NCBI GenBank assembly: GCA_051294905.1
Contig: CM119372.1
Location: 39,992,001-40,056,000 of the forward strand
Direction: 5' to 3'
Origin: Botryllus schlosseri
Taxonomy: Eukaryota
DNA length: 64,000 nucleotides
Positions within the stretch are counted from its first letter, which is position 1, and each line of letters starts with the position of its first letter. Below are positions 1 to 64,000 of the stretch, one piece after another. The notes below the pieces were generated by a model that saw only the letters and a list, made by a program, of their open reading frames with translations, searched no databases and was not told the DNA's origin. The position numbers were made by a program, and so were the translations under genes.

Positions 1-186
1 CGCCCGTCGAGCCCCACTCGCGATTTTAGCCGCAGAATCGTGACTTTTGGGGTGCATGAGCAGGAAATGCTGCTCCAAAAGGTTCTGCGAGTCGCTGACG
101 TTTCGGTATTCGCAGAACTGGCAGCGGAACGACCATTTCGAACCGAGCCCGTTCGAATCGAAGTAAACGGGGGTACGGAAACCGAT
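1..186 (-). CDS. Fox gene exon encoding C2H2 zinc finger ([27 protein letters not shown]); continues beyond window
   Basis: Acceptor TTTGTTTTGCAG|ATC at 186, phase 0; open to base 1; C-X2-C-X14-H-X4-H. Not listed in the ORF track (no start codon in this frame). Confidence 0.75.
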   Translation of the reverse strand, partial: MGFRTPVYFDSNGLGSKWSFRCQFCEYRNVSDSQNLLEQHFLLMHPKSHDSAAKIASGARRA

Positions 187-3100
187 CTGCAAAACAAACT
201 AACTTGAAGTCGTAGAGAAAAGACACACGAAAGCAAAAGTAGACGCCCCCCATAGCAGCTGTTTACGAAGTGTTTACAAAATAAGAGGTAGTTGCGCAAC
301 AATCGGTTCCGCTACGATGAGCGTCACGTATGAAATACCACAGCTATCTCAAGAATATAGTAGACCCCAATCATATTCCTAGCCTAACCCAGGCTCAACT
401 TTAACTAGTAATAGGCACAATGATTCGAGAACTAATTTTGATGATTCGAGTCGAGCAGTGAGATATGATCTTCTTGAAACTGAAACGATATACGCTACTT
501 GCCAGTAAGAGTGAGTTTCGATCGTATTTGCCACCGCCGAAGCCTCGAAAGATTGGTTGTATCGCAGCATACGAAACATGCGTAATATATCTACGTACGT
601 TAGTGAAAATCACATATCTGTGAAGTTATGGTCGACCCATACAGCATTGTCACAAGGTGCAATGAAATAGGTAAGGCACAAGAAATACAAAATGATCTTT
701 AATGTGATGTAACACTGGCATTATATTCAGCTTTCCACAACGATTCAGAATAAAATCTTTGCCGAGCCCGAGTCATAAGAAGAGTTCGCAAAATCAGTTT
801 CAAATCTCACCTCAACCCCGTCGTACATCACAGGCGTCTTCCCGGATCCGGACTTTGCCCCGGATTGATTCCTATCTCCGGAACTCAAGTCCGGCAGCAT
901 CGGGAACATGTTGAAGTTTTTCTGCATGGCGGCCGCGATCATCCACTGCTGTTTCAAACTTTCGACCGGAGACTCCGGATGGTTCCGGTTGTCCGAAGGC
1001 GGGTTCAGACTTTTCGTGAACGTGTTGACGTTGACCTGCATCTCGTCCAGCGAGGAGAGGGAGTTTGGGCGCCTGTCCTGGTTTTGGGAGATTCCATCTG
1101 GGAGTTTTGTAGCGATTGGTAAAGCTTGACAAATAGAAAATGTTCGGCATTGCGAAATTCGACTCGAATTTCAATGACAGGCTATAGCTACACACCTTTT
1201 TCCAAATAACAATAGAATTAGAATTATAGCTACACACAGCAAATATCAAATCAGTGTTGGTTCCCATAAGCACAAGCCTGATAAATGTCTGCAGAGCGAT
1301 CTTGGCTCGTTACGCATGATACAGCTCTGCTATAGCATTTTCAGGAAATCCATAAATTGGATTGGAATTAAAATGGGAGCATAGGAGCATTTCATCAATT
1401 AAATCCAGGCATTCCGCAATACTTAGTATAGTTAGACAACCAGAATTATCTTCTGGTTTTGGTGGACAGTTCATTTTGTGTACCAATATTCGCTCGTAAT
1501 GCATGAGATGCGGTCCATTTATTGTGACTAGGCGACAACTTGGGGTACGCCAAAGGACTGCGGATTAGCATATAGGTCTGCCGGGTCAGTAAAGGTTAAT
1601 AACCACTGACCTATCGGCGAACACTCAATTTGAATATCCGCGATATTTGCGGCGTGTGAATAATACGGTGAGCTAACACTAATTGTGACGCAACACGCAC
1701 ATGTTCGAGACGTTATCCAATTACAGATTGGGAGAAAACGGCTGAAAACGCGCTAAACCAGGATGTTTACATTCCCCTACACAAAAACGATACTAGGAAT
1801 AACAAGGGTTGTTTTAATAACGAGGGATGTCCGCCATCTTGTTATTACATCGACCATACGTTCTCAAATAAACGGTACGATCAATTGGAAACAATTTCCT
1901 GTTATCGACGCGACAATCATCGTTACCCGAGTGGAATTATCCGTAAACAATACACAGATATCGCTGGTACAAACACGCGAAACAAGGTATAGCCTTCAAT
2001 ACAATACGCGGTCGAAGTAGTACATAATTTCATGTCTTAAAATGCTAAGGTAAATAGTTCGTAAACGTAGAATTAGTCGAGGTTGCTATCCTTGCTAGTC
2101 AAGTAGAAGCGGAAGTAACACGTTAAAGTTCTACTGAGTTGCAAGAGCAAGTACTGATGTCAAAGATACTTCAAGTGGAAGAAGAAACGAAAGCTCTACA
2201 AGTTCTCAAACAAGTAGTTTCTTGCGACTTGGACTAATCTAATTCCTTATCTCATTAGTGAAATATTTCTATGCTCTAATTTTAATTCGAATCTAATTTC
2301 CGGTCATGCCGTAAATCCTACTGAAGAACTGTACATTGCGAAACGAGCCAAGCTTGCTGTATTTTGCCATTCTCTGACTTGATGCGAATCAGCTCTGATA
2401 TGATATGAACTGAAGTTGATATTTGTTGTGTTTTTTTCGAATTCTAATCCAATTTTAAAAATCAAACTGTGTAGCTGTAATTCTAATATTTTGTAAAGCT
2501 CTGAAATATTCTAATAACAACTCTGTTCAATAGTCCACAAACCTAGAGACGGTCCCTCGCCGTGTTTCAAAACCAGCATTTTCGGGTTCTTGCAACCGGC
2601 CTGCGGGTCCGAACCGGGACTGCATGGTCTCTTGAGCGCCTTGTGTCCTGTCGAGGCGTCTGGGGTGTGTGCGCGGGAATGCCAGACCAATTTCTTTTCT
2701 CGGGCTGCTGTGTCGTAGGCTTCCCGTTGTTTGGTTCTGTTATCTTGACAGAAGAAAAATTCCATTTGAAGACACTCTTGGAGGTACAGAATTTCAAAAT
2801 ACAATTGAATAATATTTTTACATTGAAATTAGCCTGAATAGTTAGCGCTGTCGGGTGTCAACAGACTTGTGCAAACTTCTGGATTTTAAAAATTCACAGC
2901 TAGAACTAGAACGACTCACTTTTCAAAATTTTCAACTGGTAATAAGACGACTAGACGAGAACTACTAATTTTCCAAATCTCGCAACTAGGACTACTCAAT
3001 AAAACGGGAGTTAGTTGACACTATTAACCTTCTAGATCGGTAGTTTGTGCGAATCTACTTGGAGGTACAGAGCTTGAATAGAGGATTAAATAATATGCTA

Positions 3101-6100
3101 TTCAAGTTCACATTTCTTGGCTTACTTTCATTGTTTTGAATCCCTTTTTTGTTTTTGTAGGCTGAAATGGGGGCCAGGGTAGCGCCCCTCCTGCGCCTGC
3201 GCTTGAAGCTGTTCTCGTTCCCGAATTCTTCGAACCCCTCCCTCGTCATCGTCCAGTAGTTCGACTTCGCGGCGTTCTCGTATCGAGGCACTGGGTCGAA
3301 ATATTCAAGTTCATTTTTGTTATTTATTTTTATTTTTTTATTTTTTTAGTTTCCCCGAACTACTCCCTGAAATCGGAGTGTTTTCAAACCACTTCCACTT
3401 GTACTTTACAGTTTGTGACGCAAAACTACTCATTTGTTACACGTAGACTTTTGTAAAGCGACTAAGGCGAACATGCATCTTGCGAATTCGACAGTAGCCA
3501 ACTTCGAATTACTACTAATAAGAGTATGCGTCGTCTACACCAAATCTACTTATACTACTTCGCAGTTTTAATGCATGACATACCATATCTTGACGTAGTT
3601 TTCACATCTCGGTACTTGTACTTGTAATTGGGTGGAACTTATCGCTGTGACTTTCTGCGTCTACTCGAGTAGCAATGATCAGCAAATTCGCCCCAATATA
3701 CATTTTCAAACCGGCTACATCAGTTCTTTTTAGACATGACGTGATATGCTTTTACTTGAAGCAGGTTCAGCATGTAATCGTTTTAATAACTTTTAAATCA
3801 GTACAAGTTTAGTACGTTACTAATACTTCTACTAGGATTTCATCGCTGGCTATTTGGACGATACAGGACTCGAATAAAACGTAAAAAATCACCTTTTATG
3901 AAACACTGGTTAAGACTGAGGTTGTGTCGGATTGAGTTCTGCCAAGCCGATTTATCATGTCCGAATTTATAGTACGGAAAATTGTTCATGATATAATCGT
4001 AGATCCCGCGTAGCGTGATCAAATTCCCTGGACTGTCCAAGATAGCAGACGCTATCAAAGCCGGGTAAGTGTGCGGAGGTCGCTTGTAGGTACATTTCCC
4101 GTCTGCGCTACCGCGACGACCCCCGTTTTCTGCAGCGGCCGCTTCCTTATGGCCCACGATGCCTCTAGTTGGGGTTCGACCCAACGGTGCAGTGGGAGAT
4201 ACTCTGATTCCTTGTGGATTTGCGTCTCTTTGATGGGGTAAAAACGGGCTTTGGAAGTAAGTCTGATCTCGATATCCGGCGTGGGTCATCAAAGTGTTGT
4301 AAGCTTCTATTGAAGAAATAGCCGACTGTGATGGGATAAGAGAAGGGGGTCCGGCCCCTTTTGTCACGTCATCGTTGTAAGATCTATCTCGTTTATTTGG
4401 TGATTCTGCGGTTGAATTCGATCCGTATCCGTTAAAAGTATCGTGCAACTGGTGCGCGTTAACAAAATTTTGCGCTAAATGTCGCATTACGTCCGTGTGG
4501 GTGTCCTGGGGCGATTTGGGGCTCGGGGTTCGATGTTCCGCGCTGTGCGCGCTGTTGTACGATGAAGCGGGCGACGGTTGGCGCGCGTATATCTCCGCGC
4601 GCGATTCTTGCAGCGCCATAGGCTCTTGCTTGATCAAAGTCGACATGGTCATGTTTTCTGCCTTGTCTTCGTCACAATGCGACTCGAATTGTTTACAATT
4701 TTCGTTGTCCGAAGATGTGGCTTGAGGCGAATCGACTCTATCGTTCTCGAGAATAATCTGCCCTGAACGTTGGATGTCTATCATTCCTTCCGCGGGGATA
4801 GGATTGCTTGCGACGCCGCGTAGAGCTGATAAATTCTCTCCTTTGTGATTAATCTGTATCGTGCTGGCGCACTGCGACTCACTACTGACGATGTTCGAGT
4901 CTGACGCGCACGCTTTTAAGAGGGCGTCTCCTTTTTTCGCTTTCAACATACGACTCACTACAAGGTCGAGATTTCTGCTTTTTGTTGAATTTTTCGCGTT
5001 TATATCTTCGAAGCTATTATCTTGTATCGGGTTTGTATCGTGGGCTGATGTAAACACAGATTGTTTGGCATTCCCGGGCTCTTCGCACGCTATGATATGT
5101 TTAGGGCTGTTCTTCGTCGCGTTTTGGTTTGGCGTTCCGTGCGAAGCTTTGAAATTGATCGAAAGGCGATTATAAACAAGAATGTACACCGCGATATTAA
5201 CAGTGAACACGTATCTAAAAAGGTAAACACAATACTATGATTCGCGTACCCCATACTGGCCGCGTACATAGCACTTTTTCTATAGTACGCGCGCAAATTG
5301 ATAACGAATGTAAAGTCGGGCACGATTATTGGAGTACTTGAATCTAAATACAGTATTCATTGTAATGATTCGAGTCGATCATATTCGATGATATTTTTCA
5401 GTACTGAAATGATACGCTCTCGTATAGCTAAAAAATCAGTTATCCACAAATATGATAGTTTCGAGTTTCGATACTATTTCCACTGTGGAAGCCTTGAAAC
5501 CTTGATTGGTCGCATCGCAGCGTACGAAACATATAGTACAAAGCTACGTACGTTAGTGGAAATGACTTATCTGTGAAGTAGCGATCAACCCACAGCATTG
5601 TCTCAAAGTGCGATGAAATAGGTATGGTCGCAAATACCAATCTTTAATATGATGTAGAACTGGCGTTATATACTTGGTAGTCGCGTAAAAGGTGCATATG
5701 CGAACTTTCATCGTTTATACTGTTTTGAAGTCATAAAATGTGGTAATAAAACACTCGACTCGAAGACTCATAATCGATTCAGAATCGAATCATTCAGACA
5801 CTCCAATTTCCCCAGCCTTAATTACGATATTTCTTACACAATATTAGAAACAAAATTAGGCTGCGTACCGAAATAACTCCTTCAAAACAATTGTCGCCGG
5901 ACCGATTACGAGGAAAATGTTTCTCGAATACGTGTCAATTAGCAACAAACCCAATTATAAACAGGAATGTCACAATACATTAGCGTCATATCACGGTGAA
6001 ATTCGCAATTACACAGAATAGCAAATCGTCTCTACAGACACACAATTTGACGGCGTTAACGAAGGCTAGACGCAGCCTTTCACTTTGCATTCAGTGTTAC

Positions 6101-9100
6101 GTTGCCGCTAATTAACGACTTCAACACCGTAATTGAGCCTATGCGTTGAGTGTCTCACATATTCATAGTTTCCTGGTTTGTGTAGATTACGCGAAACCAG
6201 CGCATCGTGCGAGGGATTCCATGTTTGTTGATTGTTCGGACCGGTGCCTCTGACAAGCGTTTCCTATTGCTGTGTAAAATTACAGCGCTGTAAATCGCCC
6301 TACAAGCTGCTGTTTTATGGCCTTGTTGCGATACAAAGCATGATTATTATGCGTTTTAGATAGCTGCGAATGTAACATTATCCCACAGGATATGAACGCA
6401 CACCCGTTAGACCTAAAGAAGCATAAAACACGAGTAAATAGTTGTGATATGACTGCCTGGTCCGGTTTTTGTTATACACAATCATATCATCTCATTTACA
6501 GCCGCCGATCACTATCACGGGAAACCGTGCTAATACCAGTATTCACAAATATCCTGCCTGATACATTCTACCTTATTATGCAGCTAAATTCGACACCAAC
6601 ACCGCAATCTGCTTCGGACACAGCGTCCGGCACGCATTATTAGAAATAAAGCTTATGATAAATATTCTGCGCGCGTTTGTTTCCACTCTTTGTTGTCGCT
6701 AAGCGTCTGATCTAAGCATAGCGTCATATAAATTAAACCAAATGCGCGTGTATATACAGTGACTTATGCAGTGACAAAAGACTGTAAAGAAAGCTAACTT
6801 GTGAGTACGACGCCGTGAATAACATCGAACTAATCGAGATGGCTTACTATATGCGTCACAACTAGTTATTAATCACTATTTAACAGCACATATTGCATAG
6901 CTGTATCATACCTGCTACAATATCACAAACAACGTCGGTACGATTCTGTATAGCATCTACGCGGGCTGTTATAAACAGCTTGGCCGTAAACAAGTACGCC
7001 AATAAAGGCTACAATGGTCGAGATTGCTTCGCGCGAGAAGTTTGTTTACATGATTCGGAAGACCGCATGACGTAACACTCTGTGCGACGAGGAAATGTCA
7101 TATTTGAAATAGCGCTTGTCAGCTACACAAAGGATACTAATACTAACGTTTGCTAGTAATTCGGTTGGGCATAATGATTCGAGTACCCGAATATGAATCG
7201 AGTAGTCATTCTACTGATTCGAGTCTAGTAGTGACAGATGATTTTCTTCGACTACTAAAATGATACCTTCCTCGTCACTAACAGTTGACTTATCGACAAT
7301 AATTATAGTTTCGATACGATTTTCCAGTACAGAAGCCTTGCAACTACGATAGCTCGTCGCGCAGCATACGAAACTGTGGTACAAAGCTACGCACGTTACT
7401 GCAAATGATATATCTGTCAAATCTTGACCAACTCACAGCATTGCCACAAAGTGCAACGAAATAAGTATGGTTGAAAAATACCGAATCATCATTAATGTGA
7501 ATAGAATTGGCTATGTATTAATCGTAGCCGCATAAAGGAAAATATTTAAACTTTATACATTTTTCACACTGCTTTGACGCCATCATTAGTGATACACAAA
7601 TACTCGACACGGCCCGAAGCCTAACATTCGATTCAGAATCAAATCGCTAAGGTAATCAATTTTTCCAAGCTCTAATATTACTACTAAGCGCAAATAGCAC
7701 CCACTATGCGTGTCTGGTGTATTTGTATCGCATATATACTGCATCTTAGTTTACACACTCTCTCGAGTTGTGTTTTCGACACAGAAAGTCTCAGCGTATT
7801 TCGCGGTAACAAAGGCCTTAGCGCGACTGAGCTGCGCACTGGCGACGCCTGAAAGTTTTCTTCAGTAAAAGCGGACGTACCGAAACTAAGAGTCACACCG
7901 GTACTTACGAAAATGATCGCCAAGACATCCGGGAACTAATGAGCCAACATTTCAGCCTGTGTTGAATATACAAAACCCTAGCCAGGCTTCATAAACCAGA
8001 CTCGGCCCAACTAGATCATTCCAGTTGTCTGGTTGGATTAACTAGCGTGAAATGGCTGGTAATATAATTTGTGAAATGTTCTCATTTCTCTTCTAACTTC
8101 TCATCTATTTTCCGGATTTCATGAAAATGCTGCAGGAGAAATGTATGATGCGAAAATACCCAAGCTTGTTGTACATTGTACAGTAAAGGCATTGCCATTC
8201 TCGTGCCTTTGATGAGAATGAACTCTAATTTGATATGAAGTGAACTTCGTTTTGTTGAATTTCTTTCAAATTCCATATTTAATTCAATTTCCAAGTTTTT
8301 TCGAACTCAGTGATACAGTAACATAGGGTCACCATATTTTGGAAGCGGGAAAGGAGAACACTTTTTCAAAATTTTCAAACTTAGGATAGCGGAGAAAAAT
8401 CTTGAAATAATGGTAAATTGTTCCCACTTCGTGGTCGGTCGACTGAAAAAAAATAAAAGGTCAAATTTCTCGCTCAGCGCCCAAAATACAGTTTTTTCTT
8501 TCACGTTAACAGATGGTTGACTAAAAAAAGGTCATATTTTCGGCTCAGCTCCCGAAATACCCCCCGGAGCTTTACTTCGGTGCTGATTTACGGAATCTCA
8601 CTACAATTTCACAGTAAATTTGATCAAAATTCTCAAATAAGAGGACAAAATCTCGAAAATGGAGGACAAATCCTCCTAAAGGAGGACGTATGGTAACCCT
8701 AAGTCACAAAAGCAAAAAGCTTCTGTGTTACGCATCTAATACATTACTATCAAATAGTGACGCGCAAAATAAACTGCGCAGTGTGCATAAACATAGGGCT
8801 AAAAACAAAGCATTGAAACTTAGTTTTCACACTAAACAAAAAGACGAGAATGAATATTTACAGCAAATAGGTCGACTCCAGAATTCCTGCTTAAGTGTTG
8901 GAGGTTGAAGGCTCCTCTTCGCAATCTCATCCGCATAAGCGGCGTGTCTTACAAAAAGCCTAGAAGTGGGCCGTGCTACACGTCGGCAGATACGGAATCA
9001 AAACTTAGGAATATCGGCCTGGTGTAAATGACCATAGTAGCCGACAAACACCATAAATACCACAAACAACAACAACAACAACAACAGCAACAACTGTTGT

Positions 9101-12100
9101 GGGCCCAGGTGATTGTCTGATTTAATAGTCTATTTCAAGTCGCTTTGGCTCTTTCCTTACGTATTCATTGTTCATTTTACCGCAATCTTGTGGCGCTGTG
9201 AAATGAAATTATTAAAAAACCGAACTAAACAAAATCGATTCGAACGGGGAGTTTCAACTCGCGTTTTTTTCTTGAGGCCAAAATCGTTATTTTCTTACGT
9301 TTCGAGTAAAAGTAGTCCACACGAAACAGAATCCGTATCAACGTAAGCGTCGTTGTGAAGCCACATTAACTCGATTGTATTCTTGAAAGTATAGATGGGA
9401 GTCAGAAAATGCCTTTTCACGGTCCACGTCTCCAAGTGAGCACAAGGGCTGGGCACACCCGAAATCTCGAATTCGAATCGAGTATTCATCCTAATGATTC
9501 GAGTCGAGCAGTGAAATTAGACGCTTCTTGGCGTTAAGAGTTCATTTAGCAACAAGACTTATAGCTTCGATACTATTTTCCACTGTGGGAGTCGTAAAAC
9601 TTGATTGGTGGTATCGCAGCATACGAAACAGATAGTACCAAGCTACGCACGTTACTGGAAATTACATATCAGTCAAGTCGTTATCAATCCACAGCTAGGG
9701 TTGCATTCCCTTGTTTGAAACATGTTTTTTTTAAGCCAGGACGTCACGAATATTCGATTGTGACGTCATAGTGGATTGACATTGACAATTGAATATATTG
9801 GGTGACTATAGCTACTTTGACGAAATATCTGTACTATTGCTGTTGAACCGACTATTTAGAGCAGTGGTTCCCAACCAGTGGGGAATTCAATGGTTTCTGG
9901 TGGGGAATAGACGCATTTGTTGAAAATTATATACAGGACAGTCTACAGATTTACGGACACACATGCGCGATTACCGTTATCAGTTAACTGCTCTTGAATG
10001 TTTGTATCGAAAATTATATTGCGTGTTGTTCACAAAAACCCATTTTTAACATTGGATAGCCAATGATGGCGTCATAAACGCATCCAGCACGACCAGTATG
10101 ACGTGAAATAACGCTTTCGTTACATTTTGAGGGTTACCGTTACGTTTTATGTTGTACTTATAGGCGATTATCTTGCGTACTGGTGTGGATATGCGTCTTG
10201 TTTACTCAAACAAGCAAATAGCTTCTCCGTAATGACAAAAGTTTTGGGTAGTGGGGAATGAAGACTCGGAATAAATCTTAAGTGGGGAATGAAGACAAAA
10301 AGGTTGGGAACCACTGATTTAGAGGGTTCCAACCATCCCATATCGATATACGTCGGCTATATCGGGTGGTAATTGTCCGTAGGCTCATACAACATGTTTT
10401 TTGAAAAGTATTTACACAGCTATGGCATAATTTTACAACTTGAAAAAAGTATTTAAAGGCCTTTGTTTAAAACACTGTTTAAAACATGTTTTAAACAAAA
10501 GCGTTTTAAAAAACCGTTTGTTTTAAATGCAACCCTACCCACAACATTACCACACAGTGCAATGAAATAGGTATCGACTAGAATACAAAAAAAAATCGTA
10601 AATGTGATGTAGAACTGGCGTTATATTCTTTGTGGTCGCATGAAAGGTACATATCTGAATTTTCCACGTTATTCATACTGTCGTGACGTCAGAATGAGTG
10701 ATACCCGATTCGACCCGGAGCTACACGATTCAGAATCAAATCACTTAGTTACTCGATTTTGCCAAGCCCTGCTTCTTGCTATATATCTATCTTCTCCTCA
10801 CACGGTTCACAGCTATCTATACTGTATAGCTACTGTACAGCGTACACTGTGGAAAGCCCACGACGTAACGCTGTTAGCTTGCCAACGGCATATTCCCAAA
10901 AGCCGAAGCTATCAGCCAGCAGTGCGTTATGTTCGCAATGTAGTGAGATACGAGTGCATTTCTCCTAGCATCGTGATATGACCTGCATTACCGAACGCTA
11001 GTCACTCCATTTCACGTGACGCACTCTATAATGAACACTATTATTTATAAACATAGGTCGGCCACAGCGCTACAAACCCGAATTACCTATCAGTACGAAG
11101 CGCGAATAATCATCCACGGCAATAGTAGTTGACATGTTTGGCTGAAACCCAAGCTCAAAAATGATGACGACACAACTCCAATGCTACCAACCTGCAGCAA
11201 GTGACGAATTTCGGTACAACACTCGATTAAAATTTCCACAAAGTGTAGAACTATTTGCGATACGTATTCCGCGTTTTGCAATAACGGTTTCGTTTGAATT
11301 TAGTTTGCTGACGTATTTTTCAGTATAGTGACCGAAAAAATATTGGGAATCACCGACACCGTATGAATAACTAATACCACGTAATAAATACTCAAAAATA
11401 CAACACTATACCCGTGTTTATTATAAACAAATGTAATGAGTGCACGACGTGAGGTGGATATAATATTGATAGCAGATTTGAACAACTACATAATTCTAGT
11501 TGTCTGATTAGACCAGTGGTTCTCAAACTGGGGGGCGGGAAGCACCGGTCAACTGAAAAAAAAATTCGCACTGCGCGTGATTTGACGTAAATTCTCAGTT
11601 ATATCTCTGTGTATAGTCCTAATTTGATATTTGAGAATTCTCTCATCAACAGTCATAACTTTCTATGCCATCAAACAAGCCGTTTGGATTGCTAGCATCC
11701 TTGTTGCATTTTGTGATATGACGATAAGGAGGGCGCGAAATAGTTCCCAATCAAAAAGGGGGGCGTGTCTAAAAATGTTTGAGAACCACTGGATTAGACG
11801 AATAAGAACGAGATGCCATTAATTTAATTTACGAAATGCTATTCTAGATTCTGATTTGCTAAACATGAGACAGGAGGACTGTATCGTGCAAAACGAGTCA
11901 AGATCGCTGTACAGTATACACACATTTGCCATTGTAATGCTTATTAGATTGAATCTTGATTTGATATGAGCTGAACGGGATTTTGTTGCATTTCTTTCTA
12001 TTTCAAAATTAAAATCGATTTCCAAGTCCTTTTTTGCTGTATTTCTTTTGTGAATTCAGTGATTCGAATACTACTTAGGAACATCTAAAAGTTTGCTACT

Positions 12101-15100
12101 TGTCCAATTCTACCTGCATGGACTCTGCCTTCGTCTCTCAATGCTCGGTACTAACCAACAAGCTCACACATAAGATCATAAAGGTCAAGAAGACACATAT
12201 TATCATGTTAGCCAACTAATCTATAACGATTCATGAAGACTACCTCGCTTACACTACACGAATCATGACCAGGCCACGAGCATAGGCGCACATGAACAGC
12301 TCCAAGAGACACGATACCACCATTTCATAACATAACATGCCTCGCAAACGCCGCATATCGCCGTTATTCGGCGGAAGGCGTGCACCGGATTGATTTATAT
12401 TCGCACCACGGATGGAAACCGCGCTCTGATGAAAGAATAACTCGTTAGTACGATTATTGATGTCATAAGTGTGGCAATGTTTTCTTATTTTAATTTCGCG
12501 CCTGATCACGAAAACATCACCACCGGAATTCGAAATGCGTTTGCTGCATCGGAAGCATTACTTCCCGGTGCGTGAAAAGGTGCTTTTGCAAAGAAGGATG
12601 GCATCATAATAATTTGATCTACATATCAAACAGAGTTCGAAAACTAGGACATTCACATGTTTTCCAAATTAGATCACAATTAGAATGAATGAATTCGCCG
12701 GAAACTTATATTGAATTCCAACGATTTAGAAAGAGATACAACAAAAATCAAGTCCATGTCATATTACAGTTCATTCCCATAAACACGAGAATTGCAAATG
12801 TCTGTACAGCAGGCCAGTGGCCTAGCAGCCAATTGGCGCTTAGGGCTCCACGCCACGGGCGGCAGGCTGCTAGGGGCGGCAAAATGTGAGGTCATGACCC
12901 CTTTTTAGTCAACACAACAAGATTTCCAGTAAATATAATTCAAAAGATTGGAACTATTTCAGAGTTTGAAAGGCAGTTTCAACGAAAGCCATGGGCGGCG
13001 TCATGTGCTCCTACGCCACTGCAGCAAGCTTGGCCCGGCCCTCACTACACAGTTCTCCTGTAACATTTTCAGGAAAACTAGACATTCGATTATAGAAAGG
13101 AAATGATAACATAAAAAAATTTTACACTTAGATTGGAATTAGATTACTGGCATTTCACTATAATTAAACAAATTGGTCAACTAGAATTATGTAGTACTTC
13201 AATTATGTTCTGAAAAGGTTTGCGTCACGCAAAGATTATGGATATTTGCCATGCGATAAATAATTGAACCATAAGATGCCTTTTTGAAATCGGTTTTAAT
13301 ATTATTTATAATTTAAAAAATCATTCTATAAAAACGAAGGTCTTTTGCACCATGAGCTGAATTAATTCCAACAACATAAACTAATTGATTAATCTCGACG
13401 AGGACTGATATCCACAATATTGAGCTAATTGTCAATAATTAGATCCGCCGTCTTGATGCAACTACTGGCTACTATACAAATCGATTTTTTAAAACCAGTT
13501 TATATACTGTTGCCGTCGCTACGGCAATTTCTGGAACTAAAACACAAGCATAATTATATTATATGACGTGAATTTTGAGTCATGATTCATATCAATGATT
13601 GCATCATTACACGCTACATGGTAGGCTGTGGTAACCGGATGGGTAACTAATGCAATGAATTTGAAGTTGAGACATTAGATTTCTCAACGCAGGAGCAGAC
13701 TGGTACGAACTACTGGATTTTAAAAATGTGCAACTACAACTAGAACTGGAACTACTCACTTTTCAAAATTCACATTTACAACTAAAACTACCCACGTTTC
13801 AGAACCAGAAACTGGAATTCGAGCTATTCACTTTTCAAAACCCGCCACTATAGAACTAGAACTACTCACTTGTCAAAATTACCGAATAGAACTATAAAAG
13901 TAGAACTAATCACTTTTCAAAATATACAAGTAAAACTAGAACTGGAACTACTCACTGTTAAAAATCCGCAACTAGAAGTAGAGCTACTCACAAATATACA
14001 AAAAACGACACAGTCGTAAATAGTAGACGTACAATGATAGGCGTTTCCGTCAATACACATTCGGGTCACTTCGTATAAAATCAATTGGTGGTAACGTGAT
14101 AAAGCGTGTGGTTGCAAGTTACGTAAATGCGTTGTGCGATATCATCTTGATGCTATGTCCCAGGTTGAGTATCAATCACGATATTTATCGCGCGTGTAAT
14201 AACGATACAAGTCGTAACGAGATATTTCAGGAATGATTCTACAACTGTGTCATGCAAAACCGGCATGTTTCTACCTATACACTTTCACGAATGTAAAGCC
14301 TGATCGATGATCGGTGCGTCGACTATATCGATTCGATATCACAATTTGAAAGCAATATCGTTATCGGTAAAAATATCTGCCATTTTCGTGATTTCACAGC
14401 ATGACAGTAAGGAGTCCGAGCACTATAATGTGAGATTGTTCAACTAGGAATATTCATCTATTTCAAATAAATAACAAGTAGACATTGTTGGTACTCAAGT
14501 AGAAGTAGAAGTCACAAATGTGTACTCAAGTACAAGTGCATGGAAGCTGTGATTTCATTTTTGAGACTACATACTTTAAAAATTTTCAGCCGTTTCACTT
14601 TCTACTTGTACTTTTGGTAGTTTCTGACATGTACTGGAATTAACTACTGGTACTTGCATGTAAGAAGATGATTGAGCCATCACTTCTGCTTGCTTTGCTA
14701 CAAAATTGGCTACTTTTGCCTCTTCACTAAGTCTAAGGTTGCTAACGAATTACAAATGAATTTCAGACTTTTTGTGAATTTACTGCTTACCAGACTTGTA
14801 CAAAGTACTGGTTTGTCAAAGTGCGCAATTAGAGCTAGATCTGAAACTTATTGATTTTTAAAAATGCGCAATTAGAACTGGAATAAGAACTTCTGGATGT
14901 TCAAACTGCGCAATTAGACTAGGACTAATGACCATTAAAAATCCCCTACTATCTAAGGAAAACACAAGTAACTAATAACCGATTACATGGATTATTGAAT
15001 TTCAAGTAGAGATAGAATCGGCATTTCAAAAGGGGGCAAAGGGGCAACGTATCACTAATTATTTTATCGGAATCGGATCGGCTTCCCACACGAACTGAAC

Positions 15101-15446
15101 ACGAAAATGAAATGGAAGGGATGTCGATCCCAAAATCCACCCCAGGCTACGCTACTGTGAGTAGTAATGCCTGCAAGAACATCACACAACAGAACACCGG
15201 TATCACGATTCACGCCAAACCACGACAGTTGTTTTTTAGTTGTTCGGCTACTAGTTTTTTATAAATCTCCCACTAGAACTAGAACTACTAAACACAGTAG
15301 TTAGTTGGCCGTTAACTAAATCTAGATTTGTTGTTTGTACAATTTTGCTGCTCACCTGAGTTTTCCGTATTTTGATGATGCAATGACGCCTTTCTAGCGA
15401 TGTCGTGGGCTCCCGACTTCCTCGATACCCGAGTCCTCGTTTTCAT
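1..15446 (-). CDS. Forkhead-box transcription factor with C-terminal C2H2 zinc finger; spliced CDS join(15446-15356,5146-3893,3290-3126,2743-2543,1124-811,186-<1), 3' end outside window
   Basis: All junctions are GT-AG and phase-compatible (exon lengths 91,1254,165,201,314,186 = 737 codons, no stops). Forkhead domain [79 protein letters not shown] spans exons 2-3. Fox subclass not assignable by eye. Confidence 0.85.
811..1124 (-). CDS. Fox gene exon ([10 protein letters not shown]...[10 protein letters not shown])
   Basis: Acceptor TTTTCTATTTGTCAAG|, donor GAG|GTGAGA; frame of ORF 745..1041; GC-rich relative to flanks. Confidence 0.8.
2543..2743 (-). CDS. Fox gene exon ([17 protein letters not shown]...KHGEGPSL)
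   Basis: Acceptor TTTTCTTCTGTCAAG|, donor CTAG|GTTTGT; frame of ORF 2511..2804; phase 1 to phase 1. Confidence 0.75.
3126..3290 (-). CDS. Fox gene exon: forkhead wing ([15 protein letters not shown]) and basic NLS-like KRRRRR
   Basis: Acceptor CCCAG|TG restores codon GTG (Val of K-VPR); donor GAAA|GTAAGC. Confidence 0.9.
3893..5146 (-). CDS. Fox gene large exon: S/P-rich region plus N-terminal part of forkhead domain
   Basis: Within ORF 3840..5210; [17 protein letters not shown] helix-3 signature; donor AAAG|GTGATT at 3893. Confidence 0.93.
5317..5820 (+). repeat. Family-A ~480-bp MITE, representative copy; others ~413-775, 7165-7675, 9446-10771, 16060-16520(-), 16720-16960, 23795-24830 (two), 33725-34115(-), 55659-58204(-), 60670-61101(-)
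   Basis: Shared blocks ATCGCAGCATACGAAACATG, CACAGCATTGTCACAAAGTGCAATGAAATAGG and GATTCAGAATCGAATC; termini AGGGCTGGGCAC / CCAAGCCCT suggest hAT. Confidence 0.85.
8324..8701. mobile_element. hAT-like MITE (related copy ~19295-19735)
   Basis: TIR TAGGGTCACCATA / TATGGTAACCCTA; GGAGGAC subterminal repeats; TSD degenerate. Confidence 0.7.
9696..10537. mobile_element. hAT-like MITE hosting 9862-10316, itself inside a family-A MITE
   Basis: TIR TAGGGTTGCATT / AATGCAACCCTA; TSD TCCACAGC / CCCACAAC (6/8); family-A sequence continues on both sides. Confidence 0.8.
9862..10316. mobile_element. hAT Charlie-type MITE
   Basis: TIR CAGTGGTTCCCAACC; perfect TSD ATTTAGAG. Confidence 0.93.
11514..11791. 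mobile_element. hAT Charlie-type MITE
   Basis: TIR CAGTGGTTCTCAAAC; perfect TSD GATTAGAC. Confidence 0.93.
12815..13021. mobile_element. Small hAT MITE
   Basis: TIR CAGTGGCCTAG / CTACGCCACTG; TSD CAGCAGGC / CAGCAAGC. Confidence 0.75.
15356..15446 (-). CDS. Putative first coding exon of the Fox gene ([30 protein letters not shown])
   Basis: Acceptor TTTGTCAG ending 15466, ATG at 15446, donor TCAG|GTGAGC at 15356. Phase 1 matches the acceptor TTTCAAAG|CT at 5146. Confidence 0.6.
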
Positions 15447-18117
15447 CGTAGATCAACCGAACAACCTGACAAACGATTTTGATAGCAAAATTCGATTATT
15501 ATTGTTTAAAAAAATAAAGGGAAATAGAGTGACGCTTCTGGCATGAAAGCCATTTGCATCACAGCAACATAATGTTGTAATCAAAATGTTTAAAGTAGTC
15601 GAGTAGAAGTAGTTATTTTTCAAATTACGATATCGACTCGATATCATTTACGAACCGATCATAATCAGCTGGGCTCTAGTCTTACACATGGAAAATGGAC
15701 AAATTCGTACAGAAAACCAGGCTAGTTCGATTGTTCATTTGTTCAAGTATTCCTATTCAGGTTATGACGCATTTACGGCTTAGTAGGTGCGCGTGTAATA
15801 GTTCATTTCTCTTACGCAATCCGTGTATCACCTCGTACACCCGAATCACAAGTCTAAACAAGGCAACAAGCAGTGAACATGTGTCAAACACCGATCATCT
15901 AATCAGGCCACTGTGTCATTACGTACTAACAAATATTTCTGTTGCCAGTAGAGCGACTTTTGACGTATTTCGACCGAGCTTCACAGACGAGGCAAAACTG
16001 ACCACTACGGCTGGACAAAATCGAGAATTACTTGAATGATTCGATTGTGATTCGTGTATTAGGCCTCGAGACGAATATTCGAATATCACTCATTATGAAT
16101 TCACAACACTATGCAAAATGTTTAAATACGAGCCTTTTTATGTTACCATAAAGAATATAACGCCAGATTTACATCACATTAATGATTTTTGGTCTTTTTC
16201 CGACCGTGCCTATCTCATTGCACTTTGTGACAATGCTGTGGGTTTATCAAACCTTTGCATATTTGTTATATCCACTAACGTGCGTAGCTTTGTACTACAT
16301 GTTTCATATGCTGCGATATGACCAATCGAGGTTTAAAGGCTTCCACAGTGGAAAATACTATATCGAAACTATCATTCTCGTAGATAAAATAACTCTTAGA
16401 GGCAAGGAGCGTATCATTTGAGTTCTCGGAAAAATCCTCTCTCACGACTCGACTCGAATCATTAGAATTCATACTCGATTCAGATTCGAGTTCTTTAATC
16501 ATCGTGGTCAGCCCTGCTGACAACAATGATTCGCAATTTCGATAAAATAAACGATTCTCAGATGCATCGTATTGATTGGTACAGATATTCGAAAGACGCC
16601 ATGCTTTTATTGCGTGATATATTTACAAAACATGCTTCAGTAGCGATTCTTGTCCATGAAAACAATTTGACTTCAAGCCAGTCGCACATTGCTATCTTAC
16701 AACAAAATAGGAAAGGTGATATTTCTGCGAAGTCTCGATCAACCAGCAGCATTATCTGCCACAAAGTGTAATGAATCAGGTATGATCCAAAAAATACAAA
16801 AATATATTATCTGTGATGTAGAATTGGTATCATATTCTTCACGGTCGCATAAAAGGTACATACTTCATATTGTCATAAATCCATGATGAGCGATATTCGA
16901 CGCCTATAGTCCTTAATTCAGAATGGAACCACTCAGGTATTCGATTTCACCTAGCTCTATAAATCAGATAATTGTGTCTAACTGCTGCAAAAACCTGAAT
17001 ACCTCACTCATTAGGTTTGTAACATCACCAGCAAAGAATCTTGCAGGCCATGCATTTATGTTTTGGTTTGAATATTTACAAAATAGAACGAATGACATCA
17101 TCTGGCCTGTGTCACGGCAGCACGGTCTGTGACGCAACAGTGCCATTACTCGCGATTCGTCACCGTTAGTGCGCAGATGCTGAAGCGAAGTCACATCGTC
17201 CACAATAAGCAAGTGAGTTTAGTGGCGCTTTTAAATCAGGAATATGATTCACGATTGAATTGCATGAAACATGCTGTGGAACCAGACTTGGAAAACGAGA
17301 AAGTTCTCAGATTTTCCTAAATAGATTTGAACTAAAATTACTAAATTCGTCCAACTTGGAAATTTTGGTGCTAAAAAGTGTGGCGCCAAAAAGGTTAAGA
17401 TTATAGCTAGAGCGATATCGAATTTATGAGCCAATACCGACAAAACCGATAGTACCTAGTACCTTGACCGAAAATCCAGATATATTCAGTTGATATTCAC
17501 CAAATATGGTACCAAGCTTAAAGCGCATCTCCAAAAATTCTGACCATTGATTTGAACAGCTTTTCATCCAATTCTATGCTTGGACATGAAATAAACTAGA
17601 GAGGCTACATCTGAACACTTGTATGATACAAAAATAACTCATTATTTCCATTCCAGCATTCGCAGATTATAACTGTCTCAATCCTTACTACCATGTTGTG
17701 ACGTTACGAAAATTCCCGATATTTTTACGTCTAACAGCCGATACCGATATTTCTCTGGAAGTGTGGTATCGACTCAATATGATTAGAGTAACGATAATCA
17801 TAATCGGTCGGGACCTAGGTAAGAAACACAGATTTAGACCATGGGTATCGCTTTTATAAAAGGTCAAACCAGCAATTATAATTGAGTTAAAATACGAAAA
17901 ATGTCATTCAATGTTGATATGTAAGATATTTGTAAATAAAATAATCCGTCCACTAATCATCATCACGCACCTTGTTTTCTTAACTGGGGCTTCAAACGAA
18001 CCCCATGGATTCGTAGGAGGTGAAAACACGAGCCCGACTCAAACAGCAAAAGTTCTATTGATTACCGGTTAATATTCGTTACATTATTTTTTATTTGTGT
18101 GACATCATGTTATTGAT

Positions 18118-18390
18118 GGTTTGGTTTTCTTAAGACTGCTGTATGTTTGGTATGCATGGTGTGTCGACTGGTCATTTTACACCAGGCCGATATTCTCCAT
18201 TTTGATTTCGTATTGACCGACTCGTAGCACGACCCACTTCACGGCTTTTATAAGACACCGCTTACACGGATGATATGGTGAGGAGGAGCCTAGATAAACC
18301 TCCAACACTTGGATAGGCCTTCTGGAGTCGAACTCGAACCAACAACCCATTGATGTTGCAGCTAAGGATCATACCACTACAATGTATGAC
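18118..18390 (-). mobile_element. tRNA-derived SINE (family 1); other copies ~8870-9095(+), 32950-33140(+), 62045-62305(-)
   Basis: A-box-like TGTAGTGGT and B-box GTTCGACTCC in head; shared body GAAGTGGGCCGTGCTAC...ATCGGCCTGGTGTAAATGACCA; (CAA)n tail in the 9 kb copy. Confidence 0.75.
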
Positions 18391-21069
18391 CGCAACACTG
18401 TTGCGGATGCAGAGTCCATTTTGGGCTCCAGTATGTATCAGAAACCTGGTCAACACTGAAACCCAAATTTTTTCTGAAAGTGGCATGGCCAAAAATAGAC
18501 GACATCCGACATACTATGTTCTGGTATTTGAATCCCAGCAGTTTTTACAAGTCTGATCACAATTTGCAAGCACATTTGCATCGAACGATGTTTCGTTGTA
18601 AAATCGCGACCTTCGCCCACGTTTACGAATAGAAAGATGTCAGACCGGCGGCGTATGATAATAAAGCGTTGACTACGCGGTTACTAAAACACAAAGAATC
18701 CCGAACCAACAGGGAATCGACCGAGAGTCAACACGATCATCGAACAGTCATTTGTGTTTCAGGCCGCTTTTGTAAACACGAAAATATTTTCCCGCTTCTC
18801 GATTGGACTTTCCAATGTCGTGGGACGGTTCCGTCGAAAAACAATAAAAAATCACAACCACAGCGGTTATTTTTGTTGACTTTGACTGCGCATCCTGCAT
18901 CACTGTGATGTGAGACTTTCAAGGTGTTTACGAAAGACTACTCGAACCTTTTGGTGGTGATTCGGATTATAGGAATAAACTGGCTTGTAGATATTATCAT
19001 GATCCGAATCCATAATGATTGCGAATATTCTGAAAATCTGAGTTCAATTGGATAATATACTCATATTGAAGTATAAGCCCTAATATTTTTGGTTGACATC
19101 AGGGCTAATCGTCAGCAACTACAAGAGAATTAAATCGATATTAAAAGTTTTGTCCGGAAACGGAAATTCTTAATTGGAACAGGAAGTAGTCTAGAATCAT
19201 AACTCATCGAGTAATTGCTGCAAGCAGGCAAAATCCACTTTTGGTACCCAGAAAAAGTACTCTGACAGTACTTAGTAACTCACCACCTCACCTTTAGGGT
19301 TACCGCTCGTCCTCCTTTAGAAGAATTTGCCCTTGTTTTTCAGGAAATTGAAAATGTCCTCCGAAGACACTCAAACGTCCTCCTTTTTGGAAATCCTTCC
19401 TCCTTTACAGCTTTAACAGCCAGGCTATTAATTGATGTAATGGACAGGGTCAACTGCAAATCTGCATAAATGGCGCGAAGCATGTAATACGGACGTTTGA
19501 GCGGGTCATTCGGGAGTCGAATCGGAGTGATGACAATTTTTTCAGTCAAAATCACTGAATTATCGTAAAAATTCGGTAATTCGGGAGTCGAGTCAAAGTA
19601 ATCACTTTTTTAAGTCAACACTACAAGATTTCCAGTAAATATTTCAAAATCAGCTGTTTTCAATTTCGGTCAATTAGCTTCTATGTTTTGGTAAAAGTGT
19701 CCTCCTCTCCCGATTCAGAAATATGGTAGGCCTACTCAACTAATTTCAAGTGTCCAGCCGGGGCCTATACGATAACTAAACAATGATTTACCAAAGGCCC
19801 TGGTCCGGCCTTTGGAGTTTATTTCATATCCAAGCATTGAAATGGCTCCGAAGTTCTGGAAATGCGCCATAATTGAGATACCAAATCGGCTGAATGTATC
19901 GGGTTTATCGGCGAAGGTCAGACTTGAACTAGATAATTCTCGTTGTCTAATCAGTCCAATTAGAGCGAAATGCCGCTAATCTATTTCGAATCTAATTTGT
20001 GAATTCTTTCTTCGCTCTAATTCTAATTTCAATTCGGTTTGTGAAATGTTTCTATGCTCATTTTTATACTAATCTAATTTCTGGTTTCCCTGAAATGCTA
20101 GGGGAACTGTATCGTGCGAAACGAGCCAGGCTTTGCGTACAGACGCTTACCTTTTTTTAAAGAATCAACTCTGACGTGATATGAAAGGAGCTTGGCTCAA
20201 TGTCCATTCGCGAATTTGGTAATTCTAATTCTGATCTAATTCGAAAGAAAAGACTGTGTAGCTATCATTCTAATTGTAATCTAGTTTTGAATAGCTGAAC
20301 ATTTTCTAGTTGCACGAGTTTGGGGAAGGTGCTAGTTATCAGTTTGATCGTTATCGGCTCAAAAATTCAATGTCAGTCGGGATCTAGTCGTGACGCAACC
20401 CGATCATTTGCAGCAGGTCGGAAATTTGTTCGTTCCGACGAGGTTTCGGTTTCGTGGAAGCTCCACAGTCCACATACAACAGACTTGGACAACTATAGAC
20501 AGTTCCTAGTTGCTTAATAATGAAATGTCGTTAATCTACTGTAATTCCATTTTGTGAAATGCTTCTACTCTCTCATTTAATCTCATTTCTGCTTTTCCTG
20601 AAAATGCTACAGGAAAACTGTAATATTATGAAACGAGTCAAACTTGGTGTAGAGCCATTTGCCATTCGCATCAGAATCAGCTCCGGTTTGATGACTTGAA
20701 GTGATTTTGATTTATGTTCTATTTCTGTCCAACCCGGAAAGTAATCAATATTTTTGCGAATTCACTCATTCTAATTGCAGTCAAATTTGGAAAAACGTGT
20801 GCAGCTATCATCCTAATGTAATCAAATTTGCACGAAGACTGAAGATGTTCTAGTTGCTCAAATCTGGGATCCGGATTCCATCTCACCAACTCTTGCATCA
20901 TTATCCTACCGGCGAACCGTCTACAAATAGTACAACGTCAGATATGATCGCTGCAATGTCACGCTATTTACATCCAAAGCGATTTGTATACTATGTTTAC
21001 ATTACCGGAATAATAGGTTTGTTCGATGCGATTTCGCAGCAGTTGAGAATTTCAAGAAACTCGCTAGCG

Positions 21070-22524
21070 CAGCGGTTCTCAACCGGGGGTCCTCGAAGCA
21101 ATTTCAGGGGGTCAGCGAGACCTCAACATTTTTTAAATGGTTGATAACCTAATTTTTATTTCGTTTTTTAATTTGAGAAAGCATGAGGCAGTTTCGCACC
21201 ACAACTGCTAAAACCTCATGATTCATATCATCATAATAATCGTTTGACATGAACTATCGCAGTGTGGAAATTCATTTTCATTACCAATTTTCCCATAACC
21301 TGCTGAAACAATATATTGCTGTTTAAAGACATTTTGTTGGGGTTTGTGGAAAAGATAAAAATATGGAGATAGTAACGTCAACCAGGGTGGCTTCTTAATG
21401 TCTGCGAAACCTTCTCCATTTAAAGTTCTCAGACTCATCAAATTAGTAAACAGTCGTTTGAAATAAAAATTTCCGACGTATTTCCCTGATTTGTCCCAAT
21501 GCAGATATTGAAACCTCGCCACGAAATCAATTTTATCCTGTGATATACATAACCACTATTTGAACAGCTTCTTGGAGGTACAGAACTTCAATTTACAATT
21601 GTATATTATATTCATATTGGAATGGACCCGAATATTTTCGGGTGACATTGGTCATAAATCGGACAATGATATGCCTGCGTTTAAAGCTCGGCTATCTGAT
21701 TTGGCGCATTCTTATTGAGGATGCCCTATCGACAAGGCTGTTTTTTTGATGAACAAGGAGTGTTTCGTTGCTATCAAAGCATTACGCTCCAACCCTGAAA
21801 TTCATATCACCAGTTATATTGGTATGCAGCCTTGTCTTTTTGTTGTTTAATTGTTCATCGTCGAAAATGTTTGCTAGTAAATAAATACGTAGATCCGAAC
21901 AAAACAAGTCGTTTCATGACAGTCTTTCTCGGGTTGGAAAACTTGGATCCAGTCTTTGGCGCATAAAATTTGTCTGTACTTTTAGATAAGTATTTCACTT
22001 TGAATGTGGAAACTCTCTGCGTGCCGAATCCGGTCCGCGGTCCGTATGTTGCCCGTTCCTGCGCTAGATGCTGGACGTGATATGTTCATAAAATATGTGT
22101 TTCTTCATTTTGGTGCCATAAATATTGCGATCACACCAAAAATATCGTCGTAAGCGTTATGCGTTAATATTGCATTAGCCTCCATTTATCTTTGCGGAAA
22201 TGGTTTTCGGCACTCCTCGTTCATATCAAAACGAAGACGCGGATTTTCAAGACACGACCACGTACCTCAAGAAATACAGCAGCAAAATTAGCTTTGAAAT
22301 AATAAAAGTCTACCAATTTCTACATAAATAGTATGATGTTATTTTCAAGCAAAAAACATGATTTTGCTGTTTATCACAAGCATACAGTTCATATTTGCAC
22401 AAGACAGACGAAGGTTGCACCACAACCACAATAGAGCTGAAATTGAACTAAAACTTGAGGGGGTCCGCGAGGGTCCGTGACGGTCAAAAGGGGTCCGCGA
22501 AGCCAAAAAGGTTGAGAACCACTG
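21070..22524 (+). mobile_element. Non-autonomous hAT Charlie/Buster element with transposase relic and foreign inserts
   Basis: TIR CAGCGGTTCTCAACC / GGTTGAGAACCACTG; perfect TSD CGCTAGCG; degenerate S-x-YLC-x-x-GFS...IKTK at ~22175-22240. Confidence 0.9.
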
Positions 22525-25500
22525 CGCTAGCGGAAGGCAAGTCCATGAAGCTGCACATTTCAGAAATGACTCAAAAATAGGGCCCGCGATTATCAACTCG
22601 CCGATCATATCGGGTCGACATCACAGTTTGAAAGAGATATCGGCATCGGCCATGAGAGGTCAAAAATACGGGACATTTTATTGATGTCACTACATGGTAT
22701 TCGTAGTAGAGAGTAGTGGTCGTTGGTCGCAAGAAGAATTATCATCGTAATTTCTACTCAAATACATGTATAGAAGTTTTGATATCCATTATTTATTAAT
22801 AAAATCATATTATGGTGCTTATAACAGCGTTGGTCTTTTGCACCACAAGCCAAAAATTCCATCAATAGCACAAGCTAACTTGAAAATTCAGTCTTGGATG
22901 TCCAAGTAAGTAAAAAGTAAGATTTCTGGCCTTTATTTGTGAAAACAGGAAGCCGTTAACCGAATTAGAAGCAGCGTTGCAGTTTAGACTGAAGTACAAG
23001 TACATAAGTAGCGATGTCCCAGTAAGTGAGCGAGAAAGTATTCTGGGATTATAATTTTGCGCTTTTGCCTACAAAGCTGAAAGTTATTATGAAGAAGAAG
23101 AAGTATTCTAAAATCATAACCACTTGAATAATCAGAACAAGTGGTCATAAATCTACGTGAGTACTCTGAAGTAAGTGTAAACAATCTGAACATCTCTGAC
23201 TTACAAACGTCCAGATACAGCGTTTCTAATTTATTCCATGTTCAAGAATAGCAATGGATGTAAAGGTATTCAACTAAATGTTCTCGAGTTTTGAAAATAC
23301 ACTTTAAACAAAAACACTATATTTCTTAACATTGGCAATAAATATCGAGGTTATCGGTGAAGGGGCTGGTTAGCGATTTATCGCGGCGACCATAAAGTCC
23401 ATATGTAAGAACAGCGCGCAATGTTTATACGAAACTACATCCGATTTCCTCGTTGTCCGAACTACAGGAGAAGTGAAAAGTGCAAACTGCGATTATCGAA
23501 ACCGCGCGGAACAATAACAACGGTTCCGCTCGATAAGAAACGATACCTTCGATTATTTTGGAAACGATCGCATCGTAAATAAACAGAACAAGCGATTTGT
23601 TTGAGGTCAATTTCAAACCACTTCCAATGGCTGCAGAAAACGTGAGATAGCAAATCTGGAAGAGGGCGAGGCTGCATTTTGCTGATCATCGGTATTTATT
23701 TACGTAAGTTTTGTTTAATCGACCCGGTTTCGACAGCGGCACAAAAGCGTGCGATTCAGCCCACACTGTGACGAAACATACCGGAGATAAGCAATGCTGG
23801 GCACAATGACCTCAGTTCTCGAATCAAATATTAACTCTAATGATTCGAGTCGAGTAGTGAATAGCGCTAGACTAAATCGAATAGTTTAGTGATTCGAATC
23901 TTAATCGAGTAGGGCTTCGAATAGAGTTTTCAACCATCACTCATGTTGAAATTATAACAGTTTATGGATTTGGAAAGTCGGAATATGTACCTTTTATGCG
24001 ACCACAAAGAATAGAATGCCAGTTGTACATCGCATGAAAGATTATTTGGTATTTTTTCTACCATCCCTATTTCATTGCACTTTGTGACAATGCTGTGGGT
24101 TGATCGCGACTTCACAGATATGTCTTTTCGGCAAACGTGCGTATAGGTTTGTACTACATGTTTCGTATGCTGCGGTACGACCAATGAAGGTTTACAGTCT
24201 TCCACAGTGAAACATAGTATGGACACTATCATTTTCGTTAGTTACAAGCAGCGTTTCATTTCAGCACCGAAAAAAATCATCTCCTCACTGCTCGACTGAA
24301 AACATTAGAATTAATACTCGATTGATTCTGCACGCCCTGAGTAGTGATAAGCGTTTTTTCGGGTACAGAAATAATGCGATGCATGCCATTAAGAGTCATA
24401 GTATCAACAATAATGATAGTTTCGATGCTTTATTCCCCATGTCGAATCCTTGAGACCTCGATTGGTGATATCGCAGCATACGAAGCATATTTTACAAACC
24501 TATACGCACGTTACTGGAAATGACATATCCGTGGAGTCGTGATCGACCCGGAGCATTGTCACATAGTGCAATAAAATGGGTAAGATAGAAACAATACCAA
24601 CTGCATGGCCATTTACTCAACTTTCCACGGCGATTCAGAATAAAACCACCAAATAACTTTAATATGATGTAGACCTGGCATTCTATTCTTTGTAGTCGCA
24701 TAACAGGTACAGATTTCAACTTTAAACATGTTTTATACTGTTTTGAAGCCATCATGAGCGATACTCGACGCCTAATAGGCCTATTCGCTCCAGAATCGAA
24801 TCACGCAGGTATTCGATTCTTCCAAGCCCCAAAGACAAGACGCAAGATGTTGCGAGCTAATCATTGTCGCAACAGCCGGGTCGGAAACTCATTAGCCGTA
24901 GACTCCGGAAGCAGATTCCATTAACGTCGTGTTTATTAGGAAACGAGAGTCGCTGTTTTGCCAGCGCGGTTCTAATTCGAGGAATAGCGAACGCGATTCT
25001 ATGACTTTGCGCAATATGTTGGGGCGATTAAAGTGTATGCTGATGTTACTCAGAGCGATAATGTGAAACCTTCATGATGAGACACTTCCGATCGAAGCGA
25101 TGGAATAAATATTTCCCCGCTATGTGTACTATATCGTCCGATCAGTACCGGGTTTTTGAGCATATGCCGATAAAATCGGTAACTAGGGCCGATCTATTCC
25201 ATGAACTCGCATTGTCAAAACATTTATTCGAACAACTTCACAGCCATCGCTACGCTTGGACACGAAATGAGCTTGAAAGGTTGCATCTGGACATCCGTTA
25301 GCAGCTCATAGGTCTGTAACGAAGTACTTCTGCATTTTCATAGTACTCAAGTAGATTTCACCTACTTGTACTAACTGCCCAAGTGGTTATGATTTCAGAC
25401 TACTTGTACTTAGCAGATTTTAGGTTATTTAGTCAAAACAAGATATATATGGTACTTCCGTTTTGCTTACTTGGAAATCGCTATTTCTTCTACTTGAGTC

Positions 25501-25560
25501 AAAATGCAATACGCTACTTCTACTCGAGTATAAACGATGAGGACTTTGATCTCCTCTGCC

Positions 25561-26074
25561 TAGGGTTGTAATGACTCGAGTCATCACTCGACTCGAGTCA
25601 ATTTGCGTATTGAGTCGATTTGTACTCGAGTCATTGCGCATGACTCGGACCAAGTCATATGACTCGAGACCTAGGTCTACCAAGACAGGCATTTCATTGT
25701 AATTTGGAAGAATAGTAAAGTTATTATACTGTTATTATTTCGTCTATCAGTACTGATACCTGAAAATACCACCAGAAACTGTTATAAGTAGGGAAGATTT
25801 GTATATTATGAATGCAGAGCATTCGATATCACCGAGCAGAGTTGTGAAAAGTGGGTTTGACATGACAACAATTCGGAACTGAACAGTCAACACAATGACT
25901 TGAACTCGGACTCGAGTCAAACACTATGACTCGGACTCTACACTCTACTCCGTGACTTGGACTCAGAATTGACTCGGTGGTGAATTGAAAATCACCAGAC
26001 TTAACTGGAGTCAAAACTATAAAAGTGAGATTGACTTGTGACTCGGAACCTTGTCTGACTTGGTTACAAACCTG
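25561..26074 (-). mobile_element. Short member of the GACTCGAGTC hAT family (relative of 44101-46819)
   Basis: TIR TAGGGTTGTAA / TTACAAACCTG; perfect TSD CCTCTGCC; same subterminal palindromic repeats. Confidence 0.9.
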
Positions 26075-26755
26075 CCTCTGCCTGCAATTAAGTGTTTCTT
26101 ACACTTTTTAGGCCCCGACCCAAACCTGAGTTTAATGGCATCTCACGACGCAAGCCGTAGTCATAAAAAAGAATCCATTTTGAATATGAGAATGCTACGT
26201 TTTACGGGCATTTCTTACATAGAGAGCGGCAGACAACATTTGTACGAAACGCAGCTGAAGCATGTCTGTCGCACGCTATTTAAAATTGGGGTGTAATATT
26301 TTTCTCTGGGTGTCACATTTGTACTACATTTGCACTGCTGTCCACTCAGATTGCAAGGATAGAACTGTGCCGGTGCCGACCAGTTATACATTCATATCAA
26401 TATCCAAGTTCTTGGCCAATCATCTTCGGTCATTTTTGCCCAAGATTTTATCGCCGCCGATCTTTTTGGAACCGCACCGTGCTCAGCCGTATGTATCCCA
26501 AAACTCCATGTATTGAGGTTTTCCGGTGCGGATGGGATTGGTCTCGGAATACCTGTGTCCCATAGTCTCGCACACTGCTGTTTTCCACTGCTGTTTTCCA
26601 CTGGTGCACACTGGTGTTTTCAAGAGACACGAATGCCGGATAAATCGTATCAGGAATCAAACCAATGACTGTTATACCTAGGTCGACACTTTTTCCTGAT
26701 CAAGCCATATTGTATAGCGAAATTTATATTTGTCCCGCTTCTTGGCTATAGTACC

Positions 26756-27972
26756 CAGGGCCGTGACAGCACTCCGTCAGCCCCCCCAAAAAAACGTTGG
26801 TCTTGGGCCCCCCATTGCTTGATTATCCGAACTTATGGGGGGCTTCGCCCCCAAGATCCCCCTTTGGCTGTCCGCTATTTGCCGCTACTTATTATCTATA
26901 CATTGACTGTCCGTTTAGTGAGTCAGCTATTCTCGCCTAGACGCGCGAAGCGCAAAGAATTTCGATAATTCATGAGTGAATCGGTCAATATGATCTGGAA
27001 TTTCATATATATTGCTATCAATTTTTATATTCTCTCTGTTCACGTAATCAGATTCACCGGTATAGCTGAGTGAGGTGTGTTTGAAAAGGTAGGACCCCCT
27101 CAATAATAATTAAACATCTTCGGGCGTACACCCGTTGGCAGGAACGAAACAGCACTTCGTCAGGCTCCCCAGGGTGATAAACCGACCCCCCATCACGCTG
27201 TTCGCTTTCGCCACATAATTAGCTGTACCGTTTAGCGAGCCAGCGCGAAAATGTTCGATAATTCATGATAAAATCGGTCAATAAGATCGGGGAATTGCAT
27301 ATATATTGCTATCAATTTCTTGTCCTCTCTGCTCACGTTATCAGATTTACCTGTAGAATTGAGTGAGTTGTCTTGGAAACTGTAGGGCCTGTAAATAATA
27401 ATTAAACATCATCGGGCGGGAGGACCCGTTGGTATGACTTCGTAACATGATGTTATTTCGTGACCTCCTGTCTGCTAATTGTTCCCTGCGGGATGGTATT
27501 CGTCTTCTGAGGTTCAGATTGCCATGACGGAAACATTCGGCGCCAGTCATTTAGGCGCCTATGGACAATTAAACCTATCTGTAGTTCGTATATATAACGA
27601 AATCTTCGGTCAGCTCAAGGGCAGTCCTTTTCGGTCAAGGTTTACGCGCTGCTGATCGTTCTGTCACACATCTTGGAGTCGCATGTAATATCTCCTAAAT
27701 CGTTATATGTCTTGGTGCGTCGTGGCGCGGTAATGGCCAACGCTATTATGTCCATTTCCATAAATCTTGCGTGTTTTTTCTTGGGGGAAGAATACCAAAT
27801 AATAAAGATATTTGGCAACTTGAAATCGCGCGAGGCGGAAAAACATTTCGAAAAAGTTGCATAAATTTTCAAAAAATACTCTATAATTTATGCTAATTCA
27901 CAAAATAATTTTGGGCCCCCCTCGAGCTCGCTCTCCAATTAGGGGGTTTGGGGTGCGGCAGTTACGGCCCTG
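26756..27972 (-). mobile_element. Non-autonomous deletion derivative of the 40642-51320 hAT family
   Basis: TIR CAGGGCCGTGAC / GTTACGGCCCTG; perfect TSD ATAGTACC; right ~500 bp is the reverse complement of 40642-41120; internal ~290-bp duplication. Confidence 0.92.
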
Positions 27973-30797
27973 ATAGTACCCAACACAGTGACCTTGGATA
28001 GGGACAAACTAAGCAAGTAAAAAGATTTTTTTTTGTTGCAAGAAATTAAACAAACACTACAGATATATACATCGCCGAGGTGCCGTCGCGACCCAAAATT
28101 ATATCCTTCGCGACTTATGTTTGGGTCGCCAGTCACCACCCATACTTTAAGAACCCTGTTGTAAGCTAGAGGAAAAGATCAATATTACTAGTCCAGCAGT
28201 CGAAAGGAAAAGTTGCTGTATCTTTTTACCTATAATGGCCGATACCGATATTTTTATCGAAGTGTGACAACAACTCGATATTAGCGACGATCCAATAATG
28301 ATCGGGCTCTAATGTGTACACTAAAATGAATTTAAACTATAGTAACCAATAAAAGTAGTTTGTTTACCATCTAAAAATAGTGCGTTGAGTTTAAGCAATC
28401 TGTTCATCTCGATTATCCAAATTTCCGTTCTCATGAGAAAAATATTTGGTGATACGATTGTTGATATACAATGTTATTTCCAATTCTCTAGTAGTTGTTG
28501 ACGACTAGCCTGATGAGTGTCAGCCTAAAGTGTTCGAGTTTATTCCAATATCAATACAGTATTTAAGAGTCAGATAGTCTGCCAACCGTTATAAGGGGAT
28601 GTAAACAATTACGAATTAGGATTTGTGAAATCGTAACGGGAGAAACGGTCGGCGGCTCTGACGAGGTAAAGAGAGACATCATCGGCGTGAAGTCATTTTG
28701 CGTTGACTGCGGGTTTTAAGTCGCTTTTTACCGTAAACAGTTCGAAATCATATCGGGAATTTTGGGCTTGTTTTTTGGAATCGCTAAAAAGCTTTTGAGT
28801 TTAAGAGACGGCTCATAGAGCAAGAAAATGAGACATTCTGCGATAAATATTTGCGGAATCGAAGTCAAGGTTTCGGGCAAAGAAACGAAAACAGTGACTG
28901 AGATAAAATAGATCGACGAATTTCGCAATCATGGATTGCGGGTCAAAATAAACTTTAAGCATAGTTTAATCTGGAACGCGATTATGAATTGAGCCAGACC
29001 TTTATTAGATTTTTGAGTCGATACCGCGATAGAAGCGATTGTCCCTCGGACATTTGTAGAAGAGGCAGTCAGTAACGAACTATTTCTGCCAATTGAGAGT
29101 ACTCAACTAGATTCACTGATTATTTGATTGGTTCTGAATGATTTTAGACTATATTTCTACTTATTCTCACTCGTTTTCGGTTAGGCATGACCAGGTCAAA
29201 AATGCTTCATGTTATGTTTTAAGGATACGTCCACTCCAGGCCAAATTAGACTTAAAATAGTAACTTTTGCGCTTACTTGGAAATCGCTACTTCTAGATGT
29301 ACATGAGAGGAAATTTACAACGATACTTTCTACAGGAGTACCAACGATAAATACTTTGACCACTTCTGCCTGTAATCTACGATAAATAGATGAATGTTCC
29401 CAAGTTTTTCAGACGCTGACGATACTTCTCTGAGTCGCTACTTCCACGTTGTGAAGTCACGCAAATACCGACATTTTACCTCTAATGACCGATGCCGATA
29501 CTTTTTCAAAGCGTGATATCGACTCGGTATGATCGGCGAACTAATCACAATCCGATTACAATGGATAGTGCTTTAATCTCAACGCTCGGTTGACATCTGG
29601 CGGTCGTAAATTTCTGGCTTGCTCAAATATATGAAGTTCGGCAGAATTAGGAATAAACTACACTTTTTCTCCCAAATTAGCAAACTATTCCATTCCTAAT
29701 TAGAAGCAAATCCAACAAAAATCGAGTTCAATTCATATCAAATCAGAGTTGATCCCCATAATCACGAGAATGGCAAATGTCTGTACAGCGAATGCGGCTC
29801 GTTTTGCACTATACAGTTTTCGTGCAGCATTCTCAGGGAAACAAGAAATTAGATCAGAATCAGAATGAGACCTTGGAAACATTTCACAAATTAGATTACC
29901 GGCATTTCGATCTAAGTGGAGCAATGGGACAATTACAATTATCTAGTTTTTCACGTCTGGTCGCAACAAATGATTTATCCGTTTGTAATTTATGGCGTCA
30001 GAGAAATATTTCGAGAATTATTCGACGTAATCTTGACTAACAGCAATAAAAACAAGGTATCGTGCGTATTTTATCGTACGAAGTAAATATGATTTACCAT
30101 GTAGGCTACGACACAGTTCGACGTCATGTTAGTTGCGTCGCGGTAAAACTGGTTTTTCGAAGGACCAAAGCTATTCGTAACCTATGGCGGAATTCAACAC
30201 AATATTTACTGCAATCGCATAGTCGTGAAAATACGGCTTGGCACAAATAAGCGATATGTCTAGATAAGTACCGAAAAAACTCGGGTCGAGTCACGTCAAC
30301 TGGCCACCGTAGTGGCATTAACTTAATGTACTGTCTTAACATAACTGCTTCGACTGCCAATAAATAGTAGGTGAGATATTTACTATAGCTTCTCCCATCC
30401 GCGTTATCCGAGCTGTTGTCGTGATATAAGGTGACTATGTATTGCCTAAATATGAATCTACCATACAGCAGACTTGGACCACTAAATATAATTTTAGTTG
30501 TCTGCTTGTACTAATTAGAGCGAAATTCCAGCAATCTTATTTACGTAATGTTTCTATGACTTTAGCTCAATTCCAGTCTAATTTCTGGTTTTCGTGAGAA
30601 TTGTGTCGAGCTAAACGAGCCACGCTTTCCGTACTGACATAATAATTCCCAGCTCATTCGCAATTCATTAATTTAATCCTCATAAAAATATAATTGAATA
30701 AGTTCCTTCGGTATTGAATCTAGTCAGCTGTGTTTTAGTTAGCTGCGGTCTATTTCTAGTTCTAGTTGCTAGTTTTGAAAAGTGGCTGGTTCTAGTT

Positions 30798-31684
30798 CAG
30801 TGGTTCTTAACCATGTCGCCAGCGCCCAACCGAGGCTATTTGGCTTTCAAACACTCAGGGGTGATGTGGTGGCGCTGGGACGTTATGGTGGCGCTGGGAT
30901 ATAATGGTGGCGCGAAATAATAATAGCGAAACTGCACAGATGGTGTAATAGTTGTCATAGAGATACAAAGCTCTATAGTTCTTCTCCTTGAGATCTCGTT
31001 GCAAAATTCATCCATTCCAAACAAAATTCATCAATTATCCAAAATTTTCGCGAAATATACCGAGTCCCGATGATTTATTTAGTGTTTCCACGAATGCAGC
31101 GGTTACTTTATTTCATCTGGAATGTGTTTTTTCGCTTCATGCGCGTAGTTGAAGATAGCAAATCTCTCTTAACATAGTTCCGGCACACTGGATAGGGGTT
31201 ATCCAACAACATATTTTGAACTAGGTAATATATATAGCATGCAGCAGACTGCGTCTCGAAATTTGGAAGAGTGGCTTTATACTGCTTTTGAGAGTGACAG
31301 CCATTTTTTCAGTAGACATGATTTGAAGCTGTCTGACCACAACTATTACCTAAATATCCTTGTTTTCGAGAGCTACAAAACACAACGTCACCTAATCAGG
31401 GTGTATACAACTATACATTGGGCTCACAACCTATGGGTATGAGCCCGTATCCAACAGTTGTTATAAGAACATTGATTTCATCCCGAGAATAGTGCATACA
31501 ATTAGTAGATTGTTAATGAGTCCAGTGGTCATCGGGCGCGATTCAAGCGCGAAATAATCCCAATATACAAGTCCAAACCTGCGGTAAAATGGACCGGACT
31601 TGGGCCCCTACCCTATCGTCTTGAGTGTTGTCCTTAAAACATGGGTAGGGGGGGGCGCTGGGAGTAAAAAGTTAAGAACCACTG
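30798..31684. mobile_element. hAT Charlie-type MITE inserted in an AACTAG-repeat MITE
   Basis: TIR CAGTGGTTCTTAAC / GTTAAGAACCACTG; TSD TTCTAGTT / CTCTAGTT. Confidence 0.85.
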
Positions 31685-32550
31685 CTCTAGTTCTAGTTGA
31701 GCATTTTAAAATTACAGTAGTTGTGGTTCTAGTTGCGAGATTTGTAATGTGAGTAGTTTTATTTCTAGTTGCAGATTTCGGAAATCAAGTACTTCTAGTT
31801 CTAGGCGCGCGTTTTGAAATTCCAGTAGTTTGCACTACTCCGGTAACGTAACGAAATGTTTTCAATGCGCTCCGACAATGAAAACACATAGATAACATCA
31901 ATTTCGAGTCCGATCATTTCGTATAGGACGCGCTAAATTTGTTTACTTACCGGGATGTGTCTCCCGAGCAGCGCGTATTGTCGCTACGAAATTTATGATG
32001 CCGCACTTTACATCCATTCCCACTCGTAATGTATCGTTAAACAATCGACAGCCCGATAAAAACCGCGCGTATGGAATTTCTATTCAACGAAAATATGATT
32101 CACAAGCGCACACACGAGATATAGTTTTGGTTAAAATTTAATACGCGCGTGTTTGTTACAAGCCGCGCGTGGTGTGGACGATCTCCGTCCCTCCTTCCAT
32201 TATCTATATTTGTGTGGTTTGCGCCAAGTTACGAGAAATTGTTTGACTACGGGCCGGCGGAAAAATACACAAACTGTGTGTGTGCGTTCACAATGTCAAC
32301 GTAAGCAACTAAGCAATGCAAGAGCCCTCTCGAAGTTGGTGCGTTTCCATCGCCTCTTCTCGAATGTAAACACGCGTTTTATAATGCTTCTCATACGCAT
32401 ATCCGACCCGTGTCATACCGTTCTGTGCGATTCATACATTATTGATAGAGCTATATTTACGTTACGGCTTCAAATTGTGACTCGCAATTGTAGGGAATAT
32501 AACAAGAAGACCGAATACACATTACTGATCATTAAATTAGGCTTAGTCTT

Positions 32551-32689
32551 CCTTGGCCAAGGTGGGTGTCTGATTCCATAGACAACTCCTAGTCGCTTCG
32601 ACATCTTCCTTTCTTTTCATTGTATCGCATTTTTTTGTGGTGTATTGAACTGATAAAATTGCTAATAAACCAATGATGATGATGATGAT
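32551..32689 (+). mobile_element. 5'-truncated non-LTR retroelement tail; second copy 57279-57417(-), diverged relative ~62790-62900
   Basis: ~140-bp near-identical copies ending AATAAACCA(ATG)n. Confidence 0.7.
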
Positions 32690-34129
32690 ATGAACGAAGA
32701 ACAATACACAGCCAATGACGCCTAACCCTAATGTAATACGCGCGCGCAGGAACCGTACAGATGTATTCACGTTGCAGCTTGAAGTTGTGACTCGCAATTC
32801 AAGCTAATGTCATAGAAATGCTGATTAATGTTTTACTGAATGCCGTGTACAGATTAGTGACAACTGATCAAGATCAGTGGTCATTAAAGTAGTCGTTGGC
32901 TTCCTTTGGATATGCACGCACAATTGCACAATGCACATCTCACAGCCAAGCGTGAAGTGTTGGAGGTTTATCTCGACTCCTTCTCGCCATCTGATCCGCG
33001 TAAACTGTATCTTAAAAAGCCTAGAAGAGGGCCATGCTACAAGTCGGTAGACGCGGGACCATAATAAACAATAAAGACCTCGTGCAAATGACTATTATCA
33101 TAAAAAATGCCATGAATGCCACACGCAACAGCAACCAATGAAGCCTAAGATCGATTTAATGATCACACTGCCGATGATCACACATTTCACGATAAAACAC
33201 ATAAACAAAATGATCGCCATACCTTAATTGTACTTGATATTCGATCGCGCCAAGATTCTTCAACAAAGTATACGCCAACTTGCTTGCCCGTGTAGCAAAA
33301 AACCGTCTGCAACAGTGCAGGGTGTCCTAGGCTCTAAGAGTTGATGGTCGCGTGTTCCCAAAACATGCGCAGTTTGTTGCTTACATTGCGCAAAGAGAGA
33401 CGGGCCGTCTCCTAATTTTCTGTGTACGTTGTCACTGGCAGTATAATTGCGTGTGTGTGCACGCACGATCGTATACGAGTAAAATAAACATGACTGTCGG
33501 TTGTTATACACAAGAGGTAATTGCGTGCGTCTTGTTGTTGTTACGAAAGCAGCTATTTCGATATCAATTGCGTTTCGGGGAAATGATCGTAAGCATTACC
33601 TGTAAAAGTAGTTTTCTTTCTACTTTACAAAATGCATAGTGAAAAAGTGTGAAGTAGCTTAGTACAAGTAGTTTTCCTTCTCATTTGGAAAATCAGGAAT
33701 ACCGAGTAATTCGATCTGAATCAAGTACTAGGCTTCGAGTCGAGTATTCGAATATCACTCGTTATGAAGTCACAATATAGTATTACTGACATGGAAATTT
33801 CAAAAAATGTAGACCTACCTTTTATGCGACTACAAGCAATACAATGCCAGCTGTATATATGCCGGCCATACCTATTTCATTGCACTTTATGATAATGCTG
33901 TGGGTTGATCGCGACTTGACAGACATATCATTTTCACTTACGTGCGTAACTTTGTACTGCATGATTCGTGTGCTGCGGTACGGCCAATCGAGGTTTACAG
34001 ATATCCCCAGTGAAAAATGTATTATCGAAATTAACTCTTGGTGGCTTGGAACGCATCATTTCAATGCTCGAAAATTTCCTGTCACACAATACTCGACTCG
34101 AATCATTAGAATTAATAAGAAAAGGAAAG

Positions 34130-34438
34130 GACATATTTTGTTTTGGTCCTTGATGTTTTTGCGGCATGTACACCGACTCATGATACACATACACACGATC
34201 TGCGCATATGCATACCATGAGTGCATGATGTGCATATGCCGCTGGACAAGGAAGTGCAGATATAGCCTTTACGGCTTTCTAAGTCATGCACTACCCCTCC
34301 ATGCTATCCCAGTAATGCATGAGCGCCAAGCAGGGAAGCCATGGATATCAGGTCTTTGGTCTGACTCGGCCGTGAATCGAACCCACGACTTACCGGTCAA
34401 GAAGCCGGACGCTTAACCATTACGCTATCTTGTCGGTC
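34130..34438 (-). mobile_element. tRNA-derived SINE (family 2); 3' fragment also at ~41515-41595
   Basis: Minus strand GACCGACAAGATAGCGTAATGGTTAAGCGTCCGGCTTCTTGACCGGTAAGTCGTGGGTTCGATTCACGGCC has Pol III A and B boxes, followed by a ~230-nt body and A-rich tail. Confidence 0.8.
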
Positions 34439-35553
34439 ATTACGCTATGTTGTCGATTCACATTCTAGTACGCGAATCTTTGTGCACAACATAAGTTGTT
34501 TCGTCATAAAATTGCTGAAAGATTTTCGCGATACTGCTCTCAGTGGAGATTTAAGGCATTTCAGAACCTAAGATGCAATGTTCCGTCTAATTTTTCACGA
34601 GTCAGAGCAAACTCACCAACTCACTGTGCGGTCCCTTGGACAAACGTGCGTAACATATAGGGTTGCCACGGCTGGACTCCCGATTTAACCGCATTTTTTC
34701 CGGTAATGTGTGGTGTTGACTAAAGAAAGGTCATCACTTCGGCCCGACTCACGAATTATATACCCACTTTTTTACGATCATATTTGATGTTGACTTAAAA
34801 GACATGTTGTCACTTTGACTCGACCACCGATCTTCCCGAATTTTGCGAAACTCAGACGTTCGCAGCGACGGACTCGAGTTTCTTTTTATCGCATTTCAAT
34901 ACATTTTTACTGAATGAGATGGTATCGCTTCGTGCGAATACGAATTACTGATTACAAATTAGTGATGAACATTTGTACCTCTGAAATGGTCGTCAATTTG
35001 GTCGCATGATCATCAGTGCCTTCTGCGAAAGATATAGGGATCTTTTTTTCGAACCACAGGCGGATTTATTTTGCGTGCGGCACACATTTTTCTGTGCGTA
35101 CACACTTTGTCAGCAGTGCGTATTAGAGGGGACATTGCTAAGATATAATCATTTCGTTTTCATCCACTCTAAGCGAGTGTTTTAACCGGTGTTCCAGCCA
35201 ACAACAATGATCAAGTCTGAAACGTTAACCCGAGGTCAACATTTCATCAGTTCGCCGATACAATCGCATCAGTATCACACCTTTTACAGAAATATCGGTA
35301 TCGGCCATTTGTGTTAGAACACATCGCGATTTTTCAAGACATCACAACATGGTAGACGGGAGTCATCTGGAATGCTACACTGGGAATATCCGTCTATTTT
35401 TATAGCTTAAACGAAGAAGAGGTCAAAGTATTTTTCGTTGGTACTCGAGTAGAAGTAGACGTAACGTCGTAAATTTCTACTCTAGTACAAGTAGAAGTGT
35501 TGATTTCCAAGTAAACAAAAAGTAGCTATAGTCTAGTGAAGTATATTCGAAAG

Positions 35554-37772
35554 CAGTGGTTCCCAACGTGGGCGATATCGCCCCCAGTGGGCGATTTTGA
35601 GAAACAGGGGGAAATGCTTAGGGGGTGACAGGGGGGGTGCTGGGGGTGAAATGTTAGAACGTCCTATCACGGCCTAAAAATACACGGAAATACGGCTTGT
35701 TCTGCATATGACATGAAAGTTGACTAAAAAAAGGTCATAACTAGGGCGATGTTTTTTGACACTTTAAAATAAGTCAAAATTCTGTTAAAATTGTAGCGTT
35801 AGGTCAAAAAAAATTCAGAATTGTTTACGAAGTCGAAGATTTTCTGCCACCTGCATTTCGGTTGCATCGTAAATGTTTGCACTGTCGGTGAGCTTACCAT
35901 AAGGCATTTTACTGCTTTTAGCCTACTTTATCGGCCTACCGTTGTAGAAGACACATTATCTGCTCATTGTAAATCATAAACGGCAAAATGAAACAAATAG
36001 GTTGACATGGTGTTATGCTGAACGTGCCACAATATCCTAACTGAAGCAAAACTGCGTGGGCATTGGTTCTTATATCAGGAAGCGCATGATGAAAAATTGT
36101 GATGTAGACAAAATTTTCGGAATGAAGCAACACGCTGTGTCACCAGCAGTGTGCGCACAACTTCAGTATTACCAGCCAACAACAGTTGCTTTTGAAAGTT
36201 CTTTCTCCATTCTTGGCAAGCTACTTAGTTTTGACATAAACTTTCTAGGAAAGTGTCTTTCGTTGTAATACAACAAATCTTAATTATTTCTACCATAATG
36301 AGTGATGTAACTACTGGAATTATTCGTAGGTCCAGATTTTGTTAAAATAAAGTTTTTTTCATGAAAATATTTGTCAGTTACTTTGTCAAATATTTTTTTT
36401 CATGCTAAACTACTTCGTAAGGAAAGACAGTTCCAACCAGAAATCCAGATAAGTAGTAGGGGAGATGTGGTACCGATGAATCAAAAATTGGAAAATGATC
36501 GCTGGCCCCGAAATGTTCAGCCGAAAATAGCAGATTTTTTGCTGGCTCAGCACTTTGATACAAGCTCTACCTATCGCGCGCATATACATGAATATCGGTC
36601 TTTTCAAATAATATTTATGGACGTTTAAAATTTGTTGCTCGAACGTGTCATCGGTCCCCACCCGCTGGGTCCAATGGCACACGATCCGGGGACCTATGAC
36701 ACATATACCCTAAAAAAACTCAGATGTAATAACTTTTCTTGCTCAGTATTATAATCTAAGCTACAGCAAGCCAAAGAAGAATTTTCGGTCGCCACCGTCA
36801 AATAATAGATTAAATATTGACTCAAATGTTGTTATAAAATCACGTTTCGATTTAGGCTCGGACTTATAAATTTGAGGGTACATACATATTGCCCGAAAAT
36901 CGACAGTGTGACTTTCAAAGAACTCGTTATAGCGATAAAACATCATATGCAATTATTACATAAAGATTTTCTGTACGTAGTCATGTTTCATTTGTTTCAT
37001 GATTAGTATGCTTGTTTATTTTGCTTGATTTGGCTATTGTATCATCGGTCCCCACCCTACTAATTTTGTACATGAATCGTAAAAATTCCACTCAAGGAAA
37101 GTACTGGAAAAAATAATAGGTTCCATTATATAGCCTGATACAAGCCCTAGACTTCACAATAAAAATGATTGCTGGTTTGTTCGTGTTGAAGGTTACAAAG
37201 AAAAATGTATATGTCGATCTAAATTTACTTTACACCCCCCAAAACAAAAAACATCTGTGAAAGACCCCATAGTTCGCGCACGTCGATTTTTTTTTGTATG
37301 TGATGAAAGATGTTGCCAGCATGCAATTGTAGACAAGTTCAGGGAGTGTAATCATGGAATTATCATAGAGAATTTTCAATGTACTTTCGGTCCCAGTGAT
37401 CCATCGGTACCACATCTCCCCTATTCTAATATTATGTGGGAAAACACCTAATTTACATACACGAGGTCAAAATTTGGTCAAAATTAAGTTTTTTAAAGTA
37501 AAAAATGTCGAAATTGAAGTTTTTAGGTCAAAATCTTACATTTTTTAGGTAATAAAAATCGCCCTAGTCATAACTAAACGGAAAATGGACGCACAAACCG
37601 GTTTTTAGAGCACCTATTTGGAAAATGACTTTATTTATAGTCAATTCACCAGCGATCACAGTTAGATCCCGTATATATGACCTCTCTTTTAGATCCGTAA
37701 ATATCGGGGGGACGAAAATTTGTGTCGAGCTTGAGAAGGGGGCGATTATTTGAAAAAGATTGGAAGCCACTG
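35554..37772 (+). mobile_element. Non-autonomous hAT element (same termini as 43139-43507) with dimerisation-domain relic
   Basis: Starts CAGTGGTTCCCAACGTGGGCGATATCGCC, ends GATTGGAAGCCACTG; TSD TTCGAAAG / GTCTAAAG (6/8); QPTTVAFESSFSILGKLL in ORF 36056..36268. Confidence 0.8.
36457..37423. mobile_element. Pogo/Tc1-mariner-like MITE nested in 35554-37772
   Basis: 22-bp perfect TIR TAGGGGAGATGTGGTACCGATG / CATCGGTACCACATCTCCCCTA. Superfamily inferred from terminus style only. Confidence 0.8.
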
Positions 37773-37889
37773 GTCTAAAGTCATAATTAATCGCTTGAGC
37801 TAGACGCCATATTTTTCGAATATCGGCTGAATACATCGGGGTCATCGGTGAAGGTCGTACTTATTTGTGTTATCGATATCTGTTGGCAT

Positions 37890-38225
37890 CTAGCTCATCT
37901 GGTGACCTTCCTGGTTACTTGAAACAATGGTCGATAATGCCAATGAGCAAAGTATCACGCGTGCATCTTTAAAAATATCCGGCACCCAATTTACCGCTCG
38001 TGCATTTTAACAAAATTTCAATGTTCTGAGCATCATCAGGTGAGCTTCCTGGTTACTAGAAGAAAAAAAAGGTTGGTAATACCCAGTGAGTAAACTGTCG
38101 CGTGTACATAGCTACAAATAATTGGCATGGCTTTGTATATACATTTTAACACAATTTCAAGGTTTTGGGTTTCCTCGAGTGACCTTCCAGGTTACTAGAA
38201 GAAATGGTTAATAATACCACTGATA
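37890..38225. repeat. Three degenerate ~140-bp tandem units (GTGACCTTCCTGGTTACTAGAAGAAATGGT core)
   Basis: Core recurs near 37902, 38040 and 38179. Confidence 0.7.
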
Positions 38226-38328
38226 AGAGGTACTAAGGAAGCCTAGTTCGTCCTCGTCCTGCGCTATACAAGAAGCTCCCAGATGTTTACATAACGCAAT
38301 CACTGATACATTCCTGAAAGACTAACGA

Positions 38329-40641
38329 ATGTCGACGTTGGTGGATACCGGAAGTGACTTAAGCTCCATTAACCCGAGAACAGTTGAGGCGATGGAATTG
38401 CCGGTGTTGCCCTATACAGATTGCGTAATGATGGCGGCAAAGTCTCTGGAAGAAACTATCTCTGGTCGATGCATCGTAGAGTTGGTGTTGAACGGGAAAG
38501 TTTACAGAAATGTTACGCTAGATCTCTGTTGCGATATAATACTCGGCCAAGACTTTCAGAAACGACACAAACGCGTGGTGCTCACGTATAATGGCAAAGA
38601 GCCCGAGCTCGTTCTATCATCTCAAGACCGTGAAACCTGTGCTGATCTAGCAGAACTCTTCAAGTCCGTTACGTCAGATTTCAAATTAGTGTGCGTACCA
38701 TCGCGGCGTTATTGGGCTGCAGATGCAGCCTTCACCGTATCCGAAATTGACAAGCTAGCGAAAGACGGAATTGTAAGACCAAGTAGCTCACCATGGCGCG
38801 CTCAGCCGTTGGTCGTAACCAATCACGAATCCGGTAAAAAGCGAATGTGCATAGATTATTCACAAACTGTAAACCGATTTACGGTAGTCGATGCCTACCC
38901 GTTACCTCGCATAGAGGACATCGTGCAAAAGCTGTCAAAATACAAAGTGTATTCAACTTTCGATTTAAAGAGCGCGTAACACCAATTGGAGCCACTAGAG
39001 AGCGACAAAGCGCCTACCGCTTTTGAAGAAGTCGGTCGATTGTCTGAGTTCAATCGATTGCCGTTCGGGGTCACGAACGGTGTTCCCGCGTTTCAGCAAA
39101 CTATGGACGCGATCGTCGATTCGGACAAACTGACAGACACGTTTCCATACCTTGATAATGTCACTGTCGAAGGTCAATCACAGTCAGAACACGATAAAAA
39201 TGTGAAGCGTTTGCTGAATGCGCTGAGTGCAAGAAACATGACTCTCAACCACAGTAAGATCATTTCGTCTGTGGAAAGGTGGATATACTGGGATACCGCC
39301 TTGGTCGTGGTGTTATAAAACCTAATCCGGAGCGCTTGAAACCATTGCGCTAATTGCCTCCGCCTACAAACAAGAAAGCTCTGAAGAGGGCGTTGGGATT
39401 ATTTGCCTATTACGTAAAGTGGATACCGGCGTTCTCAGACAAGATTGCAAGCTTGACTAACTGTATCGATTTCCCAATCAGCAAGAAGTGCTTGAATGAT
39501 TTCAATGCATTGAAAAGGGGCGTGGAAGATACTGCTTTACAGGCGATCGATGACGATTCGTGGTTGAGTGTGACGCCTCCGATGTCGCAGTGTCGGCTAC
39601 GTTGAATCAGGGTGGTCGACCTATTGCTTTCATGTCCCGCACGCTCAACAATAACGAGAAGCAGTATACCCTGCCGTAGAAAAAGAGGCGGCCGCTATCA
39701 TCGAAGCAGTGAGGAAATGGCATCATTTTCTGGCGAGACGAAGATTTACACTGATCACGGATCAGGAAGCTGTTTCGTTCATGTTCGATATGCGTAAACG
39801 GTCGAAAATCAAAAACAACAGGATTCAGTGTTGGCGCCTAGTTGGCGCGCAGTTCACGTACGATATTCGATATAGGCCAGAGGAAATGAATTGTGCACCT
39901 GACGCCCTAACGCGAGCTCATTGTTCGTCCTTTCCAGATGTAATCTCGAAGAATTGCATCGAGAGCTATGTCATCCGGGTGTCACCCGGCTTCTTCATGT
40001 CGTGCGTTCGTAGAACTTGCCTTACTCATCTTTCGATGTGAAAAGAGTATGCTCGACCTGTCAAGTGAGTGCCGAAATCAAGCCTCGGTTTTATTGCCGA
40101 GAACAGGGAGTCCTGATCAAGTCTACGAAACCGTTCGAGCGTTTAAACATGGATTTCAAAAGTCCCCTGGCATCGAACACTGGTAACAGATATGTAGGCT
40201 ACTAGTAGTGGTTGACGAGTTTTCACGCTTTCCATTTTGCTTCCCTTGTCCAAACATGTGGTCATCTACTGTTATCAAATGTTTAGATGAGCTGTTTGCT
40301 CTTTGCGGTACGCCTAATTACGTCCACTCGGATCGTGGCAGTTCTTTCATGTCTCGCGAAATCAGAGATTACCAGCTGTGTATAGGCAGTGCTAGCAGTC
40401 ATTCTACTCCTTATCATCCGACCGGAAACGCTCAAGTCGAACGCTATAATGGAATTTTGTGGAAAGCGATCCGATTATACCTTCGATCTCACGAGTTACC
40501 CATTGAATCCTGGGAGCTAGCTTTACCTCATGTATTGCGAGCGACTCCCTCCTTGCTTTGTACCAGCACAAATTCTACTCCGCATGAGCTTTTCTTTCGT
40601 TTCAATCGCAGGCTACCCAGCGAGAAGACCTTGCCGACTTG
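38329..40641 (+). pseudogene. pol: Gypsy pol (protease-RT-RNase H-integrase), frameshifted with stops
   Basis: ORF fragments 38329..38979, 38986..39318, 39354..39605, 39709..40041, 40017..40205, 40208..40641 carry consecutive pol motifs. Confidence 0.92.
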
Positions 40642-43138
40642 CAGGGCCGTAACTGCCGCACCCCAAACCCCCCAATTAGGAGGGGTTCGAGCTCGAAGGG
40701 GCCCAAAATTATTTCGTGAATTAGCATAAATTATAGAGTATTTTTGAAAATTTATGCAACTTTTTCAGAGTTTTTTTTTCGCGCCCCGCGCGATTTCATG
40801 TTGCCAAATATCTTGATTATTGGGTACTCTTTCCCTAAGAATTTTTTTTAGATTTATAAAAATGAGCATATTGGCGATGGCCATTATCGCGCCATGCGAC
40901 TCCAAGAAGTGTAACATGCGACTCTAAGAAGTGTGCCAGAACGATCGGCAACGAGAAAACCTTGGCTGAAAAGGACTGTCCTTATGCCAACCGAAAACTT
41001 CGTTATATATAAAACGCACATATAGGTTTAACTGTCCATAGGCGCCTAAATGACTGGCACCGAATGTTCCTGTCTTGGCAATCTGAACCTCACATGACAA
41101 ATACCATCCAGCAGGGAAAAAGTATATGCCAGTGAAGAAATATCAATTTGAAATCGTGTGATCTTTTAGTTTAGGACTTTTGGGCGATTCTATATTTTTT
41201 GATATAGCAGACAGTATAGGTCACGAACTGACATCATGTAACGAAGGAATACCAACGGGTCCGCCCGCCCGAAGATATATTATTATTTACTGGCACTACA
41301 TTTACCAAGACACCTCACTCAGCTCTACCGGTAAATCTGATTACGTGAGCGAAGAGAGGATAGGATGAATTATAGAAAATCTTCGATGATAAGTAGCGAC
41401 AAAACGTATAGCCTGATGGGGGGTCTGGTGGTGAAACCCCCCATGAGTTTGGTTTATCGCCCTATAGGGGCCCAAGACCAACGTTACGAAAGGGAAACGG
41501 AAAGGACGTATAGTTTGTTTTTGTCTTTGATGTTTATTTGCGGCATATACACCGAATCATGATATACATATACTACACGATCAGTGCATATGCGACGTGT
41601 TGTTTTGGTCCTGAGTGTACTGCAGGACGGAGATAACAAAAGATTACGAACCCGGGCAGTCGTCGCTCGAACAATTGAACTAAACATCGCAAATCGTATC
41701 GTTAGATAGAAATTCTGCTTTGGATATTTTGACTTGTGATATCTGGTATCATACGGAGCCAAGGTCACGTACATAAACACGAGATGTCCTACTGCGTTAT
41801 ATATGATATCACTTCACTTTTGGTAATTAGAAGCTAGTTAGAACTGGTTTCTGTATCGAATGAAGTCGCCGACACAATTTAAATTAGCTGGCCGTTGTAG
41901 TATCTGAAGTTGAAATAGCATTTATCTACTATGACGAAATATTGCATCAATCTGCTACGACGTTGACGTCGTTTGACATCTTAATTCCGTCGCGACTTTC
42001 GGGCAAATGTTTGATGAAAGCGGATCACATCAATCTGAGTGTTGAGTAGTCGTTGCTAGTCAGTATTTTATAAGGTGCAGCGTCTCGTAAATCATGCTCA
42101 AAGTAAAAAGTGGAGCAAGTAAAAGGAAAGAAGCAGCTGCCTTGAAAAATCGCATTGCAAATTTGCCGAAAGTGACGAAATATTTCAAGGTCAGGTCAGT
42201 AGAGCCTTGTACTAGTAAAAGTATCATCCACGCCACTGAGCCTAACGAGTCTACTGGGGACTGTCAGGAATATGCAGAATTTAATGACTCAATCAATCTA
42301 GATTCTGTGCATAAATATAAGAAACATTCGAAAACGTATACCCTGCCATCGCAGGATGTTAAATTACCGACAACCTCAAGATTGCATGATATTCTCAGTG
42401 ATGATCCCGGGACTCGGCCAGAGAAAAAATCCGAAAATCAGAGATGTGACATAGCAAGGCGCGGTCCACGTCAAATACACACAACCTTCCCATTTGACGA
42501 TTCCGTTCCACGACGGTGCTTTACCTCAGCTCACTACCAACGCATTTTAAACAATGGTGAGAATGTTCCGCGTTCATGGCTAATATATTCTGTAGAACCG
42601 GATAAAGTGTACTGTTTCTGCTGCAAGCTTTTTGGGGGTGGTCAGCATCCATTTTCCATTGGAATTAATAAATGGGAGGGGCTATCAAAGAAACTCAAAG
42701 ACCATGGAAATGGAAATTTACATCAACAATACTTCGCTCACTGTGTGGCACTTAAACAAGGAATCGCAAGGTCTTCCACGATAGACAAACGAGAGATGGA
42801 ATCATTTCAATACGAGCACAAATTTTGGAGAAACGTCTTGGAGAGGTTGATCGATATAATTCTCTTTTGGGCTGAGAGGAATATGGCGTTCAGGGGGTCG
42901 AATGAAATATTTGGATCGCCGAGTAATGGCAACTTTTTAGGCTTAGTTGAGCTTATGGCAAAACGAGATCAATTTTTGAAAGAATTACAAGTCAGGATCC
43001 AAAAGAGTAAACAATCATGAATGTAATTATTTGAGTCCTGCAATTGAGAACGAGCTGGTCGAAACTGTGGCAAAAGAGGTAGAGAAGTAAAATCTGGAGC
43101 AAGTGAAAAAAGCAAAATACTTTTAAGTTATTCTAGAT

Positions 43139-43507
43139 CAGTGGTTCCCAACGTGGGCGATATCGCCTCCCAGGGGGCGATTTGGCGGCCTAGGGGGGCG
43201 AAAATGACGAAGGGGGCGATAGGGGGGCGAAAATGGACAAAGGGGGCGAAGGGGGCGATGACGCGTTAAAACGGCTATATTGGAGTCAAGTCGGAGAAAT
43301 GACCTTTTTTTAGTCAAACCACGGAAATTTAGTTGCAAAAGTGTAAAATTCGACAACGAGCCAAAAAGTTGACCTTCTTTTTTTAGTCAACCCGACGATG
43401 ATTACAGATTGGATACCAATTTTTCGGTTCACAAAATTTGGGGGGGGGGGTGATCGGCGTTGAGCTTGAAAAGGGGGCGATGAGTCGAAAAAGGTTGGGA
43501 ACCACTG
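43139..43507. mobile_element. hAT Charlie/Buster-type MITE inserted in the transposase
   Basis: TIR CAGTGGTTCCCAAC / GTTGGGAACCACTG; perfect TSD TTCTAGAT; GGGGCGA subterminal repeats. Confidence 0.95.
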
Positions 43508-44100
43508 TTCTAGATTGTACTCCAGATCCTTCACACCATGAGCAAATGTCTGTTATTTTAAGATATGTGGAATGGGACTATTGCGCCGCCGCTGTGGTGA
43601 CAGAATAAATTTTCGGGTTCTTGAGGGTAGATGACACCACAGGGGGGTTTGCTCAAAGCGTTCCTCGAGCGAGTAGAGGAACTTGGGCTTGATCTGCGTG
43701 ACTGTCGGGGGAAATCATATGACAATGGTTCCAATATGGAAGGGAAACAGTCTGGTGTCCACGCTCGAATGCTGCAAATCAATCCCAAGGCAATGTATGT
43801 GCCATGTGCTAATCACACGCTAAATCTGGTTTTGCTAGACAGCGTAAAATCGTCAATTGAATCGGTCAAGTTTTTTGGAATTCTAACAAGAATCTACGTA
43901 TTGTTTTCGTCCTACCTCAACGCTGGACAATTCTGAAAACCGTGTCAAGCATTCAGTCAATGCTCCGTCAGACACACGCTGGGAAAGTCGCATCAAATGT
44001 ATCAAACCTATTCGATTTGATCTGAAGGAAGTTTTACAGGCTCTTCCTGAATTGCAAGATCTTTCGAAGAAAGATGGAAAACCTGCTCCAGAGGCCGGAT

Positions 44101-46819
44101 CAGGGTTGTAACCAAGTCACATGGTTCCGAGTCACGAGTCAATCTTACTTTTGTGGTTTTGACTCGAGTCAAGTCGAGTCATTTTCAATTCATCAATGAC
44201 TCGAGTCCGAGTCCAAGTCACCGCTTAAAGGGTCAAGTCCGAGTCATAGTGTTATGACTCGAGTCGAGTCCAAGTCACAGTATTGAAGTCATGTTCAGCT
44301 CATGTTTTCAATCCTGCTTGGGTGATATCGAATTCCTAGATTGGCAAACATGCTCATTTTCTCCCTATCAGAGTTTTGGCACGTGTTTATTTAGGCAGTT
44401 AATGGACAGGTCCTGGCCTCATTTACCGATGCTACAGATAACTTCACTAAGTTCGAACGTAAAATCAAATATCTGTCTTGTCAGTCTGATACATCACCAA
44501 TTCAAGCATTCAGTTTTTCTGATAAGCACATCGACGATAGCTCATAAATTGCTGATAGAGAACCAACGAGTTCACGGAGATACCAGCTGATAGAGAATCA
44601 GCAGATGCATGTTTATGTAGAGGTATTTACACCATGCTGTAAAAGCGTGCATGCAGCGATGTGCATTGTGCAGTGACAAAAAACAGATACCTTTTGATAT
44701 TACTTAAGGTTTTCCCAATTGCATTACAGACTACATCGCAGCATCAGCATTGGAGAAATAATTGTACAATGGGGCTGTTCGAAAACATTTTTTGAAGTTT
44801 TCCGGCTACTCCTTAAAATTGTTAGATTGCCCCAAAAAATCAAATTAGGCTCAATTCCAACCAGTAGAAAGCAATGCTATGAAAGAAAATTTTAGATTAA
44901 TTACAAATAGAGATTTTCGAATTTTACCGGCTATCTCATGATATTGTTACATTGTGTAAAAATATGATTCATAGCAAATTCCAACTAGAAGAAATGAAGT
45001 TATTAGAGTAGAATATTTTGGATATGAAAAAATAGTCGGCTTACTACTACAATGTAATTATATTATATGAAAGAATTTCTCACTAAAAATACTTCATTTA
45101 TTTTCAAATCCAAAATTCAAATGTTCTCCTATCATCTAATTGATTCTACTTTTTAAAATTGAGCTAGATTCAATGTTCATGTACCTTGGCTGGTAATTCT
45201 CTATGAATGAGTGTCAAGCCCAGTCATCATCAACTCGATTATTTTCTGCCGCAGTGCAATTCGGGATTGTTCTGAGTAATTTAGATCCATAAGCTAATGG
45301 AAAGCAAATTTCGGATCGAACACGCATGATGTGAAGAAGATGGTTTCACCAAACGGTTTTGGATTACCGATAGGCCAATCCAAAGACCAATCAGTTGTGA
45401 TCATGTTCACATTTACAAACACTCCTGCAAAACGCTTTAAAATAGAATTTTTCAATGCTTCCACTAATGCGCGCAATTAATTGACAGTGATAGCGTGCCT
45501 AATTGAATGGTTGTAGAGAGAGAGAGCAGGATTGGTAGTTGGTACTACCCTGATTGGCGTTGGGACGCAACAATGCTGTCTGGCGAAACGAGAGAGTAGC
45601 TCAAGAGCAAAAGAGCCAGACAGCATTATTGCGTCCCAATGCCGATCTCCATAACAATGAAAAATTCGAGGCTGATTGTGGGGCCACGAGCGGAATAACA
45701 TTTATGTTTTCGTAATCAGTCCAGAGTCAGCTTTCGATTGATACCCGTTTTACCAAATTTAATGCTCGCCAAGCCGGTCGAAAATGACCTTCAAATTGCC
45801 TGTAGCCAAATCGAAATTGTGACGTGAGTCAATTTCTGAGGCGTGAGATTTGGTTGTGTCGACGCCATATAAGACACTATGGTACCATTATAGAAATTAA
45901 ACATGGAACGGCAACGACCGATTTTGCAGCTTCGTTCCGCTTCGCAGAGGCTGGAGAGGAGAATTGTTTTGCGTAAGCGACTGTAGAATTTCTGGCAATC
46001 CAAAAGCTATCTTTCCGAGCGCAGAAATTATTGAATCTGGTCTTGATCGAAAGCTACGGTTGCACTGATTCCGAAAATATAAATTTAAATAATGATCAGG
46101 CACTGATCCACCTAGAATCTGTCCTCCAAGTCTGAAATATCGGCATTGTTCAGAACAATCGGGTAACCGCAACACAATGACCATAACGATGACCCGTTGC
46201 GACTCTCCGATTGTTCGAACAATGCCGATATTTCGACTTGGAGGACGGATTCTAGGTGGATCAGTGCCTGATCATTATTTTACTTTATATTTTCGGAATC
46301 GGTGCAGCAGTGGCTTTCGATCAAGACCATATTCAATAATTTCTGTGCTCGGGAAGATAGCTTTTGGATTGCCAGAAATCCTACAGTCGCTTAGGCAAAA
46401 CCACGCTCCACTCCAGCCTCAGCGAAGCGGAACGAAGCTGCAAAATCGGTCGTTGCCGTTCCATGTTTAATTTCTATAGTCTGTTGTTTTTGCGGCGGCA
46501 TATCTGATATCAGACGAGTGCAACGAATGCAGTGGTGACAAATAGCGATGTCGGCAGAATTCGTCAGATGTGTTGAACTAGCCATTACGATTCGCAAATT
46601 TATTCATCTTCAAGTCATATAAAATAAGCCGAGTCATTGACTTGGGTCGAGTCATGCGTAATGACTCGAGTACAAGTCGAGTCAATCCAAATATTGACTC
46701 GAGTCGAGTCGAGTCATTTTCCCATTTCAAGAAAATGACTCGAGTCAAGTCGAGTCACAAAAAAAACGTGACTCGAGTCTGACTCGAGTCGAGTCATGAC
46801 TCGAGTCATTACAACCCTG
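44101..46819. mobile_element. Non-autonomous hAT element with GACTCGAGTC subterminal arrays
   Basis: TIR CAGGGTTGTAA / TTACAACCCTG; TSD GGCCGGAT / GGCCAGAT (7/8); transposase-like relic on minus strand at 45294-45476 (SILKRF...FDPKF). Confidence 0.9.
45889..46478. repeat. 590-bp foldback (near-perfect long inverted repeat), probably a MITE
   Basis: Arms of ~280 bp (TATAGAAATTAAACATGGAACGGC... / ...GCCGTTCCATGTTTAATTTCTATA) around a short spacer near 46172-46195; mirror ORFs 45897..46184(-) and 46177..46470(+). Confidence 0.92.
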
Positions 46820-47394
46820 GGCCAGATCTTTATTTGCATTAATGAATTCATGGAGCTTCATATTGTCGCTGATTATTTGGCCTAGCATTCTCCGTGAAAT
46901 TAATAAAACGAGTAAACTGCTACAAGGCAGCGGGGTATCGCTACAAAAGCAGTGACGGAGGTTGCAGCTACTGCAACCTTTTTGCGCCCATATCGCGAAA
47001 CAGGCTACGAAAATGTAGTATTGTCTGGTCGCGAGCTTTCTCGGGAGTTAAACATCGATGCAAACTTTCCACAATCGAGAACCAGCAGAAAACGCAAATT
47101 GTTCGGCTATGAAGCCGGAGATGAAACAGACGAAGTTTCATCCGTCGACAGGTTTAGAACCAATTTCTTTCTGGAGGTTGTTGATCAAGTTATTATGTCA
47201 ATCAGAGAACGCTTCCAGATGATGCGTGACGTCGCAGATACACTCGGCTTTCTCGTGACACGAGAAAATTTATTGCGAGAACACAGAAATAAAAGCATTC
47301 ACAAATGCTGCAAAATCTTCCAACAAAAGATCGGGGATGCATGTGAGATGGCATTGGAGTTGAAGAGATTTGTTTTAGTAATTGAGAAGGATAC

Positions 47395-47871
47395 TGTAGC
47401 GGTCGTTGCAACGACTTGTTGCAAGACACGCTGGTATAGTGCTTGATTGGAGTCGACGCTACAGCTTACAGTTCCCGTTGTACGCACTAGTCACTGACTA
47501 ATGACCGCTCTGAGTACACTTGCAATCCTGATCACACACGCAGATCCAAGGAGCTTTCTTTACTAGCACAGAACAGCCAAATAGTAGTAATAGTGGTCAG
47601 AAACTTGTAGATTTACCAGGTTCAAATCATACTGCAATATATTAACGAATATAGAAAGAACAAAGTTAGATGTATCTAATTGCCTGTATACGACTCTGTG
47701 ACTTAAGCGAGCACGCCCGCTACGGCGCTATACACTGGCGAAGTGGCGATCTCTCAAAGCACGTGCTTCGCAGACTATACTTTATCGATACGAGATTAAG
47801 GTCGTGGGAAATGAGGTTAGGAGAGGGTTGCACGGGAAGATTACTGGCACCCTGCTGGGACGGATCTTACA
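47395..47871 (-). repeat. 3' LTR of BEL/Pao element
   Basis: Direct repeat of 50231-50707; preceded on the minus strand by the PPT. Confidence 0.97.
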
Positions 47872-48114
47872 TTCCCCACTTTAAGGACATTTTTGTGCAA
47901 CACAAAATGTCTTTACAACTATTTTCGTAAACAATGTGGCTCCACGTCGGGGTAATCGGACTTTTACAAACATTACATCGAACACAAAGGGAGAAATAGA
48001 CCCTAACAGGCAACAGGTAACAAACACAAACAAATGCTAATCACATACATTATACAGCAATAAAATACAAAACAGACAAGGATAATCTCAGACCAAAGCA
48101 CCAATTATACAACA

Positions 48115-50189
48115 TCAATCACCCACAGTTTTATACTCGGACACTTCAATACAATTCGAAACAGCGGGAGCAGAGCACGGATGCAAGCTAGTTAAATGTA
48201 ACTTTCCACATTTCCTACAAACTACGCGTTTTGGACAATCTTTACCGTGGTGCATTCTAGTACATCTTTCCCCACATCCATAACATAAAAACTTGTCACG
48301 CATAAACGATATTCGTTCAGAAAACGGTAAATTCTCAAAATCCACACAATCTGGGATATGGTGGTCATATTTTCCACAAAACAGGCAATTATATTCGCCT
48401 GACATAACATTAGTACCAAATGAAACACATGGCCTATCACGGCCAAACTTTTGAGCAGATTGCGTGATATTACTATTTCGGTTTTCATCCAACATTCTGA
48501 ATTCTGGCATATTTCGACGTTCAGACTGATCTCTCACAAATGACACAAAATACTCAAATGGGGGTAGCAATTTACATCATTCATCTGTGCCTTGTACTTT
48601 GACACTTTACAACGCCACTTATCAATAAGTGACGGAGGTAACTTTTTCACAACGTAAACATGATTTGACGAGTAATCAAGAGTGCCTAACTCTGGCACAA
48701 ACCGTTTGTTCACAAAAACTTGCTCCAAGAAATCAGAGAATTCTTGCAGCCCAAGTCTATCATGTTCCTTTATATGACGCCAACCTTTCAATTTATCTAG
48801 GAAGGCCTGCCCAACAACGACTGGGCTTCCATACCTACTTCGCAAGTCACTTATTGCTTTTCGATAAGATTCCTCGGTACCATGCAAAAAATAACATTTT
48901 ACAACTTTCAACGGGCCCGGACCAAGATGTTGTTTCAACAAATTCATCTTTTCATGAACACAATACACTCTATCTTCCACTAACGCTTTAAACGAATTTT
49001 CCCATTCCATATAATTAGTTTCATCGCCATCGAAAACCCAAACCTTTATATCAGGTATTCGCGTCAACGGTTTCATGTTGTATTGACGATCAATTGGTAT
49101 ATCGATAGATTGATTTACGGGCATCTTTACATACGTGTTTCGACCGGTTGCTTCCGGTTCAACATGTGGGACATTGTTCATTTGCACGGGAGTTTCATCA
49201 ATAACTGGGCCGTAGGATACGGGTTCACTAGATTTCACATTACATTGCCTAACTTCAGGACACACATGTGGGTCACTAATAACGAAGTTTTGTACCTTTT
49301 CCTCCGAATTCAATACGGGAACCTTGCACCGAATATCTGCATAACTTGGCTCTTCACGTACGACATCTTCATCATCATCAAAACCAAAGAGGTTTTCGTT
49401 TTCCTCCCTTTCAATTTGCTCACAAGCCTTGATCTCGGCTCGTTTTTCAGCAATTTGACTCTTCAGAGCCAATTGCGACAACTTTTTCTTCATTTCAGCT
49501 TCTTGCTCTGAAAATTCCAGCTTCGCTTCCAGAGCGGCTGCTTCCCTTATTCTCGTATGACGTAGCTCTTTGTTGCTGGCGAGGCTGGTGCGACTGTGTT
49601 GTGTATGGCGACTCGATCTCGAGCCGGCTCCAGATCTCGCGCGGCTACATACGGATCCATTTTCGGATCGAAGCATCATGAAGTCCGCAACGGCTTGCCG
49701 CATTCTTTTAAAATCTATTTCAACCAACCTCAGACTGTTGGTGAAGTCTTTTGTTTCCGTACTTTCCGCGTGATTTGAAATAATTTCTTCAGTAATTTTC
49801 TTCATTTCGTTTCGATGGCTAACAACTCTTTTCATTTCTTCACGCACTTCCTCTTTATTTGCGCATAGCGCCATGGCAGTCTCAGTTTCGTCCAAATATC
49901 TTTCAACTTCGCCTTTTGTTTCATGGAACTGACGTTCAAGTTCAACCAATCTCTGATCGAATCCATGGAAAGTGCCGTCACTACTGGTTGGAACATCAGA
50001 ACCCACTGACTTGCTCTTCGCGGGGATCTGGTCCACAATTTCTTTCTTGACACTTCCACGTTCGTCTTCAACATTCTCTGGACTTGGGGGAACTGGGCAG
50101 TCAGCACTCTTTGACGTTGCCACAGTTTGACTTTGTACGGCTGAGCAGTCAGCTATCTCTGACGTTGCTGCAGCTTCCATTATTTTCAA
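48115..50189 (-). CDS. gag: BEL/Pao Gag (coiled coil, DUF1759-like capsid region, three Cys/His knuckles), with one frameshift at 48560-48564
   Basis: ORF 48534..50189 (FDGDETNYMEWENSF...LRSRYGSP...LQEFSDFL...KLP) plus ORF 48115..48570 (CLFCGKYDHHIPDC, CYGC...HHGKDC, CRKCGKLHLTSLH), the BEL-type triple knuckle. Confidence 0.9.
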
Positions 50190-50230
50190 CTTTTCCGACT
50201 TTCAACTTTATGACTGGTAAAGTTTCTGAC

Positions 50231-50707
50231 TGTAGCGGTCGTTGCAACGACTTGTTGCAAGACACGCTGGTATAGTGCTTGATTGGAGTCGACGCTACAG
50301 CTTACAGTTCCCGTTGTACGCACTAGTCACTGACTAATGACCGCTCTGAGTACACTTGCAATCCTGATCACACACGCAGATCCAAGGAGCTTTCTTTACT
50401 AGCACAGAACAGCCAAATAGTAGTAATAGTGGTCAGAAACTTGTAGATTTACCAGGTTCAAATCATACTGCAATATATTAACGAATATAGAAAGAACAAA
50501 GTTAGATGTATCTAATTGCCTGTATACGACTCTGTGACTTAAGCGAGCACGCCCGCTACGGCGCTATACACTGGCGAAGTGGCGATCTCTCAAAGCACGT
50601 GCTTCGCAGACTATACTTTATCGATACGAGATTAAGGTCGTGGGAAATGAGGTTAGGAGAGGGTTGCACGGGAAGATTACTGGCACCCTGCTGGGACGGA
50701 TCTTACA
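50231..50707 (-). repeat. 5' LTR of BEL/Pao element
   Basis: Direct repeat of 47395-47871; minus-strand TATA-like TAATATAT (50480-50473) and AGTAAA (50400-50395). Confidence 0.97.
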
Positions 50708-51320
50708 GATACCAGTCTAAAATCCACAGAGGATTTTCTCAATTACTGCCTGTCCCCAAGAATGTTCGAGGTTTATCAGAATTTATTCATCGCTTTTCGA
50801 ATTGTGTTGACGTGTCCTGCTACCGTTGCCAGTGCCGAACGCAGCTTCCGTAAACTGAAGCTTATAAAAACGTACAGCCGTACTAGTATGTCCGACAACA
50901 GATTGTCCTCGCTCACTATGTTGTCTATCGAAAATGCTCGTAAAAAGAGTGTTGATTACGAAGACGTCATCAAAGCCTTTGCCACTAGTAAGGTTCGTTC
51001 CGAACGCTTTCGATAACACATTTGCTCTTATTTTCAGTGTTATTGTTTTTTTGCATGTTTTGTCACCAAGAATCGTACGTTAGTATGCGTCGTACTTGTA
51101 TACAAACAACGATTATGTACTCTTTTCGTTTCTTTCGAAACCCCATGGTTACCGACATGAAATATGCTTCAGCGTGTACAGCGAGTATAATTGGCTAGTA
51201 TGCAAACGGGAGTAGGGAGGGGGTCTGGCGGGCGAAGCCCCCCAGAAGTTGGATTGACAATCCTGTGGGAGGCCCGAATCCAAAATTTTGGGGGGCTGAC
51301 GAAGTGCTGTTACGGTCCTG

Positions 51321-51696
51321 CCGACTTGGCTGTCCCAGCCTAGTCCTGTTTTCCTGAAACGTCACGTCCGTTCGAACAAAAACCACGACTTGGTGGAGGA
51401 AGTGGAACTGTTGAACTCAAACCCATTGTATGCGAACGTTCGCCACGTCGACGGGAGAGAAAGAACTGTTGCAATATCCGATATTGCCCCGTGTCCTCGT
51501 CCGCAAGTTCCGGAGCAATGTCCGCTTGATTCGAAGTTCTCCGATGCCATCCAGAGTTGCAAGCCGGTTACGCAGAAGGACGAAGAGCCGCCAAAACAAG
51601 CTGATGATTCTGCTCTCGGTACAAACGAAATGAAAATTTCACCTCGTCGCTCCTCTAGAACAACAAGAGGCGTCCCACCGAACAGATACGAACAAC
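51321..51696 (+). pseudogene. Gypsy integrase C-terminal part, resuming after hAT insertion
   Basis: VEEVELLNSNPLYANVRHVDGRERTVAISDIAP...RRSSRTTRGVPPNRY; joins 40641 across the duplicated target CCGACTTG. Confidence 0.85.
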
Positions 51697-54323
51697 CAGT
51701 AGTGGCTCGTCCTATAGGGCAACTGGGGCATTGCCCCACCTAATATTCTGTTCAGTAACAATTCTTTACCATTTATAGACGCACACCAATCTATATATAC
51801 CGAAATCACAGCGAAAATCGTATTCTTCTTGTCGTTTCGTTTGTTAATGCCCATATATAGCGAAGTCTGTGCGAAAATCGAATTCTCTTCCGCGTTTTCG
51901 CTTTGCGAATGCCTAGCCGGGGCATGCCCCGGTAGCGCTCATAACAAGCTTTCACTGTCTATTCTCTCAAAGCCGCGCACAATGAAGAAACGGTGATTTA
52001 CTCTCTCCTATTCGTAAAATGGCCGAGCAAGCGGGGCAAATATGCCTGGTCGCCCCTGAGGTGTGATGTAACAATCGTATCTATATCTGAACTCGATTAC
52101 CGTAATACGCGTTTAGTCGACCTTTGCTGGTATAGGTCGATTTTAATGGTGTTTCACACCATGAAAACTCTTGAAACTTGGTATGTCATGTCGTGATGGT
52201 GGTATTTAACACTGCCCCAAGTTACAGGGTTTCTACTTAAAGTTTAGGGTAGTAATTCCGTTTCCGAAGTTGAGTGTGTGCTGATCCGTCATGTATCGCT
52301 AACAGATTTTACTCAAAAGCCGGTATTGGTATCCATTGATTTTGACGATGTTCAATACTGAGATCGGTTATGAAATTTGGCACGGTAAGTCTTAATGTTA
52401 ATATCAAACGCTGTACCAAGCTTTAAGTTTGTCACTGAACTGTGTTAGTGGTAATTTCTTTTCCTAATTCGAGTGAGAGCTGACTCGTTATTTATCGCTA
52501 ACAGATTAAAAGCAAAGCCAGTCTTGGTATCTATTGATTTTAACGATGCTCCTTACCTAGATCCGTCATAAGATTTTGCATGGTATGTCTTGGTTTTAGT
52601 ATCGAACGCTGTGCCAAGTCTCAAGGTTGATACTCAGTGATTAGGGCAGTAATTTCGTTATCAAGGTCGAGTATGGTAGAGATGTGCTCAGATCTGACAC
52701 TTTAGCATATAACGCATTGCGGATTTCACGCAAAAGCCGGTGTATCTGCGGTAAAGTTAACTGAGATGATGATATCATTCTCAGTTTGCATTCAAATATT
52801 TACTTTGATATTATATTCTCCAATGTTAATTTCACCGTGAAATTGTGGCCTTCAAGCCATTTGCTCACAACCCCCTGCTGTCAAGCGAGATAGCTATTTC
52901 GTTTTCAAGGGCAGCTAACAGCTGATCACTTGATCAGCCTATTCCTCAGTAAATTTTACGCAAAGTTTGGTGCTGGTCTGTTCGCATTAATTTTGACAGT
53001 GTACCATACCGAAAAAGGGCATGAGACCACTTCTCGATGATGTCATGTAACAGTGTAATAAGTTTAAAGCTTTCATTCACGTATTTATTCGGTAATATAT
53101 TTTCCAAAGGCGATTTCGCAACAGACCTATAGACAGTAATAAAGCCGTATGTGTCGTGTTACAGTCTCCAGTTTGAAGGCCAAAATCTCCTATGCTGTAC
53201 CGAGACCGAATTTCCGAGGCTACTATTCTTAGTTCTTCAGAATGATGTTTTGGATTCAATATGACAGGCCCAATCTATGAGATAACAATTGCGTATCTGT
53301 CCGAACTCGTTGACCTTTCCACTTAGGCTTACGCTATCTCTAGTCTCGAGTTATAGTCATTTCCAGGTCTAGTGCGAACATGAATCGTGTTGAATCTTTG
53401 TTCCGTACGCCGTTTACGCAGTTACCACACTTCAAGTCACAGCTCACCGGCGGACCTCTCGTGGCACATACGTTAAAATCACAGTTGCCGGCAAATTCAT
53501 GTTACCGTACCATCATGAAGTTACTGGGCCATTCCATACACAGACAACCGATGTTCACATCACTACCTCTTCAAATCTCCTGAAATTTGGTACACACACA
53601 GAGGAGCCAATTTGATACAGGATGAACTTTATTTTATGAAAATTGGACTTCGGGGTCAAAAGTTACGCCACTTTGAAAATTGACAATTTTCTGCTCATTT
53701 CAGGTCTGCACATCTCGGTTTTTTTTTAATGAAATATTCAAGAAGGTGTAGCTAGATGATGGACGACAGTTGAGATACCGCACTTGGATTTATTTGAAGC
53801 TTGTCTGATCGTCCACATTTCCAAGTGAAATTTGATGCCCTGTAGGTTAGGGCCAAAGGTTAAATTGAGGGGGAAATCTAAAATCAGTCAGGCGTTACAC
53901 GATTTAGACTGCGGATTGCTCAAAAACATATTAATATATTTTGGAAAAAACGATCTTAAATGAAAGTTTGCTTCAAGGAGAATTCGTTCATAGCTGTTTG
54001 ATTTTGGTTTTTAGACTGTAAAGTGATGAAATTGCAGTTTCAAGAGCACACTTCATTTGTACATGGAAATACAGTACTAGTAGGGCGTGTTCGGACATCG
54101 AGTCCGGGGTGTGTGCGGACATCATGTCTGGGGTGTGTTCGGACTGTGTTGCCATTCGAACACCATGTCTGAGATGAGCTCGGACTGTTTTGCCCCTCGG
54201 ACATCGTGTCTGGGGTGTGTTCGGGACATCATGTCTTGGGTGCGTTTGGACAGTTTTGCAACTAGGACTTCGAGCCTAGGGTGTGTTCGTAACGTGTTGC
54301 CATATTGTCACGAGCTGCCACTG
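51697..54323. mobile_element. Non-autonomous hAT-like element inserted at the end of the Gypsy integrase
   Basis: TIR CAGTAGTGGCTCGT / ACGAGCTGCCACTG; TSD CGAACAAC / CGAACAAG (7/8). Contains ~200-bp degenerate tandem units (~52290-53000) and a GTGTTCGGACATC minisatellite (54085-54300). Confidence 0.8.
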
Positions 54324-54363
54324 CGAACAAGCCGAGTGCCTCATTAAAATAAGGAGGGGTGAA

Positions 54364-54625
54364 TGTTGTGTGGTTGTTGGTAAATTGATTCCGACTTCAG
54401 TTTTGTTGTGATTACCTTTCTGTGTTGATTATCATTCGTCGTAATGTACTGGCGTGGACTATAATGATTGCAGACTGTCTACCTGTTCCGCGTACTGAGA
54501 ACTGTTCTTCGTCTATGTTGCTGTTGTCTCAACTGTTGGTATTGCGAGTATCCTATTCAAGGTATTAGTTCATTTAAGCGAAGTCCTAATAAACTGCTTA
54601 CAAATATTGCTTCGTGCTCACAGCA
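54364..54625 (+). repeat. 3' LTR of the Gypsy element
   Basis: Starts TGTTGTG directly after the polypurine tract, contains AATAAA, ends CACAGCA (inverted match to start). Unrelated MITE sequence resumes immediately after. Confidence 0.7.
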
Positions 54626-55280
54626 ATGGCTTAACACTTTGATACAAGCTCTACTTACCGCGGCTGCATACATTAATATCCACATTTCAAAAAATATTTA
54701 TGAACCCTTAAAAATTTGTGCTGGAACTTATCATCGGTCCCCACCCGGTTGGTCGAAGGGCACACGACATGGGGACCTATGAGACGGACGCTCCAAGTCA
54801 AATGTTCCAAGTTTTCTTGCTGCTTAATAATTCTAATATATAAGCTACCGCGATAAAACACCACAGGTCGTTATTACAGACAGCACATATCTGTATGTAA
54901 GCGTGTTTCTGTTGTTGCATGATTAGTTGGTCCAACTATTTTGCTTGATTTGGCTTAGATATCATCGGCCTCCATTATATAAATTTTGTAATTGAATTGA
55001 AAAAATTCCTATCAAGGATGGTGTTGAACAAAATAATATGTGTCTTCATATAGCCTGACAAATTTATGCGTCGTTCGGAATTTATTTTACACCCTCCAAA
55101 ACAGAAAACATCCGTCACAGACCCACTAACTCGCGCATGTCGAAGTAATTTGCATGTTAGCAGTGATTCCGCCAGCATGCAATTGTAGACAAATTCATGG
55201 AGTGTAATCATGGGTTTATTATGGATCATTTTTCAAGTATTTTCGGTGCCATTGTCTCATCCGTCCCACATCTCCCCTAC
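54626..55280. mobile_element. Second, left-truncated copy of the 36457-37423 MITE; host of the Gypsy insertion
   Basis: Shares CACTTTGATACAAGCTCTAC, TCATCGGTCCCCACCCG, GCCAGCATGCAATTGTAGACAA and the right end CCACATCTCCCCTA. Confidence 0.8.
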
Positions 55281-56053
55281 ACAAAAACTCATCAGTAAAA
55301 TGGTTGACGTCGGTGTTCTGATGGAAAAATACCATTTCATATTTCTTCGAAAGTCAACGCTTCCTCGTTTAGTTCAGAATATCAGATGCGATGCTTCGTA
55401 GAATGAGTCACGCGGTGCCAGGTATTTCATAAACGATACCAGTGAGCTTGACTTCCTCAAAATTACAGTCACCGCAGTAACGTATCTAACTACCATTGCA
55501 AAGCTATATTGCAATCGATGAAAAAGTTGGCTGTGTAGAAAAAAATGCTATTCGGGATAAATCAGCGAATGCTGTACCAAGAAAGCCATTTCTGTGTGTA
55601 TGGCTCATTTTAAGTTATGGTAGCATTATCTTTAGAGCTGATGTCATGAATCAAATATTAGGGTTCGAGTTGAGTCGAGTATTTCGGTAACGCTATTTTA
55701 AACGTCAGATCATTATGAGTGATGTGTGGGAAGTTCAAGAGAATAAAAATAATAGAATGTCAGTTCTAAATCACATTTAAGATTATGTGGTGTTGTTTCG
55801 ACCATGCCCATTGCATAGCACTTTGTGACAATGCTGTGAGTTGATCACGACTTCACAGAAATCTCAATTCCATTAATTTGCATAGCTTTGTAATACATGT
55901 TTCGTATGCTGCGGCACGACCAATCGAGGATTACAGCCTTCCACAGCGGAAAATAGTATCCAAGCCGCAATTCTCGTTGATAAATTAACTCTTAGTGGCA
56001 ATGCAGCATATAATTCTAGTAATCGAAAAATTCATTTGTCATCGCCCAACTCG

Positions 56054-58147
56054 AAGGGTTGTCACACATACGGCCTGCGGGCCGCATCTAGCCCGCCAGA
56101 CCATTTCATCCGGCCCGCGAGGCCATTCTTAGAATATTGAAAAATCATCGCATTATCCATCAGATTTATAACAGAAGGTGAGATTGTTAGCAATAAACAT
56201 ACTTCGACGTAAATAATATCATCCATCAAGACAGCAAATGTCGAGCATGTTCAAAGTTCACATTAGAACCATCTGTCGACAGTTTCAAGTTATCAGTCAA
56301 GTAACCATAAGGAACAAGACGACGACATTGACACTACATTTTGAGAAGACAAAAAGTACACACTCAGTTCATTCAGAGTTTATTGAAAAAATGGGCCAAA
56401 TAATAGTTATTCACAGAGGCGGAAACGACAATCCGAAACCGTTACATGTAAAATATAAGGAGAATATCATAGATGCACAAAGAATTTAATTTAAATATCT
56501 TTGGTCGCTATGCTATTTCACCTTACTCTGACCCAAAAGACACCAGCCACGGTCTTCATAGAAACTATAGATCGGTGAATTGTTGATAAAAAAAATATTG
56601 AACAAAATTCCAATTTATAATCTCCTGTATTCCCGACTACGAATACGCGGGGCCAACGAGGCATCTCGACTAAAACAAGGGAATCATAGAAATATTCCAA
56701 CTTCTATTCTCGTCTAACTCACTGTTTTGGTGGCTTATAGCTGTATCCAATCGGCCAATTATCGTAGTTTTGTCAATTCTATTGTTTGCGAATAACGGTG
56801 TTGCTCGAATAGAGTCCTCGGCCCACATGCAGACTTGGACAACTAAAATATTTCCAGCTTTTCCGAATTAGATTAGAATTAGAATTAGAGTTACAGTTTT
56901 TTTCAAATTAGATTAGAATTAGAATTAAGCTAGGCAGTTTTTCGAAATTAGATTAGAATTAGAATTAGAGGTACACAATTTTTCAAAATTAGATTAGAAT
57001 TAGAATTAAAGTTACACAGCTTTTCCAAATTAAATTAGATTAGAATTAGAATTACTGAATTCGCAAAAAAAAACTTGGAAATGGAATGAAATTGTGAATG
57101 AGAAATAAATGCGGCAAAAATCAAGTTCAGTTGGTATCAAATCACAGTGCGTTCCCATAACCACGATAATGATTAGCGTCTGTTCACCACGCTTGGCTCG
57201 CTTTGCACTCAGCAGGGGTCACAAAGACGCGGGCCACATGCGGCCGGCGATCTGATTTGTGATTTTGGAGGAACGTGAATCATCATCATCATCATTGGTT
57301 TATTAGCAATTTTATCAGTTCAATACACCACAAAAATGCGATACAATGAAAAGACAGGAAGATGTTGAAGCGACAAGGAGTAGTCTATGGAATCTGACAC
57401 CCACCTTGGCCTAGGGGATGTAAAGAGGAGGCATGCACACTGAATGAAAGTAAAGAAGATAGTATAGAAGAAGAATGCGACAAGAAATAGGGCGGCATGT
57501 CATGGGAAGCGAGATCGATAGGTCAGTCGTGGTCCGGTAAAAGTAAAGTATTATTGTTGGTATTTCAAAATATGATATTCGCCTGTGGCCAACAACGCTA
57601 TTCCGCACTAGCTGAAACGGCTTCGGAGTTGCACTAACGCATGGCTATTATTCGTCACAATTACTACTATGATTGCAAGTACGGCATAAGTAATGCGATG
57701 GTGGCTTTTGGTACTGGATTTTCCTGCGCGAGAAGGATATTTTTGTTAACTCGCTGCAAATTGCCGCGGACCACAAGGTATTTTCCGGAAAACAATAAAT
57801 TAGATTAGAATTAGAATTAGCACATAGGACCATTTCATGAATTAGATTAGAATTGGAATTAAAGCATCGAAACGTTTCACAAATTATATTAGAATTAGAT
57901 TACTGGCATTTCGCTCAAATTTAGTGAAATTAGACAACTAGAATTATATAGTTGTACAAGTCTGCCACATGATACATCATATAATGGAGAATACTATTTT
58001 GCATAGCGTTGATAATAAGAAAGCATTCCAGTTGAAAACAAATATATGGATTTCGAGGTAAATATTGGAATTATTTGACTAGTCGGCCCGCGAGCGATTG
58101 GAACTCTTGAATCCGACCCGCGACCGAAGTTGAGTTTGACACCCCTG
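56054..58147. mobile_element. hAT Charlie-type element (GGCCCGCG subterminal repeats) inside a family-A MITE
   Basis: Left AGGGTTGTCACACATACGGCCTGCGGGCCGCA, right GAGTTTGACACCCCTG; family-A sequence resumes at 58148. Confidence 0.75.
56830..57964. mobile_element. CAGACTTGGACAACTA MITE with AATTAG tandem repeats (family also near 19920, 20480, 30470 and elsewhere)
   Basis: TIR CAGACTTGGACAACTA / TAGTTGTACAAGTCTG; flanking duplication CCACATG. Confidence 0.8.
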
Positions 58148-58407
58148 CATTAGAATGAATACTCGATTCAGATTCAGGTGCTCGAATCATTGTGCACTGC
58201 CCTAATAAAATGCTACGCATATACACTTGTACAGTCATCTACCCAATATCGCCTATCTTATTACGTTCAGTAGGATACACAACGTCACGACAGCTTATGT
58301 GAAATATGAAAATGCCGCTCCACATCTGGATACTTTTGACGATCGGATCCGTGATCTACCGGCGTTCATCAGGTATATGAAGAATTCGCATTTGAATTCG
58401 AATCGGT

Positions 58408-59560
58408 CACCAGGTTTGGTTCAATTTGTTTGAAATAAGGTCAGATTTGTTTGAAATGAGGTCAGTCTCATGCTTGAAATGAGGATAGTCATGTGAGAAA
58501 TAAGGATAGTCATGTTTGAAATAAGGATAGTCGCTATATTCACTATGAGGTCAGTTGCAGTACCAGGCGCGATTTACCAGTGGTAACCCAGTCCGAACAC
58601 ATCCCAGACATGATGTCCGAACACGCCCCAGACACCATGTCTGAATGACAACGCAGAACAAACACATCTCAGACACCATGTCCTAATGGCAGCACATGCC
58701 GAACACACCTCAGACATGATGTCCCAACTCGCCGCGTGTTCAGACATCATGTTTGGTGCTTGTTCGGACATGGTGTTTTGGTCGTGTTCGGCCTGTGTTG
58801 ACACTAGGACATCGTGTCTGGCGCGTGTTCGCACATCATGTTTGGTGCTTGTTCGGACATGGCGTCTTGGCCGTGTTCGGCCTGTGTTGACACTAGGACA
58901 TCGTGTCTGGAGCGTGTTCGCACATCATGTTTGGTGCTTGTTCGGACATGGTGTTTTGGTCGTGTTCGGCCTGTGTTGATACTCGGACATCGTGTCTGGC
59001 ACGTGTTCGGACATCATGTCTTGCGCGTGTTCTGACATGGTGTCTCGGTCGTGTTCGGCCTGTGTTGACACTCGGACATCGTGTCTGAGGTGTGTTCGGC
59101 ATGTGCTACCATTAGGACATGATGTCTTGGGTGTGTTCGGCCTGTGTTGATACCTGGACATCGTGTCGGGGGCGTGTTCGGACATCATGTCTGGGGTGTG
59201 TTAGGACTGTGTTGACACTAGGACATCATGTCTTGGGCGTGTTCGGACATCATGTCTGAGGTGTGTTCGGCATGTGCTGCCATTAGGACATGGTGTCTTA
59301 GATGTGTTTGGCCTGTGTTGTCATTCAGACATGGTGTCTGGGTCGTGTTCGGATATCATGTCTGGGATGTGTTCGGACTGGGTTACTACTGGGAAATCGT
59401 GCCTGGTTCTGCAACTGACCTTATAGAGAATATAGCGACTATCCTTATTTCAAACATTACTATCCTTATTTCTAACATGACTATCCTCATTTCAAACATG
59501 AGACTGACCTCATTTTAAACAAATCTGACCTTATTTCAAACAAATCGAACCAACCCTCCT
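58408..59560. mobile_element. Foldback element with ~320-bp TIRs and an internal 89-bp tandem array (MULE/Rehavkus-like)
   Basis: 58411-58730 is the reverse complement of ~59240-59557; TIRs contain 21-bp units (TTGAAATAAGGATAGTCATG-like); flanked by direct repeat (T)CGAATCGGT at 58398-58407 and 59560-59569. Confidence 0.85.
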
Positions 59561-59774
59561 CGAATCGGTTGGAAATTTGTTACTTTTAGCACAATTTTGC
59601 GTGAGACGATACGTCAACGGCAAGTGGATCTCGAACGGAGATTGTGGGGTTGGTATAATAGTAGTTTTACGTCACCGCTGATTGATCTATTATGTGTACG
59701 TTTCATGAAGGGTCCGGAAAGGATGTCGATGATGCAAAAGGAAATTCAACTCAGAGCGAAAAATGAGAAGTGTA

Positions 59775-59824
59775 GTGAGTAGAATTGTGAGTAGAATTGT
59801 GAGTAGAATTGTGAGTAGAATTGT
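59775..59824 (+). repeat. 12-bp tandem repeat (GTGAGTAGAATT)x4
   Basis: Directly visible. Confidence 0.95.
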
Positions 59825-59980
59825 AAATGTTTCAAAGATCGAGTTTTTGTCACGTCATTAACTGCTTGGTTCAAGAAAGGTCGAGGCGGCATAACATTGT
59901 GAACCAAAACCTCAAAAGATGAAGAGAAGAGAATTCCCGCGATATCTGATACTTTGACTGTTTACTGAATTACGTTGTAG

Positions 59981-61507
59981 GTTTTCCAGCGAAGAATGAT
60001 CGGAAACGTAAGTTTCTACCGAAATTGGACTGAGTACGAGAAAGGATTCGGGAATCGTGACGGCGATTTCTGGCTCGGTAAGAAAGTTTTGTATTACATT
60101 TGACTCTTTAAAGTTGTACGATTTATTCGATCTTAACTTGGCTAGTATCTGAGGAATAAAGCTCACTCTGTAATGAACGAAGCAATCTACGTCGTGTAGC
60201 GGTTTATGGTTTCATGCATTTTTACCTGGAAAAGCAGTTTACTTGAAAATCAACGCCTTCTATCATTTCACAACGTTTGTCTCAAGGAATTAAGGAATTG
60301 CATGAACTGACCAACGAGGGAAATATGGAATTGGAAATCATCATGATCAGGAAAGATAAAGAAATTGATTGGGTGGCTAAATACAGGCAAGAGCTATTTC
60401 AATGCATCAATGTCCACGCCGACTTGGACATATATGTATAAAAAATTATTGAATAAACATGAAAAAGGTGTCCACTGGTTGAAAACCACTGGCTTGTGAG
60501 TGAATGCACAGAGAGTATTATGATTTGCGTTTTGAAATACTTTGAGTCTGTATTGCGAGCAATAACCTTAATACACGATCATATGATATAAAAATAAGGC
60601 CTCTCGATGAGTAGGCCTTGTCAAAATTGAGTACATGAGTGATCGGTGTATGAGTTGAGAGTTAAACGTTAAGTCGAATCGAGTATTCGGGTATTCGGAA
60701 GAAATCATAACCATATTGAAAATGCGCAGAGCTGGAATTTATACCTTATACGCAACTAGAAAGAATATAATGGCATGCAGGTGTACATCACATTCAAGAT
60801 AATTTGGTCTTTTTTCGACCACGCCTATTTCAGTACACGTTGTGACCACGCTGTAGGTTGATCACGACATCACAGATATGTCATTTCCACTAACGTAGCT
60901 GTGCACTGCATGATTCGTATGCTGCGATACGACTAATATAGGCTTCAAAGTTTCCACGGTGGAAACTTCAATTTCCGTTGATAAATGAAGTTTGTATAAT
61001 TTCAGTGCTCCTGAAAGTCATTTATCACCACTCTGCTCGAATCATTGCAGAAAATACTCTCGATTCCTATTCGAGTACTCGATTTATTGTGCCCAGCCCT
61101 GGTGCTGGGACTTCTGCCACTGTTTTGTCTCAATGTCGTTATCATAAAGCCCCGAACTCTAATTTCTGATTGGATTTATGCAACATTCGTGATAATTCTT
61201 ATTATCCAGCAATTTCAAAGTAGGAAACGGTTCCGACAACTACAGACTTAACGTATCCGGACACTTCGATACACTGGCACGTCTAAACAACATGCAATTT
61301 TCAACGAAAGACATCGATAACGATGCTTGGGCTGAGGTAAATTGCGCAAAGTCCCGCGAAGGAGGCTGGTGGTATCGTCAATGCACCACCGCCAATCTGA
61401 ACGGAAATTTCAACAAAAAAGGATACAAGGGATTTTATTGGGGGTTAAATCATACCCGCTTTCCCTATCTGAGCTACTCGGAGATGAGGTTCCGAACAAG
61501 ATTGTGA
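59981..61507 (+). CDS. Fibrinogen-related domain (FReD; ficolin/tenascin/angiopoietin-like) gene, last three exons join(59981-60077,60287-60386,61210-61507)
   Basis: Translates VFQRRMIGNVSFYRNWTEYEKGFGNRDGDFWLG|IKELHELTNEGNMELEI...AKYS|NFKVGNGSDNYRLNVSG...MQFSTKDIDND...NCAKSREGGWWYRQCTTANLNG...YSEMRFRTRL*, all classic FBG motifs. 97+100+298 nt stay in frame. Upstream exons not resolved. Confidence 0.9.
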
Positions 61508-61640
61508 AAACTTGAGTTCGGTGTATTCTTTTATACTAATATTTCTTAACCTTTTTAGCGCTCGTAGCCCTTGCGCTTTCATTAAAATATCTCGCTCCCC
61601 CTGTCCATGATCAGCACAGCACCTCGTCAGGCGCCTCGAA

Positions 61641-62366
61641 CAGACTTGCATAAACTATCAACCTCGTTAGTTGATGGTCAACTAAATACTGATTTTTTGA
61701 GTAGTTACAGTTGCGGATTTTGAATAGTGAGTAATTCTAGTTCTAGTTCTAGTTGCGAGTTTTGAAAAGTGAGCAGTTCTAATTGTAGGTTTACTAGTTA
61801 GTCTTAAAAAGTGAGTAGTTCTAGGTCTAGTTCCAGTTGCGAGTTTTCAGAAGTGAGTAATTCCAGTTCTAGTTCTAGTTGCGAGTTTTGAAAAGTGAGC
61901 AGTTCTAGTTCTAGATCTAGTTGCGAGTTTTGAAAAGCGAGTAGTTCTAGTTCTGGGTCCAGTAGCGAGTTTTGAAAAGTGAGTGGTTCTAGTTCTATTT
62001 CTAGTTCTAGTTGCGAGTTTTGAAAAGTGAGTAGTTCTAGCTTTAGGTTTATTTTTTGTGGTATTCATGGAGTTTGTCGACATGGTCATCTACACCAGGC
62101 CAATATTCTTTATTTTTATTCCGTATCTGCCGACTTGTAGCACACAGCCCACTTCTAGGCTTTTTTTTAAGACGCCGCTTGCACGGATGAGATGGTGAGG
62201 GCGAGCCTAGATAAATCTCCAATACTTAGGTATAGGAATTCAGGAATCGACCTCGGTCGCACTCGAACTCGCAACCCATTGGTGTTGCAGCAGTGGATTA
62301 CACCTCAATTTCTAGGTTCTAGTTCTAGTTGAGCATCTTGGAAATGCAGTAGTTTGTAGAAGTCTG
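61641..62366. mobile_element. CAGACTTG MITE with TTCTAG/GCGAGTTTTGAAAAGTGAG tandem array and a SINE insertion (family also ~2860-3055, 13700-13990, 14790-15340, 30720-31840)
   Basis: Starts CAGACTTGCATAAACTA, ends TAGTTTGTAGAAGTCTG; ~35-40-bp tandem units at 61700-62040. Confidence 0.7.
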
Positions 62367-64000
62367 GCCCTCGAACCCCCGCAGGGTGTGCAACACTTCT
62401 TCTGACACTGGCTACTTCATCGCTACCCTTCACACTTACGGTACACAAGCAAACACACTCTTTCCGTACAGAACGACACTCCGGATTACGCAATTCACAA
62501 ACGCAAGACTGATTTATGTATTGCCATCAGCCTTCCACACATTTCATGCGTGAAATTGTGGTTAATGAATGAATTTCGTGAAATACTGGATAAGATTCGC
62601 TATACTCAAATAATATTGATATCGCTCACACGTTCCAGACCGAACCGCAATAAAACTACTTTCGTTACACGTAAACTATTTCAAATTCTCATTTCTTGTA
62701 CTGCTCCCAGCATTTTTGTGGGGCCAGTAGTCTCGCACCAGCAGGTCGTATTACGCGCACTATATTAAAGCATCCCAACGGCCCAGGCCTGAGACCAGGT
62801 GGGTGACTGATTTCAAAGACTACTCCTAGTCGTTTCGAAAACTTCCTCTCTTTTCATTGTAACGCAGTCCCGTGGGGTTTTTTAATTAAACTAATCAAAA
62901 AACAAACAGAACTCAACAGCCCAAGCGAAAGAAATGACATAAACTTTTTCCTCATAATTGCGAAGACGGATCAACTAATTCTGTTAATTATGCGTATGTT
63001 TGATATCTTTACTGTTACGATTGTTTGAGAGGGTGTAGACATACTAAATTATGAAAAAATATGTTGCTATGAAATCAGAAAATTCCCTAGTTGTGTAAAT
63101 CCGCCCAAGAAATAATGCACGTGATATGTTACTTCGAGAAGTAATTTTGGCTCTAAATTCCATATAATTCCACTATGCATCACGAACCCTGATTTGATGC
63201 ATTCATACTCCGAAGGGATCCATAGATCCAGACTATGCACCCATGTTTTATACGGAATGAAAAAATTAAAAACATATGGGGCCCTCTTACAAGGTTATAC
63301 AGCACTCCATGGATCTCCCAATTCATGGTTTAATCTTGCTGATCGCACATTATATACTTGGTATAGCGGATATGTTGAATTGAACTTTTACTTGGATTGA
63401 ATTAGCATCCGCAAAATTCCGAACTATCCGAATGGGGTCACGATTTTCGTGCTCGTGGACGTTAAAGCTGTGGTTTCTGTGACGGGGAAATGGTCGTCGA
63501 ACTTTGTGATATCAGTTGAAATGCTGCTGGGAATTTTGGTTTAAAGCGAGAAAGACCTACTGTTTCATACCAATGATCGGAAACTACTCGCATTTTTCTC
63601 TTCCAGATTTATAGACTTGTGCATAAAACCAATATCGCGTTGCATACAAACCTGGACAACTACAGAAATCCATAAAATGGAGAAATCTATTTGTCTAATT
63701 TGGCTGATTGCAGCGAAATCCCTGTAATCTAATTCTGGTGCAATCTGTGAACTGTTTCTACGCTCTAATTTTAATTGGAAACAAATTTCTGGTTTCATGA
63801 AAATGTTACACGAGAATTGTACAGCGCGACACGAGCAGTGTACATACCTTTGTTATTGTCATGCTTATGGGAATGAAGTCTGATTTGACATGGACCGAAC
63901 TTGATTTCTGTTTTATTCTTTGTAATCCGGAATTGATTTCAATCTCCAAGTTTTTGCGAATTAATGCAGAAAACTCTGAAGCTGTCATTCTAATCTAATT

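Follow-up and report, generated by a model that had tools for sequence, protein, structure and literature searches.

An LTR retrotransposon on the minus strand of a 64-kb stretch of Botryllus schlosseri DNA (assembly GCA_051294905.1, contig CM119372.1, positions 39,992,001-40,056,000; hereafter the window) is a young, non-autonomous, gag-only member of BEL/Pao that, with high probability, primes its minus strand with its own RNA and not with a host tRNA. Judged from sequence comparison, the BEL/Pao group to which it belongs probably primes DNA copying with its own RNA in a Tf1-like manner. To our knowledge, self-priming has been shown for fission-yeast Tf1 only and has been predicted for some Ty3/gypsy and copia lineages. 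If BEL/Pao elements self-prime, the mechanism would occur in all three great groups of LTR retrotransposons, and annotation tools that seek tRNA sites would miss, or set wrong bounds for, many animal elements. The primers of several sister families are split by an intron; such primers constitute sequence-level evidence that processed RNA is the partner of the primer site, and they would link splicing to the start of reverse transcription.

A gag-only BEL/Pao element and the complement of its primer site

The element occupies positions 50707-47395 and is 3313 bp long in total (Table 1). Its 5' and 3' LTRs are 100% identical over 477 bp, and the GTATC target duplication fixes their boundaries. 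Structurally it has what is expected of BEL/Pao, namely TG..CA LTRs, a short target duplication and a polypurine tract, and its Gag matches Pfam PF03564 (DUF1759; E 9.2e-8, 32.7 bits against a cut-off of 25.4). No reverse transcriptase, Peptidase_A17, integrase or DUF5641 was found within the 3313 bp. Because this copy lacks pol, yet its relatives have Pol, we regard it as a non-autonomous derivative of a BEL/Pao family. The initial annotation, made from the letters of the sequence, had called it a BEL/Pao retrotransposon; the family assignment stands, but the copy is gag-only and not a full element. Despite the identical LTRs, gag in the window copy (48115-50201, minus strand) is broken into frames of 555 and 153 aa; in sister copies Gag is a single open frame of ~700 aa.

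At least 42 matches to the LTR were found in the 495-Mb assembly, many of them paired and 2.8-2.9 kb apart, and the window element is therefore part of a multiplied gag-only family. Its Gag is 66-87% identical to the Gag parts of BEL/Pao polyproteins of 1821-2063 aa encoded elsewhere in the genome, in frames that also carry Peptidase_A17 hits. These autonomous relatives, characterised as a set by pattern and protein searches without locus assignment, have LTRs with the same 25-nt context around the proposed primer core and leaders in which the primer site is unchanged and lies equally far from gag; Pol for the window family probably comes from these relatives.

The window also contains tandem repeat arrays at 58734-59404 (periods of ~89, 41 and 65 nt) and 61702-62048 (42 nt), with a 139-nt relative of the former at 54086-54224. 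Dispersed repeats that are 72-82% identical lie at 36602-37423 and 54685-55279, and also at 16179, 33841 and 55777; they are probably remnants of other transposons.

Table 1. Features of the window element (window positions), primer sites with their LTR complements in seven BEL/Pao families, and metagenome LTR introns that split the complement
Feature	Position or element	Strand	Sequence	Remarks
Target-site duplication	50708..50712; partner 47390-47394	-	GTATC	5 bp; read from sequence
5' LTR	50231..50707	-	TG..CA	477 bp
TATA-like motif	50473..50480	-	TAATATAT	assigned from sequence only; first base 38 nt upstream of the 11-mer
Second helix, upstream arm	50450..50455	-	CTGGTA	7 nt upstream of core; pairs with TACCAG
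Proposed self-primer core	50432..50442; second copy 47596-47606 in 3' LTR	-	AAGTTTCTGAC	exact complement of 50220-50230
Poly(A) signal	50395..50400	-	AGTAAA	starts 32 nt past the end of the 11-mer, 19 nt upstream of the poly(A) addition site
Poly(A) addition site, R/U5 border	50381	-		untemplated A-runs and depth fall, run X22
Primer-binding site	50220..50230	-	GTCAGAAACTT	begins at first base past LTR; no TGG
Second helix, downstream arm	50214..50219	-	TACCAG	directly past primer site
gag reading frame	48534..50180	-		ATG at 50180; DUF1759 domain
Zinc-knuckle part of gag	48115..48576	-		different frame in window copy; from translation
Polypurine tract	47872..47882	-	AAAGTGGGGAA	adjoins 3' LTR
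3' LTR	47395..47871	-	TG..CA	477 bp; polypurine tract directly upstream, GTATC directly downstream
Family F0	window		site GTCAGAAACTT; LTR complement AAGTTTCTGAC	offset 0
Family F1	L061, L063		site GTAGATACAG; LTR complement CTGTATCTAC	offset 0
Family F1, variant	L062, L067, L069		site GTAAATACAG; LTR complement CTGTATTTAC	offset 0
Family F2	L071		site GTTTTTTGACG; LTR complement CGTCAAAAAAC	offset 4
Family F3	L065		site GTTTTAAAATA; LTR complement TATTTTAAAAC	offset 0
Family F4	L066		site GTTAAAAATTACG; LTR complement CGTAATTTTTAAC	offset 3
Family F5	L077		site ATTTACAACG; LTR complement CGTTGTAAAT	offset 0
Family F6	L079		site TTTAAATACGA; LTR complement TCGTATTTAAA	offset 2
LTR intron, 186 nt	metagenome		exon 1 end AGAG; exon 2 start TTTTTAC	spliced complement 11 nt (unspliced 9 nt)
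LTR intron, 536 nt	metagenome, L099		exon 1 end CGATGT; exon 2 start TTTAC	spliced complement 11 nt; L099 3' LTR precisely intron-less
LTR intron, 201 nt	metagenome		exon 1 end AAAAGAG; exon 2 start TTCTTAC	spliced complement 14 nt (unspliced 9 nt)
LTR intron, ~388 nt	metagenome, L156		exon 1 end AGATAT; exon 2 start TTTAC	spliced complement 11 nt

The 5' LTR terminates with ...GCTACA at 50231 and is followed directly by GTCAGAAACTT (50230-50220). The initial annotation had pointed to this sequence, which does not begin with the TGG of a tRNA site, and to its exact complement inside the LTR (50442-50432). All of these coordinates hold, and the match, 11 bp at offset 0, stops exactly at the LTR boundary as had been claimed. 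A further pairing that it described, between CTGGTA in the LTR (50455-50450) and TACCAG just past the primer site (50219-50214), is likewise present. The 11-mer has only three matches in the 64-kb window, against 0.06 expected from shuffles, and none of 100 shuffles reached three. When the LTR was shuffled 2000 times, no shuffle gave a complement of at least 11 nt, with offsets of 0-4 permitted.

Both partners are highly conserved within the family. Genome-wide, the 11-nt primer site was exact in 39 of 40 LTR-end junctions, and the TACCAG arm was intact in 38 of 40. Among 30 LTR copies with overall identities of 88-100%, 29 have an unchanged core, and a genome search allowing up to two mismatches located its 25-nt context at 219 sites. 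Core and primer site are also unchanged in the autonomous relatives, whose Gag is just 66-87% identical. Because the two sequences are invariant, there is no covariation to be read inside the window family, and we observed none there.

Recurrence in other families and LTR introns that split the complement

For a survey of other BEL/Pao families in the genome, elements were chosen by frame length from at least 150 Peptidase_A17 hits, before any primer site had been seen. Both LTR ends were obtained for 16 further elements; together with the window copy, these represent 17 elements in seven families. Pfam searches indicated that four of the other full elements have the complete BEL/Pao domain set (polyproteins with DUF1759, Peptidase_A17 and DUF5641). 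A complement of 10-13 nt to the element's own LTR was present in all seven families (17 elements), with different letters in each. In every family, the complementary stretch starts 0-4 nt past the LTR and its partner lies 114-231 nt before the LTR end. By contrast, the longest complement among 42 cross-family pairings was 8 nt, with a mean of 5.7. The numbers of shuffles attaining the observed length were 0, 4, 2, 7, 0, 6 and 3 of 2000 for the seven families. A published criterion predicts self-priming where 10 bp or more of the 5' LTR can pair with sequence starting 0-5 bp past the LTR (PMC6317226, in the part of that paper available to us); the window element (11 bp, offset 0) and all seven families show this signature.

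The other families also supplied the covariation that the window family lacks. The F1 family shows one compensatory change, two copies having GTAGATACAG with CTGTATCTAC and three having GTAAATACAG with CTGTATTTAC. It also has a comparable second helix, ACCGGAC with GTCCGGT; this helix lies 7-9 nt upstream of the core in F0 and F1. The initial annotation had proposed looking for covariation between primer site and LTR in related BEL families, and the complementarity indeed recurs, with different letters and compensatory changes, in seven out of seven. It is found in most relatives from metagenome contigs as well. Taking genome and metagenome together, 11 of the 12 families with determinable LTR ends have a match to their own LTR.

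That the complementarity arose by chance is therefore practically inconceivable. Short matches do occur, and cross-family pairings reach 8-9 nt, but none of 2000 shuffles reached the match in the window element, and the recurrence of the pattern across the 12-family survey refutes this reading.

A second alternative is that a host tRNA, a tRNA half or another host small RNA primes and that the LTR match is incidental. There is precedent within the superfamily: the ICTV Belpaoviridae profile gives, in the portion available, an 18-nt site complementary to tRNA-Arg or tRNA-Gly (PMC8742986), and the BEL/Pao element Achilles is described, again in part of the source, with a tRNA-Tyr site (PMC4580426). 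The sequences analysed here make such priming highly improbable. We count at least ten different A/T-rich primer sites, none starting with TGG and each matching its own LTR; TGG was found at offsets 0-5 past the LTR in no family, and the first 20 nt past the LTR contained no alternative tRNA-type site in the families examined. The 17-nt primer-site sequence of the window family has 37 exact occurrences in the genome, each at an element's own LTR junction. Elsewhere in the genome it gave only three single places with one mismatch, against eight matches for a control read backward. The confinement of the exact 17-mer to its own element junctions stands in, partly, for a comparison with the tRNA set. 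Rfam found nothing tRNA-like in the element, its single hit being a sub-threshold miRNA match that we regard as chance, and no tRNA gene was predicted by ARAGORN, either in the window or at the other loci examined.

In one family, F2, the complement is interrupted in most copies. Six of seven sampled copies (L064, L073, L075, L081, L083 and L085) contain a 68-nt insert in the LTR, with GTAAGT...TTTCAG ends, that divides CGTCAA from AAAAC. In the F2 element L071/L072 (G000:C3:1103040-1111540), exactly this 68-nt insert is missing from both LTRs, and the insert-less LTR reads CGTCAAAAAAC, the exact complement of the element's own primer site. Genome-wide, the unspliced F2 junction occurs at 40 places and the spliced junction at two, which are the two LTRs of L071/L072.

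Split complements were also present in metagenome contigs, which can be chimeric. Scanning these contigs by alignment of the RT/Peptidase_A17 region yielded 80 loci with 42-58% identity, and comparison of 5' and 3' copies fixed the LTR ends in five families. In four of the five, a GT..AG intron within the LTR interrupts the complement of the primer site (Table 1); no complement was found in the metagenome family L090/L087, whose LTR end is atypical. L156, an old copy, has GG instead of AG at the acceptor in both LTRs. Further candidate sites were located by the motif ACA|GTAA alone, which gave 12 metagenome loci; nine of these have a split complement of at least 11 nt, adding the exon-junction variants TGATAT/TTTAC, CGATAT/TTTAC and TGAAG/TATTAC; no complement was found in L106 and L140, and the 5' LTR of L099 is truncated. 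In L099, the intron is precisely absent from the 3' LTR, but its 3' part survives in the 5' LTR. The two LTRs are only 88% identical, and this locus may be a chimeric assembly or a recombinant. At the metagenome loci L102/L104/L107/L108, L123, L124, L099/L105, L120/L121, L156, L117, L161 and L157, the LTR introns measure 107-536 nt.

In F2 and seven metagenome sequence variants, the complement is contiguous (11-14 nt) across the exon junction only, and none of the control cross pairings of split complements reached 11 nt (0/132 and 0/112). The exon-1 ends TGATAT, CGATAT and AGATAT pair with primer-site ends ..ATATCA, ..ATATCG and ..ATATCT, respectively, so that the final primer-site base (A, G or T) changes in step with the sixth base from the end of exon 1 (T, C or A), with introns of 263-390 nt in between. 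Since the primer site matches the spliced sequence, its pairing partner, or its template, is RNA. This match is consistent with a primer whose sequence is returned to DNA in every cycle.

These results also bear on whether the pairing between R and the sequence past U5 is a long-range RNA structure with a role in packaging, dimerisation or the control of translation or splicing, with an unrecognised primer lying elsewhere. Helices between U5 and the leader are known in retroviral leaders, and a second helix flanks the core in F0 and F1. Against this, the complement starts 0-4 nt past the LTR in every family, which is where the 3' end of a primer must sit, and no alternative tRNA-type site is present in the first 20 nt. 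In addition, across the introns, each base change at the end of exon 1 has its counterpart in the matching half of the primer site. This agreement is automatic if the site is copied from the primer; otherwise, constant selection would be needed. We thus consider a purely structural role unlikely and favour self-priming.

Transcript ends, RNA folding and the proposed priming mechanism

Raw reads from three RNA runs, together with one contig set, were aligned to the window element. In the single-cell run X22, 13 reads continue past 50381 with an untemplated A-run (on the element strand; a T-run as read), and sense-strand depth falls from 59.5 to 6.7 across this position. These reads mark 50381 as both the poly(A) site and the R/U5 border, with AGTAAA as the signal. 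The initial annotation had noted the TATA-like TAATATAT (50480-50473) and AGTAAA (50400-50395); both lie where it placed them, and the poly(A)-tailed reads ending at 50381 bear out the second as a poly(A) signal. Poly(A) signals downstream of the core were not found in F1 and F3-F6. In a second run, sense-strand depth was ~100 over U5, the primer site and the leader. Among aligned bulk RNA-seq reads, 91% run into unlike sequence and therefore derive from relatives.

No pile-up of read starts that would mark the start of transcription was seen among the reads aligned from the three RNA runs and the contig set. Candidate start positions are ~50445-50450 and ~50469. We rejected the drop in bulk RNA-seq depth upstream of ~50461-50469 as evidence for a start because most of these reads continue into the sequence of relatives. 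TATA and initiator motifs were dropped as start predictors since their positions are inconsistent among families. In addition, 43 reads in run X22 and 31 in run X23 join the LTR end (50229) to unrelated sequence, which suggests that some LTR copy is embedded in a different transcribed unit or is subject to read-through.

From the complementarity and its position we infer that, in vivo, AAGTTTCTGAC (50442-50432), in the 5' part of R, would fold back on the 11 nt directly past U5 (50230-50220), with the second helix of 6 bp helping to hold the fold-back. A cut 3' of the core, made perhaps by RNase H by analogy with Tf1, would leave a 3'-OH that reverse transcriptase could extend through the remaining 51 nt of R and through U5. 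The predicted strong-stop cDNA would be ~201 nt long (50431->50231) and joined to RNA ending in ...AAGUUUCUGAC. This strong-stop DNA would then move to the 3' R, and later plus-strand synthesis would copy the primer back into DNA, so that the primer site would be rewritten in each cycle and the two sequences would stay matched. Pol would be provided in trans by the autonomous relatives that have the same LTR core and primer site.

Because the core is present in both LTRs, the primer might instead be own-family RNA of the core copy in the 3' LTR, or a co-packaged second RNA acting in trans. We regard this as very unlikely. A cut in cis at the 3' copy would sever the R that is needed for strand transfer, and in sister families a primer spanning a splice junction requires transcription to begin upstream of the core. 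The 5' core copy ends 51 nt upstream of the R/U5 border, and a cut there would leave enough R for strand transfer. We take the copy in the 5' LTR as the probable primer.

RNA folding gave mixed support for the fold-back. In folds starting at the core, the helix between core and primer site had a mean pair probability of 0.79-0.99 in seven of eight cases. For the window element, the ensemble helix probability was 0.79, or 0.56 with 27 extra nucleotides at the 5' end, and its minimum-energy fold contained 0 of the 11 core/primer-site pairs. With the 27 extra nucleotides, the helix was missing from the minimum-energy fold in five of eight cases.

Several observations concern where the core lies in the RNA. 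Its 5' edge is initiator-like (pyrimidine-purine) in only one of the seven families. The second helix upstream and the non-initiator edge in most families argue that the core is not at the very 5' end of the RNA, unlike in Tf1, and the splice-junction cores of sister families require an exon upstream. Taken together, the second helix and the primers that span splice junctions in sister families suggest a primer segment inside the 5' leader. More specifically, and tentatively, the self-primer may be an internal piece of the 5' leader, assembled by splicing in several sister families, with the 5' end of the window RNA at 50469; we put this somewhat below an even chance. If so, the pairing partner of the primer site would not exist in those families until a GT..AG intron in R had been removed, only spliced RNA would start reverse transcription, and the primer site would be rewritten in each cycle from spliced RNA. 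Under the same reading, rare 38-nt inverted LTR copies would be fossils of plus-strand synthesis that copied the whole primer.

One such inverted copy occurs in a mini-element with its own target duplication, TATAG (L015; G000:C14:1457699-1458546). It consists of a full LTR ending in CA and then GTCAGAAACTT, followed in inverted orientation by the 27 LTR bases that precede the core (to 50469), and by ~22 other bases and a partial LTR. Junctions of this type number only three in the genome (L015, C10:22032404 and C8:13820822), and such a junction is present in 55 bulk-run reads and in 11 reads from one single-cell run. Two origins both fit L015: a snap-back of plus-strand DNA on the core, or the copying, during plus-strand strong-stop synthesis, of a primer extended by a 27-nt tail at its 5' end.

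Comparison with known self-priming and tRNA-primed elements

In Levin's papers on Tf1, the primer is reportedly the first 11 nt of the RNA, with RNase H making the cut. Tf1 of Schizosaccharomyces pombe, a Ty3/gypsy element, self-primes reverse transcription as established by experiment, and Tf2 and Tj1 (the latter from S. japonicus) are grouped with it (PMC4600332, in the part of the text available). The BEL/Pao elements described here resemble this group in having no tRNA site, in having ~11 nt past the 5' LTR that pair with their own LTR transcript, in a similar distance between the pairing partners and in extra helices around the primer duplex (as set out in the same part of PMC4600332). 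They differ in that their polyproteins carry DUF1759, Peptidase_A17 and DUF5641, which place them in another superfamily, BEL/Pao, and in that the primer spans an exon junction in sister families; moreover, the present case rests on sequence, that of Tf1 on experiment. The tRNA-independent self-priming that the initial annotation had suggested thus came through the comparative test, but the likeness to Tf1 is one of principle and not yet of detail.

Self-priming has been predicted by the same signature, at least 10 bp located 0-5 bp past the LTR, for the Tf1/sushi group of vertebrates and fungi and for the plant Tcn1 clade (PMC6317226, in part). Those are Ty3/gypsy chromoviruses, whereas the elements here are BEL/Pao: no Ty3/gypsy-type Pol or Gag was found in them, and their Pfam domains are those of BEL/Pao. 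The TAR lineage of Ty1/copia (Houba, Osr-1) is also predicted to self-prime, so the signature has arisen outside Ty3/gypsy; these are copia elements of plants, and the available part of the paper mentions no LTR intron (PMC6317226).

With canonical Belpaoviridae, the window element shares a DUF1759 Gag, TG..CA LTRs, a 5-bp target duplication, a polypurine tract and relatives with a Pao-type Pol. Canonical members are primed by host tRNA through the 18-nt tRNA-Arg or tRNA-Gly site (PMC8742986, in the portion available); here there is no such site, and the sequence in its place matches the element's own LTR. A survey of BEL/Pao elements (PMC3118150) contains no mention of PBS, tRNA or priming. 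Our literature search, which covered papers outside subscription, found no proposal that BEL/Pao elements self-prime and no account of a self-primer split by an LTR intron. On the best reading of these comparisons, Tf1-like self-priming is new for BEL/Pao.
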